Positions 1-64,000 of a stretch of 64,000 bases of DNA are shown here, in pieces (positions within the stretch are counted from its first letter, which is position 1; every line of letters begins with the position of its first letter). The notes beneath the pieces are model-generated. The model did not search any database, was not told the origin of the DNA, and was given only the letters and a program-made list of their open reading frames with translations. The stretch is taken from contig JAKPTE010000014.1 of the NCBI GenBank assembly GCA_029571215.1, positions 28,082-92,081 of the forward strand, written 5' to 3'. This stretch comes from Bacteroidota bacterium (GTDB lineage Bacteria; Bacteroidota; Bacteroidia; Bacteroidales; JAAYUG01). The translations under genes and the position numbers were made by a program.

Positions 1-357
1 TGTGGTGGTGGTGGTTTTTCCGTTGCTTCCGGTAATGCAGATTTTTTTTGCCGCAGTAAAACGGGCAGCAAATTCTATTTCCGAAATTATCCGGATTCCT
101 TTGTTTCGCAGTTTGACAATAATGGGAGCTTTTTCTGAAATACCCGGACTCTTGATAACTTCGTCGGCGTTCAGAATAAGCCTTTCGGTATGTTTTCCCT
201 CCTCAAAGGGTATGTTGTAGCTTACCAGCATTTCCTTATACCTGGGCTGGATGGAAGCATTGTCGGAAACGAAGACATCAAAGCCCATTTTCCGGGCCAG
301 AATGGCGGCTCCTGTTCCGCTTTCGCCTGCTCCAAGGATGACAATTCGTTTGCTCAT
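1..357 (-). CDS. murD: UDP-N-acetylmuramoylalanine--D-glutamate ligase MurD, N-terminal 119 codons (3' end lies beyond the left window edge)
   Basis: Own translation of the minus strand from ATG at 355-357 is open to position 1: MSKRIVILGAGESGTGAAILARKMGFDVFVSD...FTAAKKICITGSNGKTTTTT. It has the GxGxxG N-domain and the Mur-ligase P-loop GSNGKTT. It follows mraY in dcw order. It is absent from the ORF track because it is truncated. Confidence 0.85.
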   Translation of the reverse strand, partial: MSKRIVILGAGESGTGAAILARKMGFDVFVSDNASIQPRYKEMLVSYNIPFEEGKHTERLILNADEVIKSPGISEKAPIIVKLRNKGIRIISEIEFAARFTAAKKICITGSNGKTTTTT

Positions 358-454
358 AATTGATGAAATATTTTATTGAATGCCTTGTTCAATGTTGATA
401 TTGTAGTTGCTGATTTCTTCCTTTCCCTTAAATCTGATGCCTGCCCCGATCATA

Positions 455-1717
455 TTATCTGATTTTTAAGGTTACGATGGTAAGAACAGCCAGGAGCACC
501 TGAACGATCCAGAAGCGTGCAACAATTTTAGCTTCCGGATAACCAAGCATCTGATAATGATGATGCAGTGGTGCCATTTTGAAAATCCGCCTCCCCTCTC
601 CGTATTTTCTGCGTGTATATTTGAAGTATCCTACCTGCAGCATGACAGAAAGACTTTCGACGAAGAAAATTCCGCAGAGTACGGGGATTAGCAGTTCTTT
701 GCGGACAATGATGGCAAAAACAGCGATAATCCCGCCCAGGGTAAGGCTACCTGTATCGCCCATAAATACCTGGGCTGGGTAGGTATTGTACCAGAGAAAA
801 CCAATAAGTGCTCCGATAAACGCTCCCATGAATACCACCAGCTCCCCGGCATTGGGGATATACATAATATTAAGGTATCCGGCGTAAATAATATTACCTG
901 ACAGGTAAGCAAAAACTCCAAGGGTAAACCCAATAATAGCAGATGTTCCTGTTGCCAGGCCATCGAGGCCATCTGTCATATTGGCTCCGTTGGAAACAGC
1001 TGTAATAATGAAAATAACTGCAAGAATAAAGACAATCCAGCCGGCTATTTCTGCTTTCTTACCGGCAAATTTCACCAGCGATGCATAATCAAACTCATGG
1101 TTTTTTACAAACGGAATTGTGGTTTTTGTTGACTTAATGGGCTTTGTGGAATAAATTCTGGTAACGACCTCACTTCCCGGAGTTCTTATTTCCCTGTAAA
1201 CAGGAAGGCCATCGCTGCCCCTAACTTTTTCGCGCACAACTACCTGCGGACTCGTATATAAAACTACACCAACAATGACGCCAAGAATTACCTGCCCCAG
1301 AATTTTCACCCGGCCTGCAAGCCCTTTTTTATTATGTTGAAATACCTTAATGTAATCGTCAGCTAATCCGATCATACCAAGCCAGACGGTTGTTATGATC
1401 ATCAGCTGGATATATACATTGGTAAGATTGGCAAAAAGCAATACAGGAACCAGGATTGAGATAATAATAATTATTCCTCCCATAGTGGGAGTGCCTTTCT
1501 TCTGAAGCTGTCCTTCCAGCCCCAGATCGCGCACCACCTCACCGATCTGTTTCTTTTGAAGCAAACGAATAATACGCTTACCAATAAACAACGAGATTAA
1601 TAGAGCTGTGATAATTGAGAGAGCTGAACGGAAGGACAAATATCCCCACAACCGGCCCCCGGGAATTTCAACTCTTTGTAAGTGCTCAAACAAATGGTAT
1701 AACATACTTTTCTGCAA
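455..1717 (-). CDS. mraY: Phospho-N-acetylmuramoyl-pentapeptide transferase MraY
   Basis: 420-aa polytopic ORF with MraY signatures [13 protein letters not shown] and [12 protein letters not shown]. It sits between murE and murD. Confidence 0.95.
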
Positions 1718-3181
1718 TTAATCAGTTAATCCAAAGGCCTTTTTCACCTCCTCCATATCATCAAAAGGATATTTGATTCCTTTAATTTCCTGGTATGTTT
1801 CATGTCCTTTACCGGCTATAAGAACCACATCGTCCGGATGTGCCATCATACAGGCTGTTCGGATGGCTTCCGCACGGTTCACAATACTGATTACCTTGTT
1901 CTTATCGGAAGGATCTATTCCCTCTTTAATTTCTCCAATAATCAATTCAGGGTCTTCACTCCGTGGGTTATCGGAGGTAATAATAAGCCGATCGCAAAGC
2001 GATGCCGCAATACGGCCCATTTTGGGACGTTTTGTCCGGTCACGGTCTCCACCTGCACCAATTACACCAATGATCGCATATGGCTTGGATCCCCTTATTT
2101 TCAATAAGGTTTCCAGAACATTTTTAAGAGCATCTGGTGTATGAGCATAATCCACCACAGCCATTCTGCCATCAGGAGAACGAAGACGTTCAATCCTGCC
2201 TTTCACTCCTTCCAGCTGGCTCATTTTTTCCAGAACGAGCCCGGGTTCTTCACCCAGAAGAACTGCAGCAGCATATACAGCAAGAAAATTGTAGGCATTA
2301 AATTCACCGACCAGCCGCGTCCATACTTCCTGCTGGCCGATTTTCAGCAGCATTCCTTCCATGTGGCTTTCCAGAATCCGCGCATGAAAATCCGAAGGAC
2401 TCTTCAGGGAATATGTTTTCCTGTCAGCTTTAGTATTCTGAATCATCACCATGCCATTGCGGTCGTCCCGGTTGACCAGAGCAAATGCCCGCTGTGGAAG
2501 CTCATCAAAGAATTTTTTCTTAGCCTGCAGATAGTTATCAAAAGTCTGGTGATAGTCGAGATGATCATGCGTCAGATTTGTAAATACCGCACCCGAAAAT
2601 TCGATGCCGGCAATCCTGTTTTGATGGGCAGCATGGGAGCTGACCTCCATGAAACAGTGCGTGCAGTTTTCCTGCACCATTCGGTGCAAAAGTCCCTGCA
2701 ATTGAATGGGGTCAGGTGTCGTATGGGTAGCAGGTAATACTTCCTCACCGATGTAATTGCAGATGGTTGACATTAAACCTGCCTTGTATCCCAGTGCCCA
2801 AAATAAACGATACAGCAATGTAGCCGTGGTTGTTTTACCATTGGTTCCCGTTACACCTACCAATTTGAGATGCGCTGAAGGATTTCCGTAAAATGCTGAA
2901 GCTAACAGTCCCGGAGCTGATGAAGTATCAGGTACCTTAATCCATGTAATTTCTCCGGAAACATTTTCGGGTATGCTTTCACAAACCACAGCATTAACTC
3001 TCTGCCGGATCACTTCGGGTATAAATGAGTGTCCGTCAAACTTTGTACCTCTGACGGCGATAAATAGATCCCCCTGTCTGGCAATTCTGGAATCCGTAAC
3101 AATCCTGTCAACAGGAATATCAAGGTTTCCTGATACCGATTGAACAGGAAGATTGGAAATTATGTCGCGCAATATCTTCAT
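1718..3181 (-). CDS. murE: UDP-N-acetylmuramoyl-tripeptide synthetase MurE
   Basis: 487 aa with Mur-ligase P-loop GVTGTNGKTTT and the MurE DNPR motif (ITSDNPRSEDP). It abuts mraY with no gap. Confidence 0.95.
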   Translation of the reverse strand: MKILRDIISNLPVQSVSGNLDIPVDRIVTDSRIARQGDLFIAVRGTKFDGHSFIPEVIRQRVNAVVCESIPENVSGEITWIKVPDTSSAPGLLASAFYGNPSAHLKLVGVTGTNGKTTTATLLYRLFWALGYKAGLMSTICNYIGEEVLPATHTTPDPIQLQGLLHRMVQENCTHCFMEVSSHAAHQNRIAGIEFSGAVFTNLTHDHLDYHQTFDNYLQAKKKFFDELPQRAFALVNRDDRNGMVMIQNTKADRKTYSLKSPSDFHARILESHMEGMLLKIGQQEVWTRLVGEFNAYNFLAVYAAAVLLGEEPGLVLEKMSQLEGVKGRIERLRSPDGRMAVVDYAHTPDALKNVLETLLKIRGSKPYAIIGVIGAGGDRDRTKRPKMGRIAASLCDRLIITSDNPRSEDPELIIGEIKEGIDPSDKNKVISIVNRAEAIRTACMMAHPDDVVLIAGKGHETYQEIKGIKYPFDDMEEVKKAFGLTD

Positions 3182-3182
3182 C

Positions 3183-5309
3183 TTACTGACTCATTTCAAG
3201 TTGTACCCTTTCACCTTTCTGAATTCTCACTCCCGGCTGGGGCGATTGATTTATGACAGTTCCTTTGCCATTTACACTTACTTCCAAACCAAAGTTCTCA
3301 AGAATATATAAAGCATCCTTGAGTCCCAGCCCTTTGACATCGGGCATCAGATTCTGAGTATAAACTTTCCCGAAACAGAGTACTTTATCGTCCTGTTTCT
3401 GTGTGATGACCCAGTGCGAAGAAGCATCATTTCCCTTCTCCGCCGGTATATCAAGGGCATCGAGCACTTTTTTCAGTTCAGGCCAATAACCACCTTTGGT
3501 ATAAGGAGGTTCAACTTTTTCGAACCAGCCGATTTTCTCCACTTCGTTATCAACTGCAATTCGCGTGGCATAAATTTTCCGGGCAATTTCCTTAAAAACA
3601 GGTCCGGCAACTATATTCCCATAATACACGCTGTTCGACGGGGAACTGACCCAGACAATACAGCTGTATTTTGGATCTTCGGCAGGGAAGTATCCCACAA
3701 ACGACGCCAGGTACTGGCTTCCGTAACCAAATTTCTGATTGGCAATCTGCGCTGTTCCTGTTTTACCGGCAATTTTGCAGGAGGCATCCCTCAGGTTCAT
3801 GGCTGTTCCGCTATCAACAACCCCTTCGAGCATAGCCCGTGCTTTCTTTAATGTTGCCCTTGAACATATGGATGGATCAATTACCTGCGGACTGAAGCGT
3901 TTAATTGTTCTACCCCTCTGCCGCAGTTCATTGACAAACATAGGCCGCATCATACGGCCATTGTTAGCTACTGCATTATAAAATGTCAGGATCTGCAAGG
4001 GAGTGAGCCGAACTTCATACCCATGCGCCATCATGGCAAGGGAAATCCCCGACCAGTACTTTGTCCCCGGATAACGTATTTCCGGCTTTCCTTCCCCTTT
4101 AAGCTCTATTCCCAGCGGTTCATTTAAATGAAAATGGTAGAGACGGTCAACAAAATCTTTTTCCCTGTTTTTATAAAGCCTTGTAATGAGCTTTGCCATT
4201 CCGACATTGGAGGAATACTCAAACACCTGCTTAACGGTAATAAGTCCAAATCCTTCATCATGTGCATCCCGGATCTCCTTGTCATATATCCTGAATTTTC
4301 CCTTGCCGGTGTTTACCGTATCGTTAAGTTCAACCAGATGGTCCTCAAAAGCTGCCATCAAGACAGGCAATTTAAAAGTGGAACCAGGTTCTGAACTCTC
4401 CCCGATGGCATAATTATAAACTTCCCTGTAGCGGCCAAACTCATCCAGACCCAGATTAACCATGGCCCTGATTTCTCCGGTACCCACCTCCATTACCACC
4501 ACTGTACCATGATGAGCACGGTGCAGTTCAAGCTGCTTCCTCAGAGCAGCTTCTGCAAGGTCCTGAAGATTGATGTCGATGGTAGTAACCACATCCACTC
4601 CATCTTCAGGTTCCACCTGATCTCCTCCGCTGATAGGCATCCAAAGCCCTCCCGGAATTCGCTGCATAAGCCTGACACCTTCCTTTCCCCGAAGGTATTC
4701 ATCGTATGCTCCTTCAATCCCGACAATATTCCCTTCATCGCTTTTGGTTATATATCCTACCGTTCGGGCCGCCAGGTCACCATGCGGCATAAAACGAACA
4801 TTATCCTGAAGAACTATAAGTCCTCCCTTATATTGTCCCAGCCGAAACAAAGGAAAGGTTCTTAACTGATGTAATTCATCATAGCTCACCCTTCGCTTCA
4901 GCAGATGAAATCTTTCCTTGTTCCGACGTGCTGAGACCAACTCCGCCTTGTATGATTCCCTGCTGCGATCACGGAAAAGATGCGAAAGGCACAAACTGAG
5001 GGAATCGATGCTCTTATAAAATACAACATCATTGATAGCTGATGATGCCATATCTACCCTGATCTCATAATAGGGAAGGGAAGTGGAAATAATTCGTCCG
5101 TCTTCCGCAAGGATGTCTCCCCGCTGAGGAGTGATAATCATATTTTTCAATGCCAGTTTGTCGGCCTTTTCGCGCCAGACATTTCCTTCAGCCAGCTGGA
5201 GATATACAATCTTTCCAATGATGGCAATCCCCCCAAGTAGGAAGACAAAATAGATAAATCCCACTCTCCACAGAATATCCTTTTTTATCTCAGCAGCCAT
5301 GCCTTTCAA
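3183..5309 (-). CDS. ftsI: Division-type class B penicillin-binding protein (FtsI/PBP3-like) with a C-terminal PASTA-like module
   Basis: 708 aa with an N-terminal membrane anchor (FIYFVFLLGGIAIIGKIVYL). Transpeptidase motifs are STFK, SSN and KTGT. The last ~60 aa (PDVKGLGLKDALYILENFGLEVSVNGKGTVINQSPQPG) look like a PASTA repeat. dcw position fits. Confidence 0.9.
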   Translation of the reverse strand: MKGMAAEIKKDILWRVGFIYFVFLLGGIAIIGKIVYLQLAEGNVWREKADKLALKNMIITPQRGDILAEDGRIISTSLPYYEIRVDMASSAINDVVFYKSIDSLSLCLSHLFRDRSRESYKAELVSARRNKERFHLLKRRVSYDELHQLRTFPLFRLGQYKGGLIVLQDNVRFMPHGDLAARTVGYITKSDEGNIVGIEGAYDEYLRGKEGVRLMQRIPGGLWMPISGGDQVEPEDGVDVVTTIDINLQDLAEAALRKQLELHRAHHGTVVVMEVGTGEIRAMVNLGLDEFGRYREVYNYAIGESSEPGSTFKLPVLMAAFEDHLVELNDTVNTGKGKFRIYDKEIRDAHDEGFGLITVKQVFEYSSNVGMAKLITRLYKNREKDFVDRLYHFHLNEPLGIELKGEGKPEIRYPGTKYWSGISLAMMAHGYEVRLTPLQILTFYNAVANNGRMMRPMFVNELRQRGRTIKRFSPQVIDPSICSRATLKKARAMLEGVVDSGTAMNLRDASCKIAGKTGTAQIANQKFGYGSQYLASFVGYFPAEDPKYSCIVWVSSPSNSVYYGNIVAGPVFKEIARKIYATRIAVDNEVEKIGWFEKVEPPYTKGGYWPELKKVLDALDIPAEKGNDASSHWVITQKQDDKVLCFGKVYTQNLMPDVKGLGLKDALYILENFGLEVSVNGKGTVINQSPQPGVRIQKGERVQLEMSQ

Positions 5310-5312
5310 TAC

Positions 5313-5684
5313 TTATTTAAGAACCCGCGGGGGCGTTACCGATTCCTTCAGGTCAAGGCCCTTTTCCTGAACCATTTTGGCAACCTGCGACTGCCGCGAA
5401 ATATTCATCAGCTCAGCCGCCATAGTTATGGAACGCGCCCTAAGTTCCCTGATTTCTGCCTGCAGTTCATTCACCTGGCGGGTCATGCGCATTGCATTGT
5501 ACCGGTTGGCAATGTACAGAACCGCCAGTAAGGTCAAAAAGAGAATGAACGGAAGTTGCCTGAGAACTGCCTGCCGTGTAAGCAAACTTCCGTCAATAAT
5601 TTGCCGAAAACTGAAACCCTTCAGTTCCTCATCAACAACCGAGGATTTTTCCCTTTCTTCCCTTTCCCGTTCTGTTGTGTTCAT
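5313..5684 (-). CDS. FtsL-like cell division protein (single TM plus coiled coil)
   Basis: 123 aa with one TM (LPFILFLTLLAVLYIA) followed by a heptad-like region (NELQAEIRELRARS). It occupies the conserved slot between rsmH and ftsI. Confidence 0.7.
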   Translation of the reverse strand: MNTTEREREEREKSSVVDEELKGFSFRQIIDGSLLTRQAVLRQLPFILFLTLLAVLYIANRYNAMRMTRQVNELQAEIRELRARSITMAAELMNISRQSQVAKMVQEKGLDLKESVTPPRVLK

Positions 5685-5686
5685 TT

Positions 5687-6583
5687 TTATAATCTTTCTC
5701 CGGTTCTGAGTTTAGCGCTGCGTGCACGGGGATTGGTGGCTATTTCCTCCCCTGATGGCTTCATAGCATGAGATCCTATCGGCCGGAAAGGAGCAACAGG
5801 ATTACCATATAAATCCTTTACCACCTCACCCCTCACGTTTCCTGCTTTGATAAAATGTTTTACCATCCTGTCCTCAAGACTGTGATAAGATATAACTACC
5901 AGTCTTCCACCGGGTTTTATCCATCGTGGTGTTTGTTCCAGCATCTCCGCGAGGCACTTCAGCTCCTGATTGACTTCCATTCGCAGAGACTGGTAGACTC
6001 TGGCCAGGAAACGATTGGCAAGATGTCCGGGAATCAAACCTCCCAGGCACTCATTGAGCTGCGCCGCTGTCAGGATGGGTTTTACGCTGCGAGCTTTCAC
6101 AATAGCCCTGGCTATAGATCCGGCTTCGCGCAATTCCCCGTATTCACGGAAAATGGTACGAAGTTGTTCCTCAGTCAGTGTATTCACCAGGTGAGCAGCG
6201 CTCCGGTCACCATGCAGGCTCATGCGCATATCAAGAGGTCCGTCACTGCGAAAGGTGAAACCACGTTTCGGTTCATCAAACTGATGCCACGAAACACCCA
6301 GATCGGCAAAGATCCCATCAACTGCCTCAATTTCAAGGAAGCAGAGAAAATGAGACAGAAATCTGTAATTGGCCCGGAAGAAATAAAACCTGCCTTTAGC
6401 AGATATGTCAGGTCGCACATCAGGATCCTGGTCAAAAGCAATCAGTTTCCCCTTCTTCAGAGCTTTCATAATTTCCCTTGCGTGACCGCCACCCCCGTAG
6501 GTCAAATCGACATAAACCCCGTCAGGCTTTATGTCAAGTGCCTGCATACTTTCCGAAAGCATGACAGGTTGATGGTAGTTCAT
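5687..6583 (-). CDS. rsmH: 16S rRNA (cytosine1402-N4)-methyltransferase RsmH (MraW)
   Basis: 298 aa with HQPVML at the N-terminus and the SAM motif DLTYGGGGHAREI. It directly follows mraZ. Confidence 0.93.
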   Translation of the reverse strand: MNYHQPVMLSESMQALDIKPDGVYVDLTYGGGGHAREIMKALKKGKLIAFDQDPDVRPDISAKGRFYFFRANYRFLSHFLCFLEIEAVDGIFADLGVSWHQFDEPKRGFTFRSDGPLDMRMSLHGDRSAAHLVNTLTEEQLRTIFREYGELREAGSIARAIVKARSVKPILTAAQLNECLGGLIPGHLANRFLARVYQSLRMEVNQELKCLAEMLEQTPRWIKPGGRLVVISYHSLEDRMVKHFIKAGNVRGEVVKDLYGNPVAPFRPIGSHAMKPSGEEIATNPRARSAKLRTGERL

Positions 6584-7048
6584 CTATGGGATATTATTGT
6601 TACTCTGATCTCCTCCCATAATTTTCTCCGCCAGGCGGGCAAAATCATCCGGGGCCATCTTCCCGTACCTGCCGGCAGCCCATATTTCAATCTTGCCCAA
6701 TTGCCCTGCCAGTATCACCTCCCCCTCAATACCCACTTCATCCAGTAACCGGCGGGGCAAAAGCAAACGGTTGTTCCCGTCCAGTGTAATCTCAGCAGCC
6801 CCTTTGTAAAACTCCCTTACAAAACGGTTATGTTCCGGATTGTATGGATTGATGCGGCTGCGGATAATAGCATTCTGACGCTCCCATTCCTCCAGAGGAT
6901 ACATTACCAGGCAGGCTTCATAAATGTCTTTTTTTACAACAAAAGAATCATTGGAAGCCGGCGATAATTGCTTCTTGAAAGCAGCAGGAAGCATAATCCT
7001 GCCCTTTGCGTCAACCTTGCAATGATATTCTCCTATGAAGGAATTCAT
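6584..7048 (-). CDS. mraZ: Transcriptional regulator MraZ
   Basis: 154 aa with two SpoVT/AbrB-like halves carrying the MraZ DxxxR motifs (VDAKGRIMLP and LDGNNRLLLP). It is the first gene of the dcw cluster. Confidence 0.93.
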   Translation of the reverse strand: MNSFIGEYHCKVDAKGRIMLPAAFKKQLSPASNDSFVVKKDIYEACLVMYPLEEWERQNAIIRSRINPYNPEHNRFVREFYKGAAEITLDGNNRLLLPRRLLDEVGIEGEVILAGQLGKIEIWAAGRYGKMAPDDFARLAEKIMGGDQSNNNIP

Positions 7049-7080
7049 GAGCTACAGTCTGGAATGTAAAATTATAACAT

Positions 7081-7120
7081 TTTTCTCCACTTTTTACCAC
7101 TTTTTGCCATTTTTTACCAC
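7081..7120 (-). promoter_or_regulatory. Probable MraZ operator: four phased 10-bp direct repeats
   Basis: Read on the mraZ strand: GTGGTAAAAA ATGGCAAAAA GTGGTAAAAA GTGGAGAAAA. The period is exactly 10 bp. The array ends 6 bp upstream of a TAATTTTA -7-like box (7067-7074) and 33 bp upstream of the mraZ ATG. Confidence 0.5.
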
Positions 7121-7301
7121 TTTGTTAATAACTTTTCATCCGGTTATTTTTCTTACAGGCCATCAGGCTGTGAATCAATCAGTTGTTTCATAGTCCAAAT
7201 ATGCCAATGCGTTTAGGTTTCTGAAAGCTTATCAAAACCGGACTGTTTTCTCAGGGTAAATATTTTCCCGGACTACGATTCTCACCCGTGTCAGTTTTTG
7301 T

Positions 7302-7309
7302 TAAATTTG
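7302..7309 (+). promoter_or_regulatory. Bacteroidota-type -7 promoter box TAAATTTG upstream of the acyltransferase pair
   Basis: Exact match to TAnnTTTG, 22 nt upstream of ATG 7332. No clear -33 TTTG at the expected distance. Confidence 0.35.
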
Positions 7310-7331
7310 CTTTTTGCATATTCATGCTCTT

Positions 7332-8177
7332 ATGGACTCTGGTGGATCGGAAAAAGCAATACAGTATGTTGATGTAAGGAAGGTTTTTCATCAGAAAAAT
7401 CCACGGCTGGCGCCATTGATTCCCGGCTTTGTTTACCGGTTTATCAAAAATCTTGTGCATGAAGATTATATCAATAATTTTTTACGAAAGCACGGACATA
7501 AGCAGGGGCTGGAGTTCATTGAAGCAGTCATTGCCGATTTCAATGTAACTACAGAAATTATCGGTGAAGAAAATCTGCCGTTGCAGGGAAGGTTCATCTT
7601 TGCAGGGAATCATCCGCTTGGAGGATTTGACGGAATGGTTCTCATGAACTTTCTCGGGAAAAAATATCCAAAAGTCCGATTTCTGGTGAATGATATTCTT
7701 ATGAATATCAGAAATCTGGAACCATTATTTGTCCCCATCAACAAACATGGCCCACATGGAAGGGATGCTGCGCGGATGATTGATGAAGCCATGCGTTCCG
7801 ATGCCCAGATTCTCACTTTCCCATCCGGCCTGGTTTCGCGCCGCATAAAAGGAAAAATTGAAGACCTGCCCTGGAAAAAAAATTTCATTCAGAAAGCGGT
7901 TCAATACCAGCGCGATATAATTCCTTTCCATTTCAGCGGACGGAATACTTCCCATTTTTATTTTCTGGCCAACCTGAGGAAGTTTCTCGGCATCAAATCG
8001 AATCTTGAAATGTTCCTGCTTCCCGATGAAACATACCGGCACAGGAATAAAAAGCTCACCCTGATTTTCGGTAAACCCATACCCTGGAAAACATTCGATC
8101 ATACAAGATCGCCGCAGGAATGGGCTGATTGGGTTCGGAAGATTGTCTATACCCTACCGGAAAAAGATAGGTTTTAA
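7332..8177 (+). CDS. Lysophospholipid/lyso-lipoamino-acid O-acyltransferase (PlsC family, GlsA/OlsA-like)
   Basis: The ORF track starts at TTG 7314, but the -7 box at 7302-7309 makes ATG 7332 (MDSGGSEK...) more likely. Acyltransferase motif FAGNHPLGGFDG and downstream FPSG. It is paired with the N-acyltransferase gene that follows. Confidence 0.75.
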   Translation: MDSGGSEKAIQYVDVRKVFHQKNPRLAPLIPGFVYRFIKNLVHEDYINNFLRKHGHKQGLEFIEAVIADFNVTTEIIGEENLPLQGRFIFAGNHPLGGFDGMVLMNFLGKKYPKVRFLVNDILMNIRNLEPLFVPINKHGPHGRDAARMIDEAMRSDAQILTFPSGLVSRRIKGKIEDLPWKKNFIQKAVQYQRDIIPFHFSGRNTSHFYFLANLRKFLGIKSNLEMFLLPDETYRHRNKKLTLIFGKPIPWKTFDHTRSPQEWADWVRKIVYTLPEKDRF

Positions 8178-8220
8178 ATACATTACTTTTGAAGTCGAAT
8201 CAATTTTGTCAGATAGTATC

Positions 8221-9192
8221 ATGAAAGAAATTATTCCTCCGGTTGAAAAAGAACTTCTTCTGCAGGAACTTACCCCGGATAAACTCAAGTGCCAGACCAA
8301 CTATGGCCACAACGAGATCTATATCTTCACAGCCCATGATTCCCCGCACCTGATGCGGGAAGTAGGCCGTCTGAGAGAAGTGAGCTTCCGCAGGGCAGGT
8401 GGGGGAACCGGGAAAGAATGTGGTATTGATGACTACGATACAGCTCCTGATCCCTACCATCAGTTGATTGTTTGGGACCCCAAATTCAAGGAAATTCTGG
8501 GAGGATATCGATTCTATATTCCTCATGACGGAGAAAGTGGCGATTCCATTGCATCAAAGCTGGTGACTTCCCATTTGTTTAGTTTCTCCGATCAATTCAA
8601 ACAGGAATATCTGCCCTATACCATAGAACTCGGGAGGTCTTTTGTGCAGCCTGCCTACCAGTCGACCAATCCGCAAAGAGCACGGAAAGGAATCTATGCG
8701 CTCGACAATCTCTGGGATGGTTTGGGTACGCTGATTGTGGATCATCCACACATAAAATATTTCTTCGGAAAGGTCACCATGTATCCGGGGTTTAACAAAG
8801 AAGCCCGAAATCTAATTCTGTGTTTTCTCAATAAGTTTTATGGCGACAGGGAAGGCCTGGTAAAACCTATCAAGCCACTTCCGATGGATTGCAACCTTGA
8901 AGAAATGGAACAAATTTTCAATGCGCCTTCCATCCAGGAAAATTACCGAATTCTTGTGAAGAAAGTAAGAGCCCATCACGAAAACATCCCTCCGCTCATC
9001 AGCGCCTATATGAATCTTTCGCCCACACTCAAAGTGTTCGGCACGGTAATAACCGAGGATTTTGGGAATGTTGAGGAAACGGGGATAATGATTACCATAA
9101 GCGACCTGTATGTTGAAAAGGTCGAACGGCATGTCTCCACCTATAAACGATGGAGATACTACCTGAGCCGAGACAAGATTTTCCCTCAGTAG
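8221..9192 (+). CDS. GNAT-fold (hemolysin-like) amino-acid N-acyltransferase (GlsB/OlsB-like)
   Basis: The track ORF starts at 8143 and overlaps the upstream gene; ATG 8221 (MKEIIPPVEKELL) is the first non-overlapping start. LREVSFRRAGGGTGKECGIDDYD...YHQLIVWD resembles the OlsB/GlsB-type N-acyltransferase family. Adjacency to a PlsC-type acyltransferase matches the two-step lipoamino-acid pathway. Confidence 0.7.
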   Translation: MKEIIPPVEKELLLQELTPDKLKCQTNYGHNEIYIFTAHDSPHLMREVGRLREVSFRRAGGGTGKECGIDDYDTAPDPYHQLIVWDPKFKEILGGYRFYIPHDGESGDSIASKLVTSHLFSFSDQFKQEYLPYTIELGRSFVQPAYQSTNPQRARKGIYALDNLWDGLGTLIVDHPHIKYFFGKVTMYPGFNKEARNLILCFLNKFYGDREGLVKPIKPLPMDCNLEEMEQIFNAPSIQENYRILVKKVRAHHENIPPLISAYMNLSPTLKVFGTVITEDFGNVEETGIMITISDLYVEKVERHVSTYKRWRYYLSRDKIFPQ

Positions 9193-11087
9193 GCTCTTTG
9201 ATTACGGCCCTCCATGAAATTGATGAAGGAGGTGTTTACCACTTTGTTTCCTCCAGGAGTAGGATAGTCACCGGTAAAATACCAGTCGCCGGTATGATTC
9301 GGACAGGCCTTGTGAAGATTCTCAACCGTTTGATACACAATGCGCACCTCTGCCTTTATACCTTCCGTTTTAAGCAGTTCAGCAATTTTGGCTGAAATCT
9401 CTTCATCGCTGAACGGGGCATATATTTCTTTCACATAATTAACTATCTCCTCCTTCGGCTTATGCTGCTGCTCCTTACATTTACGGTACACTTCATTCAG
9501 AATTTTGTGCTGGCTCGTATCCTGAAGTAATCGGACGGCGGCACGGAATGCTATAAAATCGCCCAGTTTGGCCATATCAATTCCGTAACAATCAGGATAC
9601 CTGATCTGGGGAGAAGAAGAAACCACAACTATTTTTTTAGGACCCAGCCGGTCAAGTATTCGTAGGATGCTCTTCTTCAGGGTAGTACCCCGCACTATGC
9701 TGTCATCAATAATAACAAGGTTATCCACACCCGGTTCCAGTGTTCCGTAGGTGATATCATATACATGTTCCACCAGATCGTCCCTTCCTTTATCCTGGCT
9801 GATAAATGTTCTTAACCTGATATCTTTGATGGCTACCTTTTCTACCCTTGGCTTCCTGTACAGAATGGCAGTCAGCTCCTCTTTTCCAATCATCTGGTTG
9901 CGTCCGTTGATGCTTCCGAAAGTCTCTTCCAGCATATAACGTTCAATCCCTTTGATCATTCCATAGAACGCCGTTTCAGCCGTGTTGGGTATATAGGAAA
10001 ATACCGTATGATCCAGATCGTAATCGACCGCTTTTAGTATGGAAGGCACCAGCAGTTCGCCCAGGGCTTTCCTTTCCCGGTATATATCACGATCACTGCC
10101 CCGGGAAAAATAAATCCGTTCAAAGGAACAGGATTTCTTCGACTTGGGTTCCCGAACTTCTGACAGGAAAACATCTCCTTTCTTCTTAATAATCAATGCA
10201 TTACCTGCAGGTATTTCATGAACCTGTTCATAGGGAACATTGAATACCGTTTGAATTACAGGACGTTCCGATGCAACTACGGCAACTTCCTCATCCTTAT
10301 AATAAAATGCTGGTCTGATCCCCCATGGATCGCGCATAACAAAAGCATCACCGTGACCTATCATCCCGATGATGGCGTAACCGCCGTCCCACTTTTTGCT
10401 CGATTCTCTGAGGATATAGGAAACATCAAGATTTTCCTCTATCAGAAACGAAATTTCCCGGTTGTTGTAGCCTTCTGCCTTAAACTGATTGAATTTCCGT
10501 TGAACTTCTGTGTCGAGAAAGTGCCCTACGTTTTCAAGAATAGTAACGGTATCTGAGAAATCTTTCGGATGCTGGCCCAGATCGACCAGTATGCTGAAAA
10601 TTTCATCCACATTGGTCAGGTTAAAGTTTCCGGCCATGACCAGGTTTCGTGAACGCCAGTTATTCTGCCGCATAACCGGATGCACGTAATCAAGAGTGTT
10701 CCCCCCGAAAGTTCCGTACCGAAGATGTCCAAGGTACAATTCGGCTGCAAAAGGTATGTGGCTTTTTACATAGGTAACATCCGACATCAGCTCCTGGTCC
10801 TTCTTTTCCAGCTTTCGGTATGCTTTGGATATTTTTCTGAATACATCATCAATCGCATTTTGTTCAATCGACCGGTGCCGGAAAATATAGGGCATCCCAG
10901 GGTCCATATCAAATTTAACAGCGGCAACGCCAGCTCCGTCCTGTCCACGGTTATGCTGTTTTTCCATCAGCAGGTACAATTTATGCAATCCATACAACCA
11001 GGATCCGTACTTCTGCTGATAGTACTCAAGTGGTTTCAATAGTCTTATCAGGGCTATTCCGCATTCGTGTTTGATCAGTTCGCTCAT
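9186..11087 (-). CDS. purF: Amidophosphoribosyltransferase (long class-II glutamine amidotransferase type)
   Basis: 633 aa with an N-terminal catalytic Cys context (KHECGIALIRL) and PRPP-binding loop VIIDDSIVRGTTL. Confidence 0.9.
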   Translation of the reverse strand: MSELIKHECGIALIRLLKPLEYYQQKYGSWLYGLHKLYLLMEKQHNRGQDGAGVAAVKFDMDPGMPYIFRHRSIEQNAIDDVFRKISKAYRKLEKKDQELMSDVTYVKSHIPFAAELYLGHLRYGTFGGNTLDYVHPVMRQNNWRSRNLVMAGNFNLTNVDEIFSILVDLGQHPKDFSDTVTILENVGHFLDTEVQRKFNQFKAEGYNNREISFLIEENLDVSYILRESSKKWDGGYAIIGMIGHGDAFVMRDPWGIRPAFYYKDEEVAVVASERPVIQTVFNVPYEQVHEIPAGNALIIKKKGDVFLSEVREPKSKKSCSFERIYFSRGSDRDIYRERKALGELLVPSILKAVDYDLDHTVFSYIPNTAETAFYGMIKGIERYMLEETFGSINGRNQMIGKEELTAILYRKPRVEKVAIKDIRLRTFISQDKGRDDLVEHVYDITYGTLEPGVDNLVIIDDSIVRGTTLKKSILRILDRLGPKKIVVVSSSPQIRYPDCYGIDMAKLGDFIAFRAAVRLLQDTSQHKILNEVYRKCKEQQHKPKEEIVNYVKEIYAPFSDEEISAKIAELLKTEGIKAEVRIVYQTVENLHKACPNHTGDWYFTGDYPTPGGNKVVNTSFINFMEGRNQRAY

Positions 11088-11111
11088 ATGCGTGCCGTTT
11101 GCGGCAATCTT

Positions 11112-11639
11112 TCAATTAGAAATTGTAACAAAATCGTTTACAATAAATGCATAGGGATAGACTTTCTTAATCATTTCATACGCTTTTAATGCTTCACTGC
11201 GGGTAAGAAAGTCGCCCACATATATTTTCCAGTAAGGAGCCACGTAAGAAATGTAAACGCCATACTGCTCGAAATGCTTGAGAAACCTGGCCTTTTCAGC
11301 AAACATTTTCTGGCGGGCCGACTGGGATCCGTCGGAAAAGATCCGGATACGATAGCCCGGGAAACCTTGCTTTTGCTGCAATGTTGTCTGGTAGCAAAAA
11401 TAATTTACCAGAGTATCTAACTGAACCGGAGCAATAATCTCAACATTACCCTTTGATCTACCATTCTCGCGCAATTCCCTCAGAAAGCGGGAATAGATAT
11501 CGTTTCCGGTACTTCCCTGGGCCAGGCAGGAAATGGAACCTACCATGTAAAGGACTAAAAAAAGATTACGCACACTTCCTTTTTTGGAATTACAAAGGTA
11601 AAACAAATCTCTCGTATAAAAGTAGGTTGCATAAACCAT
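11112..11639 (-). CDS. SPOR (peptidoglycan-binding) domain protein
   Basis: 175 aa with a signal-like N-terminus (LFLVLYMVGSISCLAQG). The C-terminal YRIRIF...YWKIYVGDFLTRSEALKAYEMIKKVYPYAFIV is typical of a SPOR repeat. Confidence 0.7.
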   Translation of the reverse strand: MVYATYFYTRDLFYLCNSKKGSVRNLFLVLYMVGSISCLAQGSTGNDIYSRFLRELRENGRSKGNVEIIAPVQLDTLVNYFCYQTTLQQKQGFPGYRIRIFSDGSQSARQKMFAEKARFLKHFEQYGVYISYVAPYWKIYVGDFLTRSEALKAYEMIKKVYPYAFIVNDFVTISN

Positions 11640-11642
11640 GGG

Positions 11643-12083
11643 TCACATGAACTGAAACAGTTGGATTAGCCGTGGTTCCGTCAAAACAACTTCAAAAGCA
11701 GTAATAATTCCCGGCGCAGTTTTCAGTCGTGAAACAATGTTTTTCAGAAAATCAGCATGGGTCTCACCGACAATATGCAGAAAATAGTCAATGTTTTTAA
11801 ATTTAGGCAAAAGATACCCCTTTACAGAATGATTGCCAACCAGATAATATTCAAGCAAAGCATCCTGATCGGAATAATGGAAACAGGGAAAACCTGATTT
11901 CTCCTCAGCACCGGCATCCACAGATACAAGGTGATCGGATACTTTGCGCAATTGTATTTTAAGAGACGAATTCACCAGCCATGAAATACGATAGTCGGCT
12001 TCATGGGACGCAATAGCAATCAAATGAAGTTCACCAGGAGTTTTTTCTTTAAGTACATGCGCTGTGCGGGGCATACACGGCAT
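11643..12083 (-). CDS. IPExxxVDY-family protein (Bacteroidota-specific, unknown function)
   Basis: 146 aa containing LPKFKNIDY, which fits the [IL]P[EK]xxx[VI]DY signature. It lies immediately downstream of rnc, as I recall for this family. Confidence 0.6.
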   Translation of the reverse strand: MPCMPRTAHVLKEKTPGELHLIAIASHEADYRISWLVNSSLKIQLRKVSDHLVSVDAGAEEKSGFPCFHYSDQDALLEYYLVGNHSVKGYLLPKFKNIDYFLHIVGETHADFLKNIVSRLKTAPGIITAFEVVLTEPRLIQLFQFM

Positions 12084-12084
12084 T

Positions 12085-12819
12085 TTAATGAAAAACCAGA
12101 TACTGGTAATAAGCTATTTCTGCTGCATTCTGCTCTGCTTCCTTTTTTGAAGAACCTGTTCCTTCACCAAGTACTTGTTCTCCGAGTCGTACACGACTGA
12201 AAAAAACAGGGACTTTCGCATCTTCCTGATAAATTTCCTGAGTTTCTATACTTATGTCCTTTTTCTCCTTCTGGGCCCATTCAATCACGCGGCTTTTAAA
12301 ATCAGCTTCCTGGGATATCAGGGCTTCCAGATCGATATACTTGTTCAGAACACGTTCCAGAACAAACTTTCTGGCCCGTTGAAATCCCCGGTCGAGATAA
12401 ACAGCACCAACCAGAGCCTCCAGGGCATCACCGTATACATTTTTTACTCCGTTTCCATGCTCAGTATTGGATACCAGCAACTTATGTATACCCATTTTTT
12501 CGGCAAGCTGGTTAAGCTGGGTTCTTTTAACAATCCGACTCCGGAGTTTAGAAAGGAAACCTTCATCTTTATCGGGGAAGCTGTTAAAGAGAAAATCGCT
12601 GATGATGGCATCGAGTACTGCATCGCCCAGGTATTCGAGCCGCTCATTGTTCATAACCTCTCCGTCGGGCATTCGTATGGAAGCCGAACGGTGGATAAAT
12701 GCCAGTTCATAAAGTGACAAGTTTCCCGGTCGGAAACCTGTTATAGGTGGCAACTGGTAGAACAATCTGCGCTGTACGTCCGTTTTCCTGCGAAAACGGC
12801 TAAAAATAGGCTTAATCAC
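12085..12819 (-). CDS. rnc: Ribonuclease III
   Basis: 244 aa with RNase III signature ERLEYLGDAVLD and a C-terminal dsRBD (GEGTGSSKKEAEQNAA). Confidence 0.93.
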   Translation of the reverse strand: MIKPIFSRFRRKTDVQRRLFYQLPPITGFRPGNLSLYELAFIHRSASIRMPDGEVMNNERLEYLGDAVLDAIISDFLFNSFPDKDEGFLSKLRSRIVKRTQLNQLAEKMGIHKLLVSNTEHGNGVKNVYGDALEALVGAVYLDRGFQRARKFVLERVLNKYIDLEALISQEADFKSRVIEWAQKEKKDISIETQEIYQEDAKVPVFFSRVRLGEQVLGEGTGSSKKEAEQNAAEIAYYQYLVFH

Positions 12820-12827
12820 ACGAGAAT

Positions 12828-14078
12828 TCAGGATATTTTTCCAAAGACTACACTAACGTTATGCCCTCCAAACCCGAAGGTATTACTGAGAGCATAACGG
12901 ATTTCGCGTTGCTGGGCTTTATTAAAGGTAAAATTCAGCTTGTAGTCGATGTTCGGGTCTTCCGTGGTAAAATGCATGGTGGGTGGCACAATGCTGTCTC
13001 GTATAGCAAGGATGGTGGCAATAGCTTCCACCACACCGGCAGCCCCGAGCAAATGCCCCGTCATGGATTTGGTGGAACTGAGATGCATCCTGTAGGCGTG
13101 GTCGCCGAATACTGCCTTTACTGCCGTAGCTTCTGCCACGTCGTTCAGGGGCGTTGACGTACCATGCATATTGATGTAATCGATCTGTTCAGGATTCAAT
13201 CCTGCATCTTTGACAGCCAGTTCCATCACTTTTCTTGCCCCAAGCCCTTCGGGATGGGGAGCTGTCAGATGATAAGCATCGGCCGTTAGCCCGGCTCCCA
13301 TAAGTTCACAATAAATACGGGCACCCCGTTTTCGGGCATGTTCATATTCCTCAATGACGAGCGCACCTCCTCCTTCGCCCATAACAAACCCATCACGGGT
13401 ACCGTCAAATGGACGGGAAGCCGTTTTATATTCGTCATTACGTGTGCTCAACGCATGCATGGCATTAAATCCTCCAAGACCGGGTTCATTAATGGCCGCT
13501 TCGGAACCACCAGCAAGGATAATATCCGCTTTCCCAAGCCTTATGAGCATTAATGCTTCCGCTATGGCGTTATTGGATGATGCACAGGCCGATACCGTTG
13601 TATAATTCGGACCCCTGAAATTGTATTTTATTGAAATATGACCACCAGCTATGTCAGCAATCATGCGGGGTATAAAGAACGGACTGTACCTGGGGGTCCC
13701 ATCACCGCCCAAATACCCGCGCACTTCCTGCAAAAATGTTTCTATCCCGCCAATTCCTGATCCCCAGATGACTCCTGCACGATCATGATCAATATTCTCC
13801 AGATCAAGACCGGAATCAACAACTGCCTCATGCGCACAGACAAGCGAAAACTGGGAAAATAAATCCAGCTTCCTGACCTCCTTTTTGTCGATGACCAGAG
13901 TGGGATCAAAATTCTTTACCTGGCAGGCAAACCTGGTTTTGAATTTGGATGTATCGAAACGGGTAATAAGTTCACAACCACTTACCCCGTCAATAATGTT
14001 TTTCCAAAACTCCGGCACATTATTTCCAACAGGTGTAACCGCCCCCAGGCCAGTAACTACCGCCCGTTTCAACTCCAT
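12828..14078 (-). CDS. fabF: 3-oxoacyl-ACP synthase II
   Basis: 416 aa with active-site Cys context VSACASSN, plus HGTSTP and GHLLGAAG motifs. It lies downstream of acpP. Confidence 0.93.
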   Translation of the reverse strand: MELKRAVVTGLGAVTPVGNNVPEFWKNIIDGVSGCELITRFDTSKFKTRFACQVKNFDPTLVIDKKEVRKLDLFSQFSLVCAHEAVVDSGLDLENIDHDRAGVIWGSGIGGIETFLQEVRGYLGGDGTPRYSPFFIPRMIADIAGGHISIKYNFRGPNYTTVSACASSNNAIAEALMLIRLGKADIILAGGSEAAINEPGLGGFNAMHALSTRNDEYKTASRPFDGTRDGFVMGEGGGALVIEEYEHARKRGARIYCELMGAGLTADAYHLTAPHPEGLGARKVMELAVKDAGLNPEQIDYINMHGTSTPLNDVAEATAVKAVFGDHAYRMHLSSTKSMTGHLLGAAGVVEAIATILAIRDSIVPPTMHFTTEDPNIDYKLNFTFNKAQQREIRYALSNTFGFGGHNVSVVFGKIS

Positions 14079-14096
14079 AAATCCAGGTTTTGGAAT

Positions 14097-14336
14097 TTAT
14101 TTCTTAACGTTTTCTTCAATGTACTTAATGGCTTCTCCCACTGTGCTGATCCCTTCAGCTGCATCGTCAGGAATACTCAGATTGAATTCCTTCTCGAATT
14201 CCATGATCAGCTCTATCGTGTCAAGAGAATCAGCTCCCAGATCGTTGGTGAAGCTGGCTTCGGGCGTAACTTCACTTTCGTCAACACCCAGTTTGTCAAC
14301 AATAATTGACTTTACTCTTGAAGCGATGTCAGACAT
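14097..14336 (-). CDS. acpP: Acyl carrier protein
   Basis: 79 aa with phosphopantetheine site [17 protein letters not shown]. Confidence 0.95.
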
Positions 14337-14509
14337 AATTGTAAGTTTTAGGTTAATACTTCTTTTGATTTTATCGCTGCAAAGAAATGCAATTCCTGAA
14401 AAAAAACAAAAAAAATCCCTTCAGCCCTTCAAAATTACTGTATTTTCTTTGTATTTTGACCCCTGAATCCAATGAGTAAAATCGACAAAACTTTATTAAA
14501 GTATTGAAT

Positions 14510-15082
14510 ATGAGCAATATAGCTATATTTGCCTCAGGATCAGGAACAAACGCTGAACGCATCATGCGCACTTTTCAAAATCACCCTTTCATTAAAGTCA
14601 AACTTGTTCTTTCCAATAAAAAGAACGCCGGAGTACTGGAGCGGGCAAAGAAACTTAATGTTAAAACCTTCGTATTCAACAAAGAAGAATTTTATCAGAC
14701 AGACGTGGTGCTTCAAATTCTGCTTAATGAGAAAATAGATTTCATTGTTCTTGCCGGGTTTTTATGGCTTGTTCCTGAAAAAATTCTGCGGCAATATCCT
14801 AACAGGATTATCAATATTCATCCTGCCCTTTTGCCTGCCTATGGTGGGAAAGGCATGTACGGACAGAAAGTTCATGAGGCCGTTATTGCCAATCATGAAA
14901 AGGAGTCGGGCATAACCATACATTATGTAAACAGTGAATATGACCGGGGTGAAATTATTTTCCAGGCCCGTTGCCCGGTTCTTCCTGACGATACGCCCGA
15001 AACGCTGGCAGAGAGGGTTCATCAGCTTGAGTACCAACACTATCCCGAAGTGATTGAAAAACTGCTCAGCAAGAAGGATTAG
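14510..15082 (+). CDS. purN: Phosphoribosylglycinamide formyltransferase
   Basis: The track ORF begins at TTG 14504; ATG 14510 gives MSNIAIFASGSGTNAE. Also has HPALLP and the formyltransferase core. Confidence 0.9.
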   Translation: MSNIAIFASGSGTNAERIMRTFQNHPFIKVKLVLSNKKNAGVLERAKKLNVKTFVFNKEEFYQTDVVLQILLNEKIDFIVLAGFLWLVPEKILRQYPNRIINIHPALLPAYGGKGMYGQKVHEAVIANHEKESGITIHYVNSEYDRGEIIFQARCPVLPDDTPETLAERVHQLEYQHYPEVIEKLLSKKD

Positions 15083-15101
15083 GAGCCTGCATGATGAAAT
15101 A

Positions 15102-15965
15102 TCAACCTCTTATTCTGTCAAATCCCTCTCCATAAACTCCCATGACCTCAGCAAGTGACATGAATGCTTTGGGATCAACCTGACGTATAATTCTGAATAC
15201 GTCGTTTACTTCATGTTTACGAACCAATACCAATAATACTTTCTGGTCATCTTTTGTATACCATCCCTGGCCATTGACAATGGTTACACCTCTATGGACT
15301 TCCCTGGCGATGCGCTCAGCTATTTGCTCATACCGTTTTGAGAAGATAAAAAGCTGATACGATTGTCTGGCTCCTGAAATGACGATATCAATAGTGTATG
15401 CTGTGACCGCCATAACCACGAAGCCAAAAACCACTTTTTCTATTGACCGGAAAACCAGAAAGGAACTGGAAATAATGAAAATATCGCACAACAGAATAAC
15501 ACGTCCCGGACTCATATTTCTATACCGGTTTACGATCATAGCAATAATGTCGGTTCCTCCGGTACTCCCTCCCTGGGTAAACACAATCCCCACGCCGGCA
15601 CCGGCCATAAATCCGCCGATTACCGTGGCCATGAAATCGTCATGCACAATCGGATGTTTCAGTATACCCTGAAGTACCGAAAAAAGGACCGAGAGGACAA
15701 CGACCGAATAAATGGTTTTTACGCCAAAAGAAGCTCCCAGAAGACGTATTGCAATCAGAATAAGAATGACATTGATTGCCAGGTAGCTAACTCCCATAGG
15801 GAATCCGGTGGCAAAATAGATGATAGCGGCTATACCGCTAACACCTCCTCCTGTAATATCAGCCGGAATAAGAAAAAGAACCCATCCCAGGGCATTCACC
15901 AGCAACCCGAGGGTAATGATCAGATAGGCTTTTGCTTCTTTTCGGATAGAATTTTTAATCCCCAT
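15102..15965 (-). CDS. YitT-family membrane protein (DUF2179 C-terminal domain)
   Basis: The track ORF extends to 16034 inside leuS. ATG at 15963-15965 overlaps the leuS stop as TGATG. The protein is polytopic with a soluble C-terminal domain (VTIVNGQGWYTKDDQKVLLVLVRKHE). Confidence 0.75.
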   Translation of the reverse strand: MGIKNSIRKEAKAYLIITLGLLVNALGWVLFLIPADITGGGVSGIAAIIYFATGFPMGVSYLAINVILILIAIRLLGASFGVKTIYSVVVLSVLFSVLQGILKHPIVHDDFMATVIGGFMAGAGVGIVFTQGGSTGGTDIIAMIVNRYRNMSPGRVILLCDIFIISSSFLVFRSIEKVVFGFVVMAVTAYTIDIVISGARQSYQLFIFSKRYEQIAERIAREVHRGVTIVNGQGWYTKDDQKVLLVLVRKHEVNDVFRIIRQVDPKAFMSLAEVMGVYGEGFDRIRG

Positions 15966-18724
15966 CAAACAACCACATTTATAATCTTGCCCGGCACTAT
16001 GATAATTTTTTTCGGTTGCTTTCCCGAAAGCCATTTTTGTGCTGTCGGATCGGCCAATACTGTTTTTTCAATTTCCGGTACAGGCATGTCGAGCGGAAGG
16101 TTCAGTTTGAATCGTAGTTTCCCGTTGAAAGATACCGGATATTCAAAATTATCCTCCACCACATAGGCTTCGTCATAAACAGGATAAGCAGCATCACACA
16201 CCGTATCTGTATGGCCCAGCAAATGCCAGAGTTCCTCAGCAATATGCGGTGCGAAAGGAGAAAGGAGAACAACCAGTGGTTCCAGAACTGACCGTTTGCG
16301 GCATTTCAGATCAGACAATTCATTCACGCAGATCATGAAGGTACTCACTGCCGTGTTGAACGAAAAACGTTCTATATCGTCCCTTACTTTTTTTATCGTC
16401 CGATGCAGAATGGCAAGTTCCTGCCTCAGAGGAGCTTCATCAGTAACTTCAAATCCGTTTTCGCTGTTATGGAACAGCCTCCAAAACTTCCTGAGAAACC
16501 TGTGAACCCCGTCAATTCCATTGGTATCCCATGGCTTGGACTGTTCCAGGGGGCCGAGAAACATTTCATACATACGCAACGTGTCGGCACCATACTTTTC
16601 AATAATTTCGTCCGGATTGATCACATTGTACATCGACTTGGACATTTTTTCAATTGCCCAGCCGCAAACATATTTTCCGTCTTCGAGAATAAATTCGGCC
16701 AAAGCATATTCCGGGCTCCACTTCCTGAAAGCCTCGATGTCAAGTATATCGTTTTCAACCAGATGAATATCAACATGAATAGCCATTACATCGTACTGAT
16801 CTTTCAGTCCGTAAGAAACATACGTATTGGTACCTTTGATCCGGTAAACATAATTGGAACGACCCTGAATCATGCCCTGATTGATCAGCTTACGGAATGG
16901 TTCATCCTTGCATACATAGCCAAGGTCATAAAGAAACTTGTTCCAGAACCGGGAGTAGATAAGATGCCCTGTTGCATGCTCTGTTCCTCCGATGTACAGA
17001 TCAACATCCTGCCAGTAAAGATTGGCTTCGCGTGAAACAAGAGCTTCATCGTTATGAGGATCCATGTAACGGAGGTAATAAGCCGACGAACCCGCGAAAC
17101 CCGGCATGGTACTTACTTCATACGGATATCCTTCGGGAGTATGCCAGTTTTTTGCCCTTGCCAGCGGAGGTTCCCCCTTTTCCGTAGGCAGATAACTTTC
17201 AATTTCAGGAAGCACAAGCGGAAGATCTTTTTCTTCAAGCGGAAAAGGAATCCCGTCTTTGTAATAAATCGGAAAAGGCTCTCCCCAGTATCTTTGGCGG
17301 CTGAAAATAGCATCCCTGATCCTGTAATTCACCTTTCTTACGCCCAGATTTCTTTTTTCCAGTTCTTGGGTAACCCTCTTTATTGCTTCAGGAACCGGAA
17401 GGCCGGAAATGAAATCACTGTTCATCACTCTGGCATCCCAGCTGTCAAAGGCCTCTTTTTCTACATTACCACCTTCAATTACCTGAACAATAGGCAAATG
17501 GAATGTTTTTGCAAATTCCCAGTCGCGTTGGTCATGAGCAGGAACAGCCATAATTGCTCCCGTACCGTACCCGGCCAAAACATAATCACTCACCCAAATG
17601 GGAATCTCTTCACGGGTAAAAGGATGTATGACATAACCGCCGGTAAAGACCCCTGTTTTTCTGGTATCGGCCATCCTTTCCCTTTCGTTTCTGCGCTTTA
17701 CCTCTTCGAGGTATGCTTCAACCTTTGATTGATATTCCGGCGCAGTAACTTTCCAGACCCATTCACTTTCAGGAGCCAGTACCATAAAGGTAACCCCCCA
17801 AAGTGTATCAGGACGAGTCGTAAATACAACAAGAGGCTCTTCAACTCCCTTCACGGGGAAATATATTTCAGCACCTTCACTTCTTCCAATCCAGTTGCGC
17901 TGCATTTCCTTCAATGAATCGGTCCAGTCAATGGTATCAAGCCCGTCGAGCAATCGCTGGGCATAGGCAGAGACACGCAACAGCCACTGTTTCATCTTTC
18001 TTTGCTCAACCGGATGGCCACCACGGACCGAAAATCCATCTTTTACTTCATCATTCGCCAGAACCGTACCCAGAGCCGGACACCAATTGACCATGGCTTC
18101 CGAGAGATATGCAATCCGGTAATTCATCAGCATTTCCTGCTGCGACCTTTCATCCATCCTGTTCCACTCTTCAGCCGAAAAAGGAGGATGCTCATTACAG
18201 GCAGCATGTACCCGTGAACTTCCATGCTTGCTGAATTCGTCGATCAACTTACTGATTGGTTCAGCCCGTTCTGTTTCCCGGTTATACCAGTGATGAAACA
18301 TTTGCAAAAAGGCCCATTGCGTCCATTTATAATAGGCGGGATCGCAGGTACGCACTTCCCTGTTCCAGTCGTATGAAAAACCGATTTTATCGAGCTGCTC
18401 GCGATAACGCGCAATATTTCTTTCGGTTGTGACAGCCGGATGCTGCCCGGTTTGAATGGCATATTGCTCAGCCGGAAGTCCAAATGCATCATATCCCATG
18501 GGATGCAGTACATTGAAACCACAATGACGTTTGTAACGCGCATAGATATCCGATGCAATGTACCCCAGGGGATGACCTACATGCAAACCGGCACCCGACG
18601 GATAAGGAAACATGTCCAGTACATAGTATTTGGGCTTTGCCGGATCAACTTCCACCTGGTACACATGATGACGGTTCCAGAATGACTGCCAGTTTTTTTC
18701 TATTTCCCTGAAATTATAGTCCAT
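15965..18724 (-). CDS. leuS: Leucyl-tRNA synthetase
   Basis: 919 aa with HIGH-type motif (HVGHPLGY) and KMSKS (EKMSKSMYN). Confidence 0.97.
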
Positions 18725-18752
18725 AATCTTCTGATTCTTGACAATGAAACGA

Positions 18753-18760
18753 CAAAAGTA
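18753..18760 (-). promoter_or_regulatory. -7 promoter box TACTTTTG upstream of leuS
   Basis: The minus strand reads TACTTTTG (TAnnTTTG), 28 nt upstream of the leuS ATG at 18724. Confidence 0.35.
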
Positions 18761-18830
18761 AAAAAAATCGCATCAGTGTGGAACAGGGAAAAATGTCTCA
18801 AAACTTCGTTTTCCGGCATCCCGGACAATA

Positions 18831-20354
18831 TTACTGATGGCGCATTACTTTATATAAATATAGGTACTCCCTTCTGGAAACAAGCCTGAGAAAATCCCCT
18901 TCGAGAGGGATGCAGGAAACCACTGCGCTCACATTTTTAAAAGAAATGTCTGATAAAAGGATGCCAGGATTATCCTGCACTTTCCGGTTAAGAAGTACTT
19001 TCTGGTACCATTCATATATTTTGTCAGAGCGCGTGGGTACAAACCGGTACACAACAAATGGTTTTCGTTCCGATATTCGTGGAACAGAAAGGATATTGTC
19101 CGGATCTTCGCAAAGCAGGAGAAATTCATCATCCCGGTTTGTTTCCCGTTTCAGATCCTCAGCAATGGCCCTTGCGATCTGCGCATGCCTGTTATCGGAT
19201 TTCCTTTTCTCCATTCTTCCGGTAATAAGAAATCCGTAGGAAACGGTTAATACCAGCAAGGCAGCAAGGCTATTCCCTGCTATCCTGCGAATGAAGTCAC
19301 CTGCAGGACCTTCTTTCTTTCTTAAAAACTCCGAAAGAAGGATTATCCCTTCCATCTGAAAGAGAAACATTGCAAGACCATTGCCACGAAACGGATAATA
19401 TTTGAGAAAATAACCCTGCCTGTCGAACAAGGCTTTACCAAGCCCAATAAATACCTGGGTTAAGATAATGATCAGAAGTAGATTGAGCCGCGACAAAATT
19501 CCTGTTTTCCGGTTCCTGCTGACAAGCCATGCCACAACGAAAACACCTGCAGCCAAAATCACCCTCGGGAAGTGACGATGAAAAAAATAGGGAAAGGACT
19601 TAAATAAGCCAATATGGTGAGGATTTCTGAAAAAAACATATATATAATTGGTATTAACACCATGTACAATGGGCGAATTGTCTTTTATCAGGCCTGAGTA
19701 CAGATAGATGAGAAGCGGAACGAACAGCAAAAGAAAGACACCTGCAAGTGCTACCGTCCTATTCAGGCTTATTTTCCTGATCTGCAAATAAATAAAAAGA
19801 TAAAATGCCCACCAGCCACCGGCAAGAAGGTGCCAGTATACAGCAATAATAGCCAGGATGACTGATGGTAGATATTTTTCGTTGAGCAGGAAGTACAGAG
19901 AAGCAAGAACAAAAGCATAACTGATGGTCTTGGATTCGAGGGGACCAAATATCCACTCGCCTGCAAACAATGATTGCTGGGGAAGATAGAAAAACGGAAA
20001 CCAAAGAAGAAAAGCCATATTTGATATTCCTGCAAGCCGTAGGATTCCAGCAAGCGGAAAAGCAACCATAATGTAACTTAATAGTCTCCCCCAGAAAGCA
20101 ACCTGTTCAAAAGAAAAATGTCTAAGAAAAAAACCGGCGACCCATTGGAAAAGAATGCGGGAACCGGGGAAATCGTCAAACACATCTGTGCCTGCCATCC
20201 AGGATGGGTCTGCAAATCTGCGGGCATATCCCAGGTATTGTTCTTCATTTCCGTCGAGTACAAAGCCAAGAAAATAAAGACTCAGGACAAACACGATCCA
20301 TACAGCAGGATGCACTTTATTGATGAAGGAAACAATCCGGGCAGACCACTTCAT
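18831..20354 (-). CDS. Polytopic membrane protein, GT-C-like architecture (family unassigned)
   Basis: 507 aa with roughly 11 hydrophobic segments over aa 14-385, then a ~120-aa hydrophilic tail. An acidic motif LDGNEEQYLGYARRF follows TM1. It starts 6 nt downstream of a GtrB/ArnC-type GT2. Confidence 0.55.
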   Translation of the reverse strand: MKWSARIVSFINKVHPAVWIVFVLSLYFLGFVLDGNEEQYLGYARRFADPSWMAGTDVFDDFPGSRILFQWVAGFFLRHFSFEQVAFWGRLLSYIMVAFPLAGILRLAGISNMAFLLWFPFFYLPQQSLFAGEWIFGPLESKTISYAFVLASLYFLLNEKYLPSVILAIIAVYWHLLAGGWWAFYLFIYLQIRKISLNRTVALAGVFLLLFVPLLIYLYSGLIKDNSPIVHGVNTNYIYVFFRNPHHIGLFKSFPYFFHRHFPRVILAAGVFVVAWLVSRNRKTGILSRLNLLLIIILTQVFIGLGKALFDRQGYFLKYYPFRGNGLAMFLFQMEGIILLSEFLRKKEGPAGDFIRRIAGNSLAALLVLTVSYGFLITGRMEKRKSDNRHAQIARAIAEDLKRETNRDDEFLLLCEDPDNILSVPRISERKPFVVYRFVPTRSDKIYEWYQKVLLNRKVQDNPGILLSDISFKNVSAVVSCIPLEGDFLRLVSRREYLYLYKVMRHQ

Positions 20355-20360
20355 AATGTC

Positions 20361-21284
20361 TCAGTCAATATATTCTTCCCGAACAATAAACAGTGGCCGA
20401 CGGCGGGTTTCATCGTAGATACGTACCATGTACTCACCGATAAGACCCAGGGCAACAAGCTGTACTCCGCTGAATAACGATATAAAAATAATGAGGGTTG
20501 TAAAACCTTGCGGAACGTCACCGTAGACGTATTTCTTTACCAGAGTGATGACAATATATATAATGGAAATTAAAACAACTGTCAGTCCCAACCTGCTGAT
20601 CAGACGAACCGGATACTCACTGAAGCTGAAAATTCCGTTAAAAGCCAAACGCAAAAGTTTTCTCAGCGTATACTTAGGTTCTCCTCCCTGTCGGCGATCC
20701 CTGTCATACTCAAGTCCGATCTGCCTGAATCCAAGCCATGAACGAATTCCCCGGATATAAAGGCTTTGCTCCCGCATGTTTATCAGATGCCTGATTACCG
20801 TATTCCTCATCAGGGCAAAGTCGCCGCTATCGAGCGGAATATAGATGTTCGACATCCGTTTGAAAATCCTGTAATAGGCCCAGTAAATCATCCGTTTTGG
20901 AAAAGACTCCTTTCTTTTCTTTCTTATGGCATAAACCACATCGTATCCTTCTTCCGCCTTGGCCAGAAACTCGCCCAGAAGCTCCGGAGGATCCTGCAGA
21001 TCACCGTCCATTACACCAACAAACTCTCCCCGGGCGTAGGTCAACCCGGCAAATATGGCCGCCTGATGGCCAAAATTCCTTGACAGGGAAAGAACCTTAA
21101 ACCGTTTTTCCAGAGTATGATAGTGTTTCAGTTTTTCCAGGGTTGCATCCTTACTTCCATCGTCCACACATATGATCTCATAATCTGAAGTGAGATTGTT
21201 CAAAGCCCTGGTGGTTCTTTCAAACAACTGATCAATCAGTATTTCCTCGTTGTAAACCGGTATAACCAGCGAAAGTTTTGGCAT
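20361..21284 (-). CDS. GT2 polyprenyl-phosphate glycosyltransferase (GtrB/ArnC/DPM1-like)
   Basis: The track ORF runs to 21368; ATG 21284 gives MPKLSLVIPVYNEE, the usual N-terminus for this family. Has VDDGSKD, DGDLQDPPE and two C-terminal TM helices. Confidence 0.8.
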   Translation of the reverse strand: MPKLSLVIPVYNEEILIDQLFERTTRALNNLTSDYEIICVDDGSKDATLEKLKHYHTLEKRFKVLSLSRNFGHQAAIFAGLTYARGEFVGVMDGDLQDPPELLGEFLAKAEEGYDVVYAIRKKRKESFPKRMIYWAYYRIFKRMSNIYIPLDSGDFALMRNTVIRHLINMREQSLYIRGIRSWLGFRQIGLEYDRDRRQGGEPKYTLRKLLRLAFNGIFSFSEYPVRLISRLGLTVVLISIIYIVITLVKKYVYGDVPQGFTTLIIFISLFSGVQLVALGLIGEYMVRIYDETRRRPLFIVREEYID

Positions 21285-21417
21285 CTGCACATTAATAAAT
21301 AAGCAAAGATAATACATGAACTCATCCTGACAAAACACCTGACTCTCCATTTCAGGCAAGAGGAACATCCATGCATATTCACCTGTCTATGTGCCGGATG
21401 CGATATTTTATGCTCTT

Positions 21418-21449
21418 TTTGTACCTTACTTTTCTTTTTATTAATTTTG
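21418..21449 (+). promoter_or_regulatory. Consensus Bacteroidota promoter (TTTG-N20-TAATTTTG) driving tRNA-Arg
   Basis: TTTG at 21418-21421, a 20-nt spacer, then TAATTTTG at 21442-21449. The mature tRNA 5' end is 10 nt further downstream. Confidence 0.55.
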
Positions 21450-21459
21450 CATCACTATT

Positions 21460-21533
21460 GGTCCCGTAGTTCAATTGGATAGAATATCAGATTCCGGTTC
21501 TGAGGGTTGGGGGTTCGAGTCCCTCCGGGATCA
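21460..21533 (+). tRNA. tRNA-Arg (anticodon CCG)
   Basis: Hand-folded 74-nt cloverleaf. Acceptor GGTCCCG/CGGGATC; anticodon stem TCAGA/TCTGA with loop TTCCGGT; T arm GGGGG-TTCGAGT-CCCTC. CCA is not encoded. Confidence 0.9.
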
Positions 21534-21553
21534 CTAAACATAAGAAAAACACA

Positions 21554-21586
21554 AGAGGGAGATTCTTCCAAATCTCCCTCTTTTTC
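21554..21586 (+). terminator. Rho-independent terminator after tRNA-Arg
   Basis: Perfect 10-bp stem AGAGGGAGAT/ATCTCCCTCT with an 8-nt loop, followed by TTTTC. Confidence 0.6.
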
Positions 21587-21613
21587 ATGTAACCAACCTG
21601 TTACCAACCAAAA

Positions 21614-21637
21614 CTAACCTAACTACTAACCTAACTA
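21614..21637. repeat. Tandem duplication of the 12-mer CTAACCTAACTA inside an AACC/TAAC-rich low-complexity tract
   Basis: CTAACCTAACTA at 21614-21625 and again at 21626-21637. The surrounding 21591-21660 is built from AACC, TAAC and CTAAC units. Confidence 0.8.
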
Positions 21638-21875
21638 ACCATTTAACCTGTTTTTTTACCCTTTTTATTATTAGACGCAAAAACAGAGAAAATATTGCGG
21701 CATATATCTTTTATTTAACAACCTTTAACATCTTTCTTCACTTTATTAAACGTATGGGTACATAAAAAGTTTAATTTTTACACAAATTGGTAAAAATCAT
21801 AGATAAATATCTGTTATCTGTCCATAAAATAAATTTCCCCTCATAATGTGAGCTTTGCTTTGTATTTTTGTGTAC

Positions 21876-23579
21876 ATGAGCAACAAAGTTTTATCTGGCA
21901 GTTATCTGCTGATTCTGGCTGTTGTTACGGGAATTGCATATTTTATCAATTTGGGTTACAACGATATATGGAACCCCAATGAAGGCTTTTACGCCGATGC
22001 TGTCCGTCATCTTCTTCAAAACAATAATTGGCTGGATTTCTTTTTCAATAATGAATACCGTTTCAATAAACCTCCCGTGACATATTGGTTAATTGCCTTG
22101 AGTTGCAGATTGTTCGGTCTAAGCGAGTTTTCTATCCGGCTTCCTATTGTTCTCTTCGCCATTGGAACTTGTTTTCTAACAGGCTTTATTAGTAGCATAC
22201 TTTTCGGAAGGAAGACGGCCCTTTGGAGTGGTTTGGTTATGGCAGTAAGCTTTCAGTTTCTCATTAACACCCGCTATGCTACCCCGGAAATTCCCCTTAC
22301 TTTCTTCTTCACACTTACCATGTACTTCTTTGTCAGGTATATTGCATACCGCAAACCATCTGACCTGTGGCCCGTATGGATTTTTCTGGGTGTTACGATG
22401 CTTGTTAAAGGGTATCCTTACCTGATTATCATTCTGGCCATTTTATTATCCTATGCATTTTCCCTTACGGGAAGAAACTTCAAAAGCCTTTTTCATGAAC
22501 TGAAACATTACAGGATGATAACCGGAATAGTGATTGCACTTATTATAGGTATGAGCTGGCCTTTCTATTCATGGCTAAAATTCGGAAACGATTTTCTCCA
22601 TGTGCTGGATACCGAAACAACTTACCGTGCATTCCGTTACCAGGCTGACTGGTTCAGCGATCTTTTCTTTTTCCCTCTTGTTATGCTCTGGGGATTTCTC
22701 CCATATTCCCCAGTCTTTATCCCAGTAGCTGTTGCTTCTGCCATCAGAGCTGATTACCGGAAGGAATTACTTTTTCCTCTTGTTTGGGTAGCAGTAATGC
22801 TCGTAACTTTCACGATTGCAAGGTTCAAATTACCCACATATTTCATCCAGGCCCATCCTGCCATGGCGGTCATCACAGGCTGGTACCTTAGCCAATCGCG
22901 GTTTTCTGATGGATTTGAACGTTGGATACAGCGTCTGGGAATTCTTCTGCCGGGCGCAGTTCTTTTACTGGTTTTTCTTGCCATTATTTTTTTGCTAAAT
23001 ACCAGCCGGTTCTTTTTGCTTCTTCTCCTTCTTCCTTCGTCAGCTCTTATTTTCAGTTACAAAAGCCCTGACAAACGAAGGTTTATCTTCACTTTTCCTA
23101 TAACTGCACTGATAGCTCTGTTTATACTGTTTGCCGGAGGGATACTTCCTTCTATGGAAAAAGTCAGACCGTATAAAGCAATTGGAGAAGCAATACGATC
23201 GAACTCGAAAGGAAAAAACAGTTATGTTTTTCTCGAGAACCGGTTTCTTCACAATCTCCCTTATTATAGCAGGCAAAAGGTAGCTTCCATTGGTTCAGGG
23301 GCCCTGCAAAAAATTTCCATCCAGGTACCTTATTTTCTTCTTGCGGAAAAAACCGATACTATAAAAACAAATACAACTCTTCTTCTTTGGGAAGGGATTG
23401 TGTATAACAGGAACTCCGAGGCAGCCTTTTTCCCCTTTCTCATTAGTTATTATCATTATCTTCACAGAGATAGTTCGGGCTTTAAAAAATACCGTCTGTT
23501 GATGGTTTGTCCGACGAAAGAAGCTATTCCTGAAAAAATGCCTGAAAAAGACAAACAAACATGGACAAGGTTTCCGTAG
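21876..23579 (+). CDS. ArnT/PMT_2-like GT-C glycosyltransferase (GT39/GT83-like)
   Basis: The track starts at TTG 21855; ATG 21876 gives MSNKVLSGSYLLILAVV. After TM1 it has IWNPNEGFYADAVRHL and FNKPPVTYWL, resembling the ArnT/PMT_2 first-loop and KPPL motifs. Polytopic throughout with a C-terminal soluble part. Confidence 0.75.
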   Translation: MSNKVLSGSYLLILAVVTGIAYFINLGYNDIWNPNEGFYADAVRHLLQNNNWLDFFFNNEYRFNKPPVTYWLIALSCRLFGLSEFSIRLPIVLFAIGTCFLTGFISSILFGRKTALWSGLVMAVSFQFLINTRYATPEIPLTFFFTLTMYFFVRYIAYRKPSDLWPVWIFLGVTMLVKGYPYLIIILAILLSYAFSLTGRNFKSLFHELKHYRMITGIVIALIIGMSWPFYSWLKFGNDFLHVLDTETTYRAFRYQADWFSDLFFFPLVMLWGFLPYSPVFIPVAVASAIRADYRKELLFPLVWVAVMLVTFTIARFKLPTYFIQAHPAMAVITGWYLSQSRFSDGFERWIQRLGILLPGAVLLLVFLAIIFLLNTSRFFLLLLLLPSSALIFSYKSPDKRRFIFTFPITALIALFILFAGGILPSMEKVRPYKAIGEAIRSNSKGKNSYVFLENRFLHNLPYYSRQKVASIGSGALQKISIQVPYFLLAEKTDTIKTNTTLLLWEGIVYNRNSEAAFFPFLISYYHYLHRDSSGFKKYRLLMVCPTKEAIPEKMPEKDKQTWTRFP

Positions 23580-24505
23580 TTGTACCGGTTTATAATGAAG
23601 AGGATAACATAATTCCTCTGTCAGAGGCCTTGCACAAAGCGCTTCAGGGATATGATTTCGAGATTATTTTCATTGATGACGGCTCTGATGACCATACTGC
23701 AGAGAAAATACAATCGTTGAAAAAGAAAACTATTACGCTGATTGAATTCACAAAGAATTTCGGCCAGAGTCTGGCGATGGCGGCTGGTATTGCTTATGCT
23801 AAGGGAGATTTTATTGTGACCATTGACGGAGATTTACAGAATGATCCTGCCAACATACCCGGAATGCTGAAAAAACTGAAAGAAGAAGAATGGGATATGG
23901 TTGCCGGATACCGGCAAAAGAGAAAAGATCCTTTTGTTACTCGAATTCTACCCAGCCGGATTGCCAACTTTTTCATCCGCATGCTGACAGGTGTTCACTT
24001 CAGGGATTACGGGTGTACCCTGAAGGTTTTCCGAGCTGAATTGGCAAAGCAGTTAGAACTATATGGAGAACTTCACCGGTTTATCCCTGTGTTGGCAGCA
24101 TTTGAAGGAGCCCGTATCACCCAGATGCCGGTAAACCATCTCCCCAGGCATTCAGGCAATTCCAAATATGGCCTGGGAAGAACGTTCAGAGTTCTGAGCG
24201 ATTTGTTGTTCATCCTGTTTTTGAAAAAGTATTTTCTCAGGCCTATGCATCTTTTTGGGACAACAGGAGTAATAATTCTTCTTGCAGGGGTATTTATCAA
24301 TCTGTATCTCCTGGGAATAAAAATAATGGGAAATGACATCTGGGGAAAGCCGCTTCTGTTTCTTGCCGTTCTTCTTGTCATCGGAGGCATTCAGCTGATA
24401 ACCATTGGTATCTTTGCCGAATTCCTTATGCGTATTTATTTCCGTTCATCGGATAAACCACCATATAGGATCAAAAGGATATCGAAGGGGATCCAGGAAG
24501 AATGA
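23561..24505 (+). CDS. GT2 polyprenyl-phosphate glycosyltransferase (GtrB/ArnC-like)
   Basis: 314 aa with VVPVYNEE, IDDGSDD, DGDLQNDPA and two C-terminal TM helices. Its start overlaps the upstream GT-C gene by 19 nt. Confidence 0.8.
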   Translation: MDKVSVVVPVYNEEDNIIPLSEALHKALQGYDFEIIFIDDGSDDHTAEKIQSLKKKTITLIEFTKNFGQSLAMAAGIAYAKGDFIVTIDGDLQNDPANIPGMLKKLKEEEWDMVAGYRQKRKDPFVTRILPSRIANFFIRMLTGVHFRDYGCTLKVFRAELAKQLELYGELHRFIPVLAAFEGARITQMPVNHLPRHSGNSKYGLGRTFRVLSDLLFILFLKKYFLRPMHLFGTTGVIILLAGVFINLYLLGIKIMGNDIWGKPLLFLAVLLVIGGIQLITIGIFAEFLMRIYFRSSDKPPYRIKRISKGIQEE

Positions 24506-24650
24506 AAACAGGATTTCGAAAGAAGTGATAACAGACAAATCTGTTTAAGGTTGGTTTGGCACCGACTTTGGGTTAACCCTGCTGAAATGCAATGAAAGTG
24601 GTCCAGAGCCACTGGACAATGCAGAATTGCCAAAAAATATCTAAATAAAA

Positions 24651-24681
24651 AAAAGACAGATGCTTATTGCATCCGTCTTTT
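24651..24681. terminator. Bidirectional terminator hairpin between convergent GT2 and exbD genes
   Basis: AAAAGACAGATGC-TTATT-GCATCCGTCTTTT: a 13-bp stem with one A/C mismatch. It has an A-run 5' and a T-run 3', so it is U-rich on both strands. Confidence 0.5.
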
Positions 24682-24704
24682 CCTATAAAAATTAGTTTGC
24701 AGCC

Positions 24705-25172
24705 TTATTTCAGGTAACTATCATCCTTACGTCCTGAATAGTTAATCTTCAGAGCACTGGCACGACGCAGAGCCTGCTTCACATCTGTTACGATTCCCAT
24801 TTTTACATCTTTGTCAATTTTTAAGGAAACCGTCATTTTAGCTTGATCGGCCTCACTCTTTTGTGCCCGTTCCGAGGCAATAAAATCACGGATATCATCA
24901 ACTTCCTTGAAAGTGTCGTTTAACTGAATCCGTGGTTCGGTTCCATACATTTTTTCGTTAGTCGGACGACCAATATAAATGTAACTGACAAGCGACTTGT
25001 TCTCTATTTTCTTCACTTCGGTAGCCCCGGGAACATGTATCTTAACTTTCAGTGAGGCACTTCTGAAGGTAGTAGTTACCATGAAAAAGAACAGAAGCAT
25101 AAAGACAATATCTGACATGGATGACAGATTCATTCTTGCCTTGCGGCTTCCTTTCTTACGAAAAACAGCCAT
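24705..25172 (-). CDS. exbD: Biopolymer transport protein ExbD/TolR
   Basis: 155 aa with the N-terminal motif SMSDIVFMLLFFFMVTTTF typical of ExbD/TolR. Confidence 0.85.
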   Translation of the reverse strand: MAVFRKKGSRKARMNLSSMSDIVFMLLFFFMVTTTFRSASLKVKIHVPGATEVKKIENKSLVSYIYIGRPTNEKMYGTEPRIQLNDTFKEVDDIRDFIASERAQKSEADQAKMTVSLKIDKDVKMGIVTDVKQALRRASALKINYSGRKDDSYLK

Positions 25173-25192
25173 GGTTGATTCCTCCTAATTTG

Positions 25193-25783
25193 TTATTTGC
25201 GACCTTTACCTGCACCAATATTCTTCGGTTCTGCTTCCGAGATCATAACAGGGACATATTGCTTAATAGCATTTTGTTGATCTTCGGGCAGGTCATCGAA
25301 GTGCTTGTTAAACTTTTGCATGGCAATCTGGTCTTTGATTTCATTACCAGCTGCCGTAAGTTCATTCTGCACTTCAAGGTACTTACCGTATGATGTTCCC
25401 CTGTCATTCTGCAAGGAAATAACGCCTTTGCTTACACGAACCTTTCCAAAATATGGAATATCCTTTTCTTCCTTTTCGGGTAGATTCGGTAAATCTTCCG
25501 GATTCAGGAGGAACTCCTTGGTCTTTTCCCGCAATTGCCGGATATCCATGGGTTCACCCTCTACCAGGAGCTGATCTTTGGCATTCACCAGAACAACAAA
25601 CACATTCCTCTCCTTTACCTTGCTTTCTGACTTTTCCTGTTTTTCTACAATAGGAGGCAACATACGGATAATACCTTTATCAGTATCGAATGTTGTTGTT
25701 ACCAGGAAGAAAATAAGAAGCAGAAAAGCAATATCAGCAGAAGATCCTGTATTGAGTTCCGGCATTTCAGGAGCTTTTCTCAT
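25193..25783 (-). CDS. exbD: Biopolymer transport protein ExbD/TolR (long form)
   Basis: 196 aa with SSADIAFLLLIFFLVTTTF. It is the second ExbD paralogue in the operon. Confidence 0.85.
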   Translation of the reverse strand: MRKAPEMPELNTGSSADIAFLLLIFFLVTTTFDTDKGIIRMLPPIVEKQEKSESKVKERNVFVVLVNAKDQLLVEGEPMDIRQLREKTKEFLLNPEDLPNLPEKEEKDIPYFGKVRVSKGVISLQNDRGTSYGKYLEVQNELTAAGNEIKDQIAMQKFNKHFDDLPEDQQNAIKQYVPVMISEAEPKNIGAGKGRK

Positions 25784-25794
25784 AGTACCTTTTT

Positions 25795-26235
25795 TTAGAT
25801 CAAATATCTTCTGATTTCAGAATAGACGATAGCCAGCAGTGCTCCAGCAAAAGCAATATACATCAGGAACAAGCCGGTATCGACGAGTTTGAGCACCCAG
25901 GGAACATTGTCACTCCCCGCATAATTAAGCAATGGCAATACATCTCCCTTTGCAAAATAGTAACAAATCCCGGTAACAATTGCCAAACCAATTACAACAA
26001 TCAGGTTTCTAACCAGATTTTTCGGATTGGATACTACATGGAGAATAGGGAAAATAATTGCCAGAACAACGGCAAGAATAATTACCAGGTATGTATACTT
26101 AAGTGCAAGGGAAGTAATTTGCGGATCAATATTCCCTTGGGGGGTATACTTTGCAGGGCCCAGATAAAAAAGCAACCCGATTACAACAGCCGCTGCAATA
26201 AGTATATAATACAGAAACTTAGCCAGACGAATCAT
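25795..26235 (-). CDS. Small four-TM membrane protein of unknown function within the exbB-exbD operon
   Basis: 146 aa with four hydrophobic segments and no motif I recognise. It sits tightly between exbB and exbD. Confidence 0.6.
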   Translation of the reverse strand: MIRLAKFLYYILIAAAVVIGLLFYLGPAKYTPQGNIDPQITSLALKYTYLVIILAVVLAIIFPILHVVSNPKNLVRNLIVVIGLAIVTGICYYFAKGDVLPLLNYAGSDNVPWVLKLVDTGLFLMYIAFAGALLAIVYSEIRRYLI

Positions 26236-26239
26236 GGTA

Positions 26240-27028
26240 TTATTTTTTGGTATATTTTACAATCATATCAACCAGAGAAATAGATGCATCTTCCATGGTA
26301 TTCACTATGCTTTCCACTTTTGCAAGCAGGTAGTTGTAAAATACCTGGAGAATAATAGCTACGATAAGACCTCCTACGGTAGTGATAAGGGCAACCTTCA
26401 TACCACCGGCAACAATTGTCGGAGAAACGTCACCTGCTTTAGCAATATCGTCGAAGGCCATAACCATACCTACTACTGTTCCGAGGAAGCCGAGCATTGG
26501 TGCGATAGCAATGAAAAGGGTTACCCAGCTAAGTCCTTTTTCGAGAAGCCCCATTTGTACTGAGCCATAGGAAACCACAGATTTCTCAACCACATCAACA
26601 CCTTCGTTCACACGGTCAAGACCCTGGTAAAAAATGCTGGCTACCGGACCACGGGTATTGCGGCATACTTCCTTGGCGGCTTCCACCCCACCATTGTTCA
26701 AGGCATCTTCTATCCTCTTCAGCAACTTGTCGGTATTGGTAGTTGCAAGGTTCAGATAAATAGTACGTTCAATAACGATAGCAAGACCCAGAATAAGACA
26801 GAGCAAAATAGGAGCCATCCAGGGAGCACCTCCCTCGATGAATTTTTCCTTCAGCATCTGATGGAGGGTTTTCCCTTCACTTGATGCGGCCGGACTGGCA
26901 GGAGTCTGAGCTGTAACGGCGGTAGTATCAGTTGCTTTCGCCGTGGTATCAGTCTGTCCATAAACATAACTGGCAGAGGCCATTACCATAAATCCAAGCA
27001 CTGCTGCAAACGCTAAGATTTTTTTCAT
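26240..27028 (-). CDS. exbB: MotA/TolQ/ExbB proton-channel protein
   Basis: 262 aa with a signal-like N-terminus and a Thr/Ala/Pro-rich linker, then the ExbB core (PMLGFLGTVVGMVMAF). Confidence 0.88.
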   Translation of the reverse strand: MKKILAFAAVLGFMVMASASYVYGQTDTTAKATDTTAVTAQTPASPAASSEGKTLHQMLKEKFIEGGAPWMAPILLCLILGLAIVIERTIYLNLATTNTDKLLKRIEDALNNGGVEAAKEVCRNTRGPVASIFYQGLDRVNEGVDVVEKSVVSYGSVQMGLLEKGLSWVTLFIAIAPMLGFLGTVVGMVMAFDDIAKAGDVSPTIVAGGMKVALITTVGGLIVAIILQVFYNYLLAKVESIVNTMEDASISLVDMIVKYTKK

Positions 27029-27128
27029 GTGTTTCGGTTTTAATTGTATAACGTCAGTTTACTGTAAATTTAATATTATTTGTTTTTAATATTTTCTCTG
27101 AGTTTAAATTCTTTTGCTGTAAATCCGG

Positions 27129-27219
27129 TGGCGGAGAGAGAGGGATTCGAACCCTCGAACCGCTTTTGGCGATTACACGCTCTCCAGGCGTGCGCCTTAG
27201 ACCACTCGGCCATCTCTCC
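27129..27219 (-). tRNA. tRNA-Ser (anticodon GGA), CCA encoded
   Basis: The reverse complement folds as a 91-nt type-II tRNA: GGAGAGATGGCCGAGTGGTCTAAGGCGCACGCCTGGAGAGCGTG...GGTTCGAATCCCTCTCTCTCCGCCA. Anticodon loop is CTGGAGA and it has a long variable arm. Confidence 0.9.
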
Positions 27220-27282
27220 TCTCTTCCCAGATTACATTATTTCAGGCCGCCAAATTATAAAAAAAAAACAAATAAAAGTATG

Positions 27283-28317
27283 TTACGGTGTAATTTCACC
27301 CCTTAAGGATGTTTGCATGAGCTTTTTTATGATCCGGCTGTCGTCGTATTTTCCTAAAAGCACCATGAGCTTGGTAATTGCTGCCTCGGCAGTACTGTCA
27401 TAGCCGCTTATTACCCCGGCTTTTTGCAATTCTGCCCCTGTTTCGTATAGATCCATTTCTACCTTTCCTGTTTCGCACTGAGTTACATTGACTATGATCA
27501 AGTCCCTTTCAACAGCGCTGCGGATCATCTCAATGAAACGACTGTTGCTGGGTGCATTTCCGCTACCAAAGGTTTCCATTACTACTCCCCTCAGACCGGA
27601 CAATCCCAGAATTCCTTCCACCACAGCATCGGAAATCCCGGGAAAAATTTTCAGAATAGCAAGACGGGTATCCAGATTTTTGTGCACCGTTAGTCCGAGA
27701 GATGGCCTCACGGGAAGAATTGCTGATCGGTTGTATTTAATATATACCCCCGATTCGGCGAGAGGAGGATAATTTGCAGAAACAAAGGCACGAAACTGTT
27801 CGGCACTGTTTTTATGTGTGCGGTTCCCCCGGAAAAGCATGCTTTCAAAATAAATGCAAACCTCAGGCACAATGGGGTTGCCATTGTCCTTTGCCGCTGC
27901 AATCTCTATGGCAGTGATTAAATTTTCCTTCCCGTCGGTGCGCAGGGTACCGATGGGCAGCTGAGATCCGGTAAAAACAACGGGCTTCCCCAGATTTTCC
28001 AGCATAAAGCTTAAGGCAGAAGCTGAAAAGGCCATGGTATCAGTGCCATGCAGAACAACAAAGCCGTCAAACTGATCATAGTTCTCTTCAATAATTCCCG
28101 CAATCCGTACCCAATTCTCCGGAGTTATATTAGAGGAATCAACAGGTGGATCAAATGCTATGGTATGCAAGCGAAAGCCAAACCTTTTCAGCTCCGGAAC
28201 CTGGCTGGCAATTGCACCAAAATCCATGGGAAGCAAAGCTCCTGTTTCGGGATCATGTACCATGCCAATCGTGCCACCTGTGTAAATAATCAAAACGGAT
28301 GTGTCGTTCATAGGCAA
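27283..28317 (-). CDS. ansA: L-asparaginase, type I
   Basis: 344 aa with YTGGTIGM (catalytic Thr motif) and HGTDTM. Confidence 0.9.
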   Translation of the reverse strand: MPMNDTSVLIIYTGGTIGMVHDPETGALLPMDFGAIASQVPELKRFGFRLHTIAFDPPVDSSNITPENWVRIAGIIEENYDQFDGFVVLHGTDTMAFSASALSFMLENLGKPVVFTGSQLPIGTLRTDGKENLITAIEIAAAKDNGNPIVPEVCIYFESMLFRGNRTHKNSAEQFRAFVSANYPPLAESGVYIKYNRSAILPVRPSLGLTVHKNLDTRLAILKIFPGISDAVVEGILGLSGLRGVVMETFGSGNAPSNSRFIEMIRSAVERDLIIVNVTQCETGKVEMDLYETGAELQKAGVISGYDSTAEAAITKLMVLLGKYDDSRIIKKLMQTSLRGEITP

Positions 28318-28320
28318 ATT

Positions 28321-28341
28321 GTTTCGCGTTTCGTGTTTCGT
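28321..28341. repeat. Three tandem heptamers GTTTCG[C/T] in the ansA 5' leader region
   Basis: GTTTCGC GTTTCGT GTTTCGT, followed by a degenerate G/T-rich tail to about 28370. On the ansA strand this reads (ACGAAAC)x3 and ends 3 nt before the ATG. Confidence 0.8.
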
Positions 28342-28396
28342 GTTGGTCTTCGTTTTGGGTTTTGTGCAAGACGTATTTTACAATTGCTGAATTTTG

Positions 28397-29167
28397 TTAT
28401 TCAAAGTTAAAAAGTTTCCGGGCATTTTGAGTGGTGATTTCAGCTACTTCTTCGACAGACAGGTTCACTAATTCAGCAACTCTTGCTGCGATCAGGGGAA
28501 GATAGGAAGGTTCATTCCTCTTTCCTCTGTAAGGAACAGGAGGCAGGTAGGGAGCATCCGTTTCCAGCACAACATTACTGATCCCTGTTTTTCTGATAAG
28601 AACATCCATTCCGGCATTTTTGTAAGTTACAATACCTCCTATACCCAGCATAAATCCCATATCCATTGCTTGTTTTGCCTGCTCATAGTTCCCTGTAAAA
28701 CAATGAAAAACGCCCCTGAGATCTTTTGAAACATATGGTCTGAGAATCTCCAGAAGAAGAGGAATACTGTTGCGCGAATGAACAATCAGAGGAAGCCGAT
28801 ATGTCCTGGCCCACATGATATGTTGCTCGAATGCTTTCGTTTGTTCCTTTTTAAAAGAAGTATCCCAGTACAGATCAATCCCCGTTTCTCCTATTCCGGC
28901 AAACGAGTGTTTTTGCAACCAGGTTTCAGCAAGACTCAATTCATCCTGGTAGTTTTCCTTTATTGATGTTGGATGAACTCCCATCATTGAGAAACAAGTT
29001 CCGGGGTACCGGGCCTCCAAAGTGAGCATAGGCTGAACAGAAGTACTATCAATATTGGGCAGAAAAATCTTTTTCACACCGGCTTTCGCAGAACGTTCAA
29101 TAACCTGGTCAACATCATTGGTAAACTCAGGAAGATAAATGTGGTTATGAGTATCTACAAGGACCAT
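28397..29167 (-). CDS. TatD-family metal-dependent hydrolase
   Basis: 256 aa with N-terminal VDTHNH and a TIM-barrel metal-ligand pattern typical of TatD/YcfH. Confidence 0.88.
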   Translation of the reverse strand: MVLVDTHNHIYLPEFTNDVDQVIERSAKAGVKKIFLPNIDSTSVQPMLTLEARYPGTCFSMMGVHPTSIKENYQDELSLAETWLQKHSFAGIGETGIDLYWDTSFKKEQTKAFEQHIMWARTYRLPLIVHSRNSIPLLLEILRPYVSKDLRGVFHCFTGNYEQAKQAMDMGFMLGIGGIVTYKNAGMDVLIRKTGISNVVLETDAPYLPPVPYRGKRNEPSYLPLIAARVAELVNLSVEEVAEITTQNARKLFNFE

Positions 29168-29175
29168 AAAAAATA

Positions 29176-29215
29176 AATTCCGGCCAAAGTTACATTTTTA
29201 AAACATGGCCGGAAT
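29176..29215 (-). terminator. Terminator hairpin downstream of gdhA
   Basis: 9-bp stem ATTCCGGCC/GGCCGGAAT with a 21-nt loop. On the minus strand it is followed by TATTTTTTATGG, a U-tract that runs into the tatD ATG. Confidence 0.45.
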
Positions 29216-29268
29216 AGTATTTTGCAGCAATATAATCAATTTTCAGATTCCATAAGAGATTAGGCGAC

Positions 29269-30609
29269 TTAGACAACACCCTGAGCGAGCATTGCATCGG
29301 CAACCTTAACAAATCCTCCAATATTGGCACCATTTACATAATTGATGTATCCACTATCTTCCTTGCCGTATTTCACACAAGTTTCATGAATATTGTGCAT
29401 AATGGTTCGCAACCGGCTGTCAACTTCTTCACGTTGCCAGGGAAGGCGCATGCTGTTCTGCGTCATTTCAAGTCCGGAAACAGCGACACCTCCTGCATTA
29501 GCTGCCTTTCCAGGAGCATAAAGAATGCCCGCTTTCAGGAAAACTTCAACTGCTTCCGGGGTGGAGGGCATATTGGCGCCCTCAGCAACGCAGATGCACC
29601 CGTTTTTCACAAGTTCCCTGGCGTCATCTCCAGTTATTTCATTTTGGGTGGCATTAGGAAAAGCAATATCGCATTTGACTTTCCAGGGACGTTCATTCTC
29701 GTAATATTCGCATCCGAATTTATCGGCATATTCCCTTATTCTGCCTCTCCGGATATTTTTCAGTTCAAAAATGAATGCAAGTTTTTCCGCATAAATGCCT
29801 CTGGGGTCATAAATGTACCCGTTTGAATCGGACATGGTTACAACCCTGGCTCCCAGTTCAATGCATTTCTGGGCAGCATACTGGGCAACATTGCCTGAAC
29901 CGGAAATAGCGACAATTTTCCCTTTGATTTCCTGTCCGCGTGTTTTCAGCATTTCCTGGGCAAAATATACCACGCCGTAACCGGTCGCTTCGGGCCTGAT
30001 CAGGCTTCCACCATATTCAATTCCCTTTCCGGTAAGAACTCCTGTAAACTCGTTTCTCAGGCGCTTATACATTCCAAACAGGTAACCGATTTCCCTGCCT
30101 CCGACCCCAATATCTCCCGCAGGTACATCGGTATCGGGTCCAATATGCCGGAATAGCTCACACATAAAGCTCTGGCAAAACTTCATTACTTCATTGTCTG
30201 TTTTGCCTTTGGGGTCAAAATCTGATCCACCCTTGCCACCACCCATAGGCAACGTTGTCAGACTGTTCTTAAAGACCTGTTCAAAAGCAAGAAATTTCAG
30301 AATGCTCAGGTTTACCGTCGGATGAAAGCGCAGCCCTCCCTTGTAAGGACCAATGGCAGAATTCATCTCAATCCGGTAGCCCCTGTTAATTTCAATTTCA
30401 CCTTTATCATTGATCCAGGGAACCCGGAAAATAATTACCCGTTCCGGCTCGGCAATCCTTTCAAGGATGCGGGCATGTTTGTATTTCGGATGTTCCTCAA
30501 TAAACGGGATCAACGATTCGGCAACTTCCATTACCGCCTGGTGAAATTCCGGTTCTCCGGGATTACGGGCCTTGATTCTGGCCATGAATTGTTCAATTCG
30601 GATATCCAT
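29269..30609 (-). CDS. gdhA: NADP-specific glutamate dehydrogenase
   Basis: 446 aa with the Glu/Leu/Phe/Val dehydrogenase active-site motif LPMGGGKGGSDFDPKG. Confidence 0.95.
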   Translation of the reverse strand: MDIRIEQFMARIKARNPGEPEFHQAVMEVAESLIPFIEEHPKYKHARILERIAEPERVIIFRVPWINDKGEIEINRGYRIEMNSAIGPYKGGLRFHPTVNLSILKFLAFEQVFKNSLTTLPMGGGKGGSDFDPKGKTDNEVMKFCQSFMCELFRHIGPDTDVPAGDIGVGGREIGYLFGMYKRLRNEFTGVLTGKGIEYGGSLIRPEATGYGVVYFAQEMLKTRGQEIKGKIVAISGSGNVAQYAAQKCIELGARVVTMSDSNGYIYDPRGIYAEKLAFIFELKNIRRGRIREYADKFGCEYYENERPWKVKCDIAFPNATQNEITGDDARELVKNGCICVAEGANMPSTPEAVEVFLKAGILYAPGKAANAGGVAVSGLEMTQNSMRLPWQREEVDSRLRTIMHNIHETCVKYGKEDSGYINYVNGANIGGFVKVADAMLAQGVV

Positions 30610-30653
30610 AGGGTTGAATTTTATGTATTCAAACTTATTAATTCAGTCTGGTT

Positions 30654-30702
30654 TTAATCAATGCAATGAATATATTTAACAACATATTTATTAATCAATG
30701 CA
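30654..30702. repeat. Two perfect 12-bp direct repeats TTAATCAATGCA, 37 bp apart, upstream of gdhA
   Basis: Copies at 30654-30665 and 30691-30702, i.e. 45-93 nt upstream of the gdhA ATG at 30609. Confidence 0.8.
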
Positions 30703-30785
30703 TTATCTGCCTATTACATGGTTTTTTCCCGATATAGGATACCAGACAGGAGCCTTCGGGGAAGGCTTTTCCTTAAAGACTTTAC

Positions 30786-31892
30786 TCAGCCCAGCTGATA
30801 AACTTTTCCCGGCAGGCATTCCACTCTGCCGGATAACTCAAGGTTCAGAAGAATTTCAGCCAGTTTGTTGACCGGGATGTCGGCAGCCAGAGCCAGTTCA
30901 TCCACCAGCATAGGACCCCGGGTTCGCAGCATATCAAGAATGATTTTTTCGATACCCGTTGGTTCAGCAAATAAAACCTGCTGACGGGGTGTGTCTTTCT
31001 TCTCAGGCAACCATCCAAGAACATATTCCAGGTCAGAGGCCGATGTAATAAGTGCTGCCTTGTTCAGACGTATCAGGCGGTTACATCCGGCCGAATACAT
31101 ATCAGTAGCTCTTCCGGGAAAGGCAAGCACATCCCGGTTGTATGATACGGCAATATCGGCAGTAACCAGAGCCCCTCCTTTCTCAGCCGATTCAACCACG
31201 ATGGTGGCTTCGGAAAGTCCGGCAATAATCCGGTTACGGCGCAGAAAATTATTCCTTTCTGCTTTCACATCGCTCACAAAATCAGTTACCAGGGCACCCT
31301 CCCTGCAAATCTCCCTGGCTACCTGAGCATGCAGGGATGGATAAATAGTACTGAGCCCGTGTCCCAGCACGGCAACGGTTGGTTGTCTGGCCTTCAGCGA
31401 AGCTCTGTGGGCTGCCACATCTATTCCGTAGGCCAGTCCGCTTACAACGGTAAACCGGTAGCCTTTTTCCGTAAGCCGGTCGATCAGTTCATAACACATT
31501 TTTTTTCCATATCCGGTAGCAGACCTGGTGCCCACCACTGCAATCATATGCTCCGCATTCAGATCCGCCTCCCCTTTTACATACAGCACCAGCGGGGCAT
31601 CCGGACATTGGCGCAGGCGCTCAGGATATTCACTGTCGCGGAAAGTGAGCGCCTTGATCCTGTACCGGTCAAGAAAACGAAGTTCTGCCTCGGCCCTTGA
31701 CAGGGTTTGAGCGTGCAAAATACGATCGGCCATGGTTTCTCCTATACCGGGTATCTGCAAAAGTTCCCTGCGCCGCATGGATAAAACCGCCTGGCTGCTA
31801 CCGGCATAGGCAATCAGCTGACGTGCAGTAATGCTGCCCACTCCCGGGATAAGACTAAGGGCAATGTCGTGCAATAAGCTATCTTCCTCCAT
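30786..31892 (-). CDS. dprA: DNA-processing protein DprA (Smf)
   Basis: 368 aa with the Rossmann-like core GLAYGIDVAAH and a C-terminal winged-helix-like tail. Confidence 0.9.
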   Translation of the reverse strand: MEEDSLLHDIALSLIPGVGSITARQLIAYAGSSQAVLSMRRRELLQIPGIGETMADRILHAQTLSRAEAELRFLDRYRIKALTFRDSEYPERLRQCPDAPLVLYVKGEADLNAEHMIAVVGTRSATGYGKKMCYELIDRLTEKGYRFTVVSGLAYGIDVAAHRASLKARQPTVAVLGHGLSTIYPSLHAQVAREICREGALVTDFVSDVKAERNNFLRRNRIIAGLSEATIVVESAEKGGALVTADIAVSYNRDVLAFPGRATDMYSAGCNRLIRLNKAALITSASDLEYVLGWLPEKKDTPRQQVLFAEPTGIEKIILDMLRTRGPMLVDELALAADIPVNKLAEILLNLELSGRVECLPGKVYQLG

Positions 31893-32358
31893 ATTTCTGT
31901 AACGATCTCAGCAGCAAATTCTTCTCTTTTTCTGAAAGGGAAGAAATACTAACGGGAGGATACCGGAATAACCCTGCTTTGTCTTTCTGGTACAACACGA
32001 TTTTAGGTACCAGCCCCAACAAATCTTTCCTTATTTCATAACCTGCAAAGGATTCCTTCGGTATCTCCACCGAACTCTTAACCTGGCTGAGTGGTCGCAT
32101 GGAGTAATATCGGAAAATGATCTTCTGTCCGTCATCATTAAAATAAATATAATTCAGATCCAGAAGATACACATATAAGGAATAGAGTACGTATAAAATC
32201 GAAATAATCAGAATATAATGAGCCCGCGTAAGCCCAAAAACAGGATTTCGGAAAACTTCCAGAAAAAGCACCACGCATACAAGACATACGAACACAACGG
32301 CCATAAGAAGACCGCGAAGACGGATTTTAATGGCTGTACGCTGAAGGTCAATGGTCAT
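31879..32358 (-). CDS. Hypothetical membrane protein (two TM plus soluble C-terminal domain)
   Basis: 159 aa with two hydrophobic helices and no motif I recognise. It overlaps the dprA start by 14 nt. Confidence 0.5.
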   Translation of the reverse strand: MTIDLQRTAIKIRLRGLLMAVVFVCLVCVVLFLEVFRNPVFGLTRAHYILIISILYVLYSLYVYLLDLNYIYFNDDGQKIIFRYYSMRPLSQVKSSVEIPKESFAGYEIRKDLLGLVPKIVLYQKDKAGLFRYPPVSISSLSEKEKNLLLRSLQKYGGR

Positions 32359-32524
32359 ATCCGAAAATTATGACCCTAAAATAGTTTTTTTATTTATACC
32401 AGAGGTTACTTTTACGTATTTTATGTTTCGCGACCGATGGAGGGAAAGGATATTCCCTCTTTCATTGTGAAGCAGGAAACATTATCTTTGCCATACCTCC
32501 TGTTCTCTTAATCATCTATTTCCT

Positions 32525-33766
32525 TTGGAAGCGAAAATTATCAGAGTAACGGCCCCTGAAGGAAGGATAGAAGCCGATATCAACCTTCCGTCCTCCAAAA
32601 GTATCAGCAACCGGCTGCTGATCATGAATGCACTGAGCGGAAACAAAATACGCATCCGGAATCTTTCTTCGAGTGCCGACACTATGGTTCTCAGAGACGC
32701 TCTTCAGCCGGGCAAGCGGGAGATCAACATAGGAAATGCCGGAACGGCCATGCGCTTTCTTACTGCATACCTCGCTGTAACAGAAGGAGAATATGTACTT
32801 ACGGGGTCGGAACGAATGTGCCAGCGCCCCATTGGAAAACTCGTGCAGGCACTTCGTCAACTGGGCGCCGATATCGGATATCTTGAAAATGAAGGGTTTC
32901 CACCCTTGACAATCAGAGGCAAAAGACTTCAGAAACAGGAAGTTGAAATTGATGGAAGTACCAGCAGTCAGTTTATCAGTGCCCTGCTGATGATTGCCCC
33001 GGTTCTGCCTCATGGACTTACCCTGAAACTTACCGGAAAAATAATTTCCCAACCGTATATACAGCTCACTCTGCGGCTTATGAAAATGGCAGGGATAGAA
33101 AGTACGTATTCCGGGAACCTTATCCGCATTGATCCCCAGCCATACCGGGAAACGGAAATCACCGCCGAACCCGACTGGAGCTCAGCTTCCTACTGGTATT
33201 CGATTGCCGCCCTATCGCGGGAATGTCGTATTACAATCCATGATCTTCCGGAAGAAAGTCTGCAGGGTGATTCGGTAATCGCTAGGTATTTTACCGCTCT
33301 GGGAGTTAAAACCGATTTCCGGCCACAGGGAGCCGTACTTTCCCGCATACCGGCAAGCTGTTCCTGGTTCGTGGAGAATTTCGAAGACACTCCCGACATG
33401 GTTCAAACGTTTGTGGTTTGCCTGGGCCTTCTGGGCATTCCTTTCCGTATCTCTGGCGCACAGAGCCTCCGGATCAAAGAAACGGACCGTATTGCTGCCC
33501 TTATGAACGAAATGAAAAAACTGGGAATAGTCCTCAGCGAGCCGGAAAACGGAGTTCTGGAATGGAGCGGCCGTACAGAAAAACCACTGCCCGGTCCATA
33601 TCGTTTTTCAACTTACGATGACCATCGCATGGCCATGTCCCTTGCTCCCGTTTGTCTGTCAGAACAATCCGTGTACATCGAAGATCCCGGTGTAGTGAAG
33701 AAATCGTATCCGGGTTTCTGGGACGATCTTGAAAAAGCGGGATTTGAAACCGAAATATTATTCTGA
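32525..33766 (+). CDS. aroA: 3-phosphoshikimate 1-carboxyvinyltransferase (EPSP synthase)
   Basis: 413 aa with LPSSKSISNR and GNAGTAMRFL. The only in-frame start after the upstream stop (32468-32470) is TTG 32525. Confidence 0.92.
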   Translation: MEAKIIRVTAPEGRIEADINLPSSKSISNRLLIMNALSGNKIRIRNLSSSADTMVLRDALQPGKREINIGNAGTAMRFLTAYLAVTEGEYVLTGSERMCQRPIGKLVQALRQLGADIGYLENEGFPPLTIRGKRLQKQEVEIDGSTSSQFISALLMIAPVLPHGLTLKLTGKIISQPYIQLTLRLMKMAGIESTYSGNLIRIDPQPYRETEITAEPDWSSASYWYSIAALSRECRITIHDLPEESLQGDSVIARYFTALGVKTDFRPQGAVLSRIPASCSWFVENFEDTPDMVQTFVVCLGLLGIPFRISGAQSLRIKETDRIAALMNEMKKLGIVLSEPENGVLEWSGRTEKPLPGPYRFSTYDDHRMAMSLAPVCLSEQSVYIEDPGVVKKSYPGFWDDLEKAGFETEILF

Positions 33767-34004
33767 AAATTTAACCTGATTCATGCATTAGAAATGCATT
33801 CATCATCCTCCGGGCCGATTAAATCTTTGATTCATCGGGGTTAACCCGGATGCCATCCTTCATCTCCATCCCGCTATGCATTAGGTCGCTTCTCTCCTGA
33901 CGCATAATCCGGGTTTAACAAAACAAGAACGTAAGAAAAAACTTAAATTTCCGGATCTTAAAATTCCTTCCCAAATCATTGTTTTAAAAAGCCTTTTACA
34001 AATC

Positions 34005-34940
34005 TCAGGAAGATATTTCCAGCATTCTTTCGATTGGTTTTCTTGCCCGTTCAATTATTTCCGGGTCAAGAAGAATTTCAAATTTTTCTTCGTTCAGGCT
34101 GTCGTAAATTTTCTGAAGGGTATGCATCTTCATAAAGATGCATTCGCTGCATCCGCAGGTTGAGTCGATTGGTGGAGCAGGGATAAAGGTTTTTCGCGGG
34201 TTTCGTTTGCGCATCTGATGCAGGATACCTGACTCAGTAGCTACAATATATTCGTTCCCCTGATCAGACTCAACAAAGCGCAGCAAAGCAGACGTTGATC
34301 CGATATAATCGGCCGCCAGCAGAACGGGTTTCTCGCATTCGGGATGTGCGATCAGTTTGGCATGAGGATATTCTTTTTTCAATGTTAGGATCTTTTCGAG
34401 CGAAAACTTTTCGTGTACATGGCAGGCACCATCCCAGAGCACCATATCGCGTCCTGTGATGCTGTTCAAAAAATTGCCCAGATTTTTATCCGGGGCGAAA
34501 ATAATCTTCTGGTCTTCGGGAATGCTTTGAATAACCTGCAAGGCATTTGAAGAAGTACAGGTAATATCGGTCATTGCCTTGATCTCAGCCGAGGTATTCA
34601 CATAGGATACCACAACATGATCAGGATATTTTGCCCGGAACTCCCGAAAGGCATCGGCAGGACAAGAGTCGGCCAGAGAACAGCCTGCATTCGGGTCAGG
34701 AATCAGGACCTTTTTTTTGGGAGACAGAATCTTCGCCGTTTCGGCCATAAAGTGCACGCCGGCGAAGACAATAACATCAGCATCTGTTGCAGCTGACTTC
34801 CGGGATAAATCCAAACTGTCACCTACAAAATCAGCAATATCCTGTATCTCAGGAATCTGATAAAAATGCGCAAGAATAACCGCATTTTTCTCCTTCCTGA
34901 GACGGTTGATTTTTTCAATTAAACCTGCATCATTCCCCAT
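34005..34940 (-). CDS. nadA: Quinolinate synthase
   Basis: 311 aa with the NadA pattern GVHFMAETAKIL and conserved Cys residues (ACHVHE, CGCSEC). Confidence 0.92.
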   Translation of the reverse strand: MGNDAGLIEKINRLRKEKNAVILAHFYQIPEIQDIADFVGDSLDLSRKSAATDADVIVFAGVHFMAETAKILSPKKKVLIPDPNAGCSLADSCPADAFREFRAKYPDHVVVSYVNTSAEIKAMTDITCTSSNALQVIQSIPEDQKIIFAPDKNLGNFLNSITGRDMVLWDGACHVHEKFSLEKILTLKKEYPHAKLIAHPECEKPVLLAADYIGSTSALLRFVESDQGNEYIVATESGILHQMRKRNPRKTFIPAPPIDSTCGCSECIFMKMHTLQKIYDSLNEEKFEILLDPEIIERARKPIERMLEISS

Positions 34941-34955
34941 AATCTCAAAAAGATG

Positions 34956-35147
34956 TTACTCTTCGTACCTGATCACTTCAACCGGACAACTTTCAGCTGC
35001 CTCTTTAATCTGTGCCTCAAAAGCAGCATAATCAACACCTTCAATAACCCTCGCCTGGTCCTCAACTACAAACACTTCAGGACAAATATCCTGACAAAGC
35101 CCGCAGGCAGTACAACCTTCTTCAATCCAAACCTTTTTGATGGCCAT
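34956..35147 (-). CDS. Small [4Fe-4S]/[3Fe-4S] ferredoxin
   Basis: 63 aa with CTACGLCQDICP plus a distal CP (AESCPVEVI). It ends 15 nt upstream of nadA. Confidence 0.85.
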   Translation of the reverse strand: MAIKKVWIEEGCTACGLCQDICPEVFVVEDQARVIEGVDYAAFEAQIKEAAESCPVEVIRYEE

Positions 35148-35289
35148 TTTCCTAAATTTTAATGATTGAAAATCAATGTATTAAAATATTAACACCAACG
35201 GTTGCTAAACTTCTCAGTAACTATATTTCATTAAAATACTCTGTGCAAATTTACCATAAATTCGGGATATAATTATCTTTTTCTATTCT

Positions 35290-35754
35290 TTATCCGTTTC
35301 GTTTTTTTTGAAAAAATTCGCGCATCAGCTGGGCACACTCATTTTCAAGTACACCCGACCTGATCTGTGTTCCGGGGTGCAGTATTTCCCCTTTGAAAAG
35401 GCTGTACCCTCTTTTGGGGTCAGGTGTACCATAAACAATTCGCCCCATCTGTACCCAGAATAAAGCACCTGCGCACATTACACAGGGTTCCACCGTGACA
35501 TACAAAGTACAATCGGGAAGGTATTTACCTCCCAGGGCATTCGCGGCGGCAGTGAGGGCCATCATCTCCGCATGGGCAGTTACATCATTCAGAGTTTCCG
35601 AGAGGTTATGTGCCCGGGCCAGAATACGGTTTTCAGCTACCACGACTGCCCCGACGGGAACCTCGTCCTTTTCGAAGGCTTTCCTGGCTTCTTTCAGGGC
35701 CTCGTTCATAAAATATTCATCCGAAAATAACGGCCAGTTCATAAAGACATGCAT
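35290..35754 (-). CDS. tadA: tRNA-specific adenosine deaminase (CDA fold)
   Basis: 154 aa with the zinc motifs HAEM and PCVMCAGA. The start is ambiguous between M1 at 35754 and M5 at 35742. Confidence 0.88.
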
Positions 35755-35817
35755 GAAGGATATGCCTTCAAAGTTCGCTTTTTTTCCTATTTTCGCAACC
35801 GTTGTAAATTATTAAGT

Positions 35818-37584
35818 ATGTATAGAACTCACACATGCGGAGAACTAAGGATAGACGACACAGGGAAAACGGTTATCCTGGCCGGCTGGATTCAGCGAAG
35901 CCGGGATCTTGGAGGCATGACATTCATTGACCTGCGCGACCGGTATGGCATTACCCAGCTTGTGTTTAATATGGAAACCCGGCCAGAGTTGTGCATTCAG
36001 GCACGTAAACTGGGCAGGGAATATGTTGTTTCCGTTACCGGCAGGGTTAAGGAACGTGACAGTAAAAACCCGAAACTTCCCACGGGAGACATCGAAATTG
36101 AAGCTGAAAAACTTGTTGTACTGAATCCATCAGAGGTTCCTCCGTTTACTATTGAAGAAGTTTCTGACGGTGGTGATGACCTCCGGATGAAATATCGTTA
36201 TCTTGATCTGCGCCGACCTCCGCTGAAAAGGAATCTCGAACTGCGGCATCGCATGGCCCAGGAAGTACGCAGATATCTGGATCAGCAGGGTTTTATTGAA
36301 ATTGAGACCCCGGTTCTGGTGAATTCGACTCCCGAAGGTGCCCGCGACTTTGTTGTTCCTTCCCGCATGAATCCCGGTCAGTTTTACGCCCTGCCCCAGT
36401 CACCCCAGACGCTTAAACAGCTTTTAATGGTGGCAGGTTATGACCGGTATTTTCAGATTGTCAAGTGCTTCCGCGATGAAGACCTGCGGGCTGACCGACA
36501 GCCGGAATTTACCCAGATTGACTGTGAAATGTCCTTTGTGGATGTGCCCGATATTATTGCAACATTTGAAGGACTTGCCCGCCACCTTTTTTTTGCAGTA
36601 AAAGGCATCCGGTTCGATGATCCTTTTCCCCGCATGACCTACCGGGAAGCCATGGATAAATACGGGAGCGATAAACCTGATCTTCGATTTGGAATGGAAA
36701 TCATTGATTTTACTACACTTTCCAGGGGAAAAGGCTTTCAGGTGTTTGATACCGCAGAATTCGTAGGCGGAATTTGCGCTCCCGGCTGCGGGGGATACTC
36801 ACGAAAGGAACTCGATGCCCTTACCGAGTGGGTCAAACGGCCTCAGGTTGGTGCTAAAGGGTTAATCTACATTAAGTCGGAATCAGAAGGACAATTAAAA
36901 TCGTCCATTGACAAATTTTTCACCCCTGCCGATTTGCAGGAATGGATGAAGACAGCCAAAGCCCAGGCCGGTGACCTTCTTCTTGTCATGGCGGGGCCGA
37001 AAGAAAAAACGCTTAAGGCACTTGGCGAGCTTCGCATTGAAATGGGTAATCGTCTGGGAATGAGAGATAAAAATACTTTCAAACCCCTCTGGGTGGTTGA
37101 CTTCCCTTTGCTTGAATGGGATGATGAAGAAAAACGGTATTTTGCCATGCACCATCCGTTCACTTCACCGCTTGAAGAAGATATTCCCCTGCTCGATACC
37201 AATCCTGCCCAGGTACGTGCACAAGCATACGATTTTGTCATCAACGGAGTAGAAATCGGCGGCGGATCTATCCGTATTCACCGTGCCGAGATTCAGCAAC
37301 TTATGTTTAAAAGCCTTGGATTTACAAAGGAAGAAGCAGAAAAAAAATTCGGATTCCTTATGAACGCATTCCGGTACGGTGCCCCGCCCCATGGCGGAAT
37401 AGCCTTCGGGTTTGACCGCTGGTGTGCCCTTTTTGCAGGTCTTGATTCCATCCGCGATATTATTGCCTTTCCCAAGAACAACTCCGGAAGGGATGTGATG
37501 CTCGACACACCTTCGGAATTACAACCCCGTCAGCTTGATGAGCTTCATATCAGAGTGGTTGAAAAGGAAGATTCTGGTCATTGA
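35818..37584 (+). CDS. aspS: Aspartyl-tRNA synthetase
   Basis: The track ORF begins at 35749 and overlaps tadA. ATG 35818 gives the canonical [11 protein letters not shown]. Class II motifs include [24 protein letters not shown]. Confidence 0.95.
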
Positions 37585-37645
37585 TTTGTCATTTTGATGA
37601 ATAAGTACTAAATTCGCTCAAATTACAAACCTTATTCCTACTACC

Positions 37646-38296
37646 ATGAAAAAACTCATCGTTTTACTGCTGGGAATTTGCCTTCTGGTTCCGGGCTTTT
37701 TTTCAACGGTCTCTGCTCAGGAGCAGGAAAAAGACTTCCGTTTTACCATAAAAACCAATCCTCTTGCTGCTGCTGCAGGGCCTTTATGGGTTGTCATAAT
37801 TCCCATCACCGGCGAATATCGTCTCTTATTCGAAAGCAGGACCATGCAGAAACAATCCGTTCAGATCGGAGCCAGTTATCTGGGAGCACCTTTACTTATC
37901 AATCCCGATACATGGACAAAGGGAGATACCGGGCTTAATTTTGGCGGATACCGGGTACAGTTTATGTACAAGTTTTTCATTACCGGTGAAAAAGCACCTG
38001 AGGGTTTCTACCTTGCTCCTCATATTTCATGGGCCACCGCAAAAATCAAGAGCACACTTAATGAGAATGACTACCTGCAGGCATCCAAACTTAATATTAA
38101 TGCCGTGCTGGGGTACCAGATTATCTCCAAAGGCGGTTTTGCCCTGGATATCTTCACCGGTCTGGGACTGAAGAATCGTGATTACAAACTCTCACAGAAC
38201 GGGGATTTTCTGGATATCGAGAACCTGAATGATGTCCTGGGAAAGAAATACAGACCTGCCCTTGTATTTGGACTAAACTTCGGATACGCTTTCTGA
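37646..38296 (+). CDS. Outer-membrane beta-barrel protein (DUF3575-like)
   Basis: 216 aa with a signal peptide (LLVPGFFSTVSAQE), alternating amphipathic strands and a C-terminal aromatic residue (FGYAF). Confidence 0.6.
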   Translation: MKKLIVLLLGICLLVPGFFSTVSAQEQEKDFRFTIKTNPLAAAAGPLWVVIIPITGEYRLLFESRTMQKQSVQIGASYLGAPLLINPDTWTKGDTGLNFGGYRVQFMYKFFITGEKAPEGFYLAPHISWATAKIKSTLNENDYLQASKLNINAVLGYQIISKGGFALDIFTGLGLKNRDYKLSQNGDFLDIENLNDVLGKKYRPALVFGLNFGYAF

Positions 38297-38518
38297 TAGG
38301 GAGTATCTTGCTCCTTTTCTTAATAAAATACCACACGAGAATGCCGGAGAAATCTTATGTGCCGGAAGTTATTGATATGCCGTCATTTATTTTTGTTAAT
38401 GAATTTTATTGTGAAAAACATATTCCTTTGTGTTGAAAAATACATTTCAAAAATTACATTTGCTGATGTAATTAATCTATTTTCGGGAATCTGATTCATT
38501 GAGGAGAAAGAGAATAAT

Positions 38519-38878
38519 ATGCTGCTGATTGAAAGAACCAGTCATGATGACCTGAAAGTCCGGTTCAGAAATCTTACCCGGCTCACTGCCGAAAAGGCTT
38601 CCAGACTGAATGAAGATATTGCCGGATACCTTGAAAGTCCCTGCCGTTGTTTAAACCTTGACATGGAAGGCATCCATTTCATCGATGCAAAAAGTTTTGA
38701 TGTCCTTGTAAGACTGCATTATGTTCTTGAAGAAAGGGGCATCCGGCTTTTCCTCCGGAATGTATCGGACGAAATCTGGGATCTGATTGACTTAATGCAG
38801 CTCACCGGAACGTTTCATATTGAACGGACCCAGGTTGCTCCCTACGAAGTTCCCGTGCCTAATCCATATCTCAGCTGA
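38519..38878 (+). CDS. STAS-domain protein (anti-sigma-factor-antagonist fold)
   Basis: 119 aa. LNLDMEGIHFIDAKSFDVLVRL aligns with the SpoIIAA/RsbV core. No partner kinase or phosphatase is present in the window. Confidence 0.65.
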   Translation: MLLIERTSHDDLKVRFRNLTRLTAEKASRLNEDIAGYLESPCRCLNLDMEGIHFIDAKSFDVLVRLHYVLEERGIRLFLRNVSDEIWDLIDLMQLTGTFHIERTQVAPYEVPVPNPYLS

Positions 38879-38976
38879 GGTATTAACTCTTTCTGAGTAT
38901 CAGCTTTTGACTTGAGCATAATGCTGGTCTAAGGTTAACAGACAGTATGCGCTGATAATGATATGTTTCCAAAAGA

Positions 38977-39011
38977 GAACAGGAGGTTACCTAAAAAATA
39001 ACCTCCTGTTC
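38977..39011 (-). terminator. Terminator of the Zn-peptidase gene
   Basis: Perfect 13-bp stem GAACAGGAGGTTA/TAACCTCCTGTTC with a 9-nt loop. On the minus strand it is followed by TCTTTTGG. Confidence 0.55.
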
Positions 39012-39033
39012 GTTATTCAGGCTAAAAGCGCGG

Positions 39034-39714
39034 TCAATCCCTTCTCCCCAGGTAAATAAGAATATAGTATAGCAGAGTAGCCAGGGAAGTGATGGCAGCA
39101 ATGAAATAGGTATAGGCAGCCCACCGCAATGCATCGGTAGCCTTTTCGTGGGTTTCATAGCTGGTAATGCCGGCATTACTGAGCCAGGCAAGTGCCCTGC
39201 GGCTGGCATCAACTTCCACGGGAAGGGTAATTATGCTAAAAATTGTGGTTAGGGCAAACAGAACTATGCCCGCCAGTAGCAACTGCGGGAAAACACCTAT
39301 GAGTAAAATACCCGCCAACAGTATCCATTGCACCCAGTTGGAAGCAAAACTGACAACCGGCACGAGAGCTGAACGCATCTGCAGCCAGGCGTATGCACGC
39401 GCATGCTGAACTGCATGTCCGCATTCATGCGCAGCGACCGCTGCGGCAGCTATACTGTTGCTGCTGTAAACACTGCGACTGAGATTAACTGTCTTCTTCA
39501 TGGGATTGTAATGGTCCGTAAGTTCCCCTTCCGTTGAAATAACTTCCACATCATAAATACCATTATCGCGCAGCATTTTCTCAGCAACCTCTTTTCCTGT
39601 AAGACCTGAAGGCAAAGGAATCTGCGAATATTTGCGAAAACGCGACTTTAACGTTTCGCTGATCAAAAGACTGATCAGCATTAATACACCGAAAAACACA
39701 TAAAATCCTATCAT
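39034..39714 (-). CDS. Membrane zinc metallopeptidase (Zn_peptidase_2 family)
   Basis: 226 aa with the HExxH motif (AHECGHAVQH), an N-terminal TM and C-terminal TMs. Confidence 0.8.
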   Translation of the reverse strand: MIGFYVFFGVLMLISLLISETLKSRFRKYSQIPLPSGLTGKEVAEKMLRDNGIYDVEVISTEGELTDHYNPMKKTVNLSRSVYSSNSIAAAAVAAHECGHAVQHARAYAWLQMRSALVPVVSFASNWVQWILLAGILLIGVFPQLLLAGIVLFALTTIFSIITLPVEVDASRRALAWLSNAGITSYETHEKATDALRWAAYTYFIAAITSLATLLYYILIYLGRRD

Positions 39715-39886
39715 TGTCTGTTCTTTTTAACGTTCTGCAAATATAACACAAAAGGGGTTCCAAAGTTTCAAAATGCCAGTTTGGCACATATACCTTCGAG
39801 ACGAATGCCATATTGACATATGGATAAAAAAAGATTCTGTTGTTATGCGATTGAATATCAAACCCTTAATTGTTAAATGAACCGAG

Positions 39887-39902
39887 TGGCACAACGTTTG
39901 CC
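39887..39902 (+). promoter_or_regulatory. Sigma-54 (RpoN) -24/-12 promoter upstream of hsp20
   Basis: TGGCACAACGTTTGCC is an exact match to TGGCAC-N5-TTGC with canonical GG-to-GC spacing. It is 49 nt upstream of ATG 39951. No TAnnTTTG box lies between it and the gene. Confidence 0.5.
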
Positions 39903-39935
39903 ATATATGGGGTGAAAACAAAAAATCAAAAAAGA

Positions 39936-39943
39936 AAGGAGGG
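39936..39943 (+). promoter_or_regulatory. Canonical Shine-Dalgarno AAGGAGGG for hsp20
   Basis: The GGAGG core is 8 nt upstream of the ATG. Most other genes in the window have no such element. Confidence 0.5.
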
Positions 39944-39950
39944 TTGAGCT

Positions 39951-40376
39951 ATGTCACTGATGCTAAGACGTTCATTACTTCCTTCGTGGATGGATGAATT
40001 CTTCAACAGAGATTTGCTGTCCGAAATGGATCTTGGCGAATCGATGAGCATGCCGGCAGTAAACGTTATTGAAGACAAGGATGCTTTCCGGATTGAGGTG
40101 GCAGCTCCTGGCCTTGAAAAGAAAGATTTTAAGATTGATGTGGACGATAAGCTGCTCACCATATCTTCTGAAAAAGAAGTATCCAGGGAAAGCAAGGAAT
40201 CGAATTATCTGAGGAAGGAATTCTCCTACACTTCTTTCCGCAGATCATTCACCTTGCCCGATATCGTGGATGCCGACAAGATCAAAGCCAACCATAAGGA
40301 CGGGATTCTGACCATCACCATCCCGAAGAAGGAAGAAGCTAAAAAGAAAGCCGGCCGGACTATTGAAATTCAATAA
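39951..40376 (+). CDS. Small heat-shock protein (Hsp20/alpha-crystallin family)
   Basis: 141 aa with an alpha-crystallin domain (PAVNVIEDKDAFRIEVAAPGLEKKDFKIDV...GILTITIPK). Confidence 0.92.
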   Translation: MSLMLRRSLLPSWMDEFFNRDLLSEMDLGESMSMPAVNVIEDKDAFRIEVAAPGLEKKDFKIDVDDKLLTISSEKEVSRESKESNYLRKEFSYTSFRRSFTLPDIVDADKIKANHKDGILTITIPKKEEAKKKAGRTIEIQ

Positions 40377-40389
40377 CCGGTCGCTCTGA

Positions 40390-40431
40390 AAGAGCAGGAT
40401 GGCCAGTAATCTTCTGTACCATCCTGCTCTT
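40390..40431 (+). terminator. Terminator hairpin after hsp20
   Basis: 13-bp stem AAGAGCAGGATGG/CCATCCTGCTCTT with a 16-nt loop. The trailing T-tract is weak (TCTGTTATT). Confidence 0.45.
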
Positions 40432-40652
40432 TCTGTTATTGAATGTTGGAATTGACCGTATCGTGCAATGCTCCTGCAAATTCTGCCCTGAAAACTGTTT
40501 AAATGCATTGCGCCCCTAGCATTCAGAACACGATCCCTCGTATTGGCAGAATGTGTGTTGGTTCATTGCATTTCACAGGGTCAGTTCAGAATTAACATAA
40601 TTTAACTATCTGCCATTCAGATTGCTATGTAATTTTACCTTGCTATTTCCTG

Positions 40653-40663
40653 AAAGGAGGTGA
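40653..40663 (+). promoter_or_regulatory. Canonical Shine-Dalgarno AAAGGAGGTGA for the FF-rich protein gene
   Basis: 11-nt complement of a standard 16S 3' tail, with the GGAGG core 10 nt from ATG 40671. Confidence 0.5.
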
Positions 40664-40670
40664 TTGTTTT

Positions 40671-41291
40671 ATGAAAACGTCATTTCTTAAAAACAAAAGA
40701 ACACTTTTCGGAATACTGAGAGCTCTGTTTATTTTCTTCCTCTTTGGAGCACTAAGCCTTGCCCGGCCACAACTAACTTCATTACCATATCTTTCTATGA
40801 CCCGGGATACGCGTGGTAGTTCCCTCCCCAAAGTGGATATAAAGGTGAATAAAAAATATGACGACAAGGGGAATCTCCTGGAATATGATTCTGTATGGAC
40901 CTATGAGTCACATTCCGGTGATAGCATTTTCCGGTCATCGAAATTCCGCTTTGGCAAACGTTCAGGACGTTCCGATTCATTTTTTGACTTTAACGAACCC
41001 TTTGCCGACACTTCCGAATGGTTCCCCGGATTTGGTCCATTTTCCGGCCATAAGGATATTGAGGAACTGGAACGTGAAATGTACCGGCACATGCAATGGA
41101 TGGACAGTATCATGAACCGGATGTGGCCGGGAAAATTTAACCCGAAGGATGAGTTCTTTCACAGGCCCTTCGATGATTTTTTCAGGCACAGACCTGCACC
41201 TTTTTTCCGGTCTGTACCGGACAGTTTCTTCTATCATTTCAACATGCCAGTTCCCCGCCCGGAAATAAAACGTGACACCATTTGGTATTAG
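40671..41291 (+). CDS. Hypothetical exported or membrane-anchored protein rich in D-x-F-F motifs
   Basis: 206 aa with an N-terminal hydrophobic segment (LFGILRALFIFFLFGALSLA). The C-terminal half contains DSFF, DEFF, DDFF, PFF and DSFF. I recognise no family. Confidence 0.6.
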   Translation: MKTSFLKNKRTLFGILRALFIFFLFGALSLARPQLTSLPYLSMTRDTRGSSLPKVDIKVNKKYDDKGNLLEYDSVWTYESHSGDSIFRSSKFRFGKRSGRSDSFFDFNEPFADTSEWFPGFGPFSGHKDIEELEREMYRHMQWMDSIMNRMWPGKFNPKDEFFHRPFDDFFRHRPAPFFRSVPDSFFYHFNMPVPRPEIKRDTIWY

Positions 41292-41320
41292 CGTTGCTTC
41301 CCAGACTCTGAAAGGGCTTC

Positions 41321-41349
41321 AAGGGCTTGTGCCCGGCCCTTCTTTTTTT
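41321..41349 (+). terminator. Rho-independent terminator after the FF-rich protein gene
   Basis: AAGGGC-TTGTGCCCG-GCCCTT followed by CTTTTTTTC. Confidence 0.5.
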
Positions 41350-41566
41350 CTTTGCCGGGACATTTTTCATCCATGGGAGCCGTGTAACTCCATCACCCCG
41401 CTGGCGTAAAGGAAGAGGGGAAGAAGCATACCACCAAACTAAGATTGATCGAAGAACACGGTTCAGAATCCACTTTGTTTTAGAGGGCACAAAAATTCAA
41501 CAATTTTCCGTAATATGTGTTATATAACATGTAAATTTCGGATATTTGTATCTGAATACAGGACTG

Positions 41567-42397
41567 ATGGAATCATTTGCAAAAAAACTCGAGCAAATTA
41601 ACCGGGATTATTGCTTCGACGTTCCCCCTCTGGAAGCTACCCGCGATTTTACACGTGATCTGGTGAATCTTCTTTTTCCAATACGGCAAAACCGGTTGCT
41701 TACGGCAGAGAACATTCTTGAGCGGCTGAATTCCTTGCGGCAGCAATGTTATCAGCTTATTGCCGTTTTCGGGGATCGGCTTCCGGTTCCAGCCATGGAA
41801 CTCACCGACCGTTTTTTCGGGAAATTACCCGGCATTTATGAAATTTTACTTGACGAGGCCGATGGATACATGAAAAACGATCCGGCAGCCGATTCAGTGG
41901 AAGAAGTTATCATGTGTTATCCGGGTTTTTTTGCTGTAACCGTTTACCGTCTGGCCCATGCCCTGCATGAACTTGGTGTTCCGATTATGCCGCGAATGAT
42001 GACCGAATATGCTCATTCCCGTACCGGCATCGACATCCACCCTGCTGCCCGCATCGGAAAAAAATTCTTTATTGATCATGGCACCGGTGTTGTTATTGGC
42101 GAAACAACTGAAATCGGGGAAGATGTTAAAATCTACCAGGGGGTTACCCTCGGAGCACTGCATGTTGACAAGAAACTCAGCGACCGCAAGCGGCATCCGA
42201 CTATAGGAGACAGAGTTATTATTTATGCCGGCAGCACTATTCTTGGAGGGACTACGGTAATAGGCCACGATTCAATCATCGGGGGAAATGTATGGTTAAC
42301 CTCAAGTGTGGATCCCTACACCGTGGTATACAGAAAACCTAAAGTAATGTACCGTAATCAAAAAGGATATTCAGAACCAATAGATTGGGTAATTTGA
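41567..42397 (+). CDS. cysE: Serine O-acetyltransferase
   Basis: The track starts at TTG 41546; ATG 41567 gives MESFAKKLEQ. It has a left-handed beta-helix hexapeptide region (GTGVVIGETTEIGEDVKIYQGVTLG) and is followed by cysK. Confidence 0.88.
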   Translation: MESFAKKLEQINRDYCFDVPPLEATRDFTRDLVNLLFPIRQNRLLTAENILERLNSLRQQCYQLIAVFGDRLPVPAMELTDRFFGKLPGIYEILLDEADGYMKNDPAADSVEEVIMCYPGFFAVTVYRLAHALHELGVPIMPRMMTEYAHSRTGIDIHPAARIGKKFFIDHGTGVVIGETTEIGEDVKIYQGVTLGALHVDKKLSDRKRHPTIGDRVIIYAGSTILGGTTVIGHDSIIGGNVWLTSSVDPYTVVYRKPKVMYRNQKGYSEPIDWVI

Positions 42398-42583
42398 AAA
42401 AGAAAGGTATTTAACCCATGTACGTTGCATCTGTCATCCATTTTCATTTCTTCAACCGACTATCTTGTGCCGGCCACGTTGCCGTTATATAACAATGCAT
42501 TTCAAAAACAATAATCAATCTGTATTTTTTATAAAGAGTTAGAAAAACAGAGATTCATATTTATTCCAAACAATAAATCAGTT

Positions 42584-43495
42584 ATGAAAGCAAAAACTAT
42601 TCTTGATACCATAGGCAACACACCTCATGTTCGCATCAACCGTTTGTTTGAAAAGGGTTTTGAAGTATGGATGAAACTGGAAAGAACAAATCCGGGAGGA
42701 AGCATTAAAGACAGGATTGCACTGGCAATGGTGGAAGATGCTGAAAAAAAAGGTATTCTTGCACCCGGATCGGTAATTATTGAGCCGACCTCGGGCAATA
42801 CGGGAATTGGATTAGCCATGGTTGCAGCCGTTAAAGGATACCGGCTTATTCTGGTGATGCCGGAATCCATGTCGGTGGAGCGCAGGCGGATTATGGCTGT
42901 TTATGGTGCTGAATTTGAGCTAACACCCCGGGAAAAAGGGATGCCGGGTGCCATTGCCAGAGCCAAAGAACTGGCTCTTGCCATACCGGGAGCATGGATT
43001 CCGTCGCAGTTCGACAATGAATCCAACATCCGAATTCACAAAGAAACGACTGCACGGGAAATTCTGGCTGACTTCCCTGAGGGGATTGACGTTCTGATCA
43101 CAGGAGTTGGAACAGGCGGCCATATTACAGGAATTGGAGAAGTGCTGAAAACAAAATTCCCTTTGCTTAAGGTTTTCGCAGTTGAACCAGAGTTGTCTCC
43201 TGTCATTAGCGGAGGAGCTCCTGCACCCCATCCCATTCAGGGTATTGGAGCAGGATTCATTCCTAAAAATCTTCACAGGGAAGTTCTGGATGGTGTAATT
43301 ACCGTTTCCAAAGAAGAAGCATTTGAGTTTGCCCGGCGCGCTGCAAGGGAAGAAGGCATTTTTATCGGTATTTCCTCCGGAGCTTCCCTTGCTGCCGTGA
43401 ACAAAAAACTGAAAGAATTCACCAAAGGTACCCGTATTCTTACTTTATGCTACGATACCGGAGAGAGGTATCTTTCGATTGACGGGCTCTTCTGA
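42584..43495 (+). CDS. cysK: Cysteine synthase A (O-acetylserine sulfhydrylase)
   Basis: 303 aa with PLP-lysine motif NPGGSIKDR and [10 protein letters not shown]. Confidence 0.93.
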
Positions 43496-43531
43496 TTCCA
43501 ATTTGCAGGATTCGGGATATAATCAGGTGGA

Positions 43532-43570
43532 AGGGAGAAAGGAACAAAAAATCTTTTCTCCCTCCTTTAT
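43532..43570 (+). terminator. Terminator hairpin after cysK
   Basis: 9-bp stem AGGGAGAAA/TTTCTCCCT with a 14-nt loop, followed by CCTTTATTATT. Confidence 0.4.
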
Positions 43571-43647
43571 TATTCCTTCACCATTTCGCTCTCACTTCAG
43601 AACCCCCGGATTTTTCGTATTTTAGTGCCCTGAAAGAGATCTACCAT

Positions 43648-44064
43648 ATGAAGATTGCAGTTGATTTTGACGGAACAATCGTTGAAAACAAATTTCCCGG
43701 TATTGGCAGGGAAAAAATATTTGCCTTCCGCACCCTCCGTGAACTTCAGCGGCAGGGGCATCAGATTATTCTCTGGACATTCCGTACCGGAAAACAACTC
43801 GAAGAAGCCGTCGAATTCTGCCGCAGGCACGGACTTGAATTTTATGCCGTTAATAAAAGTTTTCCCGAGGAGGAATTTGATGAAACCATATCAAGGAAAA
43901 TCGATGCCGATATTTTTATCGATGACCGGAATCTAGGTGGCTTTCCTGGCTGGGGAGAGGCATGGCAAATCATCACGGGTAACGACAGTTCCGGCAAAAC
44001 AGAATTCCGGTATGAATCTTCCTCTTTATGGAAAAAAATTTTCCTCTGGCTTAATAAACGATAA
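43648..44064 (+). CDS. Minimal HAD-superfamily phosphatase-like protein (no cap domain)
   Basis: 138 aa with HAD motif I DFDGT, motif II Thr (LWTFRTG) and motif III/IV K...DD (RKIDADIFIDD). Confidence 0.6.
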   Translation: MKIAVDFDGTIVENKFPGIGREKIFAFRTLRELQRQGHQIILWTFRTGKQLEEAVEFCRRHGLEFYAVNKSFPEEEFDETISRKIDADIFIDDRNLGGFPGWGEAWQIITGNDSSGKTEFRYESSSLWKKIFLWLNKR

Positions 44065-44081
44065 TTATAGATCCGATTTCT

Positions 44082-45185
44082 ATGATCACTCGCATTTTGT
44101 TCCTTTCCGTATTTGTTATTCTGCCGCTGTTACATTCCTGTCACGACGGGCCATCCCGGGCAGTTCCTGCAGAAGAACCAAACAAAAAACTATCTGCCAG
44201 AATTTCCATACTGGAACCGCTTGCAGGTACCCGCTTCAGGGAAGGCGAAACGGTCACAATTAAAGCAGTGGCCGACACGGGAAGTATTGGTTGTGACAGC
44301 CTTCAGCTTCTGGAAGGAAATGTTTTTCTCGCTGGCAGCAAGGGCCCGGTTCTATTGCATACCTGGCATACCGGACACGGCAGATTTGGAAAAAACCGGC
44401 TGAACGTAAGAAGTTACAAAAACGGAACCATTACCGGCTCTGCCCAGGTGATGATTCTTGTCCTGCCGGCTTCACCACCGACAATAATTAAGGCCGAATT
44501 GGTACGAAAATATCCACACGACAGCCTTGCATATACCCAGGGATTGTTCTACGAAGAGGGATTTTTATATGAAAGCACCGGCCAGTACAGGCGCTCAAGC
44601 TTAAGGAAAGTGAAGCTTGCTACAGGAGAAATTCAACAGTCAGTGAACCTTCCGGATGATGTTTTTGGTGAGGGGCTGGCTGTATTCGATGGCAAAATAC
44701 TTCAGCTCAGCTGGAAGAACAAAACTGCTTTTCTTTACGATAAGAATACCTTTCAACTCCTCAAAAAGGTGCAGTATCCCATCGAGGAAGGGTGGGGACT
44801 GACCTGGGATGGCAGCTTTCTCTGGATGAGTGATGGTTCGGAAATCCTTTACCGGATGGATCCGGAAACGTTCGCCGAAGCAGGTGAAACGGAAGTATAT
44901 GACCATCAGGGAGCAATAACCCAACTGAATGAACTCGAATATATCGATGGCAGAATTTTTGCCAATGTTTACGGCCAGAGTTTCATCGTCATTATTGATC
45001 CTGAAACCGGCCGTGTTACAGGGAAAATTGATTTTTCATGGCTTGTTCCCGAGCGATATAAAGGAAATTACGACAAAGTACTGAATGGAATTGCATGGAA
45101 TCCGGCCAACGGAGATCTGTTTGTTACCGGGAAAGAATGGCCCTATGTATATGAAGTAAGGCTTACGGGGCAATGGAGGCAATAA
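44082..45185 (+). CDS. Glutaminyl-peptide cyclotransferase (beta-propeller type) lipoprotein with an N-terminal Ig-like domain
   Basis: 367 aa with a lipobox-like LLHSC. The core YPHDSLAYTQGLFYEEGFLYESTGQYRRSSLRKV matches bacterial/plant-type glutamine cyclotransferases. Confidence 0.8.
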   Translation: MITRILFLSVFVILPLLHSCHDGPSRAVPAEEPNKKLSARISILEPLAGTRFREGETVTIKAVADTGSIGCDSLQLLEGNVFLAGSKGPVLLHTWHTGHGRFGKNRLNVRSYKNGTITGSAQVMILVLPASPPTIIKAELVRKYPHDSLAYTQGLFYEEGFLYESTGQYRRSSLRKVKLATGEIQQSVNLPDDVFGEGLAVFDGKILQLSWKNKTAFLYDKNTFQLLKKVQYPIEEGWGLTWDGSFLWMSDGSEILYRMDPETFAEAGETEVYDHQGAITQLNELEYIDGRIFANVYGQSFIVIIDPETGRVTGKIDFSWLVPERYKGNYDKVLNGIAWNPANGDLFVTGKEWPYVYEVRLTGQWRQ

Positions 45186-45301
45186 GCCCGGATGATCCGT
45201 TTTACTTGGAAAAAAGCCATTCAGAAGGATAGAAAAAAGCGATTATAAAATAAGCGTTTCGCTGCTGCCGTCTTTAATTGAAGTTTGGGAAAGCGAAAAT
45301 T

Positions 45302-46270
45302 TCAGGGAACTATTACCCTAAGGGCAGAGGGAACAATTTCGAAACGAAAGGGACTGGTTCCGAGGGCTTCTCCGTCGGCTTCCAGATTGACCGGAGGATC
45401 GGAAGTAATCTCAATGGAACGGGTTCTGAAGATCTCTACTTTTTTGTTCTGACCGATTTTTCCGTTGAACAATAAAGGCAGGCTGCGAATAACCTCCCAT
45501 TTACCAATTTTTCTAATCAGGGTTACATCGAGCAGACCGTCATCGGCAATGGCATAGGGAACAGTCATCATTCCACCTCCGTTATATTTTCCAATGCCAA
45601 TGCTTATATCAAAATATTCTCCCTTTCGTTCCCGCTCTTCGGCAATGATCTGTAAACGGGTACTGCGGTAGTAAAAAAGGGTGGTCAGGAGATACCATAA
45701 GTAAATCATGGAATTGCTGTGGCCTTTCATTTTCTCCCGGTTGGTTCTTTTAACCACTTCAGCGTCAAACCCTATGCCTGCCAGATTAACAAAAAACCGT
45801 TCGCCTGTGCTTCCGTTGCTTCCGAATGTGACCCGGCAAACATCCTGAAGCCGGGTCTTTTTTTCCTTCAAAACCCTTATGGCTCCGGTAAAACCGGAAG
45901 GAACAGAAAACATGCGTGCCCAGTCGTTTCCTGTACCGACGGTTATCATGCCAAGATTGATTTCTGTAGCAGGCACCTTTTGCTGATGAAGAACCCCATT
46001 GGCCACTTCATTCAGTGTTCCGTCACCGCCTACAGCTATAATATCTCTGTATCCTCTGGCAACTCCTTCCTGCGCCAGGCTTACTGCGTGCATAGGAGCT
46101 TCCGTAAGCACCGGATCAAAAAGAAACCCTTCGTTCTGAAGAAGTTTTCTTATTCCGGGCCATTCATGCTCGCCCCTACGACCACCCGCGTTGGGATTTA
46201 CAATAACCAGCCATTTCCGGTCCGTCACCTTGCATTCAATTTTGCCCGAAAAATAGTTTTTTTTCATCAC
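45302..46270 (-). CDS. Diacylglycerol/lipid kinase family protein (YegS/BmrU-like)
   Basis: 322 aa with VIVNPNAGGRRG and GGDGTLNEV. Confidence 0.85.
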   Translation of the reverse strand: MMKKNYFSGKIECKVTDRKWLVIVNPNAGGRRGEHEWPGIRKLLQNEGFLFDPVLTEAPMHAVSLAQEGVARGYRDIIAVGGDGTLNEVANGVLHQQKVPATEINLGMITVGTGNDWARMFSVPSGFTGAIRVLKEKKTRLQDVCRVTFGSNGSTGERFFVNLAGIGFDAEVVKRTNREKMKGHSNSMIYLWYLLTTLFYYRSTRLQIIAEERERKGEYFDISIGIGKYNGGGMMTVPYAIADDGLLDVTLIRKIGKWEVIRSLPLLFNGKIGQNKKVEIFRTRSIEITSDPPVNLEADGEALGTSPFRFEIVPSALRVIVP

Positions 46271-46395
46271 AAAATAAGAAAAGCGACGTTCGATGTTTTT
46301 TGTTATTTTTGCCTGTTAATAACCTGTTGGCAAATCGGGATACCGATGTTTACAACTCCCGGTTGTTCAAAACTTGCCAAAGGATATTAAAGTAG

Positions 46396-46403
46396 TATTT
46401 TTG
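46396..46403 (+). promoter_or_regulatory. -7 promoter box TATTTTTG upstream of parA
   Basis: Exact TAnnTTTG match, 20 nt upstream of ATG 46424. Confidence 0.35.
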
Positions 46404-46423
46404 GGATTCCAAAATTCAGTATA

Positions 46424-47224
46424 ATGGGAAAAGTAATAGCCATTGCCAATCAGAAAGGCGGAGTAGGAAAAACAACAACTGCCATCAACCTTGCAGCCAG
46501 TTTTGCGGTTCTGGAGAAAAAAGTTCTGCTGATTGATGCAGATCCTCAGGCAAATGCGACATCAGGATCCGGTTTTGATGTCCGGAACGTGAAAACGGGA
46601 ATTTATGAATGCCTGATTGACGAGCAGGATCCCCGTACAGCCGTTTTGCACAGTGAAATTGAAGGCTTTGATCTGATTCCTTCCCATATTGATCTGGTTG
46701 GTGCAGAAATTGAAATGCTGAATATGCCCAACCGGGAAAAAATTATGAAGAGTGTCGTAGCCAAAATAAAGGATGATTACGATTTCATTCTTATTGATTG
46801 TTCTCCCTCCCTGGGATTGATTACAGTCAATGCCCTTACGGCAGCCGATTCGGTTCTGATACCGGTGCAGTGCGAATACTTTGCCCTGGAAGGACTTGGA
46901 AAACTGCTAAATACCATAAAGATTATCCAGGGCAGGCTCAACCCCGACCTGCAGATTGAAGGATTTCTCCTTACCATGTACGACCCGCGGCTTCGCCTTT
47001 CGAACCAGGTGGTTGAAGAAGTTAAAAAGCATTTTCAGGATATGGTTTTCGACACCATTGTTCAGCGGAACATTAAGCTGAGTGAATCGCCCAGTTTCGG
47101 CAAACCGGTCATAACCTATGATGCCGAATCGAAGGGAGCCATTAACCATCTCAATCTGGCCCGTGAAATTATGCAGAAGAATGAGATGACCCTGATGAGT
47201 AACGCTGAAAAAGTTATCGGATAG
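46424..47224 (+). CDS. parA: Chromosome partitioning ATPase ParA (Soj)
   Basis: 266 aa with the deviant Walker A NQKGGVGKTTT. Confidence 0.93.
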   Translation: MGKVIAIANQKGGVGKTTTAINLAASFAVLEKKVLLIDADPQANATSGSGFDVRNVKTGIYECLIDEQDPRTAVLHSEIEGFDLIPSHIDLVGAEIEMLNMPNREKIMKSVVAKIKDDYDFILIDCSPSLGLITVNALTAADSVLIPVQCEYFALEGLGKLLNTIKIIQGRLNPDLQIEGFLLTMYDPRLRLSNQVVEEVKKHFQDMVFDTIVQRNIKLSESPSFGKPVITYDAESKGAINHLNLAREIMQKNEMTLMSNAEKVIG

Positions 47225-47243
47225 GTTAATTAAACAATGCTCC

Positions 47244-48119
47244 ATGGCTGCAAAAAAGAATGCGCTTGGTCGTGGTCTCGGTGCTCTGATTGATTCAGAA
47301 GAGGAAAAGGAACAAATTGTCAGGTCAGTGGCCGGGATTTCCGAAATTCCCGTAGAACAGATTGAAACGAATCCATTTCAGCCCCGTACCGGGATGGATG
47401 AAGAATCTCTTGCTGAACTGGCTTCTTCTGTAGCCAGGCTGGGTATTATTCAGCCCATAACCGTTCGGGAACTGGGTGAAAACAGATACCAGATTATCAC
47501 CGGTGAACGGCGCTGGAGGGCAGCAAAAATCGCCGGCCTCGAAACGATTCCGGCTTACGTCAGAAAAGCCGACGATCAGGGAATGCTCGAAATGGCCCTG
47601 GTTGAAAACATTCAGCGTGAAGACCTCAATGCTATTGAAGTTGCCATCAGTTACCAGCGGCTGATTGAGGAATGTAAACTCACTCAGGAAATGCTGAGCG
47701 AACGGGTCGGAAAAAACAGATCCACCATTTCAAACTATCTCCGTTTGCTGAAATTACCGGCCGAGATACAGCTTGGCCTCAGGGAAAACCGGCTTTCCAT
47801 GGGGCATGCCCGCGCACTGATAACTCTGGAAGATCAGGAAATTCTGATGAAAATCTACAACAAGATCATCCATGAGGATCTTTCTGTTCGCAAAACAGAG
47901 GCACTTATTAAAAAACTCACCGAAGCCAAACCTTCTGAAGAAACACCGGAAGAAGTTCCTGCTGCTTATCACGACCTGCAGGAACATTTGTCACGCTTCT
48001 TTGAAATTCCGGTTGAATTCAAACGGAGCAATAAAGGAAGCGGCCGGATCGTTCTTCACTTCCGTAATGACGAGGAACTTGAAAAAATTATTGCTGTCCT
48101 TGACCGCCTTAACCGTTAA
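47244..48119 (+). CDS. parB: Chromosome partitioning protein ParB (Spo0J)
   Basis: 291 aa with the ParB box GERRWRAAK and an HTH region (TQEMLSERVGKNRSTISNYLRLL). Confidence 0.93.
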   Translation: MAAKKNALGRGLGALIDSEEEKEQIVRSVAGISEIPVEQIETNPFQPRTGMDEESLAELASSVARLGIIQPITVRELGENRYQIITGERRWRAAKIAGLETIPAYVRKADDQGMLEMALVENIQREDLNAIEVAISYQRLIEECKLTQEMLSERVGKNRSTISNYLRLLKLPAEIQLGLRENRLSMGHARALITLEDQEILMKIYNKIIHEDLSVRKTEALIKKLTEAKPSEETPEEVPAAYHDLQEHLSRFFEIPVEFKRSNKGSGRIVLHFRNDEELEKIIAVLDRLNR

Positions 48120-48171
48120 AAACGGCAGCGACGGATTGCAAACTACCTTTTACCGGAAGAATTACGCATTC

Positions 48172-48744
48172 GTGAAGTCCATTCTCATTTTCATTTTTTT
48201 GCTGGTTTTTACCGGTAACTTTCTGGGTCTGACAGAATCCGTTCAGGCCCAGGATACAGTGCCGCGGATAACAACTGATTCGGTTCTGTACCGTCATTCT
48301 CCTCAACGGGCTATGATGCTGGCTGCTGCATTCCCCGGTCTTGGACAGATATATAATCGCAAGTACTGGAAAGCACCACTGGTTTATATTGGATTCGGAA
48401 CCCTTGCCTATTTTGTTGATTTTAACAATAAAAAATACCAGCATTTTAAAAAGGCCTACCTTTATAAAATTGACGGGGACCCTGCTACCGTTGACATATA
48501 CGAACAATATACCGAACAGTCGGTAAAAAATGCCATGGACACTTACCGAAGATGGCGTGATATGAATCTACTTGGGACGGCCGGTTTTTATGTCATACAG
48601 ATAATTGATGCAACGGTTGATGCTTACCTTTTTGAATACGATATCACTCCAGACCTGAGCATGCACATTGTTCCCGATTTCCGACAAATTGATTATCTTG
48701 CAGCCCGCAGTGCAGGTTTACGAATCGTGTTTAACTGGAAATAA
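48172..48744 (+). CDS. DUF5683-like membrane protein
   Basis: The track ORF (47872) overlaps parB for 248 nt. GTG 48172 gives VKSILIFIFLLVFTGNFLGLTESVQAQ, a signal-like N-terminus; ATG 48067 is the alternative. The core is AAAFPGLGQIYNRKYWKAPLVYIGFG. The stop overlaps the next start as TAATG. Confidence 0.6.
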   Translation: MKSILIFIFLLVFTGNFLGLTESVQAQDTVPRITTDSVLYRHSPQRAMMLAAAFPGLGQIYNRKYWKAPLVYIGFGTLAYFVDFNNKKYQHFKKAYLYKIDGDPATVDIYEQYTEQSVKNAMDTYRRWRDMNLLGTAGFYVIQIIDATVDAYLFEYDITPDLSMHIVPDFRQIDYLAARSAGLRIVFNWK

Positions 48745-50261
48745 TGAAAAAAAGAGGTCTTTTGTTTGTTTTTGCAGTTTTGTTTCCCTGGCTGGCATTC
48801 GCCGGTGTACCAGGACGTGATACGGCCGACGTTGACGTCCCTGATTCGGTTCTCAATCTGGATGCTAACCTCGACAGTATGCTGAACCTTTGGTATGCAG
48901 GGCATTATCAGTCAATAGAAAACCTGAGTGAAATTGATACGACTGTTGTTGATTCCCTCATCTCTTTCGTTCCCGATTCAGTCATCATCAGTCGCCTGGA
49001 ACATATTCCTTCTGTGGTTCCGCTGGCCTACAATCATATTGTACGCCGCTACATTGAGATGTACAGCCACAAACGGAAAGATCTTATGGCAGTTATGCTG
49101 GGACTGTCAGAATATTATTTCCCGTTATTCGAGCAGATACTCGATTATCACCAGCTGCCAACCGAGCTGAAATATATGACGGTTATCGAATCGGCACTAA
49201 ACCCGCGTGCCTACAGCAGGGCACGTGCAGTTGGTCTCTGGCAGTTCATGTACGGAACCGGAAAGAAATATGGTCTTACCATCAATTCTGTGGTTGATGA
49301 AAGGATGGACCCCTATAAATCAACCATTGCTGCCTGTCGTTTCATGTCGGATCTGTACAGCATTTTCAAAGACTGGACCCTGGTGATTGCAGCTTACAAT
49401 TGTGGGCCAGCGAATGTAAACAAAGCAATACGAAGGGCCGGAGGTAAGACGAATTACTGGGATATCTATTATTATCTTCCCCGCGAAACAAGGGGCTATG
49501 TGCCGGCATTTATTGCTGCCACTTACCTGATGAATTATGCCCGCGAACATAACATTACTCCGGTAAAACCCGACTTACCACTTCCTTTAGATACCATTAT
49601 GGTTACCAAGCCTCTGCACCTCGGGCAGGTGGCTGAAGTACTCAACATTCCCATTAAAGCAGTTCGCGACCTGAATCCACAGTATTTCCGCGACATTGTT
49701 CCTGCCTATGACAAACCCTTCCCTCTTACTCTGCCCATGTCCGATACCTATCGCTTTATTGATGTGGAAGATAGTATCTACACCTATAAAGATTCTGTTT
49801 TTTTTAATTCAAAGCTGGTTTATTACCCTGCTTCGAGAATAAAAGGTTATATTCCCGGACCTCCAGACAACAGCACCACCGTTTATTACAGAGTTCGTTC
49901 CGGAGATAACCTTGGTTCAATTGCCATGCGATACAATGTAAGGGTTAACGACCTGATGTACTGGAATGGGCTTCATAACAGCAGAATCCGTGCAGGGCAG
50001 CGGTTGGTTATTTATATGTCAAAGAAGAAAGCCAGTCATTATGCTTTCTCCGAGAAATCAACCCCCTCCCAGCAGACAATTGGTACGGCTATCACTGATG
50101 GAGGTTTTATCTTGTACACAGTACGACAGGGTGATACTTTGTGGGACATTGCCAAACTTTATCCGGGAGTTTCGACCGATGATATCCTTCAATGGAATAA
50201 CCTCAGCGATCCTTCCAAACTGAAACCGGGCCAGGTTATTAAGATTAAACCACGTGGATAA
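48744..50261 (+). CDS. Lytic transglycosylase (SLT domain, MltD-like) with two C-terminal LysM domains
   Basis: 505 aa with a signal peptide, the SLT catalytic motif VIESALNPRAYSRARAVGLWQFM, and LysM repeats (YRVRSGDNLGSIA... and YTVRQGDTLWDIA...). Confidence 0.88.
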   Translation: MKKRGLLFVFAVLFPWLAFAGVPGRDTADVDVPDSVLNLDANLDSMLNLWYAGHYQSIENLSEIDTTVVDSLISFVPDSVIISRLEHIPSVVPLAYNHIVRRYIEMYSHKRKDLMAVMLGLSEYYFPLFEQILDYHQLPTELKYMTVIESALNPRAYSRARAVGLWQFMYGTGKKYGLTINSVVDERMDPYKSTIAACRFMSDLYSIFKDWTLVIAAYNCGPANVNKAIRRAGGKTNYWDIYYYLPRETRGYVPAFIAATYLMNYAREHNITPVKPDLPLPLDTIMVTKPLHLGQVAEVLNIPIKAVRDLNPQYFRDIVPAYDKPFPLTLPMSDTYRFIDVEDSIYTYKDSVFFNSKLVYYPASRIKGYIPGPPDNSTTVYYRVRSGDNLGSIAMRYNVRVNDLMYWNGLHNSRIRAGQRLVIYMSKKKASHYAFSEKSTPSQQTIGTAITDGGFILYTVRQGDTLWDIAKLYPGVSTDDILQWNNLSDPSKLKPGQVIKIKPRG

Positions 50262-50263
50262 CC

Positions 50264-50992
50264 ATGAAAAGGCTCACGGTTCTCATTCCTGCATTCAACG
50301 AGGAGAATACGATCCGCGATATCCTTTCTGCCGTAACCGAAGCAGAATTACCTGAAATAGAAAAAGAAGTACTCATCATTGATGACGCCTCAACAGACAG
50401 AACCTTTGAACTGGCTGAGGTGTTTGCGGAATCAAATCCCCAGTATCGCATACGTGTAGTTCGACAGCCGCACAATATGGGGAAAGGCGCTGCTATTCAC
50501 CGTGGGATAAAGGAAGCATCGGGCGATTTTATTGTGGTGCAGGATGCAGACCTGGAATACGACCCGAGGGAATATAAAGATCTCCTCCGACCGATTCTTG
50601 AAGGATATGCCGATGTTGTCTATGGTTCACGTTTTATGGGGGCCAATCCACACAGGATTCTTTTCTTCTGGCATACCATAGGAAACAAATTCCTGACTTT
50701 CCTGTCGAACATGTTTACCAACCTCAATCTGACGGATATGGAAACATGCTATAAAATGTTCAGGGCTGAAATTTTAAAAAATCTTGACCTTCGTGAAAAA
50801 AGGTTTGGATTTGAACCGGAAGTCACTGCCCGGATTGCCAGAATCAAGGGCATCCGCATTTACGAGGTTGGCATTTCTTATTACGGAAGAACCTATGAAG
50901 AAGGAAAGAAAATCAAATGGAAAGACGGATTCCGGGCCATCTGGTGTATCCTGAAGTACAATCTTTTTATCAGAAATCCTTATAAACCATAG
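50264..50992 (+). CDS. Soluble GT2 glycosyltransferase (DPM1/Alg5-like, no TM segments)
   Basis: 242 aa with VLIPAFNEE, IDDASTD and QDADLEYDP. It starts 2 nt after the transglycosylase stop. Confidence 0.8.
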   Translation: MKRLTVLIPAFNEENTIRDILSAVTEAELPEIEKEVLIIDDASTDRTFELAEVFAESNPQYRIRVVRQPHNMGKGAAIHRGIKEASGDFIVVQDADLEYDPREYKDLLRPILEGYADVVYGSRFMGANPHRILFFWHTIGNKFLTFLSNMFTNLNLTDMETCYKMFRAEILKNLDLREKRFGFEPEVTARIARIKGIRIYEVGISYYGRTYEEGKKIKWKDGFRAIWCILKYNLFIRNPYKP

Positions 50993-51012
50993 AAATACTG
51001 AAGCTGTTACCA

Positions 51013-52365
51013 TCAAGGTTGTATCAATTTTCTCTTCTTGATACCCGCCGTACTTTTTTTCCAGAAGGTTCTTGCTGCTTCAAACACCCTTCCCAAACTT
51101 TCAGGAGGGATTTTCTCCGACAGCCAACGGGCAGGACGGGAAGAAAGGATGAAAAACAGGAGGGAAATAACCGCTTCCATTATCCATCGTGAAACAGGGA
51201 ATCGGCCCGACTGAAGCCCGTATTCAGGCACTTTACGACCCATCCATTTTCTGAATTGTATCCTGATAAAGGCACCTCTCTTTTTAAAATCATAACCATG
51301 TGAATGCATCCTGATGGCCTCTTCCGGCGAAAGAGGAATAAAGCTGATTTCATTCTTTTCAACCATTTCCCGGAAAATAGCGTCTCCCGGAACGCTTCGG
51401 GTAATGATGAGCGAGAATCCTTTCCCTCTTTCCTCGTAAGCAGGCGCCCAAGCATCTCCTCCCGACAGGTCAGTAAATTCGTTGGTAAAATCAATACAAT
51501 AAAGACTTGATTTACAAATATGAAAAGGTATCAGATAGTTGGCATGAAACTTTTTCAGTTGAATAACCTTTCCTGAATCGAGTTCAATCCGTGTGGCTCC
51601 GGGCCATTCACCCGAACGGAATTCAAGTTTCCTTATGCTCCGGTAGTCGGTTACACTATAGCTTTTTAGCAGGCTGACTATCGAAGAAAAATGAAGGATA
51701 TTTCCATAGAACGGCCCGACAACATATCGGACATTCCTGACAAACGGATGTTGTCTTTGCTGAAGAAGCCGGATCGACTGCACTTGTCCCGGCAGACCCG
51801 TGTAGGCGAGTTTCCCCTGAAATCGTGCTATTTGGGGAAGAATTTCATTTACTGAGCTGATAGTATATTTGCTCTGTGCTGCAGAAAGGATTTCCTCCGG
51901 AGTTGTGGCAATGAAAGGTTTATTCAGCCAGGGTTTTTCTTTCGACATACCCAGAACCACCACTCCGTCAACTTCCTTTTTCTCAAGCAAATAAATGAGC
52001 AAATGGCTTAAAATGCCGCCGCTGGATCCCGCACGCCGGATTTCCGGATGATTTGACCAGGCGATGCCAATCTGCCGGTATGTCCCCATGTAGGGATGAA
52101 AATGCCCTTCATCAGCAAATATATACCTGTTGAGCAGAGGAAAATCAACACCTTTTCCGGAACACACCTGATAAATGCGCTCAGCCAAATCTTCGTCCAA
52201 TGCGTGGTTTATAACCGGCAGATACTTCCCTTCCCTGTCGGCAAAAACAATCTGTCCCTCAGAGAGTCCTGCACAGCTACCGCAACGGTTACACAAGGCT
52301 GTATCGCGCATGATGCGCAAAAGCTTTTCACTGCTTTTCACAGACATAAAACTGTCGTATTCCAA
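51013..52365 (-). CDS. FrhB/FdhB-like Fe-S flavoprotein (annotated family name: coenzyme F420 hydrogenase/dehydrogenase beta subunit-like)
   Basis: 450 aa with an N-terminal CNRCGSCAGL cysteine cluster, RRAGSSGGILSHLL (SSGG flavin-site-like) and TGLPGQVQSIR (resembles the family GxPCQ motif with Cys to Gly). It has a C-terminal hydrophobic helix (WIMEAVISLLFFILSS). Start is ambiguous: 52365, 52347 or 52311. Confidence 0.6.
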   Translation of the reverse strand: MEYDSFMSVKSSEKLLRIMRDTALCNRCGSCAGLSEGQIVFADREGKYLPVINHALDEDLAERIYQVCSGKGVDFPLLNRYIFADEGHFHPYMGTYRQIGIAWSNHPEIRRAGSSGGILSHLLIYLLEKKEVDGVVVLGMSKEKPWLNKPFIATTPEEILSAAQSKYTISSVNEILPQIARFQGKLAYTGLPGQVQSIRLLQQRQHPFVRNVRYVVGPFYGNILHFSSIVSLLKSYSVTDYRSIRKLEFRSGEWPGATRIELDSGKVIQLKKFHANYLIPFHICKSSLYCIDFTNEFTDLSGGDAWAPAYEERGKGFSLIITRSVPGDAIFREMVEKNEISFIPLSPEEAIRMHSHGYDFKKRGAFIRIQFRKWMGRKVPEYGLQSGRFPVSRWIMEAVISLLFFILSSRPARWLSEKIPPESLGRVFEAARTFWKKSTAGIKKRKLIQP

Positions 52366-53059
52366 GTTCCGAAATAAAAGTTCCCTGGCTTTTGCGGATA
52401 ATCATTTCCCCTGCTTTTTGCAGCCAGACAGGACCTATGGGAATCAAAAGCGTTCCTTCGTGGTAAATAAGTTTCCACCCTGTAATTCTTAGCCATTTCT
52501 TCACCTTGCGGCTGGAAGGGAATCGGTGTGGACCTTCACCATGCCCTCCAAAGAGAAAAGAATATATGCGATAAGGAATTTCGCTCATGGCCGGGGGACA
52601 ACTGAGAACAAGCCGTGCATCCGAAGTGCCAACACGGTAAAGTTCCTGCAAAAACCTCACGGGATTTTCCACATGCTCAATCGTTTCCAGGCTGAGAATC
52701 CTTTCAAAGCTGCCATCATCAAAGGGTAGTTGGGAATAAGTTGCAATCTTAATCTGTCTTATCCCTGGATAAAGAAGAGAGGCAACCTGCATAAGTCCCT
52801 CCGAAATCTCGGCATGCAAAACACTCAGGTCATTGCAGGCATTCTTCAGGTAAGGTTCGGCTCCTCCGTCGCGGCTTGTAATATTGAGAAGCCTTTGACC
52901 CGGATGCAGATCAAGAAAAGAAACAGCTTTTATGAACCGCTGGGCATGCGCTTTTTCAACTTTCCTGTTTTCCGTCAGATATATCGAAGCAACCGAATCC
53001 CAATGAGCTTCAACATCTCCGTCGGTCCATGGATTCTGATATATTTCCTCCGGCTTCAT
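52328..53059 (-). CDS. Class I SAM-dependent methyltransferase
   Basis: 243 aa with Methyltransf_11-like motifs (LLNITSRDGG, FDDGSFERILSLETIEHVENP). Its start overlaps the upstream GT2 stop as ATGA. Confidence 0.75.
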   Translation of the reverse strand: MKPEEIYQNPWTDGDVEAHWDSVASIYLTENRKVEKAHAQRFIKAVSFLDLHPGQRLLNITSRDGGAEPYLKNACNDLSVLHAEISEGLMQVASLLYPGIRQIKIATYSQLPFDDGSFERILSLETIEHVENPVRFLQELYRVGTSDARLVLSCPPAMSEIPYRIYSFLFGGHGEGPHRFPSSRKVKKWLRITGWKLIYHEGTLLIPIGPVWLQKAGEMIIRKSQGTFISELGIRQFYVCEKQ

Positions 53060-53928
53060 AACAAAGGGTTTCTTCGGTTCAGCATGGCAATCTGGTCAGC
53101 CAGCAGACCAATAAAAAACATCATCACCCCCATCAGGGTAACCAATACTGCACTGTTGGAAAACCTTGAGAAGGAAATATAACCGTATATTCCGAAGCCC
53201 AAACCACACAGGATGAGGAGTATGCTTACCGGAGCAAAGATCTTCAATGGATTAAACAACATGATAATTCTAAGTATCAAAAGGATGGTTTTTGCACCAT
53301 CGCGAAAAAAACGCACGGTGCTCTTCCTTCCTTCCCTTATAAAAGATTGAATCGGCACTGTTCCGACGGAGTACCCTTCTTTAAGAAAAGCAAGGGTGGA
53401 GGTGGTTGAAAAAGAGAACCCATTGGGAAGAAGATGGAGGATTCCCAGCATGAGGGTGCGGTCAAAAATGCGAAAACCGGAGTTAAAATCGGGCAGTGGT
53501 TGTTCGACCAAATATTCTCCCACGATGCGAATAATTTTCTTTCCCAGGCTGCGGGTACGATCCTGGGGGGTATTCTTGTTCCTTTCTCCGATAACCATAT
53601 CGAAGGAATTCAAAGCATGGTAAAGAGCAGGTATGTCTTTCGGATGGTGCTGACCATCGCTGTCAAGAATCAGAATTTTCTTTCCGGTGGCTTTTCTGAT
53701 CCCTGTTTTCAAAGCAGCCCCATACCCTTTGTTTACTGAATGACGGAATACTTTCACGGGGAAAGCCGATGCCACAGAAAAAGTTTGATCGGTAGACCCG
53801 TCATCCACTACTATAATTTCATGGCACTGCACTGAACGGATAAGTTCTTCCAGAACCTTCGCTAAAGTTGCCTCTTCATTGTAGGCGGGAATAACAACCG
53901 ACAGGTCAGGCAGTAGGATATCAGCCAT
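53056..53928 (-). CDS. GT2 polyprenyl-phosphate glycosyltransferase (GtrB/DPM1-like, two C-terminal TM helices)
   Basis: 290 aa with VVIPAYNEE, VDDGSTD and LDSDGQHHP, plus C-terminal TM helices. Confidence 0.8.
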   Translation of the reverse strand: MADILLPDLSVVIPAYNEEATLAKVLEELIRSVQCHEIIVVDDGSTDQTFSVASAFPVKVFRHSVNKGYGAALKTGIRKATGKKILILDSDGQHHPKDIPALYHALNSFDMVIGERNKNTPQDRTRSLGKKIIRIVGEYLVEQPLPDFNSGFRIFDRTLMLGILHLLPNGFSFSTTSTLAFLKEGYSVGTVPIQSFIREGRKSTVRFFRDGAKTILLILRIIMLFNPLKIFAPVSILLILCGLGFGIYGYISFSRFSNSAVLVTLMGVMMFFIGLLADQIAMLNRRNPLL

Positions 53929-54009
53929 ATTTTGGTATCTTTTGATTTCCGGCTATACAAGTCAAAGTAAGTAAATTTTTTGTCCTATTCCTTTCCCCGA
54001 TTTTTTCAT

Positions 54010-54017
54010 TAGCTTTG
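54010..54017 (+). promoter_or_regulatory. -7 promoter box TAGCTTTG upstream of the 665-aa membrane protein gene
   Basis: Exact TAnnTTTG match, 25 nt upstream of ATG 54043. Confidence 0.3.
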
Positions 54018-54042
54018 GGATTCATCATAAAAACGTAAGATA

Positions 54043-56040
54043 ATGAAAAACAAAGATTTGTCCAGGCTTGAAATGGTACTTTTTATTATTTTATGCCTGG
54101 GCAACCTGATTCCATTATTGTTTATCCGTTGGTTTCCGTCGATGGACGGACCAGCCCATATTTATTCGGCCAATATAGTTAAGGAAATACTGAAAGGCAA
54201 TATGGACATCAGGGAATTTTTTTCACTCTCCCTTCTTGTTCCCAATCTGACAGGATCCCTTCTTCTTTCTTTGCTTCATTTTGTATTTCCTGCCTGGCTG
54301 GCCGAAAAAGTACTTATTGCGACCATAGTTATTCTTCTGCCCTTAAGCTTTCGCTACTTTGTTTACAGTTTCAGAAAAAAACCGACCTTACTTACACTCA
54401 CCATTTTTCCGTTCATATGGCACTTTCTTTTTATGATCGGATTTTATAATTATTCACTTGGGCTATCGATTGTGCTCTTTACTCTCGGCTATTACATCAG
54501 AACACGAGAAAAAGGCGCGATTAAAGACGTTGTTTTGCTGGGATGTCTGACCCTTCTTCTGGCCTTCACTCACATTTTCGCATTTGTGGTATTTGGTATC
54601 ATTTGGCTGGTTTTGTTACTGGGAGATCTGGCAGGGTTTCTTCGAAAAGACCGACGGGAAGGCCTGCTTTCTGAACTAATGCGCCGGTACGGAAGATATC
54701 TGATTGTGGTCTTACCAGGTGTTTTATTCGTAATTTCCTACCTGATAGGAATGAAAGAGGGCCAGGTCGGTGGAGGAACTAACCGTTACCTTTCTGCCGG
54801 GGAACATTTCCGATGGTTACTGATTACCCGGCCTCTGATTATATATTACCTGGAAAAAGAATCTTTTTATGGAATGATCATCGCGGCTATTCTGGCAATT
54901 TGGATCGTTGCTTCCTTTTTTTACCGATCAAAAAAAGACCGGGAAAAGAAAAACAAAACGATATTACGAAACTTTTTGCTGGGCGGCACCCTGTTAATTC
55001 TGTTTTTTTATTTCGTTCTTCCTGATTTTAAAGCCGGTGCAGGCGGGCATCTTTCACTCAGGTTACTGATTCCTTTTTATCTATTTCTGCTTGCCTGGCT
55101 AAGCACACGCAAATTGCCAGTCTGGTTACAAGCATCAGGGCTAACTGGTTTTCTGTTTTCGACTGTCATGCTTTGGAATGTTCACCTGCCGGAGTTGCGA
55201 AAAATGAGCCTTGAGGCAATATCCCTGGTTGAGGCAGGCAAAAAAATACCTGCCGGCATGGTAGTATTGCCTGTTAATGCAGGAAATAACTGGCTCCAGG
55301 AGCATTTTCTGAACTATACGGGAGCGGAAAATCCGTTGATCATTCTTGATAATACAGTTGCTTCCGGCGGGGGCATTATCCGGTGGGCAAACCCTCTTGC
55401 CAATCTGCCTGGGCGATTTGGAGGAAAGCTAATGTTCGAAGATACAGCACTTTTTTCTGATCCTTTTGTCAGAAATAGAGTGGATGCAATTATTGTCTGG
55501 AAGGTTGACCAGCGCGATCGCAACTGGCCCTCTTTTGCTATGCGAATGTTTGGTGAGTATTTTCCCTATGATACCATTTGCGGAGGGTATGGATGGCTCT
55601 ATGTTAATAAAAAATACAAGCCAAATGACAGTGTTTTGTTAAAATGGAAAACACCTGTTCCTCCCCGTTCTTCAGCTCTGTTTATTCTGGACCAGCCACG
55701 CACGGGAAATGATGAGTTCTTTGAACTGGCAAAAAAACCGTTGCTTCCCGGATACAAAAAGGAACTGGTCTGGTATCGTTTTGAAGTTTCCATACGCTCA
55801 GATTCACTGACACCTGCAGATTCTGTTTATCTGACATGCATGATAGAAAATAAAGGGAAAGTAATTGATTACGATGCGCTTGCATTTCAAACAGATACAA
55901 TGGCAAGGACCTATCGCATGGAATACCACCCTCCCTTAAAGACAAGTAAAGATGATATTTTAAAAATGTACCTGTGGAATCCGGCACATAAGAACCTGAG
56001 CATTTTGTCGGGCCGTGGAGTGATGTATACAGGCAAATAA
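54043..56040 (+). CDS. Large polytopic membrane protein, GT-C-like architecture (family unassigned)
   Basis: 665 aa with at least 10 hydrophobic segments in the first ~375 aa, then a ~290-aa hydrophilic C-terminal domain. MDGPAHIYSANIV follows TM1. It is divergent from the GT2-MTase-FrhB-like operon. Confidence 0.55.
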   Translation: MKNKDLSRLEMVLFIILCLGNLIPLLFIRWFPSMDGPAHIYSANIVKEILKGNMDIREFFSLSLLVPNLTGSLLLSLLHFVFPAWLAEKVLIATIVILLPLSFRYFVYSFRKKPTLLTLTIFPFIWHFLFMIGFYNYSLGLSIVLFTLGYYIRTREKGAIKDVVLLGCLTLLLAFTHIFAFVVFGIIWLVLLLGDLAGFLRKDRREGLLSELMRRYGRYLIVVLPGVLFVISYLIGMKEGQVGGGTNRYLSAGEHFRWLLITRPLIIYYLEKESFYGMIIAAILAIWIVASFFYRSKKDREKKNKTILRNFLLGGTLLILFFYFVLPDFKAGAGGHLSLRLLIPFYLFLLAWLSTRKLPVWLQASGLTGFLFSTVMLWNVHLPELRKMSLEAISLVEAGKKIPAGMVVLPVNAGNNWLQEHFLNYTGAENPLIILDNTVASGGGIIRWANPLANLPGRFGGKLMFEDTALFSDPFVRNRVDAIIVWKVDQRDRNWPSFAMRMFGEYFPYDTICGGYGWLYVNKKYKPNDSVLLKWKTPVPPRSSALFILDQPRTGNDEFFELAKKPLLPGYKKELVWYRFEVSIRSDSLTPADSVYLTCMIENKGKVIDYDALAFQTDTMARTYRMEYHPPLKTSKDDILKMYLWNPAHKNLSILSGRGVMYTGK

Positions 56041-56066
56041 GATTTTTTTCTGTTTCACAAACATGC

Positions 56067-56074
56067 TATTTTTG
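56067..56074 (+). promoter_or_regulatory. -7 promoter box TATTTTTG upstream of lepA
   Basis: Exact TAnnTTTG match, 20 nt upstream of the TTG start at 56095. It is immediately followed by the recurrent motif TGCCCTGAAAACTG. Confidence 0.4.
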
Positions 56075-56094
56075 TGCCCTGAAAACTGATCCCC

Positions 56095-57882
56095 TTGAAG
56101 AATATCCGTAATTTCTGCATCATTGCTCATATTGATCATGGTAAGAGCACCCTGGCTGACCGTCTTCTTCAGCTTACCCATACCTTATCCGACAGGGAAT
56201 TCCGTGACCAGGTGCTCGACAGTATGGATCTGGAGCGAGAACGCGGCATTACAATCAAAAGCCATGCTATACGGATGCAATATGAATTTGAGGGTGAATT
56301 GTACGTTCTGAACCTTATTGATACCCCGGGGCATGTTGACTTTTCCTATGAGGTTTCCCGCTCCATTGCTTCCTGTGAGGGAGCGCTTCTTGTAGTGGAT
56401 GCTACCCAGGGCATACAGGCACAAACCATATCCAATCTCTACCAGGCGATTGATCATAACCTGGAAATCATTCCGGTACTGAACAAGATTGATATGGAGA
56501 ATGCCATGCCCGAAGAGGTGAAAGACCAGATTGTTGACCTGATAGGATGTTCGCGCGAAGATATCATTGAGGCCAGTGCCAGAACCGGTTTCGGAGTCGA
56601 CAGGGTTCTGGAAGCAATTGTAAAGCGCATTCCACCTCCAAAGGGTGACCCTGCTGCTCCGCTCCAGGCCCTCATCTTTGATAGTGTATTCAATCCTTTT
56701 CGTGGTATTATTGCCTATTTCCGCATTTTTAACGGCACTATCCGGAAAAATGATTTTGTAAAATTTGTATCTACCGGTCGCGAATACCATGCCGATGAAA
56801 TCGGTGTACTCAAGCTCAAGTATGTCCCCCAGGATGAACTGTCGGCAGGGGATGTAGGATATATTATCTCGGGAATAAAGACCTCACGCGAAGTAAAAGT
56901 GGGCGATACCATCACCCATGTTGAAAGGCCCTGTGAAAAAGCAATAGAAGGTTTTGAAGATGTTAAACCAATGGTTTTTGCCGGAATCTACCCTGTTGAA
57001 GCCGACGATTACGAAGAGTTGAGAAACAGTATTGAAAAACTGCACCTGAACGATGCTGCATTTACATTTGAGCCGGAATCGTCTGCAGCCCTCGGTTTTG
57101 GATTCCGGTGCGGTTTTCTTGGCCTGTTGCATATGGAAATTGTTCAGGAACGCCTCGACCGGGAATTCGACATGGATGTGATTACCACGGTGCCGAACGT
57201 TTCATATAAGGTGTATACCACAAAGGGAGAGGTAATTGATGTACATAATCCCTCCGGCTTGCCAGAACCGAACTATATCGAACATATTGAAGAACCCTAT
57301 ATTCAGGCACAGGTCATTTCAAAATCAGAATATGTGGGTGCGATTATGAAACTTTGTATCGATAAGCGCGGTATCCTAAAGAACCAGGTTTATCTTACGA
57401 GCGACAGGGTGGAACTGACATTTGAAATGCCTCTTTCGGAAATTGTATTTGATTTTTACGATAAACTGAAAAGTATTTCTCGCGGTTATGCCTCTTTTGA
57501 CTATCATCAGACGGGGTATAAACCGGCTCAACTGGTACGCCTCGATATTTTATTGAACGGCGATATGGTGGATGCGTTGTCTACACTGATCCACCGCGAC
57601 CATGCCTATGATTTCGGCCGCCGCATGTGCGAAAAACTCAGGGAGCTTATCCCCCGCCAGCAATTTGACGTAGCTATTCAGGCAGCGATTGGCAGCAAAA
57701 TCATTGCCCGAGAAACTGTGAAGGCCCTTCGCAAAGACGTTACGGCAAAATGTTACGGGGGTGATATTACCCGCAAACGAAAACTGCTGGAAAAACAGAA
57801 GAAAGGGAAAAAACGTATGCGCCAGATAGGTACAGTGGAAGTTCCCCAGCAGGCATTTCTTGCCGTTCTGAAACTCGACTGA
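56095..57882 (+). CDS. lepA: Elongation factor 4 (LepA)
   Basis: 595 aa with G1 motif [17 protein letters not shown] and DTPGH. The TTG start gives the canonical [11 protein letters not shown]-terminus. Confidence 0.95.
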
Positions 57883-57888
57883 GATTTT

Positions 57889-59061
57889 TCATTGCCTCCC
57901 AAGGAAAATCCTTCTGTAAAATTTAATAATGCGTTTCAGAAATTTCCCGAGGTTTTCTCCCGTCAGGGAATGATGTCTTGTTCCCTTTGGCCCGAGGAGA
58001 TAGCCATAGGGTGCAAGAGCCGGAACATTATCAAGGATGATTTTGGTGACAGCCAGAACAGGAATGATAACCATCATGCCGGGAAGTCCCCATACCATGG
58101 CTGCGGAGATGAGTCCAAGAATGACGAAAAAGGGATTGATTTCAACCGCATCGCCTACAATATTGGGCGAAAGTATATTGTTTTCAAAGGCATGCACCAG
58201 AAAGAATAAAATAGCTACTTTCAGCGCATATACCGGTGACGGCATTACGAGAAGGGAAAAGAGAACAGCGTATGTTCCTCCGATAACATTTCCAAAGTAA
58301 GGAATAAAACTGAAGAGAGATGCTGAGATACCCAGCAGAATTGCGTATTTGATCCCAATCAGTGTAAGGGCTGTTGAATTAATAATGGCCAGGATCAGCA
58401 CAACTATAAACATACCACCCATGTAACGTGTGGCGACAGTGGCAATTTTTCGCAAAACATTTATTGTAACCAGATGCCTTTCTTTCGGAATGGTCTTCAG
58501 AATAAAATAGGCAAATTTGGTACGATAGAAGAGAAACAGAAAAACATATACCGGAAGAAGAGCCATTTTTAGCACAGTGCCAGCCAGATCAACGAAGAGT
58601 TTGTTGTACTGTTCGCGTGTACCCGTAAACAAATTTTCAACTGCCGAACGCAGAAAACCCTCAATTTTCTGATCGGCAATTCCAAACTGTGTTTCAAGAG
58701 AGGACAGAAACAGGCTGACATTATGAATTGCCTGATGTCGAAGATCAGGAAAATCGTCAATAATTCTGCTCACCTGCCGTACCAGAAACAATCCGATTCC
58801 ATAAATAATGATAATCCCAATCATTTCGCTCAGCAGAATGGAAAACACTCTTGGAAACAGTTTCTTTTCAAAAAAATTGGCCAGCGGATAGAGAAGATAG
58901 GCGAGCAGAGCTCCAAAAACGAGAGGGTATAAAAACTCCTTTGCCTGGATTATGCCAAAAAGGGTAAGAAAAATGCCCAGAAGGGTAAATGTATATCGGA
59001 TGGAACGGGGATAATCTTTTAGCATAAACCTGATTATCAGCAAATTGTATCCATTACACAA
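57889..59061 (-). CDS. AI-2E family transporter (PerM-like permease)
   Basis: 390 aa, polytopic, with the typical AI-2E C-terminal region (GLPGMMVIIPVLAV). Start is either 59061 (8-nt overlap with the response regulator) or M13 at 59025. Confidence 0.75.
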   Translation of the reverse strand: MCNGYNLLIIRFMLKDYPRSIRYTFTLLGIFLTLFGIIQAKEFLYPLVFGALLAYLLYPLANFFEKKLFPRVFSILLSEMIGIIIIYGIGLFLVRQVSRIIDDFPDLRHQAIHNVSLFLSSLETQFGIADQKIEGFLRSAVENLFTGTREQYNKLFVDLAGTVLKMALLPVYVFLFLFYRTKFAYFILKTIPKERHLVTINVLRKIATVATRYMGGMFIVVLILAIINSTALTLIGIKYAILLGISASLFSFIPYFGNVIGGTYAVLFSLLVMPSPVYALKVAILFFLVHAFENNILSPNIVGDAVEINPFFVILGLISAAMVWGLPGMMVIIPVLAVTKIILDNVPALAPYGYLLGPKGTRHHSLTGENLGKFLKRIIKFYRRIFLGRQ

Positions 59062-59743
59062 TCAGTTTATAACCCTTACCATGAATGTTCATTATCTGTA
59101 TATCAGGATCATCCTTGAGGTATTTGCGTAGTTTGGTAATGTAAACATCCATGCTCCTCGCATTAAAGTATGTATCGTCAATCCATATGGATTTCAAGGC
59201 AAAATTCCGTTCCAGAATTCTGTTCTTATTCAGGCAAAGCAGACGCAGAAGTTCCGATTCTTTGGTAGTGAGCTTCCTTTCCTCAGTTCCACGTATCAGA
59301 AGCTGGCGGGATGAATCGAAGGTGTAATTCCCCAGTTTGAAGACCGTTTGCTTGTCGGCCCCTTCACTTTTTGTTCTTCGCAGGATGGCTTCGATACGGA
59401 AGATAAGTTCTTCCATGCTAAAGGGCTTGGTAATATAATCATCCGCCCCTATGCGGAACCCTTCGATTACATCTTCTTTCATTGACTTGGCCGTAAGAAA
59501 AATGATCGGGATATCGGAATTGATCATTCTTATTTCTTTGGCCAGCGTAAAACCATCTTTTACGGGCATCATGATATCGAGTATGCAGATGTCGTAATGA
59601 TTCTTCTCGAAACTCCTGAAAGCCTTTTCTCCGTCCCCGAAAAGATCGGCTTCAAAATTCCTTGCCTGAAGGTATTCCCGTAAAAGCATGCCAAGGTTTT
59701 CATCATCTTCGGCAAGCAGTATTCTTGTTTTGGGTGTTTCCAT
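59054..59743 (-). CDS. OmpR/PhoB-type response regulator
   Basis: 229 aa with receiver Asp context (ICILDIMMP), a conserved Lys (ITKPF) and a winged-helix C-terminus (IHGKGYKL). Confidence 0.9.
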   Translation of the reverse strand: METPKTRILLAEDDENLGMLLREYLQARNFEADLFGDGEKAFRSFEKNHYDICILDIMMPVKDGFTLAKEIRMINSDIPIIFLTAKSMKEDVIEGFRIGADDYITKPFSMEELIFRIEAILRRTKSEGADKQTVFKLGNYTFDSSRQLLIRGTEERKLTTKESELLRLLCLNKNRILERNFALKSIWIDDTYFNARSMDVYITKLRKYLKDDPDIQIMNIHGKGYKLIV

Positions 59744-59755
59744 AGAACAAATTTA

Positions 59756-61303
59756 CTATTCTTCTGCAAACGGAAGCATTATATAAAAAACAGATCCTTT
59801 GCCAGGTTCACTTTCAACGCCCACGGATCCCCCATGTTCTTCGACAATTTTTTTCACATAGCTTAATCCAAGGCCAAAACCTTTTACATTATGCACATTG
59901 CCCGTTGGGACGCGGTAAAACTTTTCGAACACCCTCCTCAGATTTTCCTTTGAAATACCGATACCGTTGTCCCTTACCGAAATTTTAAGATAACGTTTCT
60001 GGTTTTCGGTCGACACAAATATTTCAGGTGTTTTATCACAGTATTTGAGAGCATTTTCCAATAAATTCACAATAACATTGGTCAGATGAAGCTCATCACC
60101 ATTAACTCTGCAATACGCAGCATTAAATGACCATTCGATCGTACCATCCTTTTTTTTAACCTGTATTCTGAAATTGGAAATAATCGAGTCGATCAGCTCG
60201 TGCATATTGACGGTCTTTATTTTTAATGGTATTTTGCCTCTGTCAAAAACCGACATCTGCAGAACTTTTTCGACCTGATAGCTGAGCCTTTTGCTTTCGT
60301 TCTGTATTATTCCTGTAATATGACTGATATTTTTTGCTTCAGGAGGTATCGAAGGGTCACCCAGCATTTGGGAAGCAAGAGATATAGTGGAAATGGGAGT
60401 TTTTAACTCATGGGTCATGTTATTGATGAAATCGGTTTTGATCTCGGATAGTTTTTTCTGCCGAAAAATAACGTACAGGGTGAGCCCGAACAAAAAGATG
60501 ATAAGTAATGTCACTGCCATGGCCGATATACTGACAAGTCCGGTGGCATGGCGCAGATAGGCGGGCTGCTCAGGAAAGTAAACTTCCAGAAAGTAAGGCC
60601 TTCCTATCACATCATTCGGGAAAAGACGCACAGTGAAGCGGTCAGCCCTCAGGGTGCTGTCGTAATGTTCAGAAGCCAGTATCAACTGTCTCCTGTCGTT
60701 GCGTACAGCAAAACAAAATGCGAGAGGGATGCCATGAGCAGTAAATTCTTCCTTCAATGCAGCAGTCAGCAACGGAATATTGATTCTCCTGCGGATATCC
60801 TGTTCGGTACGAAGCATTTCATCCACAATGTTCTGTACAATAACCGATTTCCGCCGTATCATGCTATGACTTGAACGCGATTGTATTCTTGCTCCTGTTC
60901 CGTTGCTTTTTGCAGTAGCAACCTCTGATGGAGTGCTTCCATTTGTCTCAGGAGTAATACTTACTTCAGCACTGAACTGTTCAGCATAATAGTCGTAAAA
61001 GGTCACCGGAACAGAATTTCTCCTACGTTTCCTCAGCGGCACTTTCCCAGCGTCATCCTTACCTCCTTGAAACAGATAACCCGACGAATCGGATGGAAAA
61101 CCAAGTTCCTTTATGATATGGTTCCGGGCTTCTTCATTTTCGAGCTGTGTGGAGATTTTGACCAGAGAAGTATGCACCAGCTCGCCGAATTCTTCCTGAC
61201 GAATCCTGACAGCCTGCCGGATCCAATACGATTGCATGCCAATGAGTCCGAGAAGGGCTATGGCCGTTAAAACCACTATTGACCAGATCCAACGGGTGTT
61301 CAT
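59756..61303 (-). CDS. Sensor histidine kinase
   Basis: 515 aa with two TMs flanking a ~230-aa periplasmic region, an H-box (NMTHELKTPIS), and N, G1 and G2 boxes (NLLENALKY, DNGIGI, GFGLGLS). Confidence 0.9.
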   Translation of the reverse strand: MNTRWIWSIVVLTAIALLGLIGMQSYWIRQAVRIRQEEFGELVHTSLVKISTQLENEEARNHIIKELGFPSDSSGYLFQGGKDDAGKVPLRKRRRNSVPVTFYDYYAEQFSAEVSITPETNGSTPSEVATAKSNGTGARIQSRSSHSMIRRKSVIVQNIVDEMLRTEQDIRRRINIPLLTAALKEEFTAHGIPLAFCFAVRNDRRQLILASEHYDSTLRADRFTVRLFPNDVIGRPYFLEVYFPEQPAYLRHATGLVSISAMAVTLLIIFLFGLTLYVIFRQKKLSEIKTDFINNMTHELKTPISTISLASQMLGDPSIPPEAKNISHITGIIQNESKRLSYQVEKVLQMSVFDRGKIPLKIKTVNMHELIDSIISNFRIQVKKKDGTIEWSFNAAYCRVNGDELHLTNVIVNLLENALKYCDKTPEIFVSTENQKRYLKISVRDNGIGISKENLRRVFEKFYRVPTGNVHNVKGFGLGLSYVKKIVEEHGGSVGVESEPGKGSVFYIMLPFAEE

Positions 61304-61515
61304 ATGGTTGCAAAGGTAACATAATCAGACCAGTAGGAAAATGGAGTTAACATACTTTAACTATCCGTTGCAAGTTTTCCGAAAGATGTAGTCGCAAAAA
61401 CCCAGATTTCACATCAACTATACGGAATCAGACTTGCCAATTGAAACCGGTGAAAGCGGGTAAAACACAAATTTTACTGCTGCCCTCTCTTTATCAATGA
61501 CACCGCTTAGTTATC

Positions 61516-63936
61516 TCAATTGCCAACAGTAAAAAAGGCAAAGGAACCCAGTGGTTTTCCGTCAGCAGTTATGCCTTCCACTTTCATAAGATAGGTTCCT
61601 TTAATATCCGATGTAAAAAATCGTATCGTACTTTTTCCAAGAGAATCAGGCACAATGTCAGGTTTCCAGTATAATGTTGTACGCAAATCATTGATGCCCT
61701 CCGTGGTGCGGATACTGTAATCAGGACTGTAAAACTCTCTTGGAGTGGCATAGCCGAGCATTTTGAAATCAAGGAAACCCCGTTTCATAAATTCACCGCG
61801 TTTTGTGTAAACGGCTATCACTCCGTTTGCTCCGCGACTTCCGTAAATAGAAGCATTGGGGCCTTTAATTATCTCGATCAGTTCCACATCTTTAGGATTC
61901 AGGGAACGGAATGCATTAATATCAACCGGCACACCATCCACCAGAAAAAGAGGATCATTGGATAGCATGATGCTTCCCGGACCTCTGATGGTCACCGTAT
62001 TTCCCTGAACAAGAACTCCCGGTACACGACCCTGCAACACCTGAAGCATATCGGTGTACCCTTCGGGAATATCGTCCATATAAATGACATTATCGGCTTC
62101 TCCATGAATTTTGAAGTCTTTGGAACGTTCAAGGATTTTCTGTCTTTCAGGATTATAGGAATAATCAATCCGTTTCACATTTTTATATTTCCATGCCTCA
62201 CCTTTAGCCAGTACCATTTGTGCATGGGCACTGGCTGTGAGGGTTTCAGCCGGCCTGAATTCGTTTTCATCTACTATGATTACCAGATTCTTCCGTCCAT
62301 TGGGTTTTCTTGCTTCAATTACCACGCTGATGGTATCGGGATAATCGAGGTTATCAAAACGAAATCTTCCTTTCCTGTCCGTTTTTGTTTCAAAATAATC
62401 GTTATACGCATTGAGAATGGTGAGGTAGACCTTTGCGTTCCTTATAGGAATGCCAAAAAGGTCACGTGTAATTTTTCCGGTAATGGTAATCCCCTTTTCT
62501 TCTTCAAAAGAAGGCCATTTAAAGTCAGGTGCAAGGATGGATTCCCACCGGAAACGTCTCCACCCGTGTGTAAGCATCAGTAAATCAAGAGCATCTTTTC
62601 GCGGCTGCCCATCATTTTCAAAATACCAAAGCGGATTTTCGATCGTTCCGTGCAGATCGGAATCAAGAAGCAGATAGGTAAAAATAGATGATTGTGCCTG
62701 GGCTGAATCGGTGAGTTCAGCCACCGAAAGAGAAAAAGACCCTCCCGGAAGGGCTTTCCCTTGAGAAGTAACCGATAGCTCTATTTCAGCTTTCCGCCGG
62801 AAGTCATACTCCTTTCTGAGGCCACTGATGACCAAAGATGGCCAGTCATTGTTCCGTAGAAACAACAACCGCTCGGCACGGGGAATTCCCCTGCCGTCAA
62901 ACAGTGTGATATGGCATACTCCCGCCGGATAGGAAGCAACATCAAGCATTTTTTCCGCCTGATTCTCCGGCATATCAATTACTTCGGAGTACATTTCCTT
63001 CCCGTGCACCTGCACCATTAGAATAACATCATTGGCAAGCGGATCCTGAGTAAGCGGCTTATTGGTCTCAACCCATATACGCACCTTATCCGAGGAAACC
63101 TGCTCGGCATGCAAAACATATCCTGTATGCAACGGCTCGGGCAACCGGAATTTCCGTTTCTCGTTATTTCGACCGGAGACTTCCGCATAGTACGTTCGTC
63201 CTTTTTCGGGAGTAAAAACAAAGGAGCCCATTCCGGCATGTACCGTTTTAAAGTCAAGAATTTTATTCTTCCTGTCATCCAAAAGGATGCCGGCCCCTTC
63301 TATGCCCCTGTCGAACTGATCGGAAAGTTTGAAGGCAACAACTGATTTCATGCCCTCCACCAGGTTTCCTCCCTCAGGGAAAAACCGCAGGCTTATTTCC
63401 TGAGCATTTTTCTGAAGCTTCCTGTTGTACTTACGGTTGAACCGAATGTCCTCCGAACTGATAAAGTTTTTGTTATTGGGATTTTCAATGTAGAGATTCC
63501 GGCAGAAAAAGAATTCCTGCTCAAAGTTGTTCATCCAGGATGTGTAAGCCCTGATAAGATAATTGCCCTCAGGAGTTGTATCCCGTATAGAGAAATCACC
63601 CCATCCGGTTCCGTTACGCAATTTGATAAGCTTAACCTGCACCACTGTATTTCTTGGATTTACCAATTCGACATACAGGTTAGAAATACCGGGCAGAGGT
63701 TTATGACTCACAGCATCAACCGCATAGGCCTTGAACCAAATATCTTCGCCCGTTTTGTAGCGTGTTTTATCGAGGTGCAGATATACTTTCTGGGGACGAT
63801 AATCCCGATCAAACCGACTCAATGCTTCCCTTATCCTGACCAGGCGGAAATCTTCATCAGCCGGCAGTAAAAAGGAAGTTAACACCGGAACAAGAAAAGG
63901 AATGATTTTAAGGAAAATGGAAAATGGTTTCTTCAT
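61516..63936 (-). CDS. Large secreted protein: N-terminal beta-sandwich (MG2/CarboxypepD_reg-like) repeats plus a C-terminal TonB-dependent-receptor Plug-like domain, no barrel
   Basis: 806 aa with a signal peptide. The C-terminal segment LQGRVPGVLVQGNTVTIRGPGS...PLFLVDGVPVD...IEIIKGPNASIYGSRGANGVIAVYTKRG matches the Plug consensus. Only ~80 aa follow it, too few for a 22-strand barrel. Confidence 0.65.
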   Translation of the reverse strand: MKKPFSIFLKIIPFLVPVLTSFLLPADEDFRLVRIREALSRFDRDYRPQKVYLHLDKTRYKTGEDIWFKAYAVDAVSHKPLPGISNLYVELVNPRNTVVQVKLIKLRNGTGWGDFSIRDTTPEGNYLIRAYTSWMNNFEQEFFFCRNLYIENPNNKNFISSEDIRFNRKYNRKLQKNAQEISLRFFPEGGNLVEGMKSVVAFKLSDQFDRGIEGAGILLDDRKNKILDFKTVHAGMGSFVFTPEKGRTYYAEVSGRNNEKRKFRLPEPLHTGYVLHAEQVSSDKVRIWVETNKPLTQDPLANDVILMVQVHGKEMYSEVIDMPENQAEKMLDVASYPAGVCHITLFDGRGIPRAERLLFLRNNDWPSLVISGLRKEYDFRRKAEIELSVTSQGKALPGGSFSLSVAELTDSAQAQSSIFTYLLLDSDLHGTIENPLWYFENDGQPRKDALDLLMLTHGWRRFRWESILAPDFKWPSFEEEKGITITGKITRDLFGIPIRNAKVYLTILNAYNDYFETKTDRKGRFRFDNLDYPDTISVVIEARKPNGRKNLVIIVDENEFRPAETLTASAHAQMVLAKGEAWKYKNVKRIDYSYNPERQKILERSKDFKIHGEADNVIYMDDIPEGYTDMLQVLQGRVPGVLVQGNTVTIRGPGSIMLSNDPLFLVDGVPVDINAFRSLNPKDVELIEIIKGPNASIYGSRGANGVIAVYTKRGEFMKRGFLDFKMLGYATPREFYSPDYSIRTTEGINDLRTTLYWKPDIVPDSLGKSTIRFFTSDIKGTYLMKVEGITADGKPLGSFAFFTVGN

Positions 63937-64000
63937 GGCACAGACCCCTGATAAAGGTATGACAATTTAACGGGAAAATACCCTCTATTGTTCAATACAA

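Follow-up and report, generated by a model that had tools for sequence, protein, structure and literature searches.

Gene content and flanks of the locus

The window analysed here is a 64-kb stretch of an uncultured Bacteroidales genome, in which the locus under study spans positions 50264-56040. ORF calling and Pfam/NCBIfam annotation of the window found five open reading frames (Table 1), whose positions, overlaps and 114-bp divergent spacer agree with those read from the sequence in an earlier note; its domain identities (GT2, methyltransferase, FrhB-like) are likewise recovered by Pfam. Orthologues of the locus genes are 55-98% identical and dN/dS against sister genomes is 0.05-0.09 across them, so these are genuine genes rather than chance ORFs.

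Table 1. Genes and intergenic region of the locus, in window coordinates.
Feature	Position	Strand	Description
GT2a	50264-50992	+	242 aa; soluble DPM1/AglJ-type GT2; PF00535
FrhB-like	51013-52347	-	444 aa from ATG at 52347; PF04422 + PF04432
MT-like	52328-53059	-	243 aa; class I methyltransferase fold; PF08241
GT2b	53056-53928	-	290 aa; membrane-anchored ArnC/GtrB/AglJ-type GT2; PF00535
Divergent intergenic region	53929-54042	.	114 bp, between GT2b and the 665-aa gene
665-aa GT-C-like protein	54043-56040	+	predicted fold; no Pfam/NCBIfam match

The flanks are housekeeping genes, with LepA downstream and, upstream, a ParA-ParB-DUF5683-SLT/LysM string that ends in GT2a. Within the divergent spacer, a -7 box of the Bacteroidota type (TAGCTTTG, pattern TAnnTTTG) lies at 54010-54017, 26 nt upstream of the ATG of the 665-aa gene, and sigma-70 and terminator scans gave no more matches than in shuffled sequence.

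A putative donor synthase and a GT-C-like protein

GT2a matches PF00535 (E 2e-34), carries a DAD motif at residue 94 and has no TM segment. In the PDB it matches PfDPMS best (5mlz, E 1e-20), followed by GtrB and ArnC, which makes it a putative polyprenyl-phosphate sugar synthase. GT2b is likewise a PF00535 protein (E 1e-31). It carries a DSD motif and, as in ArnC and GtrB, ends in two TM segments; it matches the AglJ model over its full length (8-286 of 293, E 2e-36), and ArnC structures align to its residues 8-282. With DxD motifs in both proteins and PfDPMS, ArnC and GtrB as their closest solved relatives, the two GT2s resemble polyprenyl-phosphate glycosyltransferases, as had been proposed.

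The 665-aa protein has no match in Pfam or NCBIfam, and no curated GT-C model matches it. Its family is large, with 2,418 representatives at E<=1e-30, and is not covered by any model of either database. Its structural model (pLDDT 79, pTM 0.73) predicts a polytopic N-terminal domain (residues 1-400, around 12 helices), a periplasmic domain of alpha/beta fold (400-535) and, at the C-terminus, a CBM-like beta-sandwich (540-665). The 13 best Foldseek matches are ArnT, STT3-containing OST complexes and AftA, with AftB also among the top matches, at TM-scores of only 0.37-0.47; the C-terminus matches CBM11, CBM16 and CBM4. Residues D35, G36 and H39, which follow TM1, are invariant in the family, and D35 falls in the first periplasmic loop. 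By hhalign, the family is linked to family c4 (97%) and to the PMT_2-containing family c43 (95%). Because of this fold match, the invariant D35 and the profile links, the protein looks like a GT-C enzyme, in line with the earlier reading of its predicted fold.

The genomic neighbourhood points to GT2a as its partner. Among the GT2a orthologues (64-79% identity), 14 of 19 have a polytopic membrane gene as downstream same-strand neighbour; a member of the 665-aa family lies directly downstream at three loci (L032, L086 and L111), and in two MAGs (L062 and L074) GT2a is fused to a polytopic membrane protein. On the strength of this synteny and these fusions, GT2a probably makes the donor for the 665-aa protein. 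In the wider 665-aa family, only around 10% of loci have GT2a next to the family member.

A conserved GT2b, MT-like and FrhB-like operon

GT2b opens an operon that continues with the MT-like and FrhB-like genes (hereafter the triad), with translational coupling between the three. The ATGA overlap between GT2b and the MT-like gene can be read directly off the sequence (53056-53059), and the FrhB-like ATG lies 20 nt inside the MT-like gene; these two genes overlap at every locus examined. The FrhB-like subfamily is encoded in 229 species genomes, from which 79 loci were used to count synteny. The MT-like gene is directly upstream of the FrhB-like gene in 74 of the 79 loci, GT2b occupies the second position upstream in 68, and a PF03706 flippase-like gene directly follows the triad in 70, with an SDR next after it in 21. 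Where at least 6 kb was available on each side, 37 of 42 triad loci contain a GT-C or GT-C-like gene; a c4 gene is the second gene downstream of the triad in 15 loci and a c14 gene is nearby in four. The triad is thus a strongly conserved operon, widespread in Bacteroidales, and the view that it forms a conserved unit holds up. A literature search found no paper on this gene combination, which agrees with the earlier note's statement that no characterised system has it.

Neither the PF03706 flippase-like gene nor the SDR is present anywhere in the 64-kb window, nor is a flippase of any other recognised kind. The missing flippase suggests that in this lineage the triad module may lack parts or be in decay. 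With dN/dS of 0.06-0.09, the triad is still under purifying selection here.

Both putative modifying enzymes depart from their families. The MT-like protein matches PF08241 well above threshold (43.8 bits; cut-off 21.2). Motif conservation was assessed over 77 orthologues. Motif I of the protein is non-canonical (LLNITSRDGGA) and the SAM-binding GxGxG loop is absent, while the acidic residue E84 and the later methyltransferase motifs are conserved. The best PDB match is weak (E 1.5e-4), with no close solved relative. The family assignment as a SAM methyltransferase therefore stands without its canonical cofactor loop, and the protein could be non-catalytic because GxGxG is missing.

The FrhB-like ORF extends over 51013-52365 (PF04422, E 3e-24; PF04432, E 2e-22); orthologue alignment places the real start at the ATG rather than at the alternative TTG at 52365. 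Foldseek matches of its model (pLDDT 73) are 8riu_B, FrhB, HCAR and Fsr (E 1e-18 to 1e-14). The protein has an N-terminal CxxCxxC...C motif but keeps only one of the four aligned cysteines of the FrhB core cluster, the other three being replaced in 81 of 81 orthologues. The label of Fe-S flavoprotein given to it earlier accordingly calls for a caveat; with three cluster ligands missing, this protein too could be non-catalytic. Mean column identity is 72%, SGG and QSKY in the flavin-binding region are invariant, and dN/dS is 0.064. At the C-terminus a hydrophobic or amphipathic helix is conserved (around residues 383-403; R393, E397 and F404 invariant). Because of this predicted anchor and the overlap of its gene with the MT-like gene, the FrhB-like protein probably acts at the membrane. 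An analogy drawn with DprE1/DprE2 does not carry over: it rests only on the presence of a flavoprotein, the fold differs, and the reductase partner of that system has no counterpart encoded at the locus.

Separation of the triad from the GT2a pair

The earlier note had taken the five genes as one unit, and three observations contradict this. A sister genome (L004) has lost the triad through a clean deletion corresponding to window positions 50990-53470, leaving GT2b as a pseudogene interrupted by a stop codon. Both GT2a and the 665-aa gene remain intact there, with dN/dS of 0.06 and 0.09. In the wider 665-aa family, the triad is absent from all 80 metagenome loci, and L003 and L085-L087 likewise have a family member without it. 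Together with the synteny and fusions of GT2a, this indicates that the locus consists of two separable modules. In this lineage, GT2a and its proposed GT-C partner are separated by the triad, which is in inverted orientation.

A single pathway, in which GT2b loads a sugar, the MT-like and FrhB-like proteins modify it while lipid-linked and the 665-aa protein transfers it, with GT2a as an accessory, is consequently unlikely. It would account for the divergent arrangement, which is shared with one other locus (L001) down to the 114-bp spacer and with a 665-aa protein 41% identical, and for the presence of c4, c14 and c23 proteins, distantly homologous to the 665-aa protein, after or next to the triad operon in 47 of 79 loci. 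Against it, the 665-aa gene of L004 is still under purifying selection although the triad is gone, the triad is missing from all 80 family loci as well as from L003 and L085-L087, and the partner suggested by synteny and fusions is GT2a. Since c4 and c14 genes follow the triad in many genomes, the 665-aa protein could also use the triad product.

Two putative periplasmic glycosylation modules

We lean towards the view that the locus holds two neighbouring lipid-carrier-dependent periplasmic glycosylation modules of the Arn/Gtr type and not one five-gene pathway. Of the earlier pathway reading this retains the GT2 types, the triad and the GT-C-like fold. The data show what the genes are, how they are predicted to fold and how they are arranged across genomes, along with the natural deletion and the purifying selection. 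We infer that the substrates are carried on a lipid, and likewise in which order the steps run, what their chemistry is and which acceptor is used. In module A, GT2a would load a sugar onto polyprenyl phosphate on the cytoplasmic side of the membrane and, after flipping, the 665-aa enzyme would pass it to an envelope glycan, with Asp35 as candidate catalytic residue and the CBM-like domain as a possible acceptor holder. Module B would be a reduced copy of the Bacteroidales operon that normally continues with a PF03706 flippase-like gene, often an SDR, and a GT-C. GT2b would form a second polyprenyl-phosphate sugar, and the MT-like and FrhB-like proteins, probably as a membrane-associated complex, would modify it; our leading guess is methylation coupled to flavin-mediated hydride chemistry. 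The product would then be flipped and used by a GT-C. As the window lacks the PF03706 gene, the module B flippase would have to be encoded elsewhere.

The modification could instead precede lipid loading, with the MT-like and FrhB-like proteins tailoring a nucleotide sugar, for example by methylation and reduction or deoxygenation of an NDP-keto-sugar, before transfer by GT2b. NDP-sugar 4,6-dehydratase paralogues directly upstream of GT2b in about eight loci and the SDR in 21 operons fit this idea, as does a weak match (E 1e-3) to 3bus, the sugar O-methyltransferase RebM, among the best PDB matches of the MT-like protein. Fe-S flavoprotein reductases also act in deoxysugar synthesis, such as E1/E3 of 3,6-dideoxyhexose biosynthesis. 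We nonetheless regard it as improbable: the conserved C-terminal anchor of the FrhB-like protein better fits a membrane substrate, and in the gene order GT2b, MT-like, FrhB-like, flippase-like the modifiers come after loading and before flipping.

Quite unlikely is a triad that acts on a lipid, or that makes an end-product glycolipid flipped by the PF03706 protein, its product being no GT-C donor. One version would be SAM-dependent C=C methylenation followed by flavin-dependent reduction, as in BfaB/BfaA, on the polyprenyl chain or a membrane lipid. Weak matches of the MT-like protein to CMAS/CFA synthase, a fatty-acid O-methyltransferase and UbiE-type lipid methyltransferases point this way. 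Reduction of C=C bonds or of hydroxymethyl groups on lipophilic tetrapyrroles is known from some members of the FrhB family; BciB acts on such substrates, and HCAR is among the Foldseek matches. In MprF, a translocator of a modified lipid, PF03706 forms the flippase domain. In addition, 10-methyl stearate is made by a methyltransferase and FAD oxidoreductase pair (PMC5660069). However, the lipid methyltransferase matches fall below curated cut-offs (22 against 27 bits), the frequent GT-C gene near the triad suggests a donor role, and the closest GT2b relatives all make carrier-linked donors.

It is very unlikely that the MT-like and FrhB-like proteins are catalytically dead subunits that stabilise or regulate GT2b in the manner of DPM2/3, GacJ or Rv3632. 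The lost GxGxG loop and cluster cysteines would suit such a role and the overlapping genes suggest a stoichiometric complex, but the conservation of the flavin-binding region in the FrhB-like protein and of E84 and later motifs in the MT-like protein, at dN/dS of 0.06-0.09, argues otherwise. To our knowledge, GT2 accessory subunits are small membrane peptides, not enzyme folds of 243 and 444 aa.

Finally, there is next to no chance that the locus belongs to an ordinary capsule or O-antigen cluster, as its several glycosyltransferases and a methyltransferase might suggest: the housekeeping flanks place it outside one, there is no Wzx, Wzy, Wza, ABC exporter or initiating phosphoglycosyltransferase within around 6 kb, and the triad is 55-63% identical over the 80 loci recovered at species level, in contrast to the hypervariability of capsule loci.

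Elsewhere in the window, at 18.8-24.5 kb, the earlier note had described further modules of this kind. That description largely holds: two further GT2s with C-terminal TM segments and one PMT_2/PMT GT-C are encoded there, together with a 507-aa polytopic protein as a candidate second GT-C-like protein.

Gene map and genomic setting

All five ORFs that the earlier note had placed at this locus are present, and Pfam agrees with the domain identities it had given to the two GT2 glycosyltransferases (the soluble, 242-aa GT2a and the membrane-anchored, 290-aa GT2b), the FrhB/FdhB protein and the methyltransferase. GT2b, the methyltransferase-fold (MT-like) gene and the FrhB-like gene, hereafter the triad, form a minus-strand operon. 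The GT2b stop and the MT-like start have an ATGA in common, and alignment of orthologues assigns the FrhB-like start to the ATG at position 52347, 20 nt within the MT-like gene. The divergent spacer between this operon and the 665-aa gene is 114 bp long and contains a Bacteroidota-type -7 box (TAGCTTTG) 26 nt 5' of the ATG of the 665-aa gene. Scans for sigma-70 promoters and intrinsic terminators gave matches no commoner than in shuffled sequence.

The locus is flanked upstream by ParA, ParB, a DUF5683 protein and an SLT/LysM lytic transglycosylase, and downstream by LepA, an AI-2E-family transporter and a two-component system. These are housekeeping surroundings rather than an island of capsule or O-antigen genes. 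The best database relatives are proteins of Bacteroidales MAGs, at 95-98% identity.

Features of the locus and of related loci (window positions unless a related locus, L, is named)
Feature	Coordinates	Strand	Observation
GT2a	50264-50992	+	Pfam PF00535, E 2e-34
FrhB-like gene	51013-52365	-	both FrhB/FdhB Pfam domains
MT-like gene	52328-53059	-	Methyltransf_11, PF08241
GT2b	53056-53928	-	Pfam PF00535, E 1e-31
665-aa gene	54043-56040	+	no Pfam or NCBIfam model matched
GT2a-c36 fusion, 718 aa	L062:13637-15793	-	GT2a part 59-64% identical (range for both fusions)
GT2a-c36 fusion, 718 aa	L074:11353-13509	-	GT2a part 59-64% identical (range for both fusions)
Deletion junction region	L004:7369-7935		corresponds to window 50990-53928
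Methyltransferase-GT2 fusion	L001:13070-14473	-	
Methyltransferase-GT2 fusion	L025:14538-15971	+	
MBOAT + AlgX-like pair	L017:14067-17101		also in L028, L081, L084, L140, L151

The triad is a conserved operon, truncated in the window

The FrhB-like subfamily is encoded in at least 229 species genomes, every one of them from uncultured organisms. Scanning one genome per species, we recovered 80 loci and counted gene order in 79 of them. All 80 come from uncultured MAGs (55-79% identity), nearly all labelled Bacteroidales, Bacteroidota or, in many cases, Lentimicrobiaceae, with one Candidatus Delongbacteria. The MT-like gene lies directly upstream of the FrhB-like gene in 74/79 loci and GT2b two genes upstream in 68/79, and this synteny upholds the triad as a conserved unit. 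Directly downstream of the FrhB-like gene, 70/79 loci carry a gene for a PF03706/TIGR00374 flippase-like membrane protein, followed in 21/79 by an SDR epimerase/dehydratase. A pyruvyl transferase, whose absence the earlier note had pointed out, is indeed missing from the annotated genes around the locus (44-64 kb). Such a partner was also rejected on the annotated neighbour families of the related loci, where in 70/79 cases the flippase-like gene takes the slot after the FrhB-like gene.

A GT-C-like gene was found near the triad in 37 of the 42 loci with at least 6 kb on both sides. These genes belong to the neighbour-protein families c4, c14, c43, c26, c44, c25 and c29, PMT_2 being present in several of them. 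The flippase-like gene, the SDR and c4 have no homologue in the whole 64-kb window, nor in the stretches examined of its closest relatives, L001 and L005. The triad operon is truncated in the window, which does not encode a dedicated flippase together with a GT2 and a GT-C as a complete Arn/Gtr-type pathway would. What is present of it there is under strong purifying selection (dN/dS 0.06-0.09 against L005). We found no paper on the GT2/MT/FrhB gene combination in the literature on FrhB and pyruvyl transferases, on F420 and capsules, or on the Pfam accessions.

The 665-aa gene is separate from the triad

The earlier note had read the five genes as one system. They instead divide into two modules, based on a natural deletion, the gene content of related loci and the partnership of GT2a. 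The sister genome L004 has the same ParA to LepA synteny and a 665-aa gene 69% identical to ours, with a clean deletion of about 2.5 kb (window 50990-53470) that has taken out the FrhB-like and MT-like genes and the 3' portion of GT2b, whose remaining piece is interrupted by an in-frame stop. In this genome both GT2a and the 665-aa gene are intact and under purifying selection.

None of the 80 metagenome loci of the 665-aa family (0/80) contains the triad, and about 8-10 of them have GT2a orthologues (64-79% identical) in their flanks. Other repeated neighbours are PMT_2 GT-Cs, MBOAT, AlgX-like proteins and PBP1a. For 14 of the 19 GT2a genes in FrhB-anchored loci, the same-strand downstream gene encodes a polytopic membrane protein, belonging to family c4 in 8 cases, c20 in 4, c14 in 1 and c36 in 1. 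The 665-aa protein belongs to c14, and a member of this family lies directly 3' of GT2a in L032, L086 and L111. In L062 and L074 the GT2a orthologue is fused to a c36 membrane protein, so that the soluble GT2 and a membrane partner are joined by a Rosetta-stone link.

The 665-aa gene is no part of the triad. A single pathway of all five genes is accordingly unlikely, given that the 665-aa gene was kept in L004 after the loss of the triad and that its relatives occur without one. The simplest history would be that an inverted triad came to lie within a GT2a-GT-C pair and was later lost in L004. The arrangement is old, since it is common to L001, where the 665-aa protein is 41% identical.

GT2a and GT2b are putative polyprenyl-phosphate sugar synthases

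Both GT2 proteins have a DxD motif (DAD at 94 in GT2a, DSD at 89 in GT2b), and their best solved relatives in the PDB are PfDPMS (5mlz), ArnC and GtrB. ArnC aligns with GT2b residues 8-282, including the C-terminal TM pair that corresponds to the hydrophobic segments 213-254 and 256-283. GT2a lacks TM segments; soluble DPM1-type enzymes exist, so this does not exclude it from the class. The top NCBIfam models for the two proteins are AglJ, PpgS, ArnC and a DolP-hexose transferase, none of which comes close to its equivalog cut-off. AglJ is the best model for both (114-126 bits against a cut-off of 325), and both also match PpgS and PgfS below the cut-offs; at such scores the sugar cannot be named. 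The two are most similar to enzymes of the DPM1/GtrB/ArnC/AglJ type, and we consider them putative polyprenyl-phosphate sugar synthases.

The earlier count of four GT2 candidates of this type in the window stands. Two more GT2 and membrane-protein pairs are found at 18831-24505: a 335-aa GT2 with two C-terminal TM segments lies beside a 507-aa polytopic protein without a family match, and a 574-aa PMT_2/PMT GT-C overlaps a 314-aa GT2.

A very large GT-C-like family around the 665-aa protein

A model of the 665-aa protein, built with 24 homologues (pLDDT 79, pTM 0.73), has an N-terminal polytopic membrane domain of about 12 helices (residues 1-400), followed by predicted periplasmic alpha/beta and beta-sandwich domains. 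The earlier note had proposed a GT-C-like architecture, and in Foldseek the 13 best PDB matches are all GT-C enzymes. ArnT is the top match; STT3-containing oligosaccharyltransferase complexes and AftA are also among them, with AftB lower in the list (E 7e-5 to 1e-2, TM-scores 0.30-0.47). The C-terminal 125 residues match CBM-like beta-sandwiches. Just after TM1, D35, G36 and H39 do not vary among close or diverse homologues (24 and 26 sequences, respectively, for D35). D35, on the periplasmic side as judged from topology, corresponds to the acidic first-external-loop residue that is a hallmark of GT-C enzymes. The other invariant residues of the family are K89, F124, G133, F134, E273, P327, R340, W417 and N437.

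Neither the 665-aa protein nor 25 diverse relatives match a Pfam or NCBIfam family, and searches of PDB sequences, with the single sequence and with a profile, gave no match. Its sole curated GT-C link is a profile-profile match to a PMT_2-containing family (94.7%). By hhalign, the 665-aa family has remote homologues in c4 and c23 (97-98%); c20, c36 and the 507-aa protein have no significant relation to it, so their GT-C status is that of candidates only. From 24 word-index matches the family had seemed rare. An exhaustive profile search with its core overturned that view, retrieving 8,702 representatives at E≤1e-3 and 2,418 at E≤1e-30. The family-defining core is about 525 aa long, the C-terminal beta-sandwich being present in few members, and it defines a very large GT-C-like family without a Pfam or NCBIfam model.

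The MT-like and FrhB-like proteins are non-canonical

The MT-like protein is recognised as a Rossmann-like MT fold by PF08241 (43.8 bits against a cut-off of 21.2) and does not have the glycine-rich loop: motif I reads LLNITSRDGGA in place of D/E-x-G-x-G-x-G. Within it, N59, S62, R63 and D64 are conserved in 77 orthologues, and E84, the acidic residue after strand 2, is kept together with the later motifs. No close solved relative was found in the PDB. A fusion of a canonical class I methyltransferase and a GT2 (467-477 aa) recurs near the triad; the fused methyltransferase has an intact GxGxG, in contrast to the stand-alone one of the triad.

The FrhB-like protein scores 85 and 80 bits with FrhB_FdhB_N and FrhB_FdhB_C (cut-offs 22 and 23). 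Its model (pLDDT 73) matches an F420-reducing CO-dehydrogenase subunit, FrhB, HCAR and Fsr in Foldseek (E 1e-18 to 1e-14), with a TM-score of 0.7 normalised to FrhB. The Pfam domains, the fold and the flavin-binding N-domain motifs, which are kept, are shared with the FrhB/FdhB/FpoF family, HCAR and the N-terminal half of Fsr. The iron-sulfur ligands differ. We took the core [4Fe-4S] ligands as the four Cys common to FrhB (6qgr_B) and 8riu_B in a profile alignment; the corresponding residues here are G/P193, Y220, S287 and C290, so that three of the four are replaced and only C290 is kept (81/81 orthologues). The protein does not have the four-Cys core of the FrhB family. It does keep one ferredoxin-like motif, the invariant N-terminal C25xxC28xxC31...C68, with Ser35 at the position of the ferredoxin's fourth Cys. 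Unlike the FrhB family, it also has an extra conserved C-terminal region of about 100 residues with a hydrophobic helix (membrane anchor).

Loss of the core ligands suggests that the flavin does not receive its electrons through the usual one-electron relay, which would fit hydride chemistry coupled to methylation. We speculate that this chemistry is NAD(P)H-linked or a redox-neutral "borrowed hydrogen" reaction. F420 synthesis is not known from Bacteroidota.

Proposed mechanism and alternatives

Identities, folds, synteny, the deletion and selection are what we observed; substrates and chemistry are inferred. The best-supported reading, in which we have moderate confidence, is that of two adjacent Arn/Gtr-type modules. 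In the first, GT2a would make a polyprenyl-phosphate sugar, and the 665-aa GT-C-like protein would pass it on, in the periplasm, to an acceptor glycan bound by its CBM-like domain. In the second, GT2b would make another carrier-linked sugar, whose modification at the membrane would fall to the MT-like and FrhB-like proteins, a translationally coupled pair; a PF03706 protein encoded elsewhere in the organism would flip the product and a GT-C would use it.

More tentatively, the MT-like and FrhB-like proteins may form a new two-protein enzyme acting on a polyprenyl-phosphate sugar. Its product would be a new envelope sugar, core to many Bacteroidales and delivered by PF03706 and GT-C-like proteins. 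One possibility is redox-assisted C- or O-methylation, in which the flavin would transiently oxidise a hydroxyl and then give the hydride back, so that the electron-relay cluster of canonical FrhB would no longer be needed. Another, by analogy, is an HCAR-like deoxygenation.

Tailoring could instead occur at the nucleotide-sugar level, which we find improbable. Action on a lipid, or production of a glycolipid as the end product, is quite doubtful; analogies for it are HCAR and BfaB/BfaA, a methyltransferase and an FAD oxidoreductase that make 10-methyl fatty acids (PMC5660069). Like the triad, BfaB/BfaA combine a class I MT-fold protein with a flavoprotein reductase on a membrane-embedded substrate (PMC5660069). 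However, the generic MT fold is as far as any detectable homology goes, BfaA is of a type other than FrhB, and the genes here lie among those of glycosyltransferases. That the two proteins are non-catalytic accessory subunits is very unlikely. An ordinary capsule locus, which the flanks rule out, is scarcely credible: within about 6 kb there is no Wzx/Wzy or ABC exporter and no initiating phosphoglycosyltransferase, and, contrary to a hypervariable capsule set, the triad is kept across all 80 species-level loci recovered.

Comparison with known systems

By analogy, the two-module locus would work like Arn, Gtr, PpgS/Rv3779 and the Haloferax Agl pathway. Arn (ArnC, ArnD, ArnE/F, ArnT) has the same plan, with a membrane GT2, modification of the lipid-linked sugar, a flippase and a periplasmic GT-C. 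The likeness lies in the full-length alignment of ArnC with GT2b and in the fold shared by ArnT and the 665-aa protein. The Arn modifier is a deformylase, whereas those of the triad are the MT-like and FrhB-like proteins. The Arn flippase is the SMR-type ArnE/F, whereas the candidate of the related loci is the PF03706 protein that is missing from the window. Neither ArnA nor ArnB is present at this locus.

The GT2a/665-aa pair fits the combination of a GT2 synthase and a polytopic GT-C in GtrA/B/C, CsbB/YfhO, GacI/GacL and PpgS/Rv3632/Rv3779. It differs from these three-component systems in the lack of a TM segment in GT2a and of a GtrA-type flippase, in a GT-C from a family without a model, and in the fusion of GT2a to a membrane partner in two MAGs.

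The earlier note had compared the redox step with DprE1/DprE2, and what the two have in common is the idea that a flavin carries out redox chemistry on a lipid-linked sugar. The analogy goes no further: DprE1 is a VAO-type FAD oxidase, whereas the fold here is that of FrhB and the MT-like protein is an obligatory partner. DprE2 is of the class of the SDR in the operon of related loci, and the window encodes no SDR. DprE1-like membership is ruled out on the fold and the missing reductase.

In Haloferax volcanii, AglJ-type GT2s charge the lipid phosphate carrier, the SAM methyltransferase AglP provides the glycan assembled on the lipid with a methylated sugar, AglD makes separate DolP-mannose, AglR helps flipping and AglS transfers (PMC3871713). 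Agl is a system of archaeal N-glycosylation, whereas the oligosaccharyltransferase is absent here; it has no FrhB-like component, and the MT of our locus is without GxGxG.

Lipid-carrier glycosylation of the Arn, Gtr and mycobacterial DPA/PPM kinds bears on antibiotic resistance, phage receptors and envelope integrity. The analysis defines a conserved, uncharacterised core operon of GT2, MT-like, FrhB-like and PF03706 flippase-like genes, an FrhB subfamily that is without the core iron-sulfur ligands and has gained a membrane anchor, and the very large GT-C-like family. Both the operon with its flippase-like gene and the GT-C-like family are genuine and widespread, and both are uncharacterised. 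Should the triad act on a lipid-linked sugar, it would add a new enzyme class to the few known for polyprenyl-phosphate sugars, namely ArnD, DprE1/E2 and AglP. The natural deletion in L004 provides a ready comparison for finding its product.

Recurring neighbours and a start-site correction

In about 8 loci (L014, L015, L027, L030, L035 and L045 among them), one or two NDP-sugar 4,6-dehydratase paralogues (GDP_Man_Dehyd/Epimerase) lie directly 5' of GT2b, and the dehydratase-bearing loci have a PMT_2 GT-C two genes past the flippase-like gene. The donor in these lineages may thus be a 6-deoxy or 4-keto sugar.

Pairs of MBOAT and AlgX-like SGNH genes recur beside both the triad operon and 665-aa family genes. 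They look like a glycan O-acetylation module, and their recurrence is a hint of an O-acetylated glycan as acceptor.

The triad operon and the GT2a-GT-C pair often lie between PBP1a (5') and a MurF-alanine racemase fusion with PdxA (3'), for example in L020, L033, L066 and L080. The window differs, an SLT/LysM lytic transglycosylase preceding GT2a. The recurring peptidoglycan-gene setting may be meaningful, or may only be conserved housekeeping synteny.

Finally, the 290-aa ORF listed at 47872-48744 (+) overlaps the end of parB by about 250 nt. Its DUF5683 match is limited to residues 141-288 and its orthologues are 203-257 aa long, so the real start is probably well downstream.
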